Origin: the human T2T-CHM13v2.0 reference genome, Homo sapiens
Reading direction: 5' to 3' (one strand)
NCBI RefSeq assembly: GCF_009914755.1
Contig: NC_060927.1
DNA: 64,000 bases
Position numbers and translations under genes: made by a program. The number at the start of each line of letters is the position of its first letter. Position 1 is the stretch's first letter. The notes below the pieces were generated by a model. The model made no database searches, was not told the origin of the DNA, and worked only from the letters and a program-made list of their open reading frames with translations. Positions 1 through 64,000 of this stretch are shown here, piece by piece.

Positions 1-608
1 CCCATTTTGCTTCTAACCTCCAAGCTGTCCTTGTTCATTCCTGGGCGTAAGCTGAACTAACTTTAGGAGAAACTTAGTTTATAGTTCTGTACCAGCCCTT
101 TCCCAAAGCAGACGTCCTTCTTGCCTGGGGACTAGATTGCCTTTGTAGGACTAACGTTGGCCACAAGATTGGAAATTATGGTTTAGGAGTCATGCAGCTG
201 GAGGCTGCAAGATTCTGACCCTCCCTAAACTGCTCCTCAGATAATTTGCTTGAGATATTTTGTAGACCTTGCACTTGATGGATCAGCTGACACCACCCAG
301 ATGAATAAACTGGCTCATCTGATCTTGTGGCCCCCACCCAGGAATTGACTCAGCAAGAGAAGACAGCTCCTACTCCCTATGACTTCATTCCTGACCAATC
401 AGCACTCCTGGCTCACTGGATTTCCCCCATCCACCAAGTTATCCTTAAAAACTTTAATGCTTGGGGAGACTGATATGAGTAATAATAAAACTCTGGTCTC
501 CTGCACAGCGGCTCTGCGTAAATTACTCTTTCTCTGTTGCAATTCCTCTGTCTTGATGAATCGGCTCTGTCTAGGCAGCGGGCAAGGTGAACCCCTTGGG
601 CAGTTACA
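1..608 (+). mobile_element. ERV1 solo LTR, LTR8-like, 5' part cut by the window edge
   Basis: The body and the terminus ...GGGCAAGGTGAACCCCTTGGGCAGTTACA match my recollection of the LTR8 consensus; poly(A) signal AATAAA near 485. Confidence 0.75.
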
Positions 609-1164
609 AACTCCCCTTTTGTAGAGAGAAATGTATAAAGGAAATTTTCGTTAGTAAAGATATCTATACCAGGAAGAAAGCTGCTTTGAGCCAGCTTTTA
701 TTACCTGAGACACTCTTATCTGCATAACAAGGTAACCTTTATTTCCACCATACATTTCCTCCCCTCACCCTCCTACGATCTGTCTCTACTGTTCCCTAGA
801 AGCCCCAAACCCTTATGCCTTTCTGTAGTTCAGATTAAGTGTCAATCATCTGGCCTATCTTTTTTTTTTTTTTAAGAGAGAGATGGGGTCTTGCTATGTT
901 GCCCAGGTTGGTCTCAAACTCCTGGGCTTAAGCAATCCTCCTGCCTCAGCCTCCCAAGTAGCTGGAATTACAGGCATGAGCCACTGTAATTATAGAAGGG
1001 CCCACATTGGCCCTTCTTTGAGTCTTATGTTTTCATGGGGCTCCTGTGTGTGCATATGTACATAATTAAAATGGTTTCCTCCTGTTAACCTGTCTTATGC
1101 CAATTTAATTTGTAGACTAGTTCACTGAGGAGGGTAGACGGAAGCTATTTTCATTTCCCCTACA
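609..1164 (+). mobile_element. MER34/MER4-group ERV1 LTR remnant interrupted by an Alu monomer
   Basis: Ends with TTTCCCCTACA and carries the CCTGTTAACCTGTCTTATG..AATTT block typical of MER34-like LTRs. Confidence 0.5.
860..986 (-). mobile_element. Alu monomer (FLAM-like)
   Basis: Poly-T followed by reverse Alu left-arm sequence (GTTGCCCAGGTTGGTCTCAAACTCCTGGGC...GCATGAGCCAC). Confidence 0.9.
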
Positions 1165-1294
1165 CTTTCAACAGGAGCAGGGGTTGTGATGACTAGAGTG
1201 TGGGCTCCGGGGTCAGATGGTATTATGGGCTAAACTATGTCCCCCTAAAAAGATATGTTGAAGTCCTAATTCCCATTACGTCAGAATGTGACCT

Positions 1295-1954
1295 TGTGGC
1301 AGGCCAGGTCTCACTAATGCAGGCCTCCAGTACAACTGTCCCAGCACTGACTGAGTAGCTAGGTTAAACAGTAAAAGCTGATTGAGCCAGTGCTCTTATA
1401 AAGAGTCTGAAATATAGCAAAGAGCCCAGCAAGAGTTTTGCCTAGGCTTTTCCTGGGCCTTGAAGCATGACAATATAACAAAGGAATTCTTAACAGGACC
1501 TTTTTAGGATTAAACACGTTTTGTTGGGGGTCTGAAATAACTCCCCAGGCCTCCACAAACAAGTTTATTGGCATCTAAAGGAACTCCCCAAATCTTTATG
1601 ATTTAGCAGGAGACAAGATTAGGGTAATCACCCCAGCACCTAGACCCATTTAGACTAAGTAAACTTACTGAGGCTTCAGAGGAAGGTCTTCAGGACTCAG
1701 ACCTTAGTTATAGATTATAAGAAGTTAATCACTTACGTCTTTGAATAAATACACACTTACACATAGATGTACAGCTTAGAAGGTATATAAGCTCTGGAAA
1801 ACTTTATAATTTTGAGTTGGTCTGGCGATAATTTCCAGGCCTTCTCCCTGTAACCAGTTATGGAAATAAAGACTCTCTTCCTTCCCAGTTCATCTGCATC
1901 TCGTTATTGGGCCACGAGAAATAGCAGCCCAACCCTCAGTTTGGTCCAGAAACA
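1295..1954 (+). mobile_element. Complete ERV1 LTR, LTR15 (HERV-I/HERV15)-like
   Basis: TG...CA termini (TGTGGCAGGCCAGGTCTCAC ... GGTCCAGAAACA), TATATAA at 1784-1790, AATAAA at 1865-1870; family name is from memory. Confidence 0.7.
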
Positions 1955-2177
1955 CATCTTCAGCAAGAACCACAAGCAATTCCGCATAATCAGCTGGAAG
2001 CTGGATGAGCTGCACTGCCAGTTCCCGGTTCTGCTGCCAGGCAGCCTGCACTTGCTGCCGCTGCTCACACTCCACTGCAACATCACGGAATCCTATCCAT
2101 CTTCTTCACTGATGTGGTTTGTGGACTCTGATGACCCAAATCTGACATTAGTTCTGGAATGTACTAAGAACAAGTTG
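1955..2177 (+). pseudogene. UBE2Q2: Processed (intronless) fragment of ubiquitin-conjugating enzyme E2 Q2, N-terminal RWD domain
   Basis: The translation [68 protein letters not shown] aligns with the recalled human UBE2Q2 sequence [69 protein letters not shown]; no intron within it. Confidence 0.9.
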
Positions 2178-2211
2178 ACACCAAGAACCTGGACACCCTC
2201 CACTGGTGAGA
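2178..2211 (+). mobile_element. Terminal ~34 bp of a second class I LTR (MER51-group-like U5 end)
   Basis: ACACCAAGAACCTGGACACCCTCCACTGGTGAGA resembles the recalled terminus ...GCCAAGAACCTGGACACCCTCCACCGGTAACA; followed directly by the TSD ACCT. Confidence 0.55.
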
Positions 2212-2334
2212 ACCTTATTTGGAAATAGGGGCTTTGTAGATTTAACTTCCTTCCACAGGTGTTGAGTGCGATAACACCCTCAGTTACGATGAGGTCATTA
2301 GGGTGGGCCCTGATTCAATATGACTAGTGTCCTT

Positions 2335-3315
2335 TGACAAAGAATCTTTGCTTGGCCTTGAAGTTTGCTTCACTCACGTCAGTAATTCTTATAAAACTTT
2401 TCCTGGCCCCATCTGTGTACTTCCTTGTAAAATCCAGTTTTAGCAAAAACAAACAAACAAATGAACAAATGTGAAAGGGAAATATCTTGGGCCCCCCAAA
2501 TCACTAGGCTACAGGGAAAAGTCAAGCTGGGAAACTGCTTAGGGCAAACCTGACTCCCATTCTATTCAAAGTCATCCCTCTGCTCACTGAGATAAATGCA
2601 TATCTGATTGCCTCCTTTGGAGAGGCTAATCAGAAACTCAAAAGAGTGCATCCAATTTTCTCTTATCTACCTATGACCTGGAAGCCCCCACCCCGCCTTT
2701 CCAGACTGAACCAATGTTCAATGTTCATCTTACGTATGTTGATTGATGTCTCATGTCTCCCTAAAATGTATAAAATCAAAATCAAACTGTGCTCTGACCA
2801 CCTTGGGCACATGTCATCAGGACCTCCTGAGGCTGTCATGGGCGTGTGTGCGTCCTCAACCTTGGCAAAATAAACTTCCTAAATTAACTGAGACCTGTCT
2901 CAAATTTTCTGGGTTCACACACACAAACAAAAAACCCTGCTGAAGCAGCTTAGGAGGAAGCTCCTCATCCTCGAGACCTGATCATCCTTGATAGCTGATC
3001 AGGTTCCTCATCCTCCACCATCCCCCAGGTGATGTCTGATCACTCCAGCCTGTCTTCAGCAAGAATCCTAGTGGATTGGTTTAACCAGGATGCCCCTTAC
3101 CACTGATGTTTTCCTCTTGGTAATTTTCCACCCACTGACCCCCACCCCGCTCAGTAGCTATAAATTGGCTCATGTTGTATTCGGAGTTGATTCCAATCTC
3201 TCTCCCCCGCTGCAAGACCCTTTTGCAGTGCTCCTCATACCTATCGCAATGGTCCTGGATAAAGTCTTCCTTGCTGTGTTTTAACAAGTGTCATTGAATA
3301 ATTTTTTCTTTAACA
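2335..3315 (+). mobile_element. MER31 LTR inserted in MLT1 and itself interrupted by MER4A
   Basis: Starts TGACAAAGAATCT, contains CCCATCTGTGTACTTCCTTGTAAAATCCAGTTTTAGCAAA, ends TTTTTCTTTAACA. Confidence 0.7.
2470..2919 (+). mobile_element. MER4A-like LTR
   Basis: TGTGAAAGGGAAATATCTTGGGCCCCCCAAATCACTA ... GGGTTCACA. Confidence 0.75.
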
Positions 3316-3817
3316 CCAAACAAAAAAGGGAAATTTGAACACGGACACAGAGGACTATGTGAGGACACACCAGGAGAACACTGTATGAAGAGGCATGCAG
3401 AGATGAGACTCATGCAGCTGCAAGCCAGGGAATGCCAAGAACTCCTGGCCACCACCAGAAGGTGAAGGATGCAAGGAAGGATTCTACCCAGAGTTTCAGA
3501 GGGAACATGGCCCTGCCGAGACCTTGGTTTGGGACGTTTAGTCTTCAGACTTGTGAGACAACAAATTTCTGTTGTTTTGAGCCACCCAGTATGTGGTACT
3601 TTGTTATGGTAGCTCTAGCAAACTCATACAGATGGAATCCAGGCTGAGTCAGACAGACACAAGTTCAAATCTTGGCTTAGCCACCTATTGGTTGTGAAAT
3701 TTGAAGGAAATTTACTTAATTGCCCTGCGTTTCCATTTCCTCTTCTATAAAATGGAGAAATAATATTAATAGCACCATTGTTTTCAACTTCTGAAGATAC
3801 AATGTCTGTAAAGGCTT

Positions 3818-4341
3818 GTGCCAGTCAGCCTCCAAGATGGCTCCCAATTGTTCCTGCCTTCTGCTTGTCACTCCTTTGTGTAGTCTGTTCCCACACTGAA
3901 TGGGGATGATCTGTGTGACCAAAAGCATATTGCAGAAGTACAAGAATGTCACTTCCAAGGCTGAGTCATAAATGATATTGCAATTTCTGCCTAGCTCTCT
4001 TGAATCACCGCACTGGATAACACTGGCTGCCATGTCGTGAGGGTCATGAGGACTCAAGCAGCCCTGTGGAGAGCTGAAGCCTCCTGCCCACAGCTAGGCA
4101 GCCATGTGAGTGAGCTATCTGGAAGTGGCTCCTCCAGCTCCCATCTAGCCTTCAGATGACTGCAGCCCTCAATGACATCTTAACTGAAACCTCATGAAGG
4201 ACCTTGAACTAGAATCACTCAACTAAGCTGCTCCTGATTTCCTGACCTGCTGAAACTATGCAAAATAATAAATATCTCTTGTTTTAAGCTGCTAGGTTTA
4301 AGGATTTTTTTTTTTTAGCACAATCATAGGTAAGGAATACA
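3818..4341 (+). mobile_element. MLT1F-like MaLR LTR, preceded by a MIR remnant (~3640-3810)
   Basis: GCCTCCAAGATGGCTCCCAAT start; TTGTTTTAAGCTGCTAGGTTT...AATACA end. Confidence 0.65.
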
Positions 4342-7201
4342 AGGCTAACAGTTGCTAAGTAATCACTCCATAAATGTTAGTGGTTGTTTGTTTTCCACGT
4401 GACTACTTAGGAATATGCCTTTACAGGCACTTTGCTCCTAAATCCAAATTTCTAACTGATCTTGAGTCAATGTCCAGTTCCAACTGTTAATTAGACTTTT
4501 ATACTGGGGGCTCCACTTGCAAGTAAGACTGGCAATGTGCATGGTTCCCGCTTTCCTTGAACCATTTCCCAATCCTGGAATCACGTCACCCTCTGCCTCA
4601 CCCAACTAATATCCGCCCCTCCTTTAAGGTCCGTCAAGAGCCTGCCTTTGGGAACAGGTCTCACCACGGCTCTCACCTTCTATGACTCTGAACTTACCTC
4701 CCGATGGACTCCCACAGGATTTATTGCCTTAACTCCCAGTAGGTATTTATCTTTCTCTGCTTTATATTGTAGCTTACTTAAATGACTCTTATATTTTCTT
4801 ATTTTTTAAATGGGTTACACATACCACAACTTCAGTTAGAATGATATTTGAGGTCACCTCTCTGAATTTACCTTCCAACATTCCTAGCAGAGAACCTTGC
4901 ACATGTGCAGGTTTTGAGGAACAAATTACTGAATGAATTAGTATAAAATTTGGAAGTAAAAACATCTGGCTAACCGGCTGACTTTCCTACCCCTCACCCT
5001 CCTTTTCTGGCTCTTTTTAACTTACTTATACTTGGAAGCTAGGAACAAATTAGCATTCATCATTAATATATGTAATGAAGCCGTTTTCCACGTGCCTGGC
5101 TCTATCCGTGAATTTGTCCCCTGTGTAGGAAGTGATACATGGTATTTCTCTCTCTCATTCTAACTCAGAAGGCCTGTAACATGAGCTGAAAATATGAGGC
5201 AATTAACCATGTAATTCAGACAAAATCGCCTGGAAATGTACTTCGTGAGTAGGTACACAGCCCAGTAATGGAAGACTTGAAATTCATTCATGATAGATAT
5301 GGAATCATTTATTAGCAGAAGCGTGGGCTGTGCCGGGAACATTTCTAATCTGTTAAAGTCAGCATCTTAGAGCAAAGCAGGCTTGATGACACAATCTCCC
5401 TTAATGCTGCCACTAGAGACAGAATCTGCAACTGTGAAGAGAGGAAGCAGCACTGGTTTGTGTGGAGGTGGTTTCACTCCGTCATTTCTGTGCTGGCTAG
5501 GGTTCTAGGGTGGCAAGTGACAGAGACTGAGTCACAGTATTAGGCCAAATTAACAAACAATAAAGAATTAATGGAAGCTATGGTATAGCTCTCAGAATGG
5601 AAGGAAAAGCTGGAAAATGAGCCTTTGGAAAAAACTAGAACCAGAGAAGCTCTAGGTTTCTTGGTAGCAGGAACTAACACTGGCACTTTTTCACTTGGGA
5701 GCCCCAGTGGGACCTGCCAGTACCCCTCCTCACAGGGTGCCACTGCCAGGATGAATCTGCTCCAACTGCTTTCTCCCTATGCCACCTTGCCCTCTGCCAT
5801 GTGCCTTAAATGGGCATCTGTTGTTACAGATTTGCATTAAATTTTAGTGGGTCTTTTCAGTATCCATTCATTCATCTACCCAGTATTTCTTGAAAACTGT
5901 ACAAACCTTGCGACAGGTGTTATGGAGGACTGAAAAGTAAATTCATTACAGATTCTGCCCTCTATGGAGATAAGTGCTCAAATATTCTTAAGATGGGGTA
6001 AAAAGCTGTGCACATCATGATCTTTTCATTACACAGGGCAGAAACCAGTCTGCAGTCATCTTTAGGAAGGAAGAGAGATATTGGTCCCAGACAAATGAAA
6101 GTCCAGTGACAGAGCTAGCTGAGACAAGGCCGGAGGCAGGGGCCAGACACTGGGATTGTGACTCTGTCCTTGCCCATCTCTTGCTCTTCTCTCTCTCTGC
6201 TCCTCTGTTCTCAGGGACGGTCTCTGCAGCAGGTCATGATGGTGCCCCGTGCATAGCCCTTCTGCACTTGGCATTCCTGGACACACACCTGGGGCTCCTC
6301 AATGCAGCTCAGTTGATTCTCAGCCTGGGGGCTTTCTCTTCCCACAGGGGCTGGTTCAGTCTGTTGTGGGCAGGCAGAAGAACCAGGGAGTTAACGGCCC
6401 TGGTAGCAGCCTTCAGCCAAAGACAGATCGATTTAGTAGATTCAACAATGAATTACTACGGTCTTTGGTTGGGAGGACTCCTGGACATGTTCTATATTTT
6501 CTCCAGATGTTTCCAACAGTGCTAAGCCTCAGTTGCCCGCTGTGGCAGCCTGCTCTCCAATGCACTCTGATTTAGCCCCCTTCTCTTTCCTGTCTCACTT
6601 TCCTATTCTCCTTCCCATGCTTCCTGGGAGTCTCCAAAATAAACCTCTTGCACAGAAATCCTTGCCTCAGAGTCTTCTTCTTAGGGAGCCCAGCCACAGA
6701 CTCCCTGGGTGGTGGTAAGGTGGCTGCCAACAGTTGTAGGCTTGTACCCTGCCAGTTTCTGGTCTGGTGGAGACAGAGTTTTCTTACAGACACTTCCATT
6801 AGAATCCTGAGGCTGACTCTCATTGTTCAGAGTTGGCTACATTCCCATCCCTGGGTTGAAATATACTCATTGACTAGTTCCAGCCACCTACTCACCAGGG
6901 AGCTGAGAAGGATGGAGTGAATTCCACTCAATCCTCATGGTCTGGGAAGGGAGGAGGAATCGTTTTCTCATGAATAATGAGGATACTGTTGCCAGTTCAG
7001 GGCTGAAGGGATGGTGAACAGGTCGAATCATCAGGTGTCCGTAGCATGTGGGGTCCCCCGAAGGGGACAAACACAGTTCAGAGGAACATGACACAGGTTC
7101 TAACTTGGTGGGGAAGATTGTAGGAGGTTAAGGATCAAGGAACCTGAGATATCACCTTCTGAATTACCTACCAACCCCCCCTTTTTAAAGCCACTGAGAC
7201 T

Positions 7202-7332
7202 AGGCTTGGTGGCTCATTCCTGTAATCCCAGCACTTTGGGAGGCTGAGGCAAAAGGATTGCTGCAGGTCAGAGTTCAGAACTAGCCTGGGCAACATAACG
7301 AGACCCCCATCTCCATTAAGATAAATAAATAA
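7202..7332 (+). mobile_element. Alu monomer (FLAM-like)
   Basis: GGTGGCTCATTCCTGTAATCCCAGCACTTTGGGAGGCTGAGGC followed by an A-rich end. Confidence 0.85.
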
Positions 7333-7967
7333 GTCAGTCATCAAGAAGATGGCCAATATTCTTCCTCTCAATAATGGCATGTTTTGAAATACCATGTCAT
7401 CCAAGCAAAACAGCATGTAGTCAGCAGTAATTAATTCATTCTCATATTTTTAAAACTAATAAATGGCATTATTGAGTCCATGTTCCTAATAATAGAGAAA
7501 CATACCATTTCCAAGTGGTTATTGGAAATATGAAAAAGGCCTTCCAGTCTCTTCTGTTCTTCTGAGCCCCTAGGAGCTGGGGGATCCCGTCATTTGATAG
7601 TTGAGGTCCTCTGGTTATACACAAAACTCTTATCAGGAGATTGGCTAGCAAATTGGGCAATTTTCATTTCTATTAATAGTCTTTATGGCCTGGTGAATTA
7701 CCCTTCAGGTCACATCTCCCAAAGAAATCCCCTGGCTTCATCATCACAGCGTTTATGTGCTAGAAAGGATCTTTGAGAGATTACACATTTCATGCCTAAC
7801 TAAGGAAATTGACATGACTGGATGAACCCAGGTTCTCACATTAATTCACAAGCCCTGCGTCTCGGGCCCCTTCTATGTGCCAGGCATCGTGGGGAAACAG
7901 AGTGAAGAAATTGGAGACAGTCTGCCTAGCAGAGGAGGCAGACAAAACTTAACAATAAAAACCATAG

Positions 7968-8385
7968 TTGGTTTCGGTCTACAATGTAAGGAGCTTGGAA
8001 TCATCCTCACAACAAGAAAAATGCTGAACACACTGGAAATCAGCAGCTCTTAGATCCATCAGAGAATTTTGCTTACAGGGCAAGCTGCTGCCCCCAAAAA
8101 ACTGGAGAGACAGATGGGTGGCTACAGAGAATCCCAGTTTCCTGAGAGCAGACGTCTCGGCCGAGCCAGGATTGGGATGAATGTGTTCAACTGTAATTGA
8201 CAAATTACTGGAAGCTCAGTGTGGACCGGATTGAGATGTAAAAATTCTGAGGGGGCTCGTCTTAGGGGCTGCTCACACTTTTGTGGGTTTACCTTCAGGA
8301 GCCCTACCAGCTTCTCGCAGTGAAGATCAGAGAAAAAAATCCCTCATGCCTCTGGCAGGGAAACGGAAAAAGAAGCCATTTTTAA
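7968..8385 (+). mobile_element. Old L1M 5'-region fragment (tentative)
   Basis: Resembles an ancient L1MC/MD 5' end (GGAGCTTGGAA..CACAACAAGAAAAATGCTGAACACACTGGAAATCAGCAGCTCTTAGATCCATCAGAGAA). Confidence 0.45.
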
Positions 8386-8545
8386 GAACTTGAAGTGCTA
8401 AGTGCTACGGAGGCAATAAAAAGCGAACACTGAAACAGCAATGAATGAGGAACCCATGGGAGGAGGCAGCACAGAGGACTGAGTGAGCGAGAGCTCAGTC
8501 TGTCCCAGGAACTGAGAGGAGTCCCTGGTGGCTGGAACATGGTGA

Positions 8546-9020
<475 letters not shown>

Positions 9021-10343
9021 TAGCCGATGAGCTGGGACATGAGTCTAGTTCTCCCTGCTTTCAGTCTAATGCCTGCTTCCTACTGCCCGAACAAATAAAG
9101 TACTAATTTTACAGTGTACGGTCTAGAAAAAACATACATTCAGAAGCAGGTAAGATTTTCAGCAGCCCCAAGTCATGAGGGTCTCCTACAGGGGCAGAGA
9201 AGTAGTAAAAAAACAATCATATGCAGTTGGGTAGCCCGTATAGAATGTAGACTAATTATATTCAAATCCTGCCTCTGCCACTGGCCAGCACTAGGATCTG
9301 GGACAAGTTACACTACTTTTCCAAGTCCCTGTTTCCTCTTTTGAGGAAAAGAGAAAATAAAAATACCTCTAGATAGGGTTATTGACACAGTTAAATTAAA
9401 TGAGATAAAGATTGATTTTTCCCCAGACATGTTCATTCCCTAGTCATCCATCTCAGTAAATGGTACCACCTCCCATCTAGTGCAGAGGCTCAAGACAAAG
9501 CTATTAGAGTCATTCTTGATGTTTTTCCTTTTCTTGAATCCCAAATCTATCAATCTACTCCAATGATTCTATTTCTGAAACATATCCTAAATTTGTGTGC
9601 TGTGGTTTACCTCCATTGCCCACATCCTCGTCCATGACACTATTGTATCTTACCTGGGCTACTGCAATGGTGTCCTAACTGGTCTCCCCGCCTTCTTTTT
9701 GTGTGCTACAACCTATTTTTTCACAAAGCAGCTGTTTATACTTGTTAAATGTAATTTGACTATGTGTAACTCCTTAGATTAAGCCCATCCACTGGCTTTT
9801 CGGTGTATTTACAATAAAATCCTTAGTCCACGCCTCTCTAATGTTGCATGTGCCTGTGTCTCCATTCCTGTCTCCCTCTCTGCCACACCCTGTGAGAAAA
9901 AGTGGATCATTCCGTGTGATTCTTAACCTTCTAGAATAACCCTGCCATGGCTTTACATGGTAGAGGAGACTTCCTCATACCTGGACTTGGGGCTTGGCCA
10001 TAAGACTTCTTTTGGCCAGTGGCATATTAGTGGTCATGACATGGAAAGAACCCTGAAATGTGTGGATGGTGCACTTTATCTCTCCCCTGTTCTGGAAACA
10101 CCACCAGGAGAAGGGTGTGCCCTACCCAGCTGCTTGTCCAAGGAGAGTGAGAGAAGATTTGCAGCAGATTTTAACATAACCCATAGTCTGGAACCAAGCC
10201 TCGCCGAGCTGCAACCAGAAGAAGAGCCATCCCAGAAAACCCCCAGTTTAATGGTAATGTTTAATACACTCGGACCACCAGTTTTGTCTCCTTTCCTGAA
10301 ACTTTCATGCTGTTCCCTCTGTTTGAAGCTATTCTCTTTGGAA

Positions 10344-10576
10344 CAGAGTTTCTCAGCCTCGGCACTATTGACATTTGGGCCTTGATAATTCTGTGTTGTG
10401 TATGTATGCGGGGCAGTTGTGGGGAGTGTCCTGTACATTGTAGGATGTTTAGCACATTCCTGGCCTCTGTTCACTAGATGCTATAGCACACCTTCTGGTT
10501 GTGACAACCCACCATGCCACTAGACATTGTCAAATGCCCCCTGGAAGGCAGAATTATCTCCAGTTGAGAATCACTG
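10344..10576 (+). mobile_element. MER20 hAT DNA transposon inside L2 remnants
   Basis: Terminal inverted repeats (TIRs) CAGAGTTTCTCAGC / GTTGAGAATCACTG; GGCACTATTGACATTTGGGCC. Confidence 0.85.
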
Positions 10577-11043
10577 GACTAGAACATCCCAGATCTTCAC
10601 AAAGCTGGCTCCTTCTTGTCATTTAGGTCTCACCTCTGATGCACTTCTTCAGCAAGTCCATACCTGATCATCTTGTTGGGGCTCAGAACACAATACTCCA
10701 AAGTACAGCGCTTTAGCATGCTGAGTACTTTGAACTAAAGGAGACTGGATGGACCTCTGAAGCAAGCAAGGTCTCTCTGACCTTCTCCTGCCCTCCCCCC
10801 AGCCTCCGCCCCTCTTTCTGCCCTGAAATGAGTCATAGAAGCCAGAGTTCTTCTTCCTCAAGGTGGGTCACAGAAACTAGAACTTCTCTCCCGCAAAGCA
10901 AGCCATAAAACCTATGTAGGCCTCTCTCCCTTCCCACTTAAAGACCTTCATCTCAGAAGGGTCCTGCCTCGTACCAGGGTGGGGTGGAAGCGGGGAGGAA
11001 TGCTACACAGAGAGCCAAGAATCAGGCGGCAGGCCTTGATGGG

Positions 11044-12087
11044 TGTGATACTACCATGTATTTTTTGGTCCATCCCGATTCCTGGCTCTCAGTTACTGTA
11101 AGCCTTGTTATTTCCTAAGTGACTGGAGCAATAAGAATATCATCTGTTAAAATATTTGCTCTTTTCTCTTTGGTTCCTGAAGTAGCACCTAAACGATAAA
11201 GGTGAAAGACAGTCTTTTGTTAATTACACCAAGCCCTTTCAAACACACCTGGGCTTATGTTAATTAGACAGTTTTTGGAAAGCCCCTAGATACTACAGGA
11301 TAAAGGTCTGGTTGCCAGGAGAAGCAGCCTTGTGATCAGAGGGTTGAAACTGGAACTTTCGGACCCACTCCCTAACCTCCAGGGAGGAGAGAGGGGATGA
11401 AGGTTAACTTGATAGCTAGAGGCTAATGGTTTAATCAATCATCCCTTCGTAATAAACCTTCTATAAAAACCCAAAATGGACAGAGTTCAGAGAGCTTGAT
11501 AATAAACCTTCTATAAAAACCCAAAATGGACAGAGTTCAGAGAGCTTGGGGAGAGCTGAGCACATGGGGACTTACACATTCCCAACTCCTGCATTCGGGA
11601 CCCTTCTAGACCCTGCCCTATGTTTCTCTTCATGTAGCTGTACATCTGTAGCCTTTGTAATATCCTTTAAAATAAGCTAATAGACGTAAGTAAGTGTTTC
11701 TTTGAGTTCTGTGAGTTACTCCAGCAAATTAATCGAACCCAAAGAAGAAGCTGTGGGAATTCCAATTTGTAGCTCGTTGGTCAGAAGCATAGGTAAGACA
11801 ACCTGGGGCTTGCAACTGGCATTGGAAGTCAGGGGCGGTCTTGTGGAACTGAGCCCTCAATATGTGGGTTGTCATGCTATCTCCAGGTAGATAGTGTCAG
11901 AAATGAATTGCGTTAAAGGCAGGTGGTTTCTGCAGGAGAATCTGCTGCAGAATTAACTGACTGGTTGGTTGATGGTGAGAAGGAATCCCCCCATGCTTCT
12001 TGGTGACCAGGGAACATTGAAGGCTTTTGCATTGATTGTTGAGTGACAGTGTGGTAGGAGAAACTGAGCTTGTTTTTTTCTACTCAC
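11044..12087 (+). mobile_element. MER21-family LTR
   Basis: TGTGATA start; GGTTGCCAGGAGAAGCAGCCTTGTGATCAGAGGGTTG and GTTTCTTTGAGTTCTGTGAGTTACTCCAGCAAATTAATCGAACCC blocks. Confidence 0.7.
11450..11548 (+). repeat. Perfect 49-bp tandem duplication (period 50)
   Basis: TAATAAACCTTCTATAAAAACCCAAAATGGACAGAGTTCAGAGAGCTTG at 11450-11498 and 11500-11548. Confidence 0.97.
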
Positions 12088-13840
12088 TGGATTCTCCCCC
12101 TCAGTCTATTACCATTAGATTATACCCTTCTGTCCAATCACACTTCTACACGGCTATCCATTCTTCATGCAACCTAAGCATAAAAATTGATAGTTTTCCT
12201 TGGGTCTCTGGGTCTAAATTTCTGAAGGCTCCTATATCACATAAAACTTTGATTAAACAAATGCGTTATGTTTTTCTCTTGTTAACCTGTCCTTTGCTAT
12301 AGGAGTGTAGGCCATGACCCTTACGATGGGTGAGGAAGGGCATCATGTCTTTTGCGGCTACAGTTGATTATCTTGCTCATTTATTTCTTGACTTGTTTTT
12401 CTTCCTTTCCTTCTTGCCATCACAGTGTGAGAGCCACAAAAGCAGGACCCTTGTCTGTTTTGTTTGCCATGAAAGTCTCCACTTTTAGAATGGTTCATGG
12501 CACATGACAGGCATTCCATAAACTTATTCCAATGAATGAAAGGTCAGAAGACACCCTGTCAACTGTGTTGACTTTAAAGCATTATATGAATTAATTATAA
12601 AAATAATAAAAGAAAGAAAAGTTATCAGAAGCAGGTCCACAGGGAGTTGAGCAGCTGGGAAATTTCTGATGCTATAATTTCCTTCTGCAGCTGTTGTCCT
12701 TCAAGTTTTGGACAGAACTACCATCAGAATGAATGTTCTGGAGCCCTAGCTGGGTTGTTTGAGAGCACTCATTGCTCCTAGGATATCTTTAGAATGGATT
12801 TAAACAGCAAAATAGTTCAGTGGATGTGATTTAGTTTATTCCCCCAAAGCAGCTGTGTCCCCCCATCCACCGCCCCCACCTCCACTGATAGCTCTGCCTC
12901 TATTTGCATATGTAGCCTTCAAATAGGCACAAGTTAATAGATGGGGGTGAAGGAGGCATGTTAAAGCAAATGAGTAGGGGTACAAACCTGTTCTTAATAA
13001 CTCAATGCATGGAATTTATCATCACCCTCCATGTATCCTCTAACTTAATAACAATTGACAATGCCAGTTTCCCATCGGTATCAGCCCATCAGAGTGAAAT
13101 TATTTTTCCCAAATGAAGACATCACCTTAAATACAGAATCAGCAACATCAAAGGATTTGCTGGTACTTTCAGTGGCTCAATGGGAAGGTAAGGGGAGGGG
13201 AGGTGTGACTGGGCCCCAGTGCTCAAATCACACTTTGCTCTGCAAGCTGGTGAGATAAGAAATGGCCCATGCTCCTCTCGGGGAAGGCAGTGAATGTGTT
13301 GCATGTGAACTGGGATTTAGGGGCTTGAGAGAGGGAGTGGAGACAATGACAGATGATGCTTGACAAGGTCTTCCCAGAGATCAGGCAAGACAGATATGTT
13401 TTGACTCAATCTGATAGGACCTGAGACCCTGTGGTAAATTCTCAGAGCTTTACAGCTCCCTTTGGAAGACCAAATGTCTGATTTAAATTCCTTGTGTTTC
13501 AGTTTAGGCCTATTTCATTTCATTCTTTCTTTTCCATAAGCTGCAAGTTGCTTCCCACTGGGTGATATGATTCCCATTGACACGGAAAAGTGATAAACAG
13601 CTTTACCTTGACCCCTCACTCCCTCCACAGGATCCTGCAGTTTCAGACCCTCTTCTTTAGGAACCACTCTGTCACTCTGCCCACTCAGTAGCCACATTTT
13701 CGCTGAGTCATCCCTCCCTGGCCCTAGCTAGCCCTAGCTGGCCCTAGCTGACCCCACCGGCCCTAGCTGGGCCAATCAGGACCTCTCGCCTCAGAACTGA
13801 GCCACAGAGAAGGAAGCTGAGTCACATCACAGCAAAGCTC

Positions 13841-14396
13841 TGAAGGGGTTCGGTTCTTGCTACCCCCAAAATTTGCCAGTTTGATACACTGATTATTTTG
13901 AGTTGAAGGCACTTAAAAAAACAGCAGTGCAGAGAGAGGCCCTCTCTGAACTTCCCTTACCTGCCTAAGGACAGATCCTGCAAAAGAAACTAAATTGTCA
14001 TCAGTCCCATCCCTGGGAGTTTCATCAACCAGGGAAGATGAACTCATCACAGAGAGACTAGAAGTTGACACCACTCTCAAACAAACTTTGTCACAACCTA
14101 GCATATTTCCCATCTTATTTTCTATGGGCTCATTCATCTTTCCTAAAAATCTTCTACTCTCCTAAGTGACCTGCATCCCACCCCACTTTCCTTATTAAGA
14201 TGGAATGGAAGCTCTCAAATCTCACTGCTTTTCTGAGGTATTCACTTTTTTTTCTGTGATGCATTCATGCATGTTACATTAAGAATTCATAAATTTATAT
14301 ACTTTTTTTCCTGTTAATCTCCCTGTTGTCAGTTAATTTCATAGATCCAGCTATCAAACCTAGGAAGGTAAAGAGAAAAATCTTTCCTCCCCTACA
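13841..14396 (+). mobile_element. MER34/LTR48-group ERV1 solo LTR
   Basis: TGAAGGGG...CCTCCCCTACA termini with a 4-bp TSD GCTC at 13837-13840 and 14397-14400. Confidence 0.7.
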
Positions 14397-14671
14397 GCTC
14401 TCAAGAAGAAACCACAAACTGGACAGAGATCTAGCTGGCAGATATGCTTTATTTGGCCTGCATGGTTTTTAAAATATTGTAAACTTTACTAAAAACCCAG
14501 ACTTTTGGATTCTGTTAGAAAACTGGACCATCTAACTGTACCAGGCCTGGGATTCTGAAAGGCAGCAATTGTCTGGAGCTAAGTAGCACCCTCTTTAGTT
14601 GGGTCCCACACTCTCCAGTTCCCCACAGTCCCTGCCAATCCATTTTGTTTACCCTGCCCTCGTTAATCCTA

Positions 14672-15034
<363 letters not shown>

Positions 15035-15073
15035 ATCTTAAATACCTGTTGGAGCAGCCCTGGTATTTGCTCT

Positions 15074-16528
<1,455 letters not shown>

Positions 16529-16532
16529 CTAT

Positions 16533-17305
16533 TGAGGACTAATCTCTGCTTTTTTTCTCTTGCCCAAATTCCTATCTATGGGGTCTGGGGAATCATGCCC
16601 TATAAACCATAAATTCTCATTCGTTGGGTTTTATTTAACCCTATATATCATGACTTACTTTCCAATCTGACTCTGGTATAACATTATGTAACAAAGAAGA
16701 AAATAAAAATATTTTACCCCAAAACATTTTTCTTTGCCATGTTTTGAAATGGCCTTGCAAAGCCATCCTTTGTGGGGGGAAAATTTGCATCTGTAAAGAA
16801 TCTCTATTAACATAACTAGATCTTTTTCTTCCAGGCCTTCCCAATCCTGAAGAGATTAACTGAGAGTCTAGCACCTCTTTAAAGGTCCAAATAGGAAACA
16901 TGTGTCATGTATTGTCTCTAAGGGCAGCCACTTTGAGAGTTCAAATGAACCTGTCTCCACAATCTTTTCTCTTAACCTGAATATTTTCTTTCTGTTAATC
17001 CCAGGTCTTTAGACAAACTTGACCAATTGTCAACCAGAAAATGTTTAAATTTAGCTATAACCTGGAAGCATCCCCCTGTCCTTTGAATTGTCCCGCCCTT
17101 CTGGACCAAACCAATGTATTTCTCAAACGTATTTGATTGATGTCTCATGCCTCCCTAAAATGTATAAAACCAAGCTGCATTCCAACCACCTTGGGCACAT
17201 GTTCTCTGGACCTCCGGAGGCAGTGTCCTGGGCCATGGTCACTCATATTTGGCTCAGAACAAATCTCTTCAAGTATTTCACAGAGTTTGACTCTTTTCAT
17301 CAACA
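16533..17305 (+). mobile_element. MER4E-like LTR
   Basis: TGAGGACTAATCTCTG...CTTGCCCAAATTCCTATCTATGGGGTCTGGGG start; GACTCTTTTCATCAACA end. Confidence 0.75.
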
Positions 17306-18301
17306 ACCTTAATCCAATATGACTGGTGTCCTTATGAGAAGAGAAAGAGATAGCAGGGAGACACAGGTCCAGAGGAAAGGCCACGTGATGACACAGAGAG
17401 AAGGTGGCTATCTACAAACTAGGGAGAGAGGTCTTAGACAAAAACCAGCCCTGCCGACATCTTGATCTCAGGCTTCCAGCCTCCAAAACTGTGAGACAAC
17501 AGATTTCTGGTGTTTAAGCCACCCAGTTTGTGGTGCTTGTTAAGGCAGCCCTGGAAAGCGAATACAGTATCCCATCAGGAACATTCCTTCTCCCCGCCCC
17601 CCTCATTATTTAAACTAGCTCAAGTTTCTTTCCGGTACTTGCAACCAGAACCCCAACTAAGAATCGTGCTTTCTCCTGCAGTCATATAACGTTTCCTTCA
17701 TTTTTCCCAGTTTCCTTGCTCTAGCTTTTAATTACATTTTCTTATAAGCCCCACATGTGAAGTTTTGTAAACTCAAGTGTCTGAGTCAAGGTCTTTGGTT
17801 TAAGTGGAGAAGCTGTGTCAGAAATGGAGGCAAATACTATCCCTTCCTCTATGCCTCTGCTCGACTAGCTGTGTTACCAGAAAGGGGTCCTGATTCAGAT
17901 CCCAAGAGAGGGTTCTTGGATCTCACGCAAGAAAGAATTCTGGGCAAGTCCACACAATAAAGTGAAAACAAGCTTACTAAGAAAGTAGAGGAATAAAAGA
18001 ATGGCTACACCTAATGCAGAGCAGCCCCCAGGGCTGCTGGTTTCCCATTTTTATGTTTTTTTCTTGATGATATCCTAAACAAAGGGTGGATTATTCATGC
18101 CTTTCCTTTTTAGACCATATAGGGTAACTTCCTGGCATTGCCATGACATTTGTAAATTGTCCTGGCACTGGTGGGAGTGTAGCAGTGAGGACCATCAGAG
18201 GTCACTCTCATTGCCATCTTGGTGTTGGTGGGATTTGGCTGGCTTCTTTACTGCAACCTATTTTATCAGCAAGGTCTTTATGACCTGTATCTTGTGCCAA
18301 C

Positions 18302-18710
18302 TGTCAGGCCTCTGAGCCCAAGCTAAGCCATCATATCCCCTGTGACCTGCACGTACACATCCAGATGGCCAGTTCCTGCCTTAACTGATGACATTCCACC
18401 ACAAAAGAAATGAAAATGGCCTGTTCCTGCCTTAACTGATGACATTATCTTGTGAAATTCCTTCTCCTGGCTCATCCTGGCTCAAGAGCTCCCCTACTGA
18501 GCACCTTGTGACCCCCACTCCTGCCCGCCAGAGAACCCCCCTTTGACTGTAATTTTCCTTTACCTACCCAAATCCTACAAAATGGCCCCACCCCCATCTC
18601 CCTTCGCTGACTCTTTTCGGACTCAGCCCACCTGCACCCAGGTGAAATAAACAGCTTTATTGCTCACAGAAAGCCTGTTTGGTGGTCTCTTCACACGGAC
18701 GTGAGTGAAA
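18302..18710 (+). promoter_or_regulatory. HERV-H 5' LTR7
   Basis: TGTCAGGCCTCTGAGCCCAAGC...GAGTGAAA; tandem U3 repeat GTTCCTGCCTTAACTGATGACATT twice; ACAAAAGA at 18401-18408; the TATA position reads TACAAAA (18576-18582). Confidence 0.95.
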
Positions 18711-18712
18711 TT

Positions 18713-18730
18713 TGGTGCCATGACTAGGAT
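18713..18730 (+). other. Primer-binding site, tRNA-His
   Basis: TGGTGCCATGACTAGGAT versus canonical TGGTGCCGTGACTCGGAT (2 mismatches), just after the 5' LTR. Confidence 0.9.
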
Positions 18731-18853
18731 CGGGGGACCTCCCTTGGGAGATCAATCCCCTGTCCTCCTGCTCTTTGCTCTGTGAGAAAGATCCACCTAC
18801 AACCTCAGGTCCTCAGACCGACCAGCCCAAGAAACATCTCACCAATTTCAAGT

Positions 18854-18862
18854 CCGGTAAGC
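18854..18862 (+). promoter_or_regulatory. HERV-H major splice donor
   Basis: CCG|GTAAGC about 146 nt downstream of the 5' LTR, the known position of the HERV-H leader donor. Confidence 0.8.
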
Positions 18863-20314
18863 GGCCTCTTTTTACTCTCTTCTCCAACCTCCCTCACTAT
18901 CCCTCAACCTCTTTCTCCTTTCAATCTTGGCACCACACTTCAATCTCTCCCTTCTCTTAATTTCAATTCCTTTCATTTTCTGGTAGAGACAAAGGAGACA
19001 CATTTTATCCATGGACCCAAAACTCCAGTGCTGGTCATGGACTAGGGAAGGCAGCCTTCCCTTCGTGTTTAATCATTGCAGGGATGCCTGTATGATTATT
19101 CACCCAGGTTTCAGAGGTGTCAGACCACGCAGGGACGCCTGCCTTGGTACTTCACCCTTAGCGGCAAGTCCCACTTTTCTGGGGGAGGGGCAGGAAACCT
19201 AATCCCCTATCTCTGTGCCCCAGTCCTTATTTCTGCACCCCAACCTCTTATATCTGCGCCCCAACCCCTTATTTCCATGCCCCAACCCCTTCTCTGCTTT
19301 TATGGAGGGCAAGAACTCCCCACCCCTTCTCCGCTTTTATAGAGGGCAAGAACCCCCCACCCCTTCTCCGTGTCTCTACTCTTTTCTCTAGGCTTGCCTC
19401 CTTCACTATGGGCAAGCTTCCACCTTCCATTCCTCCTTCTTCTCCCTTAGCCTGTGTTCTTAAGAACTTAAAACCTCTTCAACCCTCACCTGACCTAAAA
19501 TCTAAGTGTCTTATTTTCTTCTGCAATGCTGCTTGACCCCAATACACACTCAACAGTAGTTCCAAATAGCTGGAAAATGGCACTTTCAATTTTTCCATCC
19601 TACAAGGTCTAAATAATTCTGTCGTAAAATAGGCAAACGGTCTGAGGTGCCTGACGTCCAGGCATTCTTTTACACATCAGTCCCTCCCTAGTCTCTGTTC
19701 CCAATGCAACTTGTCCCAAATCTTCCTTCTTTCCCTCCTACCTGTCCCCTCAGTCCCAACCCCAAGTGTCCCTGAGTCTTTCTAATCTTCCTTTTCTACA
19801 GACCCATCTGACCTCTCCCCTCCTTGCCAGGCTGAGCTAGGTCCCAATTCTTCCTCAGCCTCCGCTCCTCCACCCTATAATCCTTTTATCACCTCCCCTC
19901 CTCACACCCGGTCCAGCTTACAGTTTTGTTCCGTGACTAGCCCTCCCCGACCTGCCCAGCAATTTACTCTTAAAAAGGTGCCTGGAGCTAAAGGCATAGT
20001 CAAGGTTAATGCTCCTTTTTCTTTATCCCAAATCAGATAGCGTTTAGGCTCCTTTTCATCAAATATAAAAATCCAGCCTAGTTCATGGCTCATTTGGCAG
20101 CAACCCTGAGATGCTTTACAGCCCTAGACCCTAAAAGGTCAAAAGGATGTCTTATTCTCAATATACATTGTATTACCCAATCTGCTCCCGACATTAAATA
20201 AAACTCCAAAAATTAAATTCTGGCCCTCAAACCCCACAACAGGACTTAATTAACCTCACCTTCAAGGTGTACAATAATAGAGTAGAGGCAGCCAAGTAGC
20301 AACATATTTCTGAG

Positions 20315-20674
20315 TTGCAATTCCTTGCCTCCACTGTGAGACAAACCCCAGCCACATCTCCAGCACACAAGAACTTCCAAACGCCTAAAGCACAGTGGCC
20401 AGGCATTCCTCCAGAACCGCCTCCCCCAGGAGCTTGCTACAAGTGCCAGAAATCTGGCCACAAGGCCAAGGAATGCCTGCAGCCCAGGATACCTCCTAAG
20501 CCATGTCCCATCTGTGTGGGACCCCACTGGAAACTGGTCTGTTCAACTTACCTGGCAGCCACTCCCAGAGACCCTGGAACTCTGGCCCAAGGCTCTCTGA
20601 CTGGCTCCTTCTCAGATCTTCTTGGCTTAGTGGCTGAAGACGGACACTGCCCGATTGCCTTGGAAGCCCCGTAG
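20315..20674 (+). pseudogene. gag: HERV-H gag C-terminal remnant (nucleocapsid, two zinc knuckles)
   Basis: CYKCQKSGHKAKEC and CPICVGPHWKLVC CCHC motifs; ends in TAG at the gag-pro junction. Confidence 0.9.
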
Positions 20675-20689
20675 ACCATCTCAGACACT

Positions 20690-21069
20690 GAGCTTTAGGT
20701 AACTCTCACAGTGAAGGGTAAGTCCATCCCCTTCTTAATCAATATGGAGGCTACCCACTCCACATTACCTTCTTTTCAAGGGCCTGTTCCCTTGCCTTCA
20801 TAACTGTTGTGGGTATTGAAAGCCAGGCTTCTAAACCTCTTAAAACTCCCCAACTCTGGTGCCAACTTAGACAATACTCTTTTAAGCAGTCCTTTTTAAT
20901 TATCCCCACCTGCCCAGTTCCCTTATTAGGCCGAGACACTTTAACTAAATTATCTGCTTCCCTGACTATTCCTGGATTACAGCTACATCTCGTTGCCGCC
21001 CTTCTTCCCAATCCAAAGCCTCCTTTGTGTTCTCCTCTTGTATGCCCCCACCTTAACCCACAAGTATAA
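20690..21069 (+). pseudogene. pro: HERV-H protease remnant, frameshifted and with a degenerate active site
   Basis: LTVKGKSIPFLINMEATHS (the DTGA motif reads NMEA) and PTCPVPLLGRDTL. Confidence 0.85.
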
Positions 21070-23040
21070 GATACCTCTACTCCCTCCTTTGCGACCGATC
21101 ATGCACCCCTTACCATCTCATTAAAACCTAATCACCCTTACCCCGCTCAATGGCAATATCCCATCCCACAGCATGCTTTGAAAGGATTAAAGCCTGTTAT
21201 CACCTGCCTGCTACAGCATGGCCTTTTAAAGCCTATAAACTCTCCTTACAATTCCTCCATTTTACCTGTCCTAAAACCAGACAAGGCTTACAAGTTAGTT
21301 CAGGATCTATGCCTTGCCAACCAAATCGTTTTGCCTATCCACCCCATGGTGCCAAAACCATATACTCTCCTATCCTCAATACCACCCTCCACAACCCATT
21401 ATTCTGTTCTGGATCTCAAACATGCTTTCTTTACTATTCCTTTGCACCCTTCATCCCAGCCTCTCTTTGCTTTCACTTGGACTGACCCTGACACCCATCA
21501 GGCTCAGCAAATTACCTGGGCTGTACTGCTGCAAAGCTTCACAGACAGCCCCCATTACTTCAGTCAAGCCCAAATGTCTTCCTTATCTGTTACCTATCTC
21601 AGCATAATTCTCATAAAAACACACGTGCTCTCCCTGCTGATCATGTCCAACTAATCTCTCAAACCCCAACCCCTTCTACAAAACAACAACTCCTTTCCTT
21701 CCTGGGCATGGTTGAATACTTTTGCCTTTGGATACCTGGTTTTGCCATCCTAACAAAACCATTATATAAACTCACAAAAGGAAACCTAGCTGACCCCATA
21801 GATCCTAAATCCTTTCCCCACTCCTCTTTCTGTTCCTTCAAGACAGCTTTAGAGACTGCCCCCATCCTATCTCTCCCTGACTCATCCCAACCCTTTTTAT
21901 TACACACAGCCGAAGTGCAGGGCTGTGCAGTTGGAATTCTTACACAAGGACCGGAATCGCGTCCTGTAGCCTTTTTGTCCAAACAACTTGACCTTACTGT
22001 TTTAGGCTGGCCATCATGTCTCCGTGCAGTGGCTGCTGCCGCCCTAATACTTTTAGAGGCCCTTAAAATCACAAACTATGCTCAACTCACTCTCTAGAGC
22101 TCTCATAATTTCCAAAATCTATTTTCTTCCTCACACCTGACACATATACTTTCTGCTCCCCGGCTCCTTCAGCTGTACTCACTCTTTGTTAAGTCTCCCA
22201 CAATTACCATTGTTCCTGGCCCGGACTTCAATCCGGCCTCCCACATTATTCCTGATACCACACCTGACCCCCATGACTGCATCTCTGATCCACCTGACCT
22301 TCACCCCATTTCCCCACATTTCCTTCTTCCCTGTTTCTCACCCTGATCACACTTGGTTTATTGATGGCAGTTCCATCAGGCCTAATCGCCACACACCAGC
22401 AAAGGCAGGCTATGCTATAGTATAAGCCACTAACCCGCCTCTTAGAACCTCTCATTTCCTTTCCATCGTGGAAATCTGTCCTCAAGGAAATAACTTCTCA
22501 GTGTTCCATCTGCTATTCTACTACTCCTCAGGGATTCTTCAGGCCCCCTCGCTTCCCTACACATCAAGCTCAGGGATTTGCCCCCTCCCAGGACTGGCAA
22601 ATTAGCTTTACTCAACATGCCCCGAGTCAGGAAACTAAAATACCTCTTGGTCTACGTAGACACTTTCACTGGATAGGTAGAGGCCTTTCCCACAGGGTCT
22701 AAGAAGGCCACCACGGTCATTTCTTCCCTTCTGTCAGACATAATTCCTCGGTTTGGCCTTCCCACCTCTATACAGTCCAACAGCAGACCGGCCTTTATTA
22801 GTCAAATCAGCCAAGCATTTTTTCAGGCTCTTGGTATTCAGTGAAACCTTTATATCCCTTACAGTCCTCAGTCTTCAAGAAAGGTAGAACAGACTAATGG
22901 TCTTTTAAAAACACACCTCACCAAGCTCAGCCACCAACTTAAAAAGGACTGGACAATACTTTTACCACTTTCCCTTCTCACAATTCAGGCCTGTCCTTGG
23001 AGTGCTACAGGGTGCAGCCCATTTAAGCTCCTGTGTGGAT
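21070..23040 (+). pseudogene. pol: HERV-H pol remnants (RT with internal deletion, connection/RNase H start, partial integrase)
   Basis: SPYNSSILPVLKPDKAYKLVQDL, YSVLDLKHAFFTIPL, no YxDD motif; RPVAFLSKQLD; WFIDGSS; integrase-like YLLVYVDTFTG and PQSSRKVE with stop codons. Confidence 0.9.
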
Positions 23041-23660
23041 GCTCCTTTTTATCAGGCCTCAGTCTCATTCCAGACACCAGACCAACTTGGACTGTGCCCC
23101 AAAAAACTTGTCATCCCTACTATCTTCTGTCTAGTCATACTCCTATTCACCGTTCTCAACTACTCATACATGCCCTGCTCTTGTTTACACTGCCGGTTTA
23201 CACTGTTTCTCCAAGTCATCACAGCTGATATCTCCTTGTGCTATCCCCAAACTGCCACTGTTAACTCTTAAATAAATAATCTTTGCTGGCAGGACTATGC
23301 TGAATCTCCTTAGGCACTCTCTAATTAGATGTCCTGGGTCCTCCCAATTATTAGTCCTTTAATACCTGTTTTTCTCCTTCTCTTATTCCATTTAGTTTTT
23401 CAATTCATACAAAACCGTACCCAGGCCATGACCAATAATTCTAAATGACAAATATTTCTTCTAACAGTCCCACAATATCACCCCTTACCACAAAATCTTC
23501 CTTCAGCTTAACCTCTCCCACTCTAGGTTCCCACGCCGCCCCTAATCCGGCTCAAAGCAGCCCTGACAAACATCGCCCATTATCTCTCCATACCATCCCC
23601 TCAAAATTTTCGCCGTCCCAACACTTTACCACTATTTCATTTTATTTTTCTTATTAATAT

Positions 23661-23673
23661 AAGAAGACAGGAA
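23661..23673 (+). other. Polypurine tract
   Basis: AAGAAGACAGGAA immediately before the 3' LTR. Confidence 0.85.
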
Positions 23674-24087
23674 TGTCAGGCCTCTGAGCCCAAGCTAAGC
23701 CATCATATCCCCTGTGACCTGCACGTACACATCCAGATGGCCAGTTCCTGCCTTAACTGATGACATTCCACCACAAAAGAAATGAAAATGGCCTGTTCCT
23801 GCCTTAACTGATGACATTAACTTGTGAAATTCCTTCTCCTGGCTCATCCTGGCTCAAAAGCTTCCCTACTGAGCGCCTTGTGACCCCCACTCCTGTCCGC
23901 CAGAGAACAACCCCCCTTTGACTGTAATTTTCCTTTACCTACCCAAATTCTATAAAATGGCCCCACCCCTATCTCCCTTTGCTGACTCTCTTTTTGGACT
24001 CAGCCCGCCTGCACCCGGGTGAAATAAACAGCTTTATTGCTCACACAAAGCCTGTTTGGTGGTCTCTTCACACGGACGCCAGTGAAA
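23674..24087 (+). promoter_or_regulatory. HERV-H 3' LTR7
   Basis: Direct repeat of the 5' LTR; intact TATAAAA at 23951-23957; AATAAA at ~24023. Confidence 0.95.
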
Positions 24088-24649
24088 CCGACCTCCTATC
24101 TCATCCTGTGACTTAGAATGCCTAACCTCCTAAGAATGCAGCCCAGTAGGTCTCAGCCTCACTTTACTCCGCCCCTATTCAAATGGGGTTGCTTTGGTTG
24201 GAATGCCTCTGACAGCTGTGCAGCCTTGCAGGGCTTATTGATACGTCTGGATATTGTGATTGGATAAGTATCAATCTTTACCTCGTTGCAAAATAGGAAA
24301 TACCTGTCTGAAAGAGCTCAACGTTACATTACCTTCTTAATGGGGACCATAAGGCGGTCAAGAAGAAAAAAATGAGTTTTGAGGGAGGTAAAAATCCCTT
24401 AAGTTTTTAAATGCGTAAAGCACAGATAGACATAAAGCACACAAATCAATATATGGAATAGCTGTGGTTTTAGTTTCATGGGTGGCAGATCAAGAAAAAA
24501 AATGCCTAGAAAGGCTCTGTAGGGGGCTGAAACATTTTAAAAATGGTTGAGAAACACTGAACTGTATGTTTGGTGTAGCGCTACTACTCCTTTTTGAAAG
24601 ACATTGCTTTCAGGGCCTTTACATAGTGATGCTAATGTGGACAATTTTA

Positions 24650-24980
<331 letters not shown>

Positions 24981-25115
24981 CCAGAAAAGATAAAAGCTAT
25001 CCTTCTACACAAAGTGTAATCAAGCCGACAAAGCCATCTAGTCTTGATGACTGAAGGGCAAAGTTAAAAAAGAAGGAACTTACGAGGGTAGGGCCAATGG
25101 ATGCCCACACCATAG

Positions 25116-25958
<843 letters not shown>

Positions 25959-28431
25959 CCCTCCCTTTTTTTTTTTAATTTGCTGGCAAAGTTACTTTGC
26001 AAGATGGAGGCTGAACACACTAGATACAGACATGATTTCCAGCCTCCTGTGCAGCTTATGAAGCATGCGGCCCAGGAATGGGAGCTTCTGGGAAAGGGAC
26101 TCCTAGCCAATAAAAAGAGTCTCAAGAGATGAAGACTGTCCTTCAGCTGGCTGCTGTCATGTCCCATGTGTTGCCTGGCTCTGCAGCAGCCATCTTGTGG
26201 CCATGAGGCCACAAAACCAAGTAGTTAAGGATGGTGAAGTAGAAGGAGTAAGAGACAGGGTCGTTGATACCAGTGATCAGTGAGAAGGACGGTGAACAAG
26301 ATGAAAGAGCTATGAATAAAATCAACCACATTTTATATTAAAAACAAAGCTAAATTTGGGGAACAAGTTGCCAAGTATACAGAAAAAGGACTAAGTAGAA
26401 GTAAGAAGCGCTGATTGATTCTTAGTCCTGATTCTAGTACTCGCCAGATGGATAATTTTGAGCAAGTTATTTAGCTTCTCTAAACATTGGGGGCTATTTA
26501 TTCTATTTCTCTCAGAGCTTTGTTGGTCTGCATTGTCAACTTGTTCAAACTTGAACTATACTTCCCCAAATCCTCTTCCCTATGTATTATTAATATGTCT
26601 ACGTTGAGTTGACCAAAAGAAAAAAAAACTGGCGGCATGAAGTTTGGAAGGTAAAAGTGAATCAACAGCCATTACTCTCTGAAGATCATTATGCTTGGAT
26701 ATAGTAAGGGACGGATGCAGAGGTATCAGCAGATCTAGTTTGTCTTCACTTTTTCCCATGCCACTTCTTTCCAACTGTCAGGCTTGTTACCAACAGTGCC
26801 CCAGGCCCCCCACGTCTCTGAGACACCAGTCTTCTACAGACTGCCTCACTGGGTTCCTCTTTGCTGTCTCACCACAGCAGCAGGATGTGCCTGCCCTCTC
26901 CTGTACTCCCTGGCAAACTCCTACTTCCTCGCTCACACAAGTGACTCAGGAGGACTGGTTGGTGGCTTTACTCAGATCCTCCTACTTTCCCTTTCGTCCC
27001 ATGGTTCTCAGCTTCTCCCACAATTGTATAAGGTCTTCTTAAACCACAGCCCTATTGCATAATATTCTGGATTCAACCCTGAGTGATACAAGAATCAAAT
27101 GAAATCATGGATCTAAAGCAATTAGGACAGCATCAGGCACATAAATTATTAGTTATTTTGTTATCATTATCATTGCTTTCATTGCTATTAATGCCACAGG
27201 ACTTAGAGACCCTGCTTGTCTGATTGCCTCATTCTGCAGAGGAGTAAACTGAGATTCTGCCAGGTGAAATGACTTGCCCAGGGTCATGCAGCTCAATTGT
27301 GACCCAGCCAGCATCAGGACTCAGGCCTTCTGATTGCCAGTCTCACCCTTTTTCACAGACTATACCCTGCTGCACAAATGAGCCTGGCATTCTGGTTATC
27401 ACCCGATCGTTATGATGCTGTGGGCTGCAAATACAAAACCTAAGTCAAACTAAACAATATGGAAGGCTTATTGGCTCATGTAACCAAAATGTTGAGAGAC
27501 AAGACAGATTTCAGACTTGTTATCATAATGTCTGCAGGGCTAAGCTTCATTTCCCTAGAGTTCTCTCAACCCTCCTTTCTGCTGTATCCTAGCCCTGCCT
27601 CAACTCATAGAAGCAAAAATGGCTTCAGTAGTTCCAGGCCTTACACTTCCAAGCTACAGCTATCCTGAGGAAGAGTCTTTGTAAGCCAAAGAACTGTGAT
27701 TCAATATGATGGGGCCTGTTTAGTTCACACATCCACCTTCACCCAATCTCTCTGGTGGGAGGTGGTGTGGTGGGATGAAAGGCAGTGATTGGCCTAGTCT
27801 GAGTCAGGTGCTACAAACCTAGAGCTGGCAGGATGGGAGGAAGGGGCGGGGAGAGTTCGCTTCCCTAGAATTACACAGAGCCCTAAATAGAAACTGGGGG
27901 TGGGGGTGGGGGTGGAGGTGGAAAACTGGAAGTGAATGCTGGGGAAGCAACATTTGCAGAGGGAGTGTTACATTTCTTGCCCTAGTATCTTTTCCCAGTG
28001 CTCTTAGTCGGTATTTGGATAAAGCCAGAAGGGCACCGTTTCCAAAAGGAATACACAGTGGTAGGTGATGTATTTAAAAGTAATGGTCACGTGATTAAAT
28101 ATTTATGGCCACTTAGTTTAATGTAAAACACCCATCAACCATTTCTGCTGAGTTTGTCCCATGTCCATGAATCATGGGGGTGGTGGGGGCATTGGGGCTG
28201 CGTGTCACTCCCGGTCTATGTCATATGAATTAGCCTAAAAAACTGAGTGCCATCTACCTGCTTGTGGGTAATATCCCACCATACAGAACTGTGGAGTAAG
28301 AAATCTGCCAGGTTGTAATAATGTTGTCTTTCTTGATAGCGCAGGCCAAGTAGAGAAGTAGGAAATTTTTCCTTTACCTTGAAATTTGGTTCTTTTTTGT
28401 TGGTTTTGTATCATTACAACTAATTTGACAT

Positions 28432-29282
28432 TGTAGGGTAGGAAAAAAATAATTTTCCCTCTAATCTTCTAAGCTCTCAGCTGAGACCCCCTGTAACAAA
28501 AGACAGATTAACAAGGGTAAAACAACAGAGTGTTTTAACATTTATACCTCACAAACACATGGGAAATACCCCGAGAAAAATAAGTCACTCTCAAAGAAGT
28601 GGCCTAGAACTCTGCCTTACATAGCATCTTCAACTAGAACAAAGTAAAAAGGGCGTTGGGGAGGCAAGTTATGGGGAAGGTGACCAGGAAATGAATGGTA
28701 AAAAAAGAAGTTTTGTTTTGCAGAATTTAATTTGGTTCCTTCTCCACTGATAAGAGTTTCTTGGCCAGGTGCAGTGGCTCACGCCTGTAATCCCAGCACT
28801 TTGGAAGGCTGAGGCAGATGGATTGCTTGAGCCCAGGAGTTTGAGACCAACCAGCCTGGGCAACATACTGAGACCCCCATCTCTACAAAAAATAAACAAA
28901 ATTAGCTAAACATTGTGGTGTGCGCCTGTAGTTCTAGCTACTCAGGAGGTCGAGGTGGGAGGATTGCTTGAGCTCAGGAGGTTGAGGCTACAGTAAGCCG
29001 TGATTGTGCCACTGCACTCCAGCCTGGGCAACAGAGTGAAACGCTGTCTCAAAAAAAATTTTTTTTTCTTGAGATTTAGTCATCCTTTTTCTGGTACAGA
29101 GTGGGAGACACCATTACAAATAGAGACTTCCTTTATAGATGCAAATTTCCCTTACAAAAGGGTAACTTCTACTTCATTTCCAGAGCTTCTCTTTTGTTGC
29201 TGTGTTTCTCAAAATAATCAGTTCAAAATAATTCTTATGCCAAGGAGGCATATTTTTGGGTGGCATATTCCAGTCCCCTACA
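28432..29282 (-). mobile_element. MER34/LTR48-group LTR with a nested Alu (+, 28763-29058)
   Basis: TGTAGGG...CCCCTACA termini; TCAAAATAATCAGTTCAAAATAATTCTTATGCCAAGGAGGCATATTTTTGGGTGGCATATTC. Confidence 0.65.
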
Positions 29283-29299
29283 ACAAATAAATAACACAC

Positions 29300-29900
29300 A
29301 CTAACATGCACAAAGTTTAGGTTTTCAGTTGAACGAGTATTGATAATTGTATACACCTGGGTAACCACTAGCCAAAATAAGATACAGAACATTTGCTTCA
29401 TAGCTGAAAGTTCCTTGATGTGCCTTCTGAGTCAATCCCCAACCCCCGTACTAAGAACCACTATGATTTCTCTCAATGTAGATTAGATTTTTATGTCTTC
29501 TTGGATTCTACTTAAATGAATGAGGTAGTATGCACTCTTTTATGTCTGGCTTCTTGTAATCTTTTTGAGATTCACTACATTGCTGTGTGTAGAAGTAGTG
29601 TGCTCCTTTTAATTGCTGAGTAGTGTTCCATTGTATGACTCTGCCATAATTTTGTTTATCCACTCCTCAGAGAATGGACATTTAAATTGTTCCCAATTTT
29701 GGCTGTTATGGAAAAAATGCTGTACACATTCTTGTATAATTCTTTTTGTGCGATGTTTTTATTGCTCTTGAGAAAATACCCAAGAGTGGACTCGCTGGGT
29801 CTTAGGATGGATGGATGTTTAATTGATCAGAAATTGCTAAATAGTTCTCTAAAGTGGTTGTGCCATTTTACAATCCCACCAGCAGGGTATGAATGTCTTG
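29300..29900 (-). mobile_element. Old L1M 3' end fragment
   Basis: TTTTAATTGCTGAGTAGTGTTCCATTGTATG...GTGGTTGTGCCATTTTACAATCCCACCAGCAG is typical reverse L1 3' sequence. Confidence 0.8.
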
Positions 29901-30159
29901 GAACTTGATCCTAATTTCTGATAGAGACTCAATGATGGCATCTTTGGATCTCAAAGGGCCATTTCTTCTCAGGTGAGAAGTGAGGTACTGCATGTGGGAA
30001 CCCAGAGATGGCAGCTTCTGGGGAACAGCAGTGTACAGTCCTATTATCTTTGATCTGTTCCCACCTCTGATCCATGCCCACCCACCCCTGCTCTGCTCTG
30101 TATCGCAGGAGGCTGACCCCTGCAGGCTGTGCTTCTGAGGATCCCTGGTTTGTGGCTCC

Positions 30160-30490
30160 TGGTTGGGGTGACCAATGGGAGGTGCTGGATTGGGTGTGGT
30201 CAATGGGAGATGCTGAGTTGGGTGTGTCCATTGGGAGGTGCTGAGTTGGGTGTGACCAATGGGAGGTGCTGGGTTGGGTGTGGCCAATGGGAAGTGCTGG
30301 GTTGGGTATGACCAATGGCAGGTACAGAATTGTGTGTGACCAGTGGAAGATACTGAGTTGGATGTGTCCACTGGGAGGTGCTGAGTTGGGTGTGACCAAT
30401 GGGAGGTGCTGGGTTGGGTGTGGCCAATGGGAAGTGCTGGGTTGGGTGTGGCCAATGGGAGGTGCTGAGTTGGATGTGGCCAAGGGGAAG
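30160..30490 (+). repeat. 28-bp minisatellite, 12 copies, inside an old ERVL (LTR33/LTR16-like) LTR
   Basis: Unit CCAATGGGAGGTGCTGRGTTGGGTGTGR with exact 28-bp period (30172, 30200, ... 30480). Confidence 0.95.
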
Positions 30491-32687
30491 CTCTGCGGTG
30501 AGTTTGAGAGGTGGGAGGCAGGGAAAAGGAAGAATCTTTCTCCCCCACACTTTCTGTCTCTGGCAGCTTTTCTTGGAGCCATGGTATGTCTTCCCTGGCA
30601 GCAGCTTCTGCCACACAGACCTGCCATGGCTTCAGCCTCCTCTGGATGACTCCACCTCCTGAATACAAGTAACACCATCTCTTTTTTTATTTTTTTATTT
30701 TTTACCTCTCTATCCTAGTAGTGGTCATGTCTTCCTACTGTGGCAAATCCCTGGGTTACCTCACAGTTCCCTCTTGTTTGCCTCCCAGCCCCTTCCTTCA
30801 TCTGTGCAATCAGCTCCTTACATTAAATTTCCCTTTGTTCAGATACTTAGAGCAGGTTCTGTTTTTTCTGGTTGGACCTTGACAGATACACACAGCATCA
30901 AGGATTAACAGAGACGATTTCAAGGCCAAATCACATCTGAGGGCTGCCAGGCAGATTTATTATCAAATCCTTAAACTGCAAAAATAGGACAACCTTCTTC
31001 AGAAACACCATCTGGTACCACACTATTCCTCTAATGTCTAGCCCAAATCCCTGCTGTGATGAAGTTTGCATCTGATAACCAGATAGAACCAAGCCACTCG
31101 GCCTCAAGAGCTAACGTGAGCATAGGTGTTAGTGGGTCCATGGGCCATGCCTTAGTACTGGCAGGAGACATTATTATGTTTATGGGAGAAGGAAAGGAAA
31201 ACGTTGGGAGGAAAAGGGATATTTCTAAGCAGTCACCATAATTGGATGGATTGACCCCAATTTTAGGTTGTCAGGCCACATGCTTCGTTTTCAAGGGAGG
31301 AAGTCATCTCTGTCGCTCCTCTGCCTCTTTCTTTGGGACTTAAAACAGTGCCTGCCGTGTAAGGAGATGATAAATACTTACAGAATTGAATTTGTTCATT
31401 CACTCATTCATTATGTACTAAGCACCTGGTCAATTGTTGATTGCAAGTGATAGAAACCCAACTCAAATTAGCTTTAACAAAAAAGGAATTATGGTAACCT
31501 ACATGATTCAAAAGTTCAAGGATATAATAGCTTCAGACATGGCTAAATCCAGGTGCTCAAATGAGGCATCAGGAGTTGTTTGTCCATTTCTCAGCTCTGC
31601 TTTCCACTGTGTTGGCTCCATTGCAGACAAACTCTTCCAAGGGAGGGTAGTGAGGAGGTCCTCAGTAGCTCCCCGCTGATATTCTATCAGAACAATAACT
31701 GTAGGGGAAAGAGAGAACGTGTCTTTTAATATATTTTTAGCAAAAATCTAGTGCTTGGCATTTACCAATTCTGATTGCCTCGGGTCTCCTGCTTCCCCTT
31801 GGCCAGGGCAGAAACGAGGGCACTTTGAATTAAACTCCCCCTGCCCCTCAGACTGTCTGCAACGCGGGAGGGGTGGCTCCCCAAAGGAAAAACAAGAATG
31901 CTTTTATCAGCAGAACAACAAATGGATGTTGAACAGGTAGGAACTGCAAATGGCCACTATGGGGACACTGATGTGATAGGCACTGTGGGCGAGGGGCAAC
32001 AGCAGGGAACCCACCAGTATTTCTGTCCTCGTGGTGCTTATGTTCCAGCAAGGAAGCCTGGTGAGGACCAAGTCATTAGACTCAAGGACGTGAACCTTCC
32101 ATGGTGGAAGTCCAGGATGCAAGAGGAACAGTCTCCTTGAAATGTGAGTTCACAGGCTGCCATTTGAATACTGTAATATCCTCAGATTTGGACAGGCTGG
32201 AAGCTAGAAAACTGGCTTCATGCCCACATTGGACACTCAGAATTTCAGTGATGTCTTCCAGAAATCTTTGCTGAAGCTACAGTCTAACAGATTGTGGTTT
32301 ACAAGAGATGCCAGGAGCCTCTGGGAGAATGGACTGTAAACAATTTGGTCACATTGTGGTGGGGGAAGGGTTGAGACAAGGAGTGGAATCTGTGGGGCTG
32401 AAGTGCCCTTTGGTTCAGCTTCCAACTTTCAAGTACATTGGAAATTGTGGAATTTTTTCTTTTCTAAAAAGCTTTTAAATTTTGAGATACTTAGTTTCAC
32501 CTCAAATTGTAAGAAGCAATACAGAGAGATCCATGTTTCCCCAATTTCCCCCAGTGGTAACACAAGATGGCAAAATTTGTGTTAATTGGTAACACAGTTG
32601 GTTGAATGATAACATTTCAATCAATCATAGCAAGTTGACATTGATCACTTCATTGTATCTTTACAGAATTCTGGTTGAAGGGATTGA

Positions 32688-33396
32688 TTCTCTTTCCCTC
32701 CCTCCCTCCCTCCCTCCTTCCCTCCCTTCCTTCCTTCCTTCCTCCTCCCTCCCTTCCTCCCCCCTCCCTCTCCTCCTCCTTCCCTCTCCTCCCCCCTCCC
32801 TCCCTCCCTCCTTCCCTCCCTCCCTCATTCCCTTCCTCCTTCCTTCCTCCCTCCCTCCCTCCTCCCTTTCTCCCTCTTTCTCTCCTTCCCTCCCTCCCTC
32901 CCTCCTTCCCTCCCTCCCTCCCTCCTTCCCTCCCTCCCTCATTCCCTTCCTCCTTCCTTCCTCCCTCCCTCCCTCCTCCCTTCCTCCCTTTCCCTCCTTC
33001 CCTCCCTCCCTCCCTCCTTCCCTCCCTCCCTCCTTCCCTCCCTCCCTCCCTCCTTCCCTCCCTCCCTCCCTCCTTCCCTCCTTCCCTCCCTCCCTCCCTC
33101 CTTCCCTCCCTCCCTCCTTCCCTCCCTCCCTCCCTCCCTCCTCCCTTCCTCCCTCTTTCCCTCCTTCCCTCCCTCCCTCCCTCCCTCCTCCCTTCCTCCC
33201 TCTTTCCCTCCTTCCCTCCCTCCCTCCCTCCTTCCCTCCTTCCCTCCCTCCCTCCTTCCCTCCTTCCCTCCCTCCCTCCTTCCCTCCCTCCCTCCTTCCC
33301 TTCCTTCCTCCTCCCTCCCTCCTCCCTCCCTCTTTTCCTTCCTCCCTCTCCTCCCTCCCTCCCTCCCTCCTTCCTTCCTTCCTTCCTTCCTTTTCT
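32688..33396 (+). repeat. Polypyrimidine (CCCT/CCTT)n low-complexity tract
   Basis: About 709 bp of C/T; I see only two purines (A at 32827 and 32941). Confidence 0.97.
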
Positions 33397-33920
33397 GTTT
33401 CTGTGTTTTTGCTTCTTTCATTTGGCTTGAGTTTGATTCCTCCTTCTGGATAGGTCTTATCTCCCTAATTGGATGTTGGTCTTTGTCAAGTGGCCCTGTG
33501 TCTTCTGTGCTTTGCATGGTGCCAGGCGTTGAGTTCAGGGATGGCAAGCCCTGATGCCTTTATTCATACATTGAATACTTGCTTAATGCACACCTACTTT
33601 GTGCATAGCGTGAGGGAGACAGTGGTGAATCAAAGAGACACAGCCCTGTCTTCATGGAGCTTATAGTCAGCAAGGGGAAAAAGACTAGAGAAAGAAACAA
33701 GTGAGCAACTAAATAAACAAGAGGGCTACAGATTGTAATAAAGGCTGTGATGGAAATGACATGGAGATGCGTTAGGGAGGGAGGTGCACTGTGCTACTTC
33801 AGGTGGTCTGGAAGGCTGCTCTGATGGCTGACTTCTCATATAAGATATGTGTAGCTGGAGACTTGATGTTTCACCACCTCCCTTTCAATGCTTGTGACAG
33901 CCATCTTTAGTCAATCAATG

Positions 33921-34519
33921 CGGTAGTACCCCATATGCACTAGAAATATGTTCCCAGACCCCCAGTGGATGCCTGGAACTGTGGAATGTATGGAAGCCTG
34001 TATACAGTTTGCACTACTTTCCTTTCCCTTCTTCACAATTTTATGGATAGAAAATCCATTCTTACCATAGATCTCAGCAACCTCAGCATAGGATTTTTTT
34101 TTTTCTTTCCACAAATTGAGAACTTTCACCATTTCACTTAAAGGAAGCACTTTATGGCTTCTCTTTGGCAATCTGAATCACCAGCATCACTACTCCTGCC
34201 CTTTGGGGCCATTATTGAGTAAAGTAAGGGCTCCTTGAACATAAGCACTGTGATGCCATGACAGTTGGCCTGATAACTGAGATGCTCCTAAATGACTAGT
34301 GGGCGAGTAGTGTATACAGTGTGGATACTCTGGACAAAGGGAGGATTCAGGTCCCAGGTGGGACAGGGTGGGGAGGAGCAGCATGATATTTCATCACATT
34401 ACTCAGAACGGCGTACAATTGAAAACTCATGAATTGTTTATTTCTGGAATTTTCCATTGAATATTTTCAGACTAGTTGACTGCAGGTAAGTGAAACAGAG
34501 GATAAGCAGGGGACTGCTG
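33921..34519 (-). mobile_element. MER44 (Tigger7-derived) DNA transposon with a transposase N-terminal remnant
   Basis: TIR-like ends CGGTAGTACCCC / GGGGACTGCTG followed by TA; ORF 33911-34171(-) MPKRSHKVLPLSEMVKVLNLWKEKKKSYAEVAEIYGKN resembles a pogo/CENP-B HTH domain. Confidence 0.8.
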
Positions 34520-34637
34520 TATATACTTTTAGCAGCCACTCGTAAGGAAGTAGATGTGACACATAAGATGAAACTTCTTTGCCTCCTTGACAGAATCATT
34601 CCTCAAGGAACATTGGGCAATAATGAACAAATCATTA

Positions 34638-35165
<528 letters not shown>

Positions 35166-38100
35166 TGGGTGGGGGGGCGCAGATGTTATGGAACTCATCA
35201 GATCAATAAAGAAATAAATCCAAGGAAAGCCTTGAACTTGCCTAAAATTTCATAGCTAGGAAGGGCAGAATAAGGATCAGAATGTAGCTGAACAGACACT
35301 AGCATAACCCAGGCATTCTGAAACTTGGGTTGCAAAAACATTACATGGCTTCATATGGTAAAAGCAGATTCCTGCCCTTGCCCCAGAGAGTCAACTGTGG
35401 TAGGTCTTGTGGGGGACTCAGGAGGCTGCATTTGCAACAGGCATCCCAGGGGCTTCTGATGTGGGTGATCCACAGACCAGACTCTCATAATCATTAGTCT
35501 ATGGGCCACCAATTTTGCCTCGTTTCCATAACTAACCAAAGGCTCCTTCTCACGGCTGCATCTAATTTACCCACTTATTCCTGTCCGGAGGTCCAGGGCC
35601 CCCAGGTGTCCTGTGCCACTGGAAACTCTAAGTAGGGAGGTGAAATGCTGACCTAGCCCTGTGCGATTTACCTCCTGCTGCCTTCTCCAGCCTCACTGTG
35701 CTCCCCATTCTACTTGCTGCAACTCCCCAGCACCGTGCTCCCCATTCTACTTGCTGCAACCTCCCTGGCTGCTTTTCAGTCTCTGGGATACAATGACCTC
35801 AACAAGCACCTGCTGTTCCCTGCATCCAGGACATCCTTTTTTCTGTCTCTTTACCCTCTGAGCTCCTACCCACTCTTCAGATCCTAGAGCTTGTCCCTTA
35901 CGGGGGGAAAGACTTTCCTTTTCTTCCTGGCAGGAGCTCCACTAGGCCATAGAATTAATTTTGTTCAATTTAAGGAATGGCACCCCTTTCTTAAGACATT
36001 TGGGATGCCACATTCCAGAAAACTGTCATAATAAATATTCAAATTTATAATGTCTATGATGTGACTGGCTCCCCCTAGAGTTGTGCAGTGTACAGCCTGC
36101 CCAACCATATGGGAGAGTCCTGTCTTGGTCAGTTTCCATCTCATTGCATCTCTTTGCATTAAGAACTTCCCCCTTGTGGGGGGCACTACTCTCAGTTGCA
36201 ACCTTAAATTGCAGTATTGATTATTGTCTCTTTACCCTCCCATGGTGTATATAGAGACTCTGTCTGGCTTTATCTATGTTTGGATCCCCAGGACCTAGAG
36301 TAGTGCTTTGTTCATACAAATCATTTAGTCAATGCTTGAAAAGCTTTTGCTTCTACACTGCTCTCAAAGTCTCCCTCAAAGAGCTCTTTCTCTGTGTGTC
36401 TTTCCTGACCTCCCTATGCTCCCTGGACCCAGGATGTTCCAATTGTAACACATATCACAAAGTATGGCCATTGCCTGTTTTCTTTCCCCTATTTTATTTT
36501 AACCCACCCATCCCCTAACACACCAGTAAACTCTAAGCTCCTTTAGAGGAGGGGGCATGCCAATTTGTTCATCTTTTGTCTTCCTCTGACTAGCCTGGTA
36601 CCTGGCAGTTGCTGAACTGGGTGCTGAATGCCTGGGAGGCGAGAATGCTGCCAGTCTACCCTGAGACTGAGAGGTGTAGGGGGTGATGGCTCTGCTTAGA
36701 GGCACCTTGTAGGGTGCCCCTCACTATAAGGACAGCTCCCAGCTCACCCCATAGGGCAGAGACCCCTGTTGTGCCAGCGATTTCTATAATACAAGCCACT
36801 TCTCATTCCAACCTCATTGCCTGATATGAGAATGAATTTAGGGTATTGTCTTTCAAAGGATGTCTTTATTCAGTCCCTGCCAGTTTCCTATTCAGTTCCT
36901 GCCAATTTCCTACAATACATGGCACCTAACAAGCTTCAAGACCCAGAAGCCAGAGGCAAACAGGTGCCCCAGAATGGGTGGAACTTGCAATCCTGGGTAG
37001 CCTGTGAACCCACTTTCCCAGCCTTCACAGTCAGATCCCTGCAGAATAATAAGACCCACAAATCTTTTGTCTGGAAAATTATCTTCCTGTAACACTGGAA
37101 GCTGTTACCATGGAAATAAAATAACCTATTAGCCCAAATCTACCAAAACACGGGAGAGGCCCGGCTGCATTTCCGAGGCCCTTCATTAATAAGGAGAAAA
37201 GCAGATTAACCTTTAAGAGAATTGACAAGAATGGCCATGACTTGCCGGATTATGATTTTCATGTTGAGTTTATCTGGGCTAATATCTCAGCTTGGAGCAG
37301 CCATGCTGAGTGGAAAAGAAAGAAAGACAAGACTCAGTTTGGAAATTCAAATGCCTGCCAGGTTTGGCTGGGCTTAGGTGTGTTTTTGTCTTTTGGTCTT
37401 GGCCATCCTGGACTCCTTCCCTCCTATGGATTCCTGGGGATGCCTCCTAACTAGACTAGTACACTGAAGGGAGAGCAATTTTCCTGTCTCCTATTGAGCA
37501 GCTGCTGAGAGAGGCAGGGAACTGCAGAGGGCTCCTACAGCACAGCCAAGATGCCAAACAGAAGCCGGAGACAGATGGAGCTGAACTCAGCCTGTCCTGG
37601 TCTGCCTCCTCCTCCCGAAGTGTCCTCAGTGCCAAATCCCAGACATGCAGGCTGCTGGGAGAGGCAGCAAGGACTTGCCTCTCCCTGTGGCTGGGCACAG
37701 AGGTTGCTGGCCCCAAGCAGGGATGCTCCATGATCTCAGCAGTGCCCAGCAGCCCCAGGTACACAGCAACCCAATACCAGGTGGCTAGTAGAGACCTGGT
37801 CCTGCACAGTTCACTGCTCCCACACCTGGTCAGCAAGAGCTGTCAGCATCTTAACTACTGGCAGGTGGGATGTGCCAGTGTCTTGACAAGTATCAAGAGA
37901 GACTCCATCCCAGGGAAACTGACAATGGCCATCCAAAGCTTGGACAGTGCTTGACCACAGGGCACAGATTACTGGGATTTTTTTCTTCCTTCTCTTTTGA
38001 TACCTTTTCTTTTTGAAGAAAGGTAGGAGAGTGGCTCTGTGAGCATCAGTTATCATTATTAAAGGCTCTGCTGCCTTGGGGACAGTGTTATGTCTTCCTC

Positions 38101-39926
38101 AGGTGTCTTTCATTGCCTCTGGTTACCGACACTGGGAAATGGAAGGCACCTGTTCATGTGAGCAGTGGCCTTGTGGTCTGAGACATGAGGTGAGGAAAAA
38201 AAAAAGAAGTCACCTATTCATCCTCCCATTCATGTTTAACAGGGTTGTGGTAGGGGCTGAGTGGGACTCTGTTTTCCTTGAATAAGCCCCAGTGGTCAGC
38301 CTGGGCTAACTGCCATCATGAATGAGTCCTGGATCTCAGCAGCTTCATGCAAGAGCGGGCTTACTTCTCGCTCCCGTCTCAGTCCAATCAGGGGGTAGGG
38401 CAGCTTTCAGAGGTCTAGATTCTTTCCATCTGTGACTCACTGTTCCCAGGGCTTTGGAATGCCTCACTGGATCCTAGCATCTTGCTGAGAGTTGGGAGAG
38501 GAGAATGTGGACAACCTAGAGGGGAGGTTCCAGGGGGCAGGCCACCTGCTCTTCTCCCATTGGCTAGGCACATGTCTCTCTCCCAGGGATAGGGGGATGA
38601 GAAATGTGGTTGAGCCCAGGCAGAAGAGGAGACTTCAGCAAGAGTCTCTTAACACAAATGGCAGATGCAGAGCTGAGAATAGCAGATACCCACTACCCTG
38701 AAGTCACAGTAGAGATTCTGAGTATCAGAGTGAAGGCGGTACTAGCTATTGTGCCACGTAGCATTGCCCAAGGTATGCGTGCAATTCAGATCCTTCAATG
38801 TGCTTCACATAAATGAATTTCCTTGAGCAGATATGTTTGGAAAACAATGAAAAAGACATGTTTCCTCCTGGGCATTCACATTGTGTGGTAGCATATGAAG
38901 GCTCTGACAAGTCCTGCATTAAAGAAAATCTATCATTATTTAAAACATTTCCCACAAGTACTTGACCAGGGACGTGTCATTATTTTTCTGCTTGAAAATC
39001 TAGTAACAGTTCTTAGAATCAATGTTCTAAGGGACATAGTTTAAAAAACAGACCTAGTACAATCCTACCTTTTAGAAAATATGTGTATTTTTGGCACACA
39101 AGTGCATGAGGCTCAGAATGAGGATTTGACTTACCCAAGATCAAACAGCTTGCCTCAGGAGGAAGTTGCAGGCCTGCGTTAGGTCCCAAGTAGACTGCTC
39201 ATTTCCCCAAACCTCTCAAATTAGGTCATGACCCCCAGGAACATGAAACTGGCCAGTATATAAGCTACAGATAAGGTACAGCATGAATACAGCACATCTT
39301 CTGAGGCGGGGGCGGGGGGTGCTATTTATCCATTCATTTGGCAAATAAATGAATAAACTGTGCCTCAGTTTTCTTACCTATAAAATGGGGATCATGGAAA
39401 GATCATGCATTTAAAAGGACTTAGCCCAGAGCTGGGGACTGTGTCTAAAAATAGACAAGCCTGGCCTCTCTCTTCATAGAAACTGCAGACCATAAAGGAG
39501 ACAGATAGTTAACTAAAAAAATCATGAATTGTGCAAGTACTAAGCTGAAATTGCTCAAGAGACTGATAGTGACAAGTCAGTAGTGGCTGCTGTGGATGGG
39601 ATGGTCCCAGAGAAGGTTCTCTGAGGGTGTGATGTTTCCACCAACACCTGAATAATAAGGGGGACTTACTATAGCAAAGCAAAAGAAGAGCCCAGTACAG
39701 GCATTGCACATAATAGATGCTCAGTAACTATTAGTTAAATGAATGAATGAACAAATGAATGAGTTGTGGATTGGGGTATAATGTGATATTTTGAGGTTTT
39801 CAGATAAAACACCTTGAAGTAATATCATCTTTACAACCTCAAAACACTGAAAGTGTATGTTTTCTCTTCCCACTGCTCTCTGCTGATAGGGTTAATTCAG
39901 TAGGAAAGTTCAAGATGTCTGAGAGT

Positions 39927-40110
39927 AGGTGATCTCAACCTTGGCATGACTGGCATTTGCCTGGGTAGTATGTCTCAGGGATTGTAGGATGTGGCGCAGC
40001 ATCCTGGCCTCTACCCGTTAGGTGCCAGTAGCCTTCTCCTTGCCCCCTAGTTATGACAACTAAAAACATCACGAGTGGGGGACAAAATTACCCGTAGGTG
40101 AGAACCACTG
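39927..40110 (+). mobile_element. MER20 remnant
   Basis: TCTCAACCTTGGCATGACTGGCATTTG ... GGTGAGAACCACTG. Confidence 0.65.
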
Positions 40111-40705
40111 TCCCAGTGTGATTGGACCTATTCATCTTAAACATGGGAAATGTGGACCATAAAATCGCCAAACCTCCTCTCTTTCCTCCTCATATCTGTG
40201 GCCTCCCAGAATTTGTGGCCCAATACCACAGGAATGGCCCAAGTCCACATGTCATCATTCAGCACAGCAGCAGCTTTCCTGGCAGAGCGGTCCCAATGAG
40301 CCATATGTGTGCTTCTGTCTCCTCTTTCCCATGCCCCAGAAAAGTCCAAGTTAATTTCCAGCCATCCCATTATGACTTCTCCAGAAAGAAAGGAAGTTTC
40401 CTGGGTTTGCATTCCAGCAGAATTGCAACCTAAGCTCTTTGTACTTTTTGACATCCTGTTTCTGATTTCCGTGCTGGGCTTAAAGTAGGGAATAAACACT
40501 TTTTTGAAAGCTCTGTGCATTCCAGAGAAAATCACCCAGCAGGCTCTAAAGAAGAGAGAGGATGCAGGGACATGCTGGTGGAACGTTCCGTGCTTGCCAC
40601 TGGGTGTAGAAAGAGAAAGAGCCCCAGGGTGAGCTACATGCAGGGAGTTGGGGGAAGAGAATGTGGACAAACTAGAGGGGAGGGTCCAGGGGGCAGACCA
40701 CCTGC

Positions 40706-40761
40706 TCTCTTCCCATTGGCTAGGCACATGCAGAGACATGTGCCTAGCCAATGGGAAGAGA
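40706..40761. repeat. Perfect inverted repeat, 25-bp arms with a 6-nt loop
   Basis: TCTCTTCCCATTGGCTAGGCACATG-CAGAGA-CATGTGCCTAGCCAATGGGAAGAGA. Confidence 0.97.
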
Positions 40762-40764
40762 ACA

Positions 40765-41802
40765 TTATTATATATAACAGTAATATATAATTACATATAA
40801 TAATTTATATTATATAATAATTATTATATAATATAGCTATATATAGTTATATATTATATAACTATATATTATAGTTATATATAATATAACTATATATTAT
40901 AGTTATATATAATATAACTATATATTATAGTTATATATAATATAACCAAATATAATAGTTATATATAATATAACCAAATATAATAGTTATATATAATATA
41001 ACCAAATATAATAGTTATATATAATATAACCAAATATAATAGTTATATATAATATAACCAAATATAATAGTTATATATAATATAACTAAATATAATAGTT
41101 ATATATAATATAACTAAATATAATAGTTATATATAATATAACTAAATATAATAGTTATATATAATATAACTAAATATAATAGTTATATATAATATATAAC
41201 TATATATAATAGTTATATATAATATAACTATAATATATAGTTATATATAATATAACTATAATATATAGTTATATATAATATAACTATAATATATAGTTAT
41301 ATATAATATAACTATAATATATAGTTATATATAATATAACTATAATATAATATAACTATAATATATAGTTATATATAATATAACTATAATATAATATAAC
41401 TATAATATATAGTTATATTTAATATAACTATATAGTTATATTAAATATAACTATATAGTTATATTATAATATAACTATATAGTTATATTTAATATAACTA
41501 TATAGTTATATTATATATAACTATATAGTTATATTTAATATAACTATATAGTTATATTATATATAACTATAATATAGTTATATATAATATAACTATAATA
41601 TAGTTATATATAATATAACTATAATATATAGTTATATTATATATAACTATAATATATAGTTATATATAATATATATTATTATTATATATAAGCTATATTA
41701 TATAATAATTATATATAACAACATAACTTATTTTATATTTAAATATAAATATAATATATATTTTAAAATATAAATATAATATATATTTTTAAATATATAT
41801 AT
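40765..41802. repeat. AT-rich minisatellite with ~27-29 bp quasi-palindromic units
   Basis: Units such as ATAGTTATATATAATATAACTATATATA and ATAGTTATATATAATATAACCAAAT; overwhelmingly A/T. Confidence 0.97.
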
Positions 41803-42704
41803 GTTTTTAAAAGTAGGATTGTACTAGGTGTGTTTTTTAAACTGTGTCTCTTAGAACATCGACTCTAAGAAATGTTAGTAGATTATCAACCAGAAAAACG
41901 ATAGCACATCCCTAGTCAAGTATAGGGGAATGAGAAATGTAGTCTAGCCAAGGTAGGACAGAAGCCTTCAGCAAGAGCCTCTTAACATAAATGCCGGCTA
42001 CAAAGGTGAGATTAGCAGATGCCCACTACCCTGAAGTCACAGTAGAGATTCTGAGTATCAGAGTGAAGGTGGTCCTAGCTATTGTGCCATCCAGCATTAC
42101 CCAAGAGAGTGTGGACAACTAGAGAGGATGCGGTTGCCAAAGCAGGAGAGAACATGTTCACAAGATACGGCTCTTCACTTGCTGGGGGTCTCTGGCAAGT
42201 CACTTAAACAGAGACTCAGTTTCCTCATTTGTAAAAGGTGAAAGATGCTACTGTTACTCGTGGGTACTGTTTACGTACTGTGCTAAGCACTATGTTTTAA
42301 TAATTCTTGCCCTATAGGGCTCAATGAGTTATGGTGAGGGTTATATTATATAATAATGGAGATGTAAGGGCTTTGTAAACCGTAAAGCGGTTTAAAAATC
42401 CAAGGTCTATTTAGGATCATTACCTACCTCAGATAGTAATATCTACAACAACAACAGCAACAACAAAACAAAAACAAAAACACACACACACACAAACACA
42501 AAACACACCCAGGAAACAAATTAACAGAGTGGTTAAGAGCTCAAGGTTCAGAGGCAACTAATCTGAAAGTCCAATTCCAGATGGGCTACACTGACTGTGT
42601 GACTTCAGGCCTATTATTCAACCTTCCTGTGCTTCAGTTTTCTCACTGTGAAGTAGAGCAAAGTAGGATTTTGAAGAGAATTTAGGTCAGGCGTGGTGGC
42701 TTAT

Positions 42705-42985
42705 GCCTGTAATTCCAGGGCACTGGGGGGCCAAGGTGGGAGGATCGCTTGAGGCCAGGAGTTTGAAACCAGCCTGGGCACTTTAGTGAGACCATGTCTT
42801 TACAAAATAAAAATAATAATAAATACGTAATTAGCTGGGGGTGGTGGGACATGCCTGTAGTCCTAGCTACTCCAGAGCCTGAGGTGGGAGGATCTCTTGA
42901 GCCCAGGAAGTCGAGGCTACAGTGAGACATGATTGTGCCACTGCACTCCAGCCTGGGCAACAGAGAGAGACCATATCTCTTAAAT
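42705..42985 (+). mobile_element. Alu (AluJ-like) inside a MIR
   Basis: Alu arms with a (TGAA)n/(CAAA)n tail; MIR core on the flanks. Confidence 0.9.
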
Positions 42986-43127
42986 GAATGAATGAATAAA
43001 CAAACAAATACATAGAATTTAATGTGATCATGCATTTAAAGCACTCAGCACAGTCTGCCACTTAGTGAGCCTCCACCAATATTTGTGCTTGAAGGCTTGG
43101 GTACCAAGGGCCTTCCCCAGCTGGATC

Positions 43128-43199
43128 TTTAACTAGAAAAGCAGAAAAAGAGTGAATTGAGTGAATTTAACTAGAAAAGCAGAAAAAGAGTGAATTGAG
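43128..43199 (+). repeat. 34-bp tandem duplication (period 38)
   Basis: TTTAACTAGAAAAGCAGAAAAAGAGTGAATTGAG at 43128 and 43166. Confidence 0.93.
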
Positions 43200-43682
43200 A
43201 GTGAATCGAGTTGCAGAAATGGGGGTGCTGAACCTGAACCTGTGGAATGAAGGGAAAAAAGCCCCTACTCATGGCGTTGATTCTGGCTCAGAAGGAAAGG
43301 AATAGTAAGACGGGGTCCTTGCGTCTGCTGTGCCAAGTGCGATTGAGTGGGAGAATCCTGCCAGCAACTCTTCTCAAAGCCCACGTCTGTCTCTGCTGCC
43401 AGGATGTGCTAATCGCCTGCCTTTTTCCATTTCTCCATGTGTGCCCAGTCTGGAAGAGGCTTAGCCTTGTCCTTGGAGTTCTTCTTGTGTTCTAGGTCAG
43501 TCTCCGCCACTGCACATACACACACACACCAGCAATGACCCAAGGAAGGCGGGATACCTCAACCCCAGCCAGCCCCTGCTTCCTGGAAGTGTTGACCACT
43601 CATGTCTCTGGAAGGCGCCCTCAAGCTTATGATGACGCAAGAGCAGAGATGTGTTAGTCGTAGCAAACACCTGGTCCTCTGA

Positions 43683-44108
<426 letters not shown>

Positions 44109-46964
44109 TAATCTGAATTTCCCTGGCAGCCCTCTCTGGCTTGGAACCCCTCTGACTGCTCCTAGGTTCAGTCTCCCCACAATCAGACCCCGAGGTGAAG
44201 ATTTGAGTGCAAGTGGTTTATTTGGGAAGAAGGGCAAATGGGGGAGTGAGGATGTTGAGATGGGGAAGGGAAACAGGCCAGGAGGGGCACTGTCAGGCAA
44301 GTTCTTATGGTCAGTTGAGCTCATTCTGAAGAGCTCTGGGACATAGTGTGGAAGGTGCCTTCAAGTTATCCTACCTGGGGGCATGGACGGGGTGTTGGGC
44401 CACCCATCTGTATTTTTTGGGGGCTCAGAGGCCAAGGAAAATGCCCAGAAGCAGAGAGACCCAGCAGTGTGCAGTACCTGCTTTCGTGGGTGCAGCTGAG
44501 AGCTGAGAGCTTATGGCAGGGCCCCAATACTGCCTGCCCCTCTTCCCAACAACATTTCTCAAATCTCAGGACCCTAGACACAAGCCCAGCCTCTGCTGTG
44601 TGAGGGAAGCAGGATGTCAGGGGACCGTGACTCCACCACAGCTTCCCAGAGGGGGAACCAGGTTGCAACTGTTGAAATATTGATGGAACTCTAAAAAATA
44701 TGTGGAATCCGCTAAGGAAATTGCAAAACATCGGTCACAGTTCTGTTTATTTGGTGCCTCTCTAACCATGGCAAATTTTTCATCAGGAGAGAAAATTAAA
44801 ACTAAGTAAAACCGTAAGCACTCTCTCTTGGGAGAGGCCCAGAACTCATTTCTCTGCCTGTTCCCAGCCAGCCCCTCAATGCTAACATTGAAATTAAAAA
44901 AATAAAATATGCTTGTTTTTTTCAGTCTCAAAGATCTTCCTCCCTCTCTTGTTACACTGGCAGGCTGGTCTGGGAAAGGTGCTGGACGTCGCTTCATCCT
45001 GTTCTCCCTGGATGATCTCTGCCAGCTGGTATGAACTGATGCCCTCTGACTGGCTGGCGTGCAACTGGGTTCTCTCCCACCTTGCTGCCTGCATTACCCT
45101 GGACAGATGTGCAAGTCCTAGGTGCCCTGGTTTCTTCATCTTTAAGGTGCTGGTAATAATAGAATCTACCTCTTAGGGTTCTGATGAGGATTAAACGAGA
45201 TGATATAAGCCCATGCCAAGCACGTGCATGCACAGAGTGAGTTCCCAGTAAATATTAGCTCTCATTATTATTAATATCCAGGGCCCCATCTTGAGGGTGG
45301 AGGGGTGGGCTATAACCCCCAACTCCTTTTTTAAAAAATAGTTTTAGTTCTGTGGGTCCCACTCAACATTTGTCACTGACTATCCCAATAGGTCCATTAA
45401 ACATTTATGCAGATAAAACCCTGGTGGCCTGCCCGTGATCTCTGGACCTGCTGGAGTTGCAGGAGAGAACTCTACAGAAGCCTGGCAACATTTTCCCAGG
45501 TATCAAGAGAAGGGAGGTAATTCTCAGTCAAGTGCAACTACACCTCAGGGTCAGGTTTTATCCCCATGCTAATCCCAGCATTTGGGAGTCAGTGTTAAGA
45601 GGAGCATGGAGAAGGGAGAGATTAATTCCAGCCAAGGGGGTCACTACTTAAACCACATCTGCATTATTCTATTTCTCCTGGGATGTCACACTTTGCTGGG
45701 TATTGGCAAATAGATATATTTTTAAAATATACAGATCCATTTCTGGGCCATATAGGATGCTATGTGTAGGTGAACTGTGTGCTGAGAAGAGGGCTGGTAA
45801 GAGGTGAGGAAACCACTTAAATTCCTAAAGCATCTAATGCAAGGGGCTCAGGAAATACTAATGAAATTGAATTAATGAGAATATTAGACCATAAGGCTGT
45901 GCATATTGGATCAGGCCATTTGGTTGTGCATAATCATATTTTAGCAGCAGGTAACATCTCAAGCTCTCCGGAATTTTAAGCCCCAAATGGAGGTGGAAAT
46001 GCCCTCCTTTTAGAAAGCTACTGTGAGTGAGAGGAGGATGCCTGAAATCTCAAACCACAGGACTCACAAAAATTGGCATTCGGGAAATCACCAAAGCTCT
46101 TCCTGCCCTCCCAGTGCCAGTCCACATCTGGTGTCCTGGATCAGGGACTTCAGGTTGCCCTGTCGATAGCAGCTGTCTCCTGGCACTGGGAATTTAGCAG
46201 CCTCCTGTTCATTCGTAATTTTATTTGCTTTGGCCAAGACATCAGAACAGAGGTGTTAGATGTGGTCCCTGTTTAAATGTACCTCACATGGGAGACTGAT
46301 TAGGAAATCGGAGCAATTCGTGGTTATGAATATTCAAGGTGGAGGAAAAAACAAACAGGGTTTGTGGGGCATGTAACTGAAGACAAATAAATACTCAACC
46401 AGAGAATCAGGAATGGAGCCCAGGGATCATGATTGCCTTAGCCATAAGCTATCTGGAAGATCAGGGTGGAGGACTTGTCTGCCATGTAAAATGCTGTGTT
46501 CCCAGCACCTAGCACAATGCTGTCACCCAGTGGGTGCTACGTAAAGATTTATCAAATAAACAAAAGAATTGGCCCACAGGTTAGAAACCCCTGCCCTGCA
46601 GGTGTGTTTGTTTATCATAAATGAGGTTTTTAAAAAGTTTTTAAGTGCTGTGGTATGCAGAATTCTAAATCTGAACCCCCCACCCCCCAACCCACAAATT
46701 CCCATCCCCTGGATATTTAATGAGACATGAGTCTACACACTGCTGGGAAGGGACTTTGCTGATGGGATTAAAGTGGCAAGTCAGTCAACCTTAAATTACA
46801 AAAATTATTCAGGTAGGCCTGACCCAATTAGGTGAAACCTTTAAAAGTAGAGTTTTTCCTGTCTGATAGCGGAAGGAAAGTCAGAGAGATTCAAAGCACA
46901 AGAAAGCTTGCACGTGCCTTTGCTGCCTTTGAAGACTGGATCATGTGGGAGGATCTTTTCTGGC

Positions 46965-47232
46965 CAGCAGTAGATAGAGCATGGTGGTTAGGAACGTGGA
47001 ATTGGAGCCACACTGCCTAGATTCAAATCCCAGCTCTGTCATTTTGCCAGCCGAAAGACCTCGGGTAAGTTATTTCATCTCCCTGTGCCTTGGTTTCCCC
47101 ATCTGTGAAATGGGGAAAATTACAGTACTTCATCACCAGGTCATGGTGAGAAGCAAGTAAGGTAAAACAAGTAAAGTGCTTAGAACAGTGTCTAGCACAC
47201 AGTACATGCTTTATAAAACCTGTTATTATTAT
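46965..47232 (+). mobile_element. MIR, near full length, following an MLT1 fragment (~46650-46950)
   Basis: TTCAAATCCCAGCTCTGTCA...CCTTGGTTTCCCCATCTGTGAAATGGGG...AAAGTGCTTAGAACAGTGTCTAGCACA. Confidence 0.85.
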
Positions 47233-48427
47233 TTTAAGACATTGCTTTCTTAGAATGTCCCCCAACACCTAGGATCTGGGAAGGCTGTGTCCATAAACCC
47301 ACAGGGCAACAATCAGCCAAAGCTGCCCCTTTGACACCACCATTCCTGGTTTCTTCATATGCACCCCTCCTGGCTCATTGCATTTCCGGCCTAGCCCTTG
47401 TAGGCATTTGGGCTTGCAATCCTTGACCCTAGATTGTTGCCTAGGCAGGCAAGCCAAGACATCATTCATTAGCTGAGTGGGTATAGTCTTCTCCTAAGCC
47501 CTCCTCCGTTTTTCTTTGGAAGGATTTAGAGGGCTGGCTAGAGTTTGGCTTGAAAGGATTTGAGCAAAGACACTTGTGGGCCTTTGAACTGAAGATCCCG
47601 ATGGACGAAGGAAAAGTGGCCCAGGAGGGCTCTTGAGCATCTAATCCATTTGGGGCTGTCATTGCCTCTGTGCTTTGTAAAATAAAGGATAACAAGAACC
47701 CTATGAAAGATGCCATCATCCCTCTGGTGGCTCCAAAGCCCAAGCCCACTAGACATTCTGAATTGTGAATGCTGGCTGCTCAAGGGCCCTCTCGCCTCTC
47801 TCTTCTGTGGTCCTCGATGATCCCCTGGTCCTGGATCCTTGCCAAGAAGGAAGAGAAAAATGCCTCTCCAAGCCTGAAGTCATCTCCCTATCTCAGGTCC
47901 AATTAGCCCAGAGCACTGGGGATGCTGTGTGTGTGAGCAGCCAGGGCAGAGAGTGCTTTCCAGCCCACAGGCAGGTGGACCAGGAGGAGGCCAGCATTTG
48001 TTTTCAGTCTAAAGGAGAGCCCAGGGTGGGGACCACAGGCAGCTCCCATCCTGCCTCTCAAGGGTAATCTGGGAGGATGAGAAAATGCTCCATGGCTACA
48101 ATACCTCAGTTTCCCTCCCTTCTTAGACTATGACCTCCCCAGGCTGTGAAGATGAACTGCTGAAAACAAACCAACCACCATCTGGTTTTCAGCCTCAATT
48201 TGGAGCAAAAGCAGAGGAGTAGACCAGTTGGCTGCACATCTCCCCAACACCCTCCCACCCTTTTCCCTTTTTCTCTCAGACTTGTTCCTAGAACTCAAGC
48301 TTGTGTGTAGTACAAGAATGTTTTGAAATATTTGATGATGTGCTTATTCTTCCTTGCTCTCCCCTTTTAGGATTCTCTCTCTCTCTCTGTCTTCCACAAA
48401 GTCTTGCTATTCAAAGTGAGACTGTGA

Positions 48428-48748
48428 GGCCAGGCGTGGTGGCTCAGGCCTGTAATCCTAGCACTTTGGGAGGCTGAGGCGGATGGATCACTTGAGTCTG
48501 GAGTTCGAGACCAGCCTGGCCAAAATGGCGAAACCCCATCTCTATTAAAAATACAAAAAATTACCTGGGCATGGTGGCACACATCTGTAATCCCAGCTAC
48601 TTGGGAGGCTGAGGCAGGAGAATTCTTGAACCGGAGAAGTGGAGATTGCAGTGAGGTGAAATCATGCCACTGCACTCCAGCCTGGGTGACAGAGTAAGAC
48701 TCTTGTCTCAAAACAAAACAAAACAAAACAAAACAAAACAAAAAAAAC
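48428..48748 (+). mobile_element. Alu with a (CAAAA)n tail
   Basis: Both arms and a pentanucleotide tail. Confidence 0.95.
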
Positions 48749-48866
48749 CCAAAGTGGGCTTGAGAGCTTCCTGGGCCACCAGCATTGGCATTGCCTGGGA
48801 GTTTGTTAGAAATCTGGAATCTTAGACTTGCTCCACACCTCTTGAGTCAGAAACTGCAGTTGAGTA

Positions 48867-51188
<2,322 letters not shown>

Positions 51189-54100
51189 TCACTGAGCCAT
51201 GTTTAATTGTATTATCCCTAGGGGATTGATGTGAGCATTAAAATTTGAGAAGCGATCCCTAGGCTGGAGCTCTTCCTCCCTGGCCCAGATGGACAGAGTC
51301 ACCCACTGCTTTGGGGGAAAGAAGAAAACAAAGCAGGAAGAGGGATGCAAATTCCTGACTACCGAGTTTTTAAAAATCCACTTGCTTAAATTTAAGGCAG
51401 AAATCATAGTGCATATACCTGCAGAACACATTTTTTCTCTGCTGTCAGATAAATTAAGACTCCACCCCTGAAGGAGAGAGGAAGAAGAGGGACCATGGAG
51501 ACAGGAGCTAAGTGAGATCAAGAGGCTCCAGGTCTTGGGAGTGATGCCATTCATCCCAGTGCCACATGGCTGCCCAGTTTGTGCCCAGTTGTCCTCCTCA
51601 TGGCCATCTGCTAGGGCACACTCATGGTCATGTTGCCAGCCAATCAGACAGAAGGACTGAGGCTCTTCTGCAGCCAGAGAATTTGCTTTAGCCACTGTCT
51701 GACCATGCAGACCCATGTGGGCCACAGCACCCCCGGAATAGAGTATGGGGCCCTAGATACCTTCAGAGGTAATGTGACCAAGAGGAAAAGCTCCGTTAGG
51801 AACAAGACCTCACCATGTCAAAGACATCCAGCGACGCATTCTACACTTTTGATTTGGTTTCCCCCTTGCATGTCCCATTATGTGAAGAGAAGGCTCTGGA
51901 ACTTCCAACTTCATCCTTCATGGGAAAAAATGGAAATAATGAAGGTGACTTAATAGCATAATGGCTTGTCACAGCTGGGAATGACCTTAGAGTCATTCAA
52001 ACCATAAAAAAAGATCTCTTTCTTCCATCTGTCCATCCTTTCTTCTATCTCTTCCTTCCATCTTTCCATCCATCCATGCATCCATCCATCCATCCATCCA
52101 TCCAGACTTTCATTAATTGGACAAGCGTTTATTGAGTATCTCCTACTAGTCAGGAATCAGGCTAGGCACTGGGGGATCTATTGCTTGGCAAAAGCAGATA
52201 TAGATCCTACCCTGGAACCCCTGGCCCATTATTGCTTTGTCTCATTCAGCCACTTACCACCTACTGGAAGAAGGGAAACAGAGGATCTCTGAGCTCAGAA
52301 AAGTGTGACAGATTAGTTTTCCAAGAGATAAACTGGGAGAAGCATGCCTCCCTTTAAAAAGTCACTTTGCTAGCAATAGCTAACAGTTTTTAAGGTCTTG
52401 CTTTATGCTATATGAAGAGAATGCATTAAAGCATCACACTAAGCCCTATTACATAATTTTTCAATCCTCACAACAACTTTTAAGAGTTGGTTCTATCATT
52501 AATCCCATTTTACAGATGCAGACACTGAGTCTTGGAAGGTTAAAAGACTTGCCCAACATGATTGAAACTAGTAAGTGGTAGAGCTGGGGTCTGAATCCCA
52601 GGCTTTACTTGGGATAGGAAACATGGTGTTGAAATACTGCAAGACAGCCATGACCCTCCAGAGAGCCTGCTTCATATGCACACAAGTAGTGAAGTGGTAC
52701 AGAACCTGGCTCAGAGGCCCACATTTGGGGATTAATGCTCCAGAGTTGTCACCTTGAAACTCCTAATAATTATACCTTTGATTTTTGGGTTTTGTAAGCC
52801 GATTTTGATGGGACTGTGGAGCTGTCCTGCTGCTGCCTTTCCACCTCGTCATCTCCCCAGGATGAGTTCTCCGTCACTCGCTCCTGTGCCCCATAACACC
52901 CTGATACTGCTTGGCCTCTCTTTCTCTCTCTCTCTCTCTGCCACTCCCCCAGTGACTACAGCCACCGACACCACCAGGTGTCCCTAAGCATCGTCCAATG
53001 ATTGATGCTGCCTTCCAGCCCCAAGAGAGGCCTAGGCGCTGGCATGGGAAGAGTGAACTTGGGTGCATGCACTTAGTAGCATCAGGAGCAAGATATGGCT
53101 GCACCTCGGCATGCCTGGTACACAGCTTGGCAGGCGCAAGCCTCTGCCCACCTGACCCATACCAGTGTGCCCAGCATGGAGGTTGCAATCCTTGAGGGTT
53201 GCCTGTCCACTGTGGGTTGGGGTAGCTGGCCAGTAGGAAGGAGAGAATGGCTTCTCTGCCCTTGGCTGGGGTGCGGGCGTCAGTCTGGTGGCTGCTGGGA
53301 GCGGGAGCCTAGCAGGTGGGGCTGAGGGCTGGCATGTACTGCGTCACAGGATTCCCAGTACCTGTGACAGTCACACTGTCTGCGTGAGTATTCCTTTGCC
53401 TGAGGAGATGGCACATTAAATAATAAATAAAAACACAGGAGTTGGGGAGAGAAAAGGAACAAGAGACAAAGAGACAGACAGTAGAAGAGTGGACAAAGTT
53501 TTCTATTTCAGTTCCTTTGATTGCACCTTTATCCTGATTTATGAACAAGGGGTCCTGTGTTTTTATTTTGCACTGGACCTTACAAATGATGTCACTGGGC
53601 CCCAAACCACACCACAGACTGCTGTGCCGGCAGTGAGGGTTCTTCACCCACTAAGCCTCCAAGAGAACCTTTTCTCACTCCTCTCCTAAAAAGGAGAGAC
53701 TGTTCCTTTAAAAAGACCCCTCCCTACCCCCGCCCCATCTAAATCTCAGTGCTCCAATTTGGAAGTTTCTCTCAGGCTAGGTCTACATGCATTCCATCTG
53801 TCTAGCTTCTTCAGGTTCATTCCCTTATATGTTACTTTACTTAGCTTTTAATGCTCATATTTGTTGGGTGCTTGCCATGTTAAACCCTTTACACAGAAAG
53901 TCTCATTTAATTCTCACAGCAGCCCTGTGAAATACATGCTACTATTATGCCCGTGTTGCATATGGGAAAACTGAAGCTTGAGAGGCTAAAGGGTTAGCCC
54001 AGTGAAAATAAGGACCTTTCTGCAGTCTCTTTGCACATCCTTTGTCTGTTCAGCCCAGCATGCCTTGCACTTGCTACCACCTGTCTTTGCCGACAGTTTC

Positions 54101-54969
54101 CATTTCATAAAGTAGCCTTTCTTCTCATTCCCTTCTAGGGCCAGACTACCTTCATGGAACTAAAGTTCATGGATTTTCTAGAGTTATTCTTAACACATTT
54201 CAGAGGTGCCTGGGATCTGCCCTGTACAAGCTTCCTGGAGTTAGAAGGACTGGCTGCTCGTCCTGGGAAACGCTTTCTGGAAAGAGGAGATACTGGGAAC
54301 ACATAAAAAAAAAAACCGTTGGGAATATATGGCTTGGGTGAGACATTTCAAATATCACCCCTCCATGCCACCAACAGGCAAAGACTTAGTCCCAGCTGCC
54401 CAGTTATTTACCAAAGGAAGTCTGCTGCAGGTAGGCACACTGGAGACTTTCTTCTGTAGGCCTTTCATTGCCAGGAGGCACCCAGAGAATGTACAGATTA
54501 CAAGCCCCATCACCTCAAGCCAATTTGCAGAGGGATTGCTGAATAGAGCTCTCTTTGGAGGCCAAGCCAGGATTACAGTAATTGCAGGCCGGCTGCCGGC
54601 TCTCTGGCGGCAGTGCCCGGTGGAGGCTGCCAGCTGGCCCTGCTAATTACCTGTCGCCCAGGATAGGAAGGAGAACATGAGAAAGGACTGACGAGGCCCA
54701 GACAGAAGGCACTGGAGCATGGCAGGCTGGCATCTCCAGGATCCAGGCCTCCCAGCCGGCCCCATGGCTATGGCTCTTCTGTTGCAGAGAATGACTTGGC
54801 ATGTTTCTACCTTGTTCCTCCCAAACAGCTCCCTCGCACAGTCCTGCCTGTCTCCCCTTCAGAGCAATAAACCTCTCTAGAGTTTTCCCTGGGACACTAC
54901 AGGAATTGCTGAGAGTGGGGTTTTGGGCAGAAGCTCAGAGAAGGCAAGAGAGAGAAACCCTTTCTAGAC

Positions 54970-55609
<640 letters not shown>

Positions 55610-56383
55610 TTCAGATGCGATGGAAAATACAACTCAAAGCTTACCTACAGGCTTTCTTTAGCCATATTTGGGTTTTGTCCCCAAACTTCCAGTCTTTCTT
55701 CTGAGCTTGACATTTGCTCTCCAAGTCTTAGATCCCTGCTCCTCCTGCTGCAGGCCAAGGACAACAGCACTGGACATTCACCTTGGACCTTGGTCAAAAT
55801 GCAGAATTTCAAGTTCCCGCCAGGACCTACTGCACCAGAGTCTGCATTTCACCAAGATCTCCAGGTGACTTGAATAGTCAGTTTGAGAAGCGCTGCTCTA
55901 GGCTTCTCCCTCTACCCCTGTCCCTCCTGATTGCATTTGAACTGGTGCACCTGGTCATTCACTTCAATCTTGGGCTCCTTTTTGCCTGGATTCCTTTTTC
56001 CATCTTCCAAACCTTTGGCTTTTGCCAGATGTAGATGACACTTGCATTATCTGCTTCTGTCTCTGGGCTGCAGAAAGGCAAAAGTGGAAATTATCAACCA
56101 CAAGTGAAAATGACAACTTGTCTACCACTTATTTGATACTTTCTATGAGCCAGGCCCCATGCTCAGCACTTTGCATGCATAATCTCACAGAATTCTCACC
56201 GGATTTTAGAACCTAGTGCATTATTACATACATTTTAGAAACAAAGCCCAGAGACTAACATCCACACACAGCTAATATCTGGTGGAGTAGAATGAAACCG
56301 TGAATCTGCCTGATTGGGAAGCCCATATACTTTGACTAGGTTGAAGTTAAAGTTGTTTTAATGTGGGTGGTGGCAAAGGCGGG

Positions 56384-56746
56384 TGTATTAGTCTGTTTTC
56401 ACGCTGCTGATAAAGATATACCTGACACTGGGTAATTTATAAAGAAAAAGAGGTTTCATGGACTCACAGTTCCACGTGGCCGGGGAAGAGGCCTCACAGT
56501 CATGGTGGAAGGCAAAACGCAGGTCTCACATGGCAGCAGGCAGGAGGGAGCTTGTGCAGGGAAACTCCCCTTTATAAAACCATCAGATCTTGTGAAACTT
56601 ATTTACTATCATGAGAACAGCATGGGAAAGACCCCCCCCCGCCATGATTCAATTACCTCCCACCAGATCCCTCCCACACCACGTGGGAATTGTGGGAGCT
56701 ACAATTCAAGATGAGATTTGGGTGGTGATACCACCAAGCCACATCA
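56384..56746 (-). mobile_element. THE1 solo LTR
   Basis: TGTATTAGTCTGTTTTCACGCTGCTGATAAAGA ... CCAAGCCACATCA. Confidence 0.9.
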
Positions 56747-58516
56747 GTGGGGGTACTTACTCTTGTTCAGAAAGCCTTTCATTCTGATTCGTCCATTTTC
56801 CATGGTCTTCCTCACAATGGTAGCTACATACTTTGTTGTTTTTGAACTCCCACCTCACCAACCTGACCTTCTGAAGATAACTTCTCCTTCTAAGGGAAAC
56901 TTGAAACCATCTCACATGAATGTCCTCAGTTTTCCTCTTCTCAGTCTCAAAATCTCCATGTGTCTGCTTTGCCTTGATTTGGCTTTGTTTCATGGCTTCC
57001 CAGGCAACCTTCTGACTTTGGGATTGCAAGCTAGCTTCAACCAGGCACTTTCCTGTGGGGGAGGAGAAATGCTGCTAAGGCTATATTAGTGTTCCTGAGC
57101 CTGCCTGGCAGCTGGCATAAATTCACTTACTGTAAGTTCACAATTCGCATTCTGATTTATATCCCAGACTCTTGGGGGCATGGTCAATGTGAGTCTTTAA
57201 TGTGGCTTTTTAAAACCATATCTCCATGCTGGTCAGCTTACAGAGTTGCATCTCTCCCGGAGAGATTTTGGATGCACATAGATAAAGACCCAGGTGAAGA
57301 CTCTGCCATGGGGCTCCAGCTGAGCAGTTGGCTGGACAACTTTGCTGTCATTGCTCTTTCTCTCTGTATATGACACAGGGGCTCCCTGACAGAGCTCCTA
57401 ACACATAGAGTCTTGTATTGTCTTGACTGGATAAACTGGTATTGCCAGCTAGGTTTTAAAGCCCCTAAGGTATGGGCCACAGCCTTTGCTATATAGGACG
57501 AATTGGAGGGATGCTTGTGAATGAATACCTAGCTGTGTTAGTTTGGGTTCCTCCAGAAATCATCTGTAAGACAAGGATTAGAGTGGAGACAGTTTGAGAT
57601 TTGGGAAGGAAGGGGACATTAGGAGGCAGGTCAAGGTGAAGAGAAGGAAGGGATAAAAGTTAATAAAGGGTATGTTTTCAAGCTAGCTACTCCTGTGGGT
57701 GACTAGAGCTTAGTCCCACTGAGGAAACTCTAGGATTCAGTGTAGAAATGTGCCTCTGAGGTATCCTGCTCCAAGGGTGAGGGGGCTAGGGTATTTATAT
57801 ACCCAATCCCATTAGTAATTGGTTGAGGGCTGCTCTCGGGGGGGTTCCGTCAGGAAGAGAAACTCCCAGGCAAAAAAACAGAGATGCCAGCAGTTGGAAG
57901 TCAGGCCAGTATGCATAAAAGTGGTAAGAATGCGGGGTACAGGAGGGTCCTGACAATGTCTGCCATGGCAGACTAGGTTAATAAACCTCTTGCCATAACC
58001 ATGTCAAGAGGGAATAAGCTAATTCTTGCCCTTTGACACCTGGCTCTTGAATTCCTTTCAGTCATTTCTGGTGTTCATTTTTAACCAGGTATTACTCGTA
58101 TTAAAATGTTGGAATGAGCTGAGTCACAGGTGGTTGGCCTAGATGGCAACTTGTTCCAGACCCTGACCTACAAATGCCTTTGGATAGATCCCTGGAAAGG
58201 CATGGCTCCAAATCCCTCTCTCTTGGTTTCTGTTGGCTGGCTGGTAGGCATAGCAGTGAAGTCAGGCTCTATGTGAATGTTGGGATCCTATCCCTCTCCT
58301 GTCCCATGTGTTCCAACTTGACCAGTCAAGACTGGCTGGGCAGACACACAATCCAACTCAAAACCACCAACATCAAGCAGTTTCTTGGTGTCTCTGTTTT
58401 GGGTGCAGAAATGACTTTTGGGGAAAGGAATCTATCCTGGGGGAAAGAGAGTGGAAGAAATTTCTATTATCTGTCTACACCTATCTATGTATCTATTTAT
58501 GTACTCTATCTATCTA

Positions 58517-58551
<35 letters not shown>

Positions 58552-58560
58552 GTATGTATG

Positions 58561-60824
58561 TATATCATCACGCTGCTGATAAAGACATACCCAAGGCTAA
58601 GCAACCTATAAAAGAAAGAGTTTTAATTGGAATTAAAGTTCCACATGGCTGCGGAAGCCTCACAATCATGATGGAAGCAAGGAGGAGCAAGTCACATCTT
58701 ACGTGGATGGTGGCTGGCAAAAAATGAGAGAGCTTGTGCAGGGGAATGCCTCTTTTTAAAACCATCAGATCTTGTGAGACTTATTCACTATCACAATAAC
58801 AGCACAGGAAAGACTTGACTCCATGATTCAATTCCCTCCCACCAGGTCCCTCCCATAACACATGGGAATTCAAGATGAGATTTGGGTGGGGGCACAGCCA
58901 AACCATATCATTCTGCCCCTGACCCCTCCCAAATCTCATGTCCTCACATTTCAAAACCAATCATGCCTTCCCAACAGTCCCTCAAAGTCTTAACTCATTT
59001 CAGCATTAACTCAAAAGTCCACAGTCCAAAGTGTCATCTGAGACAAGACAAGTCCCTTCCACCGATGAGCCTGTAAATCACAAGCAAATTTGTTACTTCC
59101 TAGATACAATGGGGGTACAGGCATTGGGTAAATACAGCCATTCCAAATGGGAGAAATTGGCCAAAACAAAGGGGCTACAGGTCCCATGCAAGTCCAGAAT
59201 CCAGCAGGGCAGTCAAATATTAAAGCTTCAAAATGATCTCCTTTGACTCCATGTCTCACATCCAAGTCATGCTGATGCAAGAGGTGGGTTCCCATGGTCT
59301 TGGGCAGCTCCACTCCTGTGGCTTTGCAGGGTACAGCCTCCCTCCCAGCTGCCTTCATGGGCTGGTGTTGAATTTCTGTGGCTTTTCCAGGCACACGGTG
59401 CAAGCTGTCAGTGGATCTACCATTCTGGGGTCTGGAGGACAGTGGTCCTCTTCTCATAACTCCACTAGGCAGTGCCCCAGTGGGGACTCTGTGTGGGGGC
59501 TCTGAACCCACATTTCCCTTCCACACTGCCCTAGCAGAGGTTCTCCATGAGGACCCCACCCCTGAAACAAACTTCTGCCTGGGCATCCAGGCATTTCCAT
59601 ACATCTTCTGAAATCTAAGCAGAGATTCCCAAATCTCAACTCTTGACTGCTGTGTACTCACAGCCTCAACACCATGTGGAAGCTGCCAAGGCTTGGGGCT
59701 TGGACCCTCTGAAGCCATGGCCTGAGCTCTACGTTGGCCCCTTTCGGCCACAGCTGGAATGGCTGGGATTCAGGGTACCAAGTCCTTAGGCTGCACACAG
59801 CATGCCCATGAAACCACTTGTTCCTCCTAGGCCTCAGGGCCTGTGATGGGAGGGGCTGCTGTGAAGACCTCTGACATGCCCTGGAGACATTTTCCCCACT
59901 GCTTGGTGATTAACATTCGGCTTCTTGTTACTTATGCAAATTTCGGCAGCCAGCTTGAATTTCTTCTCAGAAAATGGGATTTTCTTTTTTATCCCATTGT
60001 CAGGCTGCAAATTTTTTGAACTTTTATGCTCTGCTTCCCTTATAAAACTGAATGCCTTTAACAGCACCCAAGTCACCTCTTGAATGCTTTTCTGCTTAGA
60101 AATTTCTTTTGCCAGATACCCTAAATCATCTCTTTCAAGCTCAAAGTTTCACAAATCTCTAAGGCAGGGACAAAATGCTGCCAGTCTCTTTGCTAAAACA
60201 TAATAAGAGTCACCTTTGCTCCAGTTCCCAACAAATTCCTCATCTCCATCTGAGACCACCTCAGCCTGGATTTCATTGGCCATATCATATCAGCATTCTG
60301 GTCAAAGCCATTCAACAAGTCTCTAGCAAGTTCCAAACTTTCCCACATTTTCCTATCTTCTACTGAGCCCTCCAAACTGTTCCAACCTCTGCCTGTTACC
60401 CAGTTCCAAAGTCGCTTCCACATTTTCAGGTATCTTTTCAGCAGTGTCCCACTCTACTGGTACCAATTTACTGTATTAGTATGTTTTCATGCTGCTGATA
60501 AAGACATACCCAAGGCTGAGCAACTTACAAGAGAAAGAGATTTAATTGGAATTACAGTTCCATGTGGCTGGGGAAGCCTCACAATCATGGTGGAAGGCAA
60601 GGAGGAACAAGTCACAACTTATGTGGATGGCAGCTGGCAAAAAATGAGAGAGCTTGTGTAGGGGAACGCCTCTTTTTAAAACCATCAGATCTTGTGAGAC
60701 TTTTCACTATCATGAGAACAGCATGGGGAAGACTTGCCCCCACGATTCAATTCCCTCCCACCAAGTCCCTCCCACAACACGTGAGAATTCAAGATGAGAT
60801 TTGGGTGGGGACAAAGCCAAACCA

Positions 60825-60828
<4 letters not shown>
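58561..60828 (-). mobile_element. Full-length THE1 (MaLR) element: 3' LTR ~58561-58910, internal region 58911-60471, 5' LTR 60472-60828
   Basis: Two directly repeated THE1 LTRs around ~1.56 kb of THE1-int; the minus-strand internal region starts GTAAATTGGTACCAG and ends in the polypurine tract GGGAGGGGTCAGGGGCAGAA; ORF 59011-59751(-) is MaLR internal ORF remnant. Confidence 0.92.
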
Positions 60829-60875
<47 letters not shown>

Positions 60876-60947
60876 AATCTATCTATCTATCTATAATCTA
60901 TCTATCTATCTCTCTATCTATCTATAATCTATCTATCTATCTATCTA
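60826..60947 (+). repeat. (TCTA)n tetranucleotide microsatellite, compound
   Basis: TATC runs interrupted by TA and TC. Confidence 0.95.
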
Positions 60948-62993
60948 GTTTTAGAAGGGATATTGCAGGGCAAGGATAGGAGAAATATGTGTCCTGTCAG
61001 TGGTGGAGAAATTCTACAGGAGGGGAGGATTTGATAGTTTCAAAGGTTGGCACCTCATTTTGCCAAAATCAACTTAGATGGGTCTGCATTTGGGTCCGTT
61101 TTCTTTCTAGGATGTTGATATTAATATCACCCTGTAGGTACATTCCATACACTCCAAGGCCTTTTAATCTTTTTAGTATTCTATGCATTCAAAGGAAAAG
61201 AGAGAGGGAGAAAAGAGGGAAAGAAAAGGTAAGAGATACAGAGGGTAAAATTGAAGTTCTGATGAAAATGCAAACATGGCACTTCCCTTTAAAAGAGAAT
61301 GAGGCAGCAGGTTCATTGGTTTTCCACAGTGCCACAGAGCTCCAGGCCTTTGTTCATTCACAGCTCTTCAGAAACAAGATTCTTTTATTCGAGTGAACTG
61401 TTCCTCACTGGATGGATCTCAAATTCCAAGCCAAGTGAATGTGACTATAGGGGAAAGAGTGTTCACTGCAGAAGAATGAAGAGCCCAGTGCAAACCAAGG
61501 AGGCTGAGGACATCATTGATTCAATATTTTGTCAACTGTATTGATTTAACTAGGCAGAAGAGGCCCCTTCCCTTATCATTCTGAATCAAGGGCTTGAAGT
61601 GAGTTCATTAATTCACTTTTTCACTCCTTCATTTATTCATTCAGTCAGTCTTTATTGAGCATCTACTCTATTATGGATTTAGTGATGAATAACAAAGCCA
61701 GGTTGCCTGCCTTCGTAGAGTTTATATTCTAGTGGTGGTGGGAAATAGGAAATAAAGAAGTTAAATAAATGTGGCAATTTCAGATTGTGGCAGGTGCTAT
61801 GAAGGGAATAAAACAATGGTGCAGTAGATGTTAATCAGTCAGGGTGGTATGTTACATAAAGTGGTGTTCTTATGATCTATTACTGTGTAACAGATCACTT
61901 CAAAACTTAATGGTCAAAACAAACATCTCTGCTCCATGGAGTGTCAGCTGGGGAGGCTCAGCTAGGGCTGGCTCATTCACGAGGCTGGCAAGTTGGTGCT
62001 GGTTGTGAGCTGAGACTCAGCCTCGACTGCCTGACACCCATGGGTTTTAGTACTTCCCATGTGGCTGCTTGAGCTTCTTTACAGTGTGATTGTTGGGTTC
62101 TCAGAGTTAGTATTCCAAGAGGCAAGGTGGAAGCTGCAAATCTTGATATAATCTAGACTTGAACGTCTCCATAGTTTACTTTTGCTGCATGTGACTGTTC
62201 AAATGAGTCACTGAGGCCAGCCTAGATGCATGGAGAGGGGAACAGACTCCACAGGTGGTCTGGAGGATCTCTCTGAGGAGATGATTTTGAAACTATTAAT
62301 GTATCTTGAAGAATGATTTTAGTACCAACTAGGTAAAAAGCACTAGGTAGGGCTTCTAGGCAGAAAGAACAACAAATGCCAAGGCCATGAGGAAGAAAAG
62401 AACGTGGCATGACTGCAGGACAGTTTGTTGAAAGGCCACTGTGACTGCAGCACTGTGGGCTGGAGAAGCTTAGTGGTAGATGAGTTGAAAAGATAAGCAG
62501 TGACTGGCTGACATAGCCCACATTAAGGAGTGCAGATTTTATTCTAAGTGCGGTGAGAAGCCCTTCAAGGATTTTTAAACAGGAGTGACATGATCTGATT
62601 TACTTTTGAGAGTTTACATTGACAGCTATATTAGCTTGCTAGGGCTTCCGTAAAATAATACTACAGACTGGGTGACTTAAACAACAGAAATTTATTTTCT
62701 CATAGTCTGGAAGCTGGAAGTCCAAAATCAAGGTGTCGGCAAATATGATTTCTTGGGGCTTCTCTCCTTGGCTTGCAGATGGCCACATTCTCACTGTGTC
62801 CTCTCTGTGTGCACACATTTTCTCTGTGTGCATGCATCCCTGGATGTCTTTCTGTGTGTCAAAATCCCTCTGATCACATATGCTGGCTGCTATTTGAGAA
62901 GGCCATCCTCTGGCCAGCCTGGTCCTGGAATATTTCTGCACAATCTACCACTGGATGCAATGGTGCATAAAGTGGTTCATCTGTCTAAAGGGG

Positions 62994-63347
62994 TGTATTA
63001 GTCAGTTTTCATGTTGCTCATAAAGATATACCTGAGACTGGGCAATTTACAAAAGAAAGAGGTTTAATTGGACCCACAGTTCCACGTGGCTGGGGAGGCC
63101 TTACAATCATCGCAGAAGGCAAGGAAGAGCAAGTCACATCTTATGTGGATGGCAGCAGGTAAAGAGAGCTTGTGGAGGGAAACTCTCCGTTTTAAAAACC
63201 ATCAGATCTCATGAGACTTATTCACTGTCACAAAAACAGTAGAGGAAAGACCTGCCCCGATGATTCAATTACCTCCCACTGGGCACCTCCCATAACATGT
63301 CGGAATTCAAGATGAGATTGGGGTGGGGACACAGCCAAACCATATCA
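62994..63347 (-). mobile_element. THE1 solo LTR
   Basis: TGTATTAGTCAGTTTTCATGTTGCTCATAAAGA ... CAGCCAAACCATATCA. Confidence 0.92.
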
Positions 63348-63709
63348 AAGGGCTAAAGAAAAAAATATCCCTTATTTTAACCTCTACTTTCCCCTTACCC
63401 TATCCTCATGCAATGGACTACCTAAGAGGTGGGGAAGGGAAGATTTGCCAATTACTACCAAGGGAGTTAAAAACTTGAAAGCAGCAAAAGAGGAGTATTT
63501 TTGATGTTCAGGTTTTCTTAAGCAAGGCCACATTGTGCTCAGAATAAATTATACAAGACAGAAGGAGAGAAAAGTTATAGGCTAAATACTATTTATCTAG
63601 TAGGGGTGAGGTTGGGAAGATAGAGTTGGAAGAACAATATCATCAGGGTCTTAGGGAGTGAAGTTTCTCTGGCACACACACAAGACAGAACTTTGGTGGT
63701 TTAAAATAT

Positions 63710-64000
63710 GTCCAAAAGTGCTTGGCAGTCCTCCTAATTTCCATCCCCGACTTGAGTGTGGGGCTGGACTTACTGATTTACTTCTAACCAGTAGATATAA
63801 TGAGACTGATCATGTATGACTTCCAAGACTAGATCATAAGACACACTTAAGCTTCCTTCTTTCTTAGGTCACTCATTCTGGGAAAAGCCAGCTGCCATGT
63901 CATGAGGATATACCAAACAGTATATGGAGAGGCCATATGGTGAGAAATTGAGGGCTTCCACCAACAGCCATGTGCTCCTCCTGCCCCAGTTAAACCTTCA
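63710..64000 (+). mobile_element. MLT1F-like LTR cut by the window end
   Basis: GACTTCCAAGACTAGATCATAA...GCCAGCTGCCATGTCATGAGG...GCCCCAGTTAAACCTTCA. Confidence 0.6.

What the first reader, a model, noticed from the sequence alone, without database searches (positions are those of the whole stretch)
1291..2215. Host mRNA captured between two different LTR ends and integrated as one unit (LTR15-like + UBE2Q2 cDNA + MER51-like end, single ACCT TSD)
Seen in the sequence: the host MLT1 breaks at GTGACCT (1294) and resumes as ACCTTATTTGGAAATAGGG (2212), so 1295-2211 is one insert with a 4-bp duplication ACCT. It starts at the exact TG of a full LTR. After the LTR's terminal CA it runs straight into UBE2Q2 coding sequence with no primer-binding site. 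It ends in 34 bp that resemble the terminus of an unrelated LTR. There is no poly(A) tail and no long TSD. Established knowledge: L1-made processed pseudogenes have poly(A) tails, ~7-20 bp TSDs and usually keep the 3' end of the mRNA, whereas 4-bp TSDs and TG...CA ends mark class I retroviral integrase. This copy holds only 5' coding sequence. Inference: an ERV particle co-packaged a cellular RNA, reverse transcriptase switched templates among three RNAs, and integrase inserted the chimera. That would be a fossil of retroviral gene transduction in the germ line.
Basis: partly seen in the sequence, partly recalled or inferred. Interest (0 to 1): 0.9.

Follow-up and report, generated by a model that had tools for sequence, protein, structure and literature searches.

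The report
Host UBE2Q2 cDNA captured between retroviral LTR ends
A 917-base insert on human chromosome 3 joins a complete retroviral LTR, a spliced piece of the UBE2Q2 gene and the last 36 bases of a different LTR, and was pasted in as one unit by a retroviral integrase; it is a rare but already known kind of fossil.

Summary
Window 1295-2211 is one insert in an old host repeat, flanked by a 4-bp duplication (ACCT).

- **Target site:** 9 of 9 uninterrupted sister copies of the host repeat carry ACCT once at this spot.
- **1295-1954:** a complete LTR ('LTR-A'), with exact TG...CA ends shared by sister copies.
- **1955-~2173:** UBE2Q2 exon 1 (from codon 15) joined exactly to exon 2. The 10.5-kb intron is absent, so this is spliced cDNA. 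It is 89% identical to the parent gene.
- **2176-2211:** the terminal 36 bases of an unrelated LTR family ('LTR-B'), ending at that family's last base. The terminal CA now reads GA.
- **Ruled out:** there is no poly(A) tail, no long duplication and no primer-binding site. Both junctions are unique in the genome.
- **Integrase type:** both LTR families make 4-bp duplications. Proviral copies of both carry the same type of primer-binding site.

So a retroviral (ERV1-type) integrase inserted a chimeric reverse transcript. The 5' junction sits on the exact last base of the LTR with no microhomology. That fits a read-through transcript from a provirus integrated in UBE2Q2 exon 1 better than a random template switch. 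The unit may be a solo composite LTR.

The kind is known (LTR-mediated retroposition; 3 human loci listed in 2016, not this one). The family names LTR15 and MER51 could not be tested. Moderate interest.

The parts
1215..1294 (+). Left half of the host repeat (reader: MLT1; name untested), ending in the left ACCT copy (1291-1294)
   Evidence: 40 of 40 scored matches (347 candidates); 9 of 9 sister copies align to this flank and continue without an insert.
1291..1294 (.). Target-site duplication, left copy (ACCT)
1295..1954 (+). Complete LTR of family 'LTR-A' (U3-R-U5). TG start and CA end, TATA-like box 1784-1791, AATAAA 1865-1870. No primer-binding site follows.
   Evidence: 34 of 39 non-self matches span 1 to 660-663; ends and 4-bp duplications of 7 sisters; median identity to 30 sisters is 85.4%, the same as sister-to-sister; 3 of 29 sisters are followed by a shared internal sequence that starts with a primer-binding site, which the window lacks.
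1955..2087 (+). UBE2Q2 exon 1, from the third base of codon 15 to the exon's last base
   Evidence: chr15:73714479-73714615, 85% identity, CpG-rich.
2088..2173 (+). UBE2Q2 exon 2, with a 9-bp deletion after 2162. It ends 7 bases before the exon's 3' end, or possibly exactly at it.
   Evidence: chr15:73725153 onward, 92% identity, exact exon 1|exon 2 junction.
2174..2175 (+). 2-3 bases of ambiguous origin at the cDNA/LTR-B junction (GT)
   Evidence: comparison by eye. They may be untemplated bases, the end of exon 2 after a 3-base slippage deletion, or LTR-B after a 3-base deletion.
2176..2211 (+). Last 36 bases of U5 of a different LTR family ('LTR-B'), ending at that family's terminal base. 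The terminal CA is mutated to GA.
   Evidence: 11 of 11 copies; 18 of 20 copies; 34 of 36 identical to an LTR-B end, no alignment to LTR-A's own end. E 1.3e-7.
2212..2215 (.). Target-site duplication, right copy (ACCT)
2212..2334 (+). Right half of the host repeat
   Evidence: right-flank matches in 7 of 9 sister copies. In four of them (L033, L034, L037, L038) the match overlaps the end of the left-flank match by 4 bp; in the other three it lies further downstream.

Best explanation
This is a fossil of host-mRNA capture by an endogenous retrovirus. A chimeric reverse transcript was inserted into an old host repeat in one step by an ERV1-type integrase, which made the 4-bp ACCT duplication. 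The transcript consisted of complete LTR-A, then spliced UBE2Q2 cDNA (codon 15 of exon 1 to the end region of exon 2), then the last 36 bases of U5 of LTR-B. I hold this general claim at about 0.8-0.85.

Most likely path (inferred, about 0.45):
1. A provirus of family A had integrated, in sense, into UBE2Q2 exon 1.
2. A transcript read through its 3' LTR into the gene, and intron 1 was spliced out.
3. This RNA was packaged together with an RNA of family B.
4. Minus-strand DNA was primed by tRNA on the B RNA and copied only about 36 bases of U5.
5. It then jumped into UBE2Q2 exon 2 of the read-through RNA and ran on through exon 1, U5, R, U3 and the polypurine tract of A.
6. Plus-strand priming at that tract set the left end at the TG of LTR-A.

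A and B carry the same type of primer-binding site. The second strand transfer could therefore proceed normally. That would give a provirus whose two LTRs were both the composite U3A-R-U5A-cDNA-U5B end. Later LTR-LTR recombination would leave the present solo composite LTR.

Today it is a decayed, non-functional pseudogene (UBE2Q2P9).
For: Shown:
- Single insert with a 4-bp duplication. 9 of 9 sister host repeats have ACCT once.
- The left end is the exact first base of LTR-A. The right end is the exact last base of LTR-B (11 of 11 copies; 18 of 20).
- Both families make 4-bp duplications. LTR-A: 3 of 7 perfect, 3 of 7 with 3 of 4 matching, 1 of 7 none. LTR-B: 2 of 5 perfect, 2 of 5 with 3 of 4, 1 of 5 with 5 bp.
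- The host part is spliced. It has the exact exon 1|exon 2 junction while the parent exons lie 10.5 kb apart.
- There is no poly(A) and no long duplication.
- Both junction 30-mers are unique in the genome at up to 3 mismatches. No other locus joins exon 1 to exon 2 (25 of 25 candidates scored).
- The parts have consistent ages. LTR-A versus 30 sisters has median identity 85.4%, equal to sister-to-sister. The cDNA is 195 of 219 identical to the parent, and 12 of the 24 mismatches are CpG-type.

For the path:
- The LTR-A/cDNA junction is on the last base of the LTR with no shared bases.
- Proviral LTR-A copies continue AA(A/G)TTTGGCAAGCCAGCCAGGAG (3 of 29). One LTR-B copy continues TATTTTGGCGAGCCAGCGGGGAG (1 of 20). 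The two 18-base primer-binding sites match at 15 of 18 positions.
- Tan et al. 2016 (PMC5131818, passages read) describe the general mechanism and cite read-through '3' transduction'.
Against: - The path is inferred from anatomy alone. No orthologous primate locus could be examined.
- No provirus or second copy with the composite LTR exists in this genome.
- Today's UBE2Q2 locus (70 kb) holds no LTR-A or LTR-B. A provirus in exon 1 would not be expected to persist, so this is silent rather than contrary.
- The shared primer-binding site for LTR-B rests on a single proviral copy.
- The integrase-critical CA at the right end now reads GA, which has to be put down to later mutation.
- The microsimilarity typical of copy-choice junctions is absent at the 5' junction and unclear (0-3 bases) at the 3' junction.
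- Family class rests on duplication length and LTR anatomy. No pol gene was examined.
Confidence: 0.8

Rival explanations
1. Three RNAs (ERV A, UBE2Q2 mRNA, ERV B) were packaged in one particle. Both junctions arose by copy-choice template switches of reverse transcriptase. The short chimera itself, not a provirus, was integrated.
For: The anatomy is the same as above. Tan et al. 2016 describe such switches and list retrocopies flanked by two different LTR elements (Supplemental Table 8: mouse MERVL+MT and RLTR12B+ORR1D2; zebrafish examples). The 2-3 orphan bases at 2174-2175 resemble the 'de novo' bases they report at 3 of 29 junctions.
Against: A switch landing by chance on the exact last base of a 660-base LTR, with 0 bases of microsimilarity, is unlikely. 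Tan et al. found microsimilarity at 25 of 29 junctions. A short product also needs a blunt left end at U3, which standard reverse transcription makes only after the second strand transfer.
Confidence: 0.25
2. DNA-end joining before integration. A run-off plus-strand strong-stop DNA, or an unintegrated one-LTR DNA, ending at the U5 terminus of LTR-A was joined to a UBE2Q2 minus-strand cDNA primed from the LTR-B primer site. The joining was by end-to-end template jumping or by cellular end joining. Integrase then used the two free LTR ends.
For: It explains the exact LTR-A terminus at the junction and the lack of a primer-binding site and of microhomology. It also explains the exact LTR-B terminus at the right end.
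Against: No direct evidence. It needs the packaged mRNA or cDNA to end at codon 15. Unprocessed viral DNA ends normally carry two extra bases beyond CA (recalled knowledge), and none are seen at 1954/1955.
Confidence: 0.12
3. Separate events. An LTR-A solo LTR inserted first with the ACCT duplication. Later a UBE2Q2 cDNA plus an LTR-B fragment was inserted or left by deletion exactly between the LTR end and the right ACCT. Alternatively, an LTR-B element came first and was mostly replaced.
For: None positive. It cannot be excluded without orthologous loci.
Against: It needs a second event landing exactly at the LTR/duplication boundary and ending exactly on the last base of an LTR-B. LTR-A's own right flank (CATC) does not repeat ACCT. 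The ages of the parts agree.
Confidence: 0.04
4. An L1-made processed pseudogene, or capture of stray cDNA during double-strand-break repair, that only by chance abuts LTR sequence.
For: L1 makes nearly all human retrocopies (Tan et al. 2016). A 5'-truncated UBE2Q2 retrocopy with exons 2 onward joined exists on chr8. Its mechanism was not examined.
Against: There is no poly(A), no 7-20 bp duplication, and the 3' end of the mRNA is missing. Both ends of the insert are exact LTR termini, and the duplication length matches both LTR families.
Confidence: 0.02

Closest known systems
LTR-mediated retroposition in animals (Tan et al. 2016, Genome Res, PMC5131818). Its human cases are two FAM8A1 retrocopies in HERVK14 and one retrocopy of ENSG00000176788 in MER4 (Supplemental Table 8, read).
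   Same: A partial, intronless host cDNA flanked on both sides by LTR-element sequence, with no L1 hallmarks and the host mRNA only partly copied. One of the human cases involves an ERV1-group element (MER4).
   Different: This locus is not in their list (0 occurrences of UBE2Q2). Here a complete LTR abuts the cDNA at its exact last base with no microsimilarity. The two ends come from two LTR families. No internal viral sequence is left. The integrase-type 4-bp duplication is intact.
Classical read-through transduction of cellular genes by retroviruses (Swain and Coffin 1992, known here only as cited by Tan et al.; details recalled).
   Same: A provirus upstream of or inside a gene, a read-through chimeric RNA, removal of introns by splicing, and a non-homologous switch during reverse transcription that restores a 3' viral end.
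   Different: Those cases are somatic, replicating, oncogene-carrying viruses. This is a single germ-line copy carrying 219 aligned bases (window 1955-2173) of a ubiquitin-conjugating enzyme gene, and the restored end comes from another ERV family.
Transduction of FAM8A1 by HERV-K (Jamain et al. 2001, known here only as cited by Tan et al.).
   Same: A human endogenous retrovirus carrying a captured host gene, now an untranscribed processed pseudogene.
   Different: That case is class II (HERV-K), sits inside a provirus, has microsimilarity at the fusion points and has 2 copies. Here the anatomy is class-I-type, the copy is single and the unit is LTR-only.
L1-made processed pseudogenes
   Same: An intronless copy of a host mRNA, decayed.
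   Different: No poly(A), no long duplication, the 3' end of the mRNA is missing, and LTR termini sit at both ends.

Membership tests
LTR-mediated retrocopy / retroviral transduction product | Host part is intronless (derived from spliced RNA) | tested here: met
   Exact exon 1|exon 2 junction at 2087/2088. The parent exons are 10.5 kb apart on chr15.
LTR-mediated retrocopy / retroviral transduction product | LTR-element sequence on both sides, in the same orientation as needed for integrase ends | tested here: met
   LTR-A 1295-1954. LTR-B U5 end 2176-2211.
LTR-mediated retrocopy / retroviral transduction product | Target-site duplication of the length made by that element's integrase, around the whole unit | tested here: met
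   ACCT on both sides and present once in 9 of 9 sister host repeats. 4-bp duplications in sisters of both families.
LTR-mediated retrocopy / retroviral transduction product | No L1 hallmarks (poly(A) tail, 7-20 bp duplication) | tested here: met
   Read directly.
LTR-mediated retrocopy / retroviral transduction product | Microsimilarity at the switch points (copy-choice signature) | tested here: not met
   5' junction: 0 shared bases. 3' junction: 0-3 bases, ambiguous. This lowers the copy-choice path, not the capture itself.
LTR-mediated retrocopy / retroviral transduction product | Whole unit absent together from the orthologous site of outgroup species | not testable with these tools
   Only this one genome could be searched.
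ERV1 (class I, gammaretrovirus-like) LTR, for LTR-A and LTR-B | TG...CA termini, promoter and poly(A) signals inside, 4-bp duplication | tested here: met
   That 4 bp marks class I is established knowledge (recalled).
ERV1 (class I, gammaretrovirus-like) LTR, for LTR-A and LTR-B | Proviral copies with a primer-binding site next to the LTR, and a class I pol | tested here: inconclusive
   Primer-binding site seen in 3 of 29 LTR-A copies and 1 of 20 LTR-B copies. The 1.4 kb of internal sequence held showed only short open stretches, the longest 94 codons, with no long gag- or pol-like frame; they were not run against any protein-family library. No pol was examined.
No repeat library was on hand.
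L1-made processed pseudogene | Poly(A) tail, long duplication, 3' end of mRNA kept | tested here: not met
   The cDNA covers only codons 15 to about 92-94.

The most novel reading that the evidence does not exclude
The 917-bp unit is a solo composite LTR. A provirus once sat here whose two LTRs each carried UBE2Q2 exons 1-2 between U5 of one ERV family and the U5 tip of another. It was made from a read-through, spliced RNA of a provirus integrated in UBE2Q2 exon 1. If so, this is a step-by-step germ-line fossil of the classical read-through transduction path, with heterologous ERV co-packaging, in a primate ancestor. A still bolder variant: the cDNA ends exactly at the exon 2 donor and was spliced into a cryptic acceptor (...TTGTTCAAG|ACACC) in U5 of LTR-B. 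Then the whole template would have been one RNA.
Probability: 0.3. Interest if true: 0.65.

Novelty: new member of a known kind. Interest (0 to 1): 0.5.

Why it matters
Capture of host mRNA by retroviruses is how acute transforming viruses picked up oncogenes. Germ-line fossils of it in humans are very rare: the 2016 survey lists 3 loci from 2 genes.

This locus adds a clean case with every hallmark still readable. Both LTR termini are exact, the 4-bp duplication is intact, the splice junction is exact, and the ends come from two ERV families that share a primer-binding site type. The junction on the exact LTR terminus gives a handle on which path (read-through or copy choice) operated.

It also shows that the RefSeq pseudogene UBE2Q2P9 was not made by L1. 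It has no sign of present function.

Tried and rejected
1. Sister copies. A BLAST-type search with 1945-2225 and 30-mer pattern searches over each junction at up to 3 mismatches found only the window itself.

2. A resident LTR-A or LTR-B in today's UBE2Q2 locus (chr15:73710001-73780000). None was found at E <= 1e-3.

3. The tail as a diverged end of LTR-A itself. Rejected: global alignment score -7 against +32 for LTR-B. LTR-A versus 10 LTR-B copies gives only chance hits, best E 0.32.

4. The uninterrupted host-repeat site inside the 64-kb window. 0 matches, so sister copies were taken from the genome instead.

5. Classing LTR-A by its internal region. The 1.4 kb after 3 proviral copies showed only short open stretches, the longest 94 codons; two such stretches in L058 read like Alu sequence, which was not checked. 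No family search was made.

6. More LTR-B flanks. I then took 20 stretches of 100 bases, which gave one proviral copy.

8. Literature. 'UBE2Q2P9' appears in 0 papers. 'UBE2Q2' + 'endogenous retrovirus' + 'pseudogene' appears in 0 papers. One of the three supplementary files of Tan et al. could not be searched.

9. The open frame 1854-2228 (124 codons) is treated as chance. The differences from the parent, read by eye, are largely amino-acid-changing, and there are 3- and 9-base deletions.
Full report
**What is there**

The window is human T2T chr3:72044001-72108000. Its genome could be searched. Reading 900-2700 shows a host repeat that breaks after ...GAATGTGACCT (1294) and resumes at ACCTTATTTGGAAATAGGG (2212).

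I searched the genome with the 90 bases left of the break (40 of 40 scored matches, 347 candidates) and fetched nine sister copies. In 9 of 9 of them GTGACC(T/C) is followed at once by (T/C)ATTTGG/(T/C)ATTTGA-type sequence, so ACCT occurs once. In four of them (L033, L034, L037, L038) the right flank of the window aligns so that it overlaps the end of the left-flank match by 4 bp. Hence 1295-2211 (917 bp) is one insert flanked by a true 4-bp target-site duplication.

**Part 1: the LTR (1295-1954)**

A genome search with the whole insert gave 40 of 40 scored matches (676 candidates) at 85-90% identity.

Seven of seven sisters inspected start TGTGGCA(G/A)G and end ...AACA, and they lie between short duplications. 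The 4-bp duplication is perfect in 3 of 7, matches at 3 of 4 positions in 3 of 7, and is absent in 1 of 7.

The window copy has a TATA-like box (1784-1791) and AATAAA (1865-1870), so it is a plus-oriented U3-R-U5. Its median identity to 30 full-length sisters is 85.4%, the same as sister-to-sister (85.4%, 434 pairs). It is an ordinary member of its family, which I call LTR-A.

In 3 of 29 further copies (L058-L060) the LTR is followed by a shared internal sequence of about 770 bases that begins AA(A/G)TTTGGCAAGCCAGCCAGGAG. This is a primer-binding site two to five bases after the LTR. The other 26 have unrelated flanks. The window has no such site. After ...GAAACA comes CATCTTCAGC.

**Part 2: the host cDNA (1955-~2173)**

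A search with 1945-2225 (25 of 25 candidates scored) matched two places.
- Window 1955-2088 matched chr15:73714479-73714615 (85%).
- Window 2087-2162 matched chr15:73725153-73725228 (92%), together with paralogous exon copies on chr15 and chrY and one on chr8.

The chr15 sequences show that the first place is UBE2Q2 exon 1 (ATG upstream...ATCACG|gtgag). The second is exon 2 (...acag|GAATCC... to ...AACAACAATTTG|gtaaga). The window reads ATCACGGAATCC, the exact splice junction, with the 10.5-kb intron gone.

The copy starts at the third base of codon 15, so it lacks the 5' UTR and the start codon. After a 9-bp deletion it continues to ACTAAGAACAA (2173). RefSeq ends UBE2Q2P9 at 2156.

Identity to the parent is 195 of 219 (89%), with gaps of 3 and 9 bases. 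Of the 24 mismatches, 12 are CpG-type transitions. The 2-base gap printed at the exon junction in that call was my slicing error. By eye, the differences are largely amino-acid-changing, so the copy decays neutrally. Non-CpG divergence is about 5.5%.

**Part 3: the tail (2176-2211)**

Window 2176-2209 matched many places at 97-100% (best E 1.3e-7). I fetched eleven. In 11 of 11 the match is the very end of an LTR. Upstream lie a TATTTAAA-type box and CAATAAA, the LTR ends ...CCAC(T/C)GGT(G/A)ACA, and unrelated flank follows. Another 18 of 20 copies show the same end within 2 mismatches.

One group of these LTRs is about 360-385 bp and starts TGAGGCAGG. Their duplications are 4 bp perfect in 2 of 5, match at 3 of 4 positions in 2 of 5, and are 5 bp in 1 of 5.

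The window's insert therefore ends on the last base of this family (LTR-B). It matches at 34 of 36 bases, and one of the two differences turns the terminal CA into GA.

LTR-B is not similar to LTR-A. The best blastn E between them is 0.32, and the tail does not align to LTR-A's own end. However, the first nine bases of the two families match at eight positions (TGTGGCAGG and TGAGGCAGG). One LTR-B copy (L083, 1 of 20) is also followed by TATTTTGGCGAGCCAGCGGGGAG. Its 18-base primer-binding site matches that of LTR-A proviruses at 15 of 18 positions. From memory this is the tRNA-Arg type; I did not test that.

**The junctions**

5' junction: LTR-A is complete to its last base and UBE2Q2 starts with the next base. 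The parent reads ...GCGTC|CATCTTC and the LTR reads ...AACA, so no base is shared.

3' junction: UBE2Q2 is certain to 2173 and LTR-B is certain from 2176. The two or three bases between (GT, or GTT) can be read in three ways.
- As untemplated bases.
- As LTR-B after a 3-base deletion.
- As the last bases of exon 2 after loss of one CAA unit and one substitution.

In the third reading the cDNA ends exactly at the exon 2 donor. LTR-B would then start right after an AG preceded by a pyrimidine-rich stretch (...TTCTTTGTTCAAG|ACACC), which looks like a cryptic splice acceptor. The extra match is only 3 of 4 bases, so this is a lead and not a result.

**What it is**

The insert has an exact LTR start, an exact LTR end and a 4-bp duplication of the length both families make. 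It has no poly(A) and no long duplication, and it holds a spliced, 3'-truncated host cDNA. This is the anatomy of an integrase-made insertion of a chimeric reverse transcript.

Both junction 30-mers are unique in the genome at up to 3 mismatches. It is therefore a single event that did not spread, at least not in the lineage leading to this genome.

The similar decay of the LTR (about 7% per lineage from the pairwise figure) and of the cDNA fits one old event. With neutral rates recalled as 1-2 x 10^-9 per site per year, that is some tens of millions of years. This date is a rough inference.

**How it most likely arose**

The general claim (one integrase event, chimeric cDNA) I put at about 0.8-0.85.

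For the path, the telling point is that the LTR/cDNA junction lies on the exact terminal base of a complete LTR, with no primer-binding site and no microsimilarity. Copy-choice switches land anywhere and usually show microsimilarity. Tan et al. 2016 found it at 25 of 29 junctions in Drosophila (passages). An exact LTR terminus next to host sequence is what a proviral integration site looks like.

1. An LTR-A provirus integrated in sense in UBE2Q2 exon 1.
2. Transcription read through its 3' LTR into the gene.
3. Intron 1 was spliced out, and the RNA was packaged with an LTR-B-family RNA.
4. Minus-strand DNA primed at the LTR-B primer site copied about 36 bases, then switched into exon 2 of the chimeric RNA.
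5. It ran through exon 1 and the whole LTR-A to the polypurine tract, where plus-strand priming fixed the left end.

Because both families carry the same type of primer-binding site, the second strand transfer could follow the normal route. That would put the composite unit at both ends of a provirus. LTR-LTR recombination would then leave what we see.

This also solves a problem of the 'short chimera' idea. Standard reverse transcription makes the blunt U3 end only after that second transfer.

None of the paths is shown. All are inferred from anatomy.

**Against my reading, and open points**

- No primate orthologue could be examined, so the all-at-once origin rests on the duplication and the exact ends.
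- No composite-LTR provirus or sister copy exists in this genome.
- Today's UBE2Q2 locus holds no LTR-A or LTR-B.
- The shared primer site of LTR-B rests on one copy.
- The right-end CA is now GA.
- No pol was examined, and the names LTR15 and MER51 are untested.

**Comparison with what is known**

The kind is in print. Tan et al. 2016 (PMC5131818) describe LTR-mediated retroposition across animals. I read passages, section 6 and part 6 of Supplemental Tables. After filtering 518 LTR-flanked human retrocopies they list three human loci. Two are FAM8A1 copies in HERVK14 and one is a copy of ENSG00000176788 in MER4. UBE2Q2 does not occur in the supplementary text held (one file could not be searched). 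A 2017 review (PMC5408686, passages) adds no human case.

'UBE2Q2P9' occurs in 0 papers of the library. 'UBE2Q2' with 'endogenous retrovirus' and 'pseudogene' occurs in 0 papers.

So the locus seems undescribed as an ERV-made retrocopy, but it is a new member of a known kind. Its particular features are the complete LTR abutting the cDNA at its terminus, ends from two ERV families, no internal viral sequence, and an intact 4-bp duplication. Flanks from two different LTR elements are already listed for mouse and zebrafish in that table.

**Verdict**

The novelty claim is overstated. Interest 0.5.

Noticed in passing
window 1854-2228 (+): The UBE2Q2 reading frame is open from inside the LTR (an ATG at 1860 overlaps the AATAAA signal) through the cDNA and tail into the host repeat: 124 codons stop to stop. 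It is probably chance in a decayed copy.
   Followed up: partly
window 2163-2180; LTR-B copies L021-L031 near their last 40 bases: The cDNA may end exactly at the exon 2 splice donor. LTR-B copies read ...TTCTTTGTTCAAG|ACACC at the matching point, which looks like a cryptic splice acceptor 34 bases before the LTR end. That would mean splicing into the LTR rather than a template switch.
   Followed up: partly
window 2212-2222 versus L083 just after its LTR: The target DNA right of the insert (ACCT then TATTTGG) resembles the spacer and start of the primer-binding site after the one proviral LTR-B copy (TATTTTGG). It is seven bases and likely coincidence.
   Followed up: no
L018 (chr8:87780626-87783700, minus strand): A second UBE2Q2 retrocopy begins in exon 2 and carries the following exons joined (12 further exon matches to the chr15 locus). 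It is 5'-truncated, as L1-made copies usually are. Its ends were not examined.
   Followed up: partly
L058-L060 (after LTR-A) and L083 (after LTR-B): Proviral copies of the two otherwise dissimilar LTR families carry the same type of primer-binding site (15 of 18 bases) and similar first nine LTR bases. This suggests related ERV lineages.
   Followed up: partly
window 900-990: Alu-like sequence lies just upstream of the host repeat (read, named from recall). It is unrelated to the finding.
   Followed up: no

What the first reader, a model, noticed from the sequence alone, without database searches (positions are those of the whole stretch)
1291..2215. Host mRNA captured between two different LTR ends and integrated as one unit (LTR15-like + UBE2Q2 cDNA + MER51-like end, single ACCT TSD)
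Seen in the sequence: the host MLT1 breaks at GTGACCT (1294) and resumes as ACCTTATTTGGAAATAGGG (2212), so 1295-2211 is one insert with a 4-bp duplication ACCT. It starts at the exact TG of a full LTR. After the LTR's terminal CA it runs straight into UBE2Q2 coding sequence with no primer-binding site. It ends in 34 bp that resemble the terminus of an unrelated LTR. There is no poly(A) tail and no long TSD. Established knowledge: L1-made processed pseudogenes have poly(A) tails, ~7-20 bp TSDs and usually keep the 3' end of the mRNA, whereas 4-bp TSDs and TG...CA ends mark class I retroviral integrase. This copy holds only 5' coding sequence. Inference: an ERV particle co-packaged a cellular RNA, reverse transcriptase switched templates among three RNAs, and integrase inserted the chimera. 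That would be a fossil of retroviral gene transduction in the germ line.
Basis: partly seen in the sequence, partly recalled or inferred. Interest (0 to 1): 0.9.

Follow-up and report, generated by a model that had tools for sequence, protein, structure and literature searches.

The report
Retrovirus-captured UBE2Q2 fragment in composite LTR
An ancient retrovirus picked up the first two spliced exons of the human UBE2Q2 gene and inserted them into chromosome 3 in one step, sandwiched between the ends of two different retroviral repeats, which leaves a rare fossil of how retroviruses steal host genes.

Summary
Window 1295-2211 is one 917-bp insert in an MLT1-type element, flanked by a 4-bp duplication ACCT. 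It has three parts:
- a complete 660-bp class I LTR (family A);
- intron-less UBE2Q2 exon 1 (from about codon 16) plus exon 2;
- the last 34 nt of U5 of a second LTR family (B).

There is no PBS, no poly(A) and no long duplication. No second locus joins exon 1 to exon 2.

New points:
- The UBE2Q2 part runs to 2177, at or within 7 nt of the exon 2 splice donor.
- The B site is acceptor-like.
- A and B proviruses share a tRNA-Arg primer-binding site, a 5-nt spacer and near-identical LTR starts.
- LTR-A and the cDNA are equally diverged (about 6%).

Best reading (0.6): a family A provirus sat in UBE2Q2 exon 1. Read-through RNA was spliced and joined to a U5(B)+PBS segment. Reverse transcription from that PBS gave DNA with a U3(A) end and a U5(B) end, which integrase inserted. 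What remains is probably a solo composite LTR.

Primate orthologues and Dfam names were not testable here. This is a new variant of LTR-mediated retroposition.

The parts
1190..1294 (+). Left arm of the host MLT1-type (MaLR) element. It ends ...GAATGTGACCT.
   Evidence: 5 of 5 other copies read through this point without interruption.
1291..1294 (.). Left copy of the 4-bp target-site duplication ACCT.
1295..1954 (+). It runs TGTGGCAGG...CCAGAAACA, with TATATAA at 1784 and AATAAA at 1865, giving U3-R-U5 on the + strand.
   Evidence: 34 of 40 scored rows span 1-660 at 85-100% identity, from 655 candidates; family ends; motifs.
1955..2087 (+). UBE2Q2 exon 1 coding sequence from about codon 16 (CATCTTC...) to the exon 1 donor (...ATCACG). 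It is joined directly to the LTR's terminal CA with no PBS and no shared bases.
   Evidence: 85% identity to C15:73714479-73714615; exon-intron boundary.
2088..2177 (+). UBE2Q2 exon 2, with intron 1 removed precisely. Relative to the gene there is a 9-nt gap after 2162. 2163-2173 matches exon 2 again at 11 of 11. 2174-2177 (GTTG) stands where the gene has its last 7 nt, CAATTTG.
2178..2211 (+). The window ends GA where the family has CA. Bases 2176-2177 (TG) could belong to either side.
   Evidence: 11 copies at 97-100% identity; the 23-nt core occurs 591 times with up to 2 mismatches, and the reversed control 0 times.
2212..2215 (.). Right copy of the 4-bp target-site duplication ACCT.
2212..2345 (+). 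Right arm of the host MLT1-type element (ACCTTATTTGGAAATAGGG...GATGAGGTCATTAGGGTGGGCCC...).
   Evidence: 733 candidates, with the 39 non-self scored rows covering query 67-133..

Best explanation
The 917-bp unit was assembled as one retroviral DNA and inserted once by a class I (4-bp) integrase.

Most likely path:
(i) A family A provirus integrated, in sense orientation, into exon 1 of UBE2Q2 in a virus-producing cell. This is inferred.
(ii) Transcription read through the 3' LTR into the gene. The RNA therefore carried PPT-U3-R-U5(A), followed directly by the rest of exon 1. Intron 1 was spliced out. The precise intron loss is shown.
(iii) At or next to the exon 2 donor, the RNA became joined to the last 34 nt of U5 of a family B virus and its adjacent primer-binding site. 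This happened either by splicing into an AG-preceded site of a B provirus lying downstream, or by an early template switch of B's tRNA-primed minus strand. The junction is shown; which route produced it is open, at roughly even odds.
(iv) tRNA-Arg priming at that PBS fixed the right DNA end at the last base of U5(B). The A polypurine tract fixed the left end at the first base of U3(A). Both are inferred from the exact ends.
(v) Because A and B use the same PBS, plus-strand transfer could complete a provirus whose two LTRs were both the composite LTR-A + UBE2Q2 + U5(B) tail. Integrase inserted it into the MLT1 element with the ACCT duplication (shown). LTR-LTR recombination later left the solo composite LTR seen today (inferred, about 60:40 over direct integration of a 917-bp mini-DNA).

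The element has no evident present function.
For: - Single 4-bp duplication around the whole unit. LTR-A alone has none: its own flanks are ACCT and CATC. Among 27 distinct full-length family A copies, 16 have a perfect 4-bp duplication, 6 have 3 of 4, and 5 have fewer; 3 of those 5 follow a PPT-like GACAG(T/A)GG(G/T)GAT and are proviral 3' LTRs.
- Both outer ends are exact LTR termini.
- LTR-A ends at its terminal CA and abuts exon 1 at an arbitrary codon. There is no PBS and no shared bases, and neither flanking dinucleotide looks like a splice site: TC lies before CATCTTC in the gene, and AAATT follows the LTR in proviruses. This is the signature of a provirus-host junction carried on read-through RNA.
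- Intron 1 is removed at its GT...AG.
- The junction with B lies 0-7 nt from the exon 2 donor, and nothing of exon 3 follows.
- In B copies the joining point is preceded by AG in 6 of 11, and by 15-16 pyrimidines in 20 nt.
- Four A proviral 5' LTRs read LTR-CA + AAATT or AAGTT + a PBS that matches the tRNA-Arg(ACG) 3'-end complement at 14-17 of 18 positions. Four B proviral 5' LTRs read LTR-CA + TATTT + the same PBS at 15-17 of 18. The tRNA sequence is as printed in PMC7757669 (passages seen).
- The LTR starts are nearly identical: TGTGGCAGG for A and TGAGGCAGG for B. B copies also show roughly 4-bp duplications. One integrase could plausibly use both ends.
- The ages agree. Mean pairwise JC distance among 32 LTR-A copies is 0.13, so about 0.065 per copy. 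The UBE2Q2 part differs from the gene at 11 of 179 non-CpG sites (6.1%) and 13 of 30 CpG sites. B subgroup copies are 77-89% identical to each other.
Against: - No family A or B LTR lies in the present 70-kb UBE2Q2 locus. Both proviruses in the model must have been unfixed or somatic, and having two in one gene is a rare configuration.
- The last 7 nt of exon 2 are represented by only 4 nt (GTTG). One or two of those could come from B. The junction is therefore 'at or within 7 nt of' the donor, not provably at it.
- A 10-of-12 similarity between exon 2 (GATACTAAGAAC) and B (GACACCAAGAAC) lies beside the junction and hints at template switching instead.
- No full-length allele and no sister copy was found (25 of 25 candidates scored), so the solo-LTR step is unsupported by any second copy.
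- The insert ends GA, not CA.
- Primate orthologues were not available.
Confidence: 0.6

Rival explanations
1. A free, fully processed UBE2Q2 mRNA was co-packaged in a virion with A and B genomic RNAs. Reverse transcriptase made two non-homologous template switches (B U5 to mRNA, then mRNA to A U5), and integrase inserted the product.
For: - Chimeras of LTR elements and host mRNA made by template switching are documented in flies, fish, chicken, mouse and human (PMC5131818; abstract, section 6 and Supplemental Table 8 seen).
- A 10-of-12 similarity between exon 2 and U5(B) lies next to junction 2.
- The shared PBS and similar ends make co-replication of A and B plausible.
Against: - The switch from the mRNA would have to land exactly on the last base of U5(A) with zero microhomology.
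- The other switch would fall by chance within 7 nt of an exon end, with no exon 3 sequence kept.
- The exon 2 / B similarity is not used as the actual crossover: both copies of the AAGAAC motif are retained.
Confidence: 0.22
2. Stepwise origin. An ordinary solo LTR-A (or B element) inserted with the ACCT duplication. Later a DNA break at the LTR/duplication boundary captured a cDNA + B fragment as filler. Alternatively, separate nested insertions were trimmed by deletions.
For: Solo LTR-A copies with 4-bp duplications are the norm: 22 of 27 have at least 3 of 4 matching bases. Filler capture at breaks is a known process (recalled, not looked up).
Against: - The filler would have to enter exactly between the LTR's last base and the duplication.
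- It would also have to end exactly at the last base of another LTR. That is two independent single-base coincidences.
- The divergence of the cDNA part equals that of the LTR.
- No deletion scars or remnants of internal viral sequence are present.
Confidence: 0.07
3. L1-mediated processed pseudogene of a chimeric transcript, or a non-retroviral DNA insertion.
For: Intron loss shows an RNA intermediate.
Against: - There is no poly(A) tail and no 7-20-bp duplication.
- The 3' end of the mRNA is absent.
- A full U3-R-U5 LTR starting at its first base cannot be copied from an LTR-initiated transcript.
- The 4-bp duplication and exact LTR ends fit integrase.
Confidence: 0.03

Closest known systems
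LTR-mediated retroposition chimeras (Tan et al. 2016, PMC5131818). The human cases are two FAM8A1 retrocopies in HERVK14 and one retrocopy of ENSG00000176788 in MER4.
   Same: A partial, intron-less host mRNA copy flanked by LTR-retroelement sequence. There are no L1 hallmarks and the 3' part of the mRNA is missing.
   Different: - Here the flanks come from two different ERV families.
- No internal viral sequence is present.
- One junction is at the exact LTR terminus with no microsimilarity, and the other is at an exon end.
- The locus is not among the three human cases in their Supplemental Table 8. One of their supplementary files could not be searched.
Read-through (3') transduction of host genes by retroviruses: the Swain and Coffin 1992 model, seen only as cited in PMC5131818, and acutely transforming viruses (recalled).
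   Same: A provirus upstream of host exons, read-through past the 3' LTR, spliced host exons, and a second join to viral sequence at the 3' side.
   Different: - Transducing viruses normally lose the internal 3' LTR and keep PBS, packaging signal and part of gag.
- Here the complete 3' LTR and its host junction are kept, and the host piece ends up inside the LTR.
- The captured fragment is a non-functional 74-codon piece, not a growth gene.
Retroviral vectors with two primer-binding sites (Voronin and Pathak 2004, J Virol 78:5402; seen only as an entry in the reference list of PMC4227088; paper not held).
   Same: Initiation of minus-strand DNA at a second, downstream PBS on one RNA is the step proposed here to set the right end.
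   Different: That is an engineered system. What proviral structures it yields is recalled, not read. Here the second PBS would come from another ERV family.
Ordinary solo LTR of a class I ERV.
   Same: A single LTR-bounded unit, a 4-bp duplication and no internal genes. Other family A copies look like this.
   Different: It carries 223 bp of host cDNA and 34 nt of a foreign U5 between its own U5 end and the duplication.

Membership tests
Integrase-mediated class I (gamma-like) ERV insertion | 4-bp target-site duplication flanking the unit | tested here: met
   ACCT lies at 1291-1294 and 2212-2215. 5 of 5 other MLT1 copies are uninterrupted at this point. Of 27 family A copies, 16 have a perfect 4-bp duplication and 6 have 3 of 4.
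Integrase-mediated class I (gamma-like) ERV insertion | Unit begins TG and ends CA at exact LTR termini | tested here: met
   The left end TGTGGCAGG is the family A start. The right end aligns to the last base of family B, but reads GA where 11 of 11 B copies read CA, a single difference.
L1-mediated processed pseudogene | 3' poly(A) tail and a 7-20-bp duplication | tested here: not met
   The insert ends ...CACTGGTGAGA followed by ACCT. There is no A-run and only a 4-bp duplication.
L1-mediated processed pseudogene | Intron loss | tested here: met
   Exon 1 and exon 2 are joined at the gene's GT...AG boundaries.
LTR-mediated retroposition by template switching (Tan et al. 2016) | Retrocopy flanked on both sides by LTR-retroelement sequence, with no L1 hallmarks | tested here: met
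   LTR-A lies on the left and the U5(B) end on the right.
LTR-mediated retroposition by template switching (Tan et al. 2016) | Microsimilarity at the fusion points (median 6 bp in their fly set) | tested here: inconclusive
   Junction 1 has 0 shared bases. Junction 2 has 1-2 ambiguous bases, plus a 10-of-12 similarity nearby that is not the crossover.
LTR-mediated retroposition by template switching (Tan et al. 2016) | Host piece replaces part of the internal region of one discontinuous element | tested here: not met
   There is no internal viral sequence, and the two flanks belong to different families.
Read-through (3') retroviral transduction | Complete 3' LTR abutting host sequence at the LTR's terminal CA, with host exons spliced | tested here: met
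Read-through (3') retroviral transduction | Parent provirus upstream of, or within, the captured gene | not testable with these tools
   The present UBE2Q2 locus (70 kb) holds no A or B LTR. An unfixed provirus would leave no trace.
Solo LTR derived from a provirus with composite LTRs | Full-length allele or sister proviruses with the same composite LTR | tested here: not met
   No other locus joins UBE2Q2 exon 1 and exon 2 (25 of 25 candidates scored). Other primates were not available.
tRNA-Arg-primed ERVs (both LTR families) | PBS complementary to the 3' end of tRNA-Arg just downstream of the 5' LTR | tested here: met
   Four A copies match at 14-17 of 18 positions and four B copies at 15-17 of 18, against the tRNA-Arg(ACG) sequence printed in PMC7757669.

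The most novel reading that the evidence does not exclude
This locus preserves, in the human germ line, the actual intermediate of read-through transduction. It holds a proviral 3' LTR still fused at its integration junction to a host exon, and host exons spliced onto the U5/PBS of a second, co-circulating tRNA-Arg ERV. The whole was turned into a composite LTR by priming at the foreign PBS. That would be natural evidence for two-PBS initiation and for hybrid A/B integration ends, and a case of host exons carried inside an LTR rather than in the viral body.
Probability: 0.35. Interest if true: 0.75.

Novelty: new variant of a known kind. Interest (0 to 1): 0.6.

Why it matters
Host-gene capture by retroviruses is known mainly from acutely transforming viruses and from experiments. 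Germ-line fossils in primates are few: the one systematic screen I could read lists three in human (PMC5131818), and this locus is not among them. The symbol UBE2Q2P9 occurs in no paper of the searched library.

This copy keeps base-exact junctions, which discriminate between capture mechanisms (read-through plus splicing against free-mRNA template switching). It also shows that two ERV families sharing a tRNA-Arg PBS and similar LTR ends were active together and could form a hybrid integration substrate.

It has no evident present function. 17 of 74 aligned codons are replaced, so its value is mechanistic and historical.

Tried and rejected
- Pfam and PDB searches with the 86-residue translation found nothing. 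Pfam on three downstream exon peptides of the chr15 gene gave only a sub-threshold chance hit. Identity of the parent as an E2 Q gene rests on three things: one exon peptide matching PDB 1zuo and 2qgx (UBE2Q1), the hub's RefSeq name, and my recollection that 1zuo (LOC92912) is UBE2Q2.
- A local BLAST for other MLT1 copies in the sequence already held found none. This was replaced by a genome search and five small fetches.
- LTR-B was sought in the UBE2Q2 locus. The only hits were to dispersed repeats in the non-LTR flanks of my query segments (Alu-like by my reading), and none involved an LTR portion. LTR-A gave no hit at E <= 1e-3.
- A 15-of-15 match to the LTR-A/exon junction on the minus strand of a UBE2Q2 intron is a chance match: its flanks are unrelated.
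- A wider genome pattern search for B tails gave 591 matches, but the listing was cut before chr15. DNA downstream of the gene was therefore not examined.
PBS regions were obtained from short fetches instead.
- Paper searches for LTR end motifs, made to name the families, gave nothing useful.
- Selection on the open 86-codon frame was considered, because the three gaps are 3, 9 and 3 nt. It was rejected: 17 of 74 codons are replaced, and two of the gaps lie in triplet repeats.

Full report
**What is there**

The window is human chr3, and its whole genome could be searched. Reading 900-2700 shows an MLT1-type repeat that stops at ...CAGAATGTGACCT (1294) and resumes at ACCTTATTTGGAAATAGGG (2212). 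Five other copies of this repeat, found through the conserved right arm and fetched as 141-nt stretches, all read straight through the site with one AC(C/T)T-like tetramer (5 of 5). So 1295-2211 is a 917-bp insert flanked by a 4-bp duplication, ACCT.

**Part 1, LTR-A (1295-1954)**

- A genome search gave 655 first-look candidates, of which 40 were scored. 34 of those 40 rows cover query 1-660 at 85-100% identity.
- Family copies begin TGTGGCAGG and end at the base matching window 1954.
- Of 27 distinct full-length copies, 16 have a perfect 4-bp duplication, 6 have 3 of 4, and 5 have fewer. Three of those five follow a PPT-like GACAG(T/A)GG(G/T)GAT and are therefore proviral 3' LTRs.
- The window copy is the exception. 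Its own flanks are ACCT and CATC, and ACCT only recurs after the whole 917 bp.
- TATATAA at 1784 and AATAAA at 1865 place U3-R-U5 on the + strand.

**Part 2, host cDNA (1955-2177)**

- The only exon 1 match in the genome is C15:73714479-73714615 (85%). Exon 2 matches C15:73725153-73725228 (92%) and 11 further exon-2-only copies on C15, C8 and C24 (25 of 25 candidates scored).
- I fetched 70 kb of the chr15 gene. Exon 1 ends ...ATCACG|gtgagg and exon 2 is cag|GAATCC...AACAACAATTTG|gtaaga. The window joins them exactly at 2087/2088.
- That the chr15 gene is an E2 Q enzyme is shown by an exon peptide matching PDB 1zuo and 2qgx. The name UBE2Q2 comes from the hub's RefSeq row and from my recollection of 1zuo/LOC92912.
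- RefSeq ends the pseudogene at 2156. In fact exon 2 continues to 2162, then 9 nt of the gene are missing, then 2163-2173 (ACTAAGAACAA) match 11 of 11. The last 7 nt of the exon (CAATTTG) are represented by GTTG.
- Nothing of exon 3 (CTTCGTCAG...) follows.
- 17 of 74 aligned codons are replaced, so the piece is not under selection.

**Part 3, U5(B) tail (2178-2211)**

- These 34 nt match the 3' terminus of 11 LTR copies at 97-100% identity. The copies end ...CACTGGTGACA or ...GGTAACA, and the window reads GA for the final CA.
- The 23-nt core occurs 591 times in the genome with up to 2 mismatches. The reversed control occurs 0 times.
- The GGTGACA subgroup has LTRs of about 360 nt starting TGAGGCAGG, with roughly 4-bp duplications. 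Its copies are 77-89% identical to each other.

**How A and B relate**

Pattern searches for an LTR end followed by TGG and short fetches found proviral 5' LTRs of both families.
- A copies read ...GGAACA + AAATT or AAGTT + PBS (four copies).
- B copies read ...GGT(G/A)ACA + TATTT + PBS (four copies).
- Both PBSs match the complement of the 3' end of tRNA-Arg(ACG), as printed in PMC7757669 (passages seen). A copies match at 14-17 of 18 positions and B copies at 15-17 of 18.

So the two families are distinct but share primer, spacer length and nearly the same first nine bases.

**Junctions**

- Junction 1 (1954/1955) is LTR-A's last base against CATCTTC of exon 1. No base is shared, there is no PBS, and neither side looks like a splice site.
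- Junction 2 (about 2177/2178) lies 0-7 nt from the exon 2 donor. In B copies the joining point is preceded by AG in 6 of 11, by AA in 4 and by TG in 1. Of the 20 nt upstream, 15-16 are pyrimidines, so the site is acceptor-like.
- Against a clean splice, only TTG of the exon's last 7 nt survive, and the G or TG could come from B.
- A 10-of-12 similarity between exon 2 and B sits beside the junction, but it is not the crossover.

**Age**

- Mean pairwise JC distance among 32 LTR-A copies is 0.13. The window copy against the others is 0.133, so each copy sits about 0.065 from the source.
- The UBE2Q2 part differs from the gene at 11 of 179 non-CpG sites (6.1%) and 13 of 30 CpG sites.
- The parts are equally old, which fits one event. 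The copies are the best-scoring hits, so the family mean may be somewhat higher.

**Mechanism**

- What is shown: one integrase-type insertion of a pre-assembled chimera, with exact LTR termini at both ends and an RNA (spliced) origin for the host part.
- What is inferred: a base-exact, homology-free LTR/exon junction is what a provirus integrated in exon 1 would hand to a read-through transcript. Such an RNA carries PPT-U3-R-U5(A) followed by the rest of exon 1 and exon 2.
- The right end, at the last base of U5(B), is where tRNA-primed minus-strand DNA starts. So a B-type U5 end plus PBS must have followed exon 2 on the template, or been the starting template.
- Two routes fit. One is splicing of exon 2 into a downstream B provirus. 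The other is an early switch of B's minus strand onto the read-through RNA.
- Because A and B share the PBS, the plus-strand transfer could complete a provirus with two composite LTRs. Recombination between them would leave what we see.
- Use of a second PBS has been reported for vectors (Voronin and Pathak 2004). I saw this only as a reference-list entry, and the paper is not held.

**Rivals**

- Free-mRNA, three-RNA switching needs two unexplained coincidences of position.
- A stepwise origin needs a filler that enters exactly at an LTR/duplication boundary and ends exactly at another LTR's last base.
- An L1 origin is contradicted by the ends.

**Literature**

- Tan et al. 2016 (PMC5131818; abstract, section 6, methods passages and Supplemental Table 8 seen) describe LTR-mediated retroposition. 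They list three human cases: two FAM8A1 copies in HERVK14, and ENSG00000176788 in MER4. This locus is not among them. One of their supplementary files was not searchable.
- UBE2Q2P9 appears in 0 papers of the searched library.
- UBE2Q2 together with 'endogenous retrovirus' and 'LTR' gave one unrelated paper.
- A broader search on ERV gene capture (listing only) showed a crocodilian precedent (PMC4299795), which I did not read.

**Limits**

- There was no Dfam/RepeatMasker tool and no other primate genomes.
The chr15 region beyond the gene was not examined.

Noticed in passing
L077-L080, L075, L076, L086, L087 (proviral 5' LTR ends elsewhere in the genome): Both ERV families have a 5-nt spacer (AAATT or AAGTT in A, TATTT in B) between the LTR's terminal CA and the tRNA-Arg PBS. 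By my recollection, gammaretroviruses usually have 2 nt there. If the spacer is copied into the linear DNA, integrase must trim 5 nt at the U5 end.
   Followed up: partly
L086, L087, L075: In three of the four family B proviral leaders a GTAAG donor-like site follows the PBS within 0-6 nt (…GGAGGAAGAG|GTAAGT in L087).
   Followed up: no
G000 C15 80.3-82.9 Mb and 99.5 Mb, C8:87782126, C24:24665892 and 26285848 (loci L003, L004, L006-L014): Eleven further copies of UBE2Q2 exon 2 (85-92% identical to the window piece) have no matching exon 1. They are presumably the segmental duplicates behind the other UBE2Q2P genes. None is joined to an LTR-A.
   Followed up: no
window 2235-2280: The right arm of the host MLT1 element holds about 45 nt (…TTTAACTTCCTTCCACAGGTGTTGAGTGCGATAACACCC…) that no other MLT1 copy matched. 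Genome hits to 2212-2345 cover only query 67-133.
   Followed up: no
window 1955-2213: The frame stays open for 86 codons from the LTR end to the duplication, and all three gaps against the gene are multiples of three (3, 9 and 3 nt). With 17 of 74 codons replaced, and two gaps in triplet repeats, this looks like chance.
   Followed up: yes
window 900-990 and 2480-2700: An Alu-like tail lies upstream (…CCTCCCAAGTAGCTGGAATTACAGGCATGAGCCACTG). Downstream of the MLT1 element there is a stretch that looks like another LTR. Both are by eye only.
   Followed up: no
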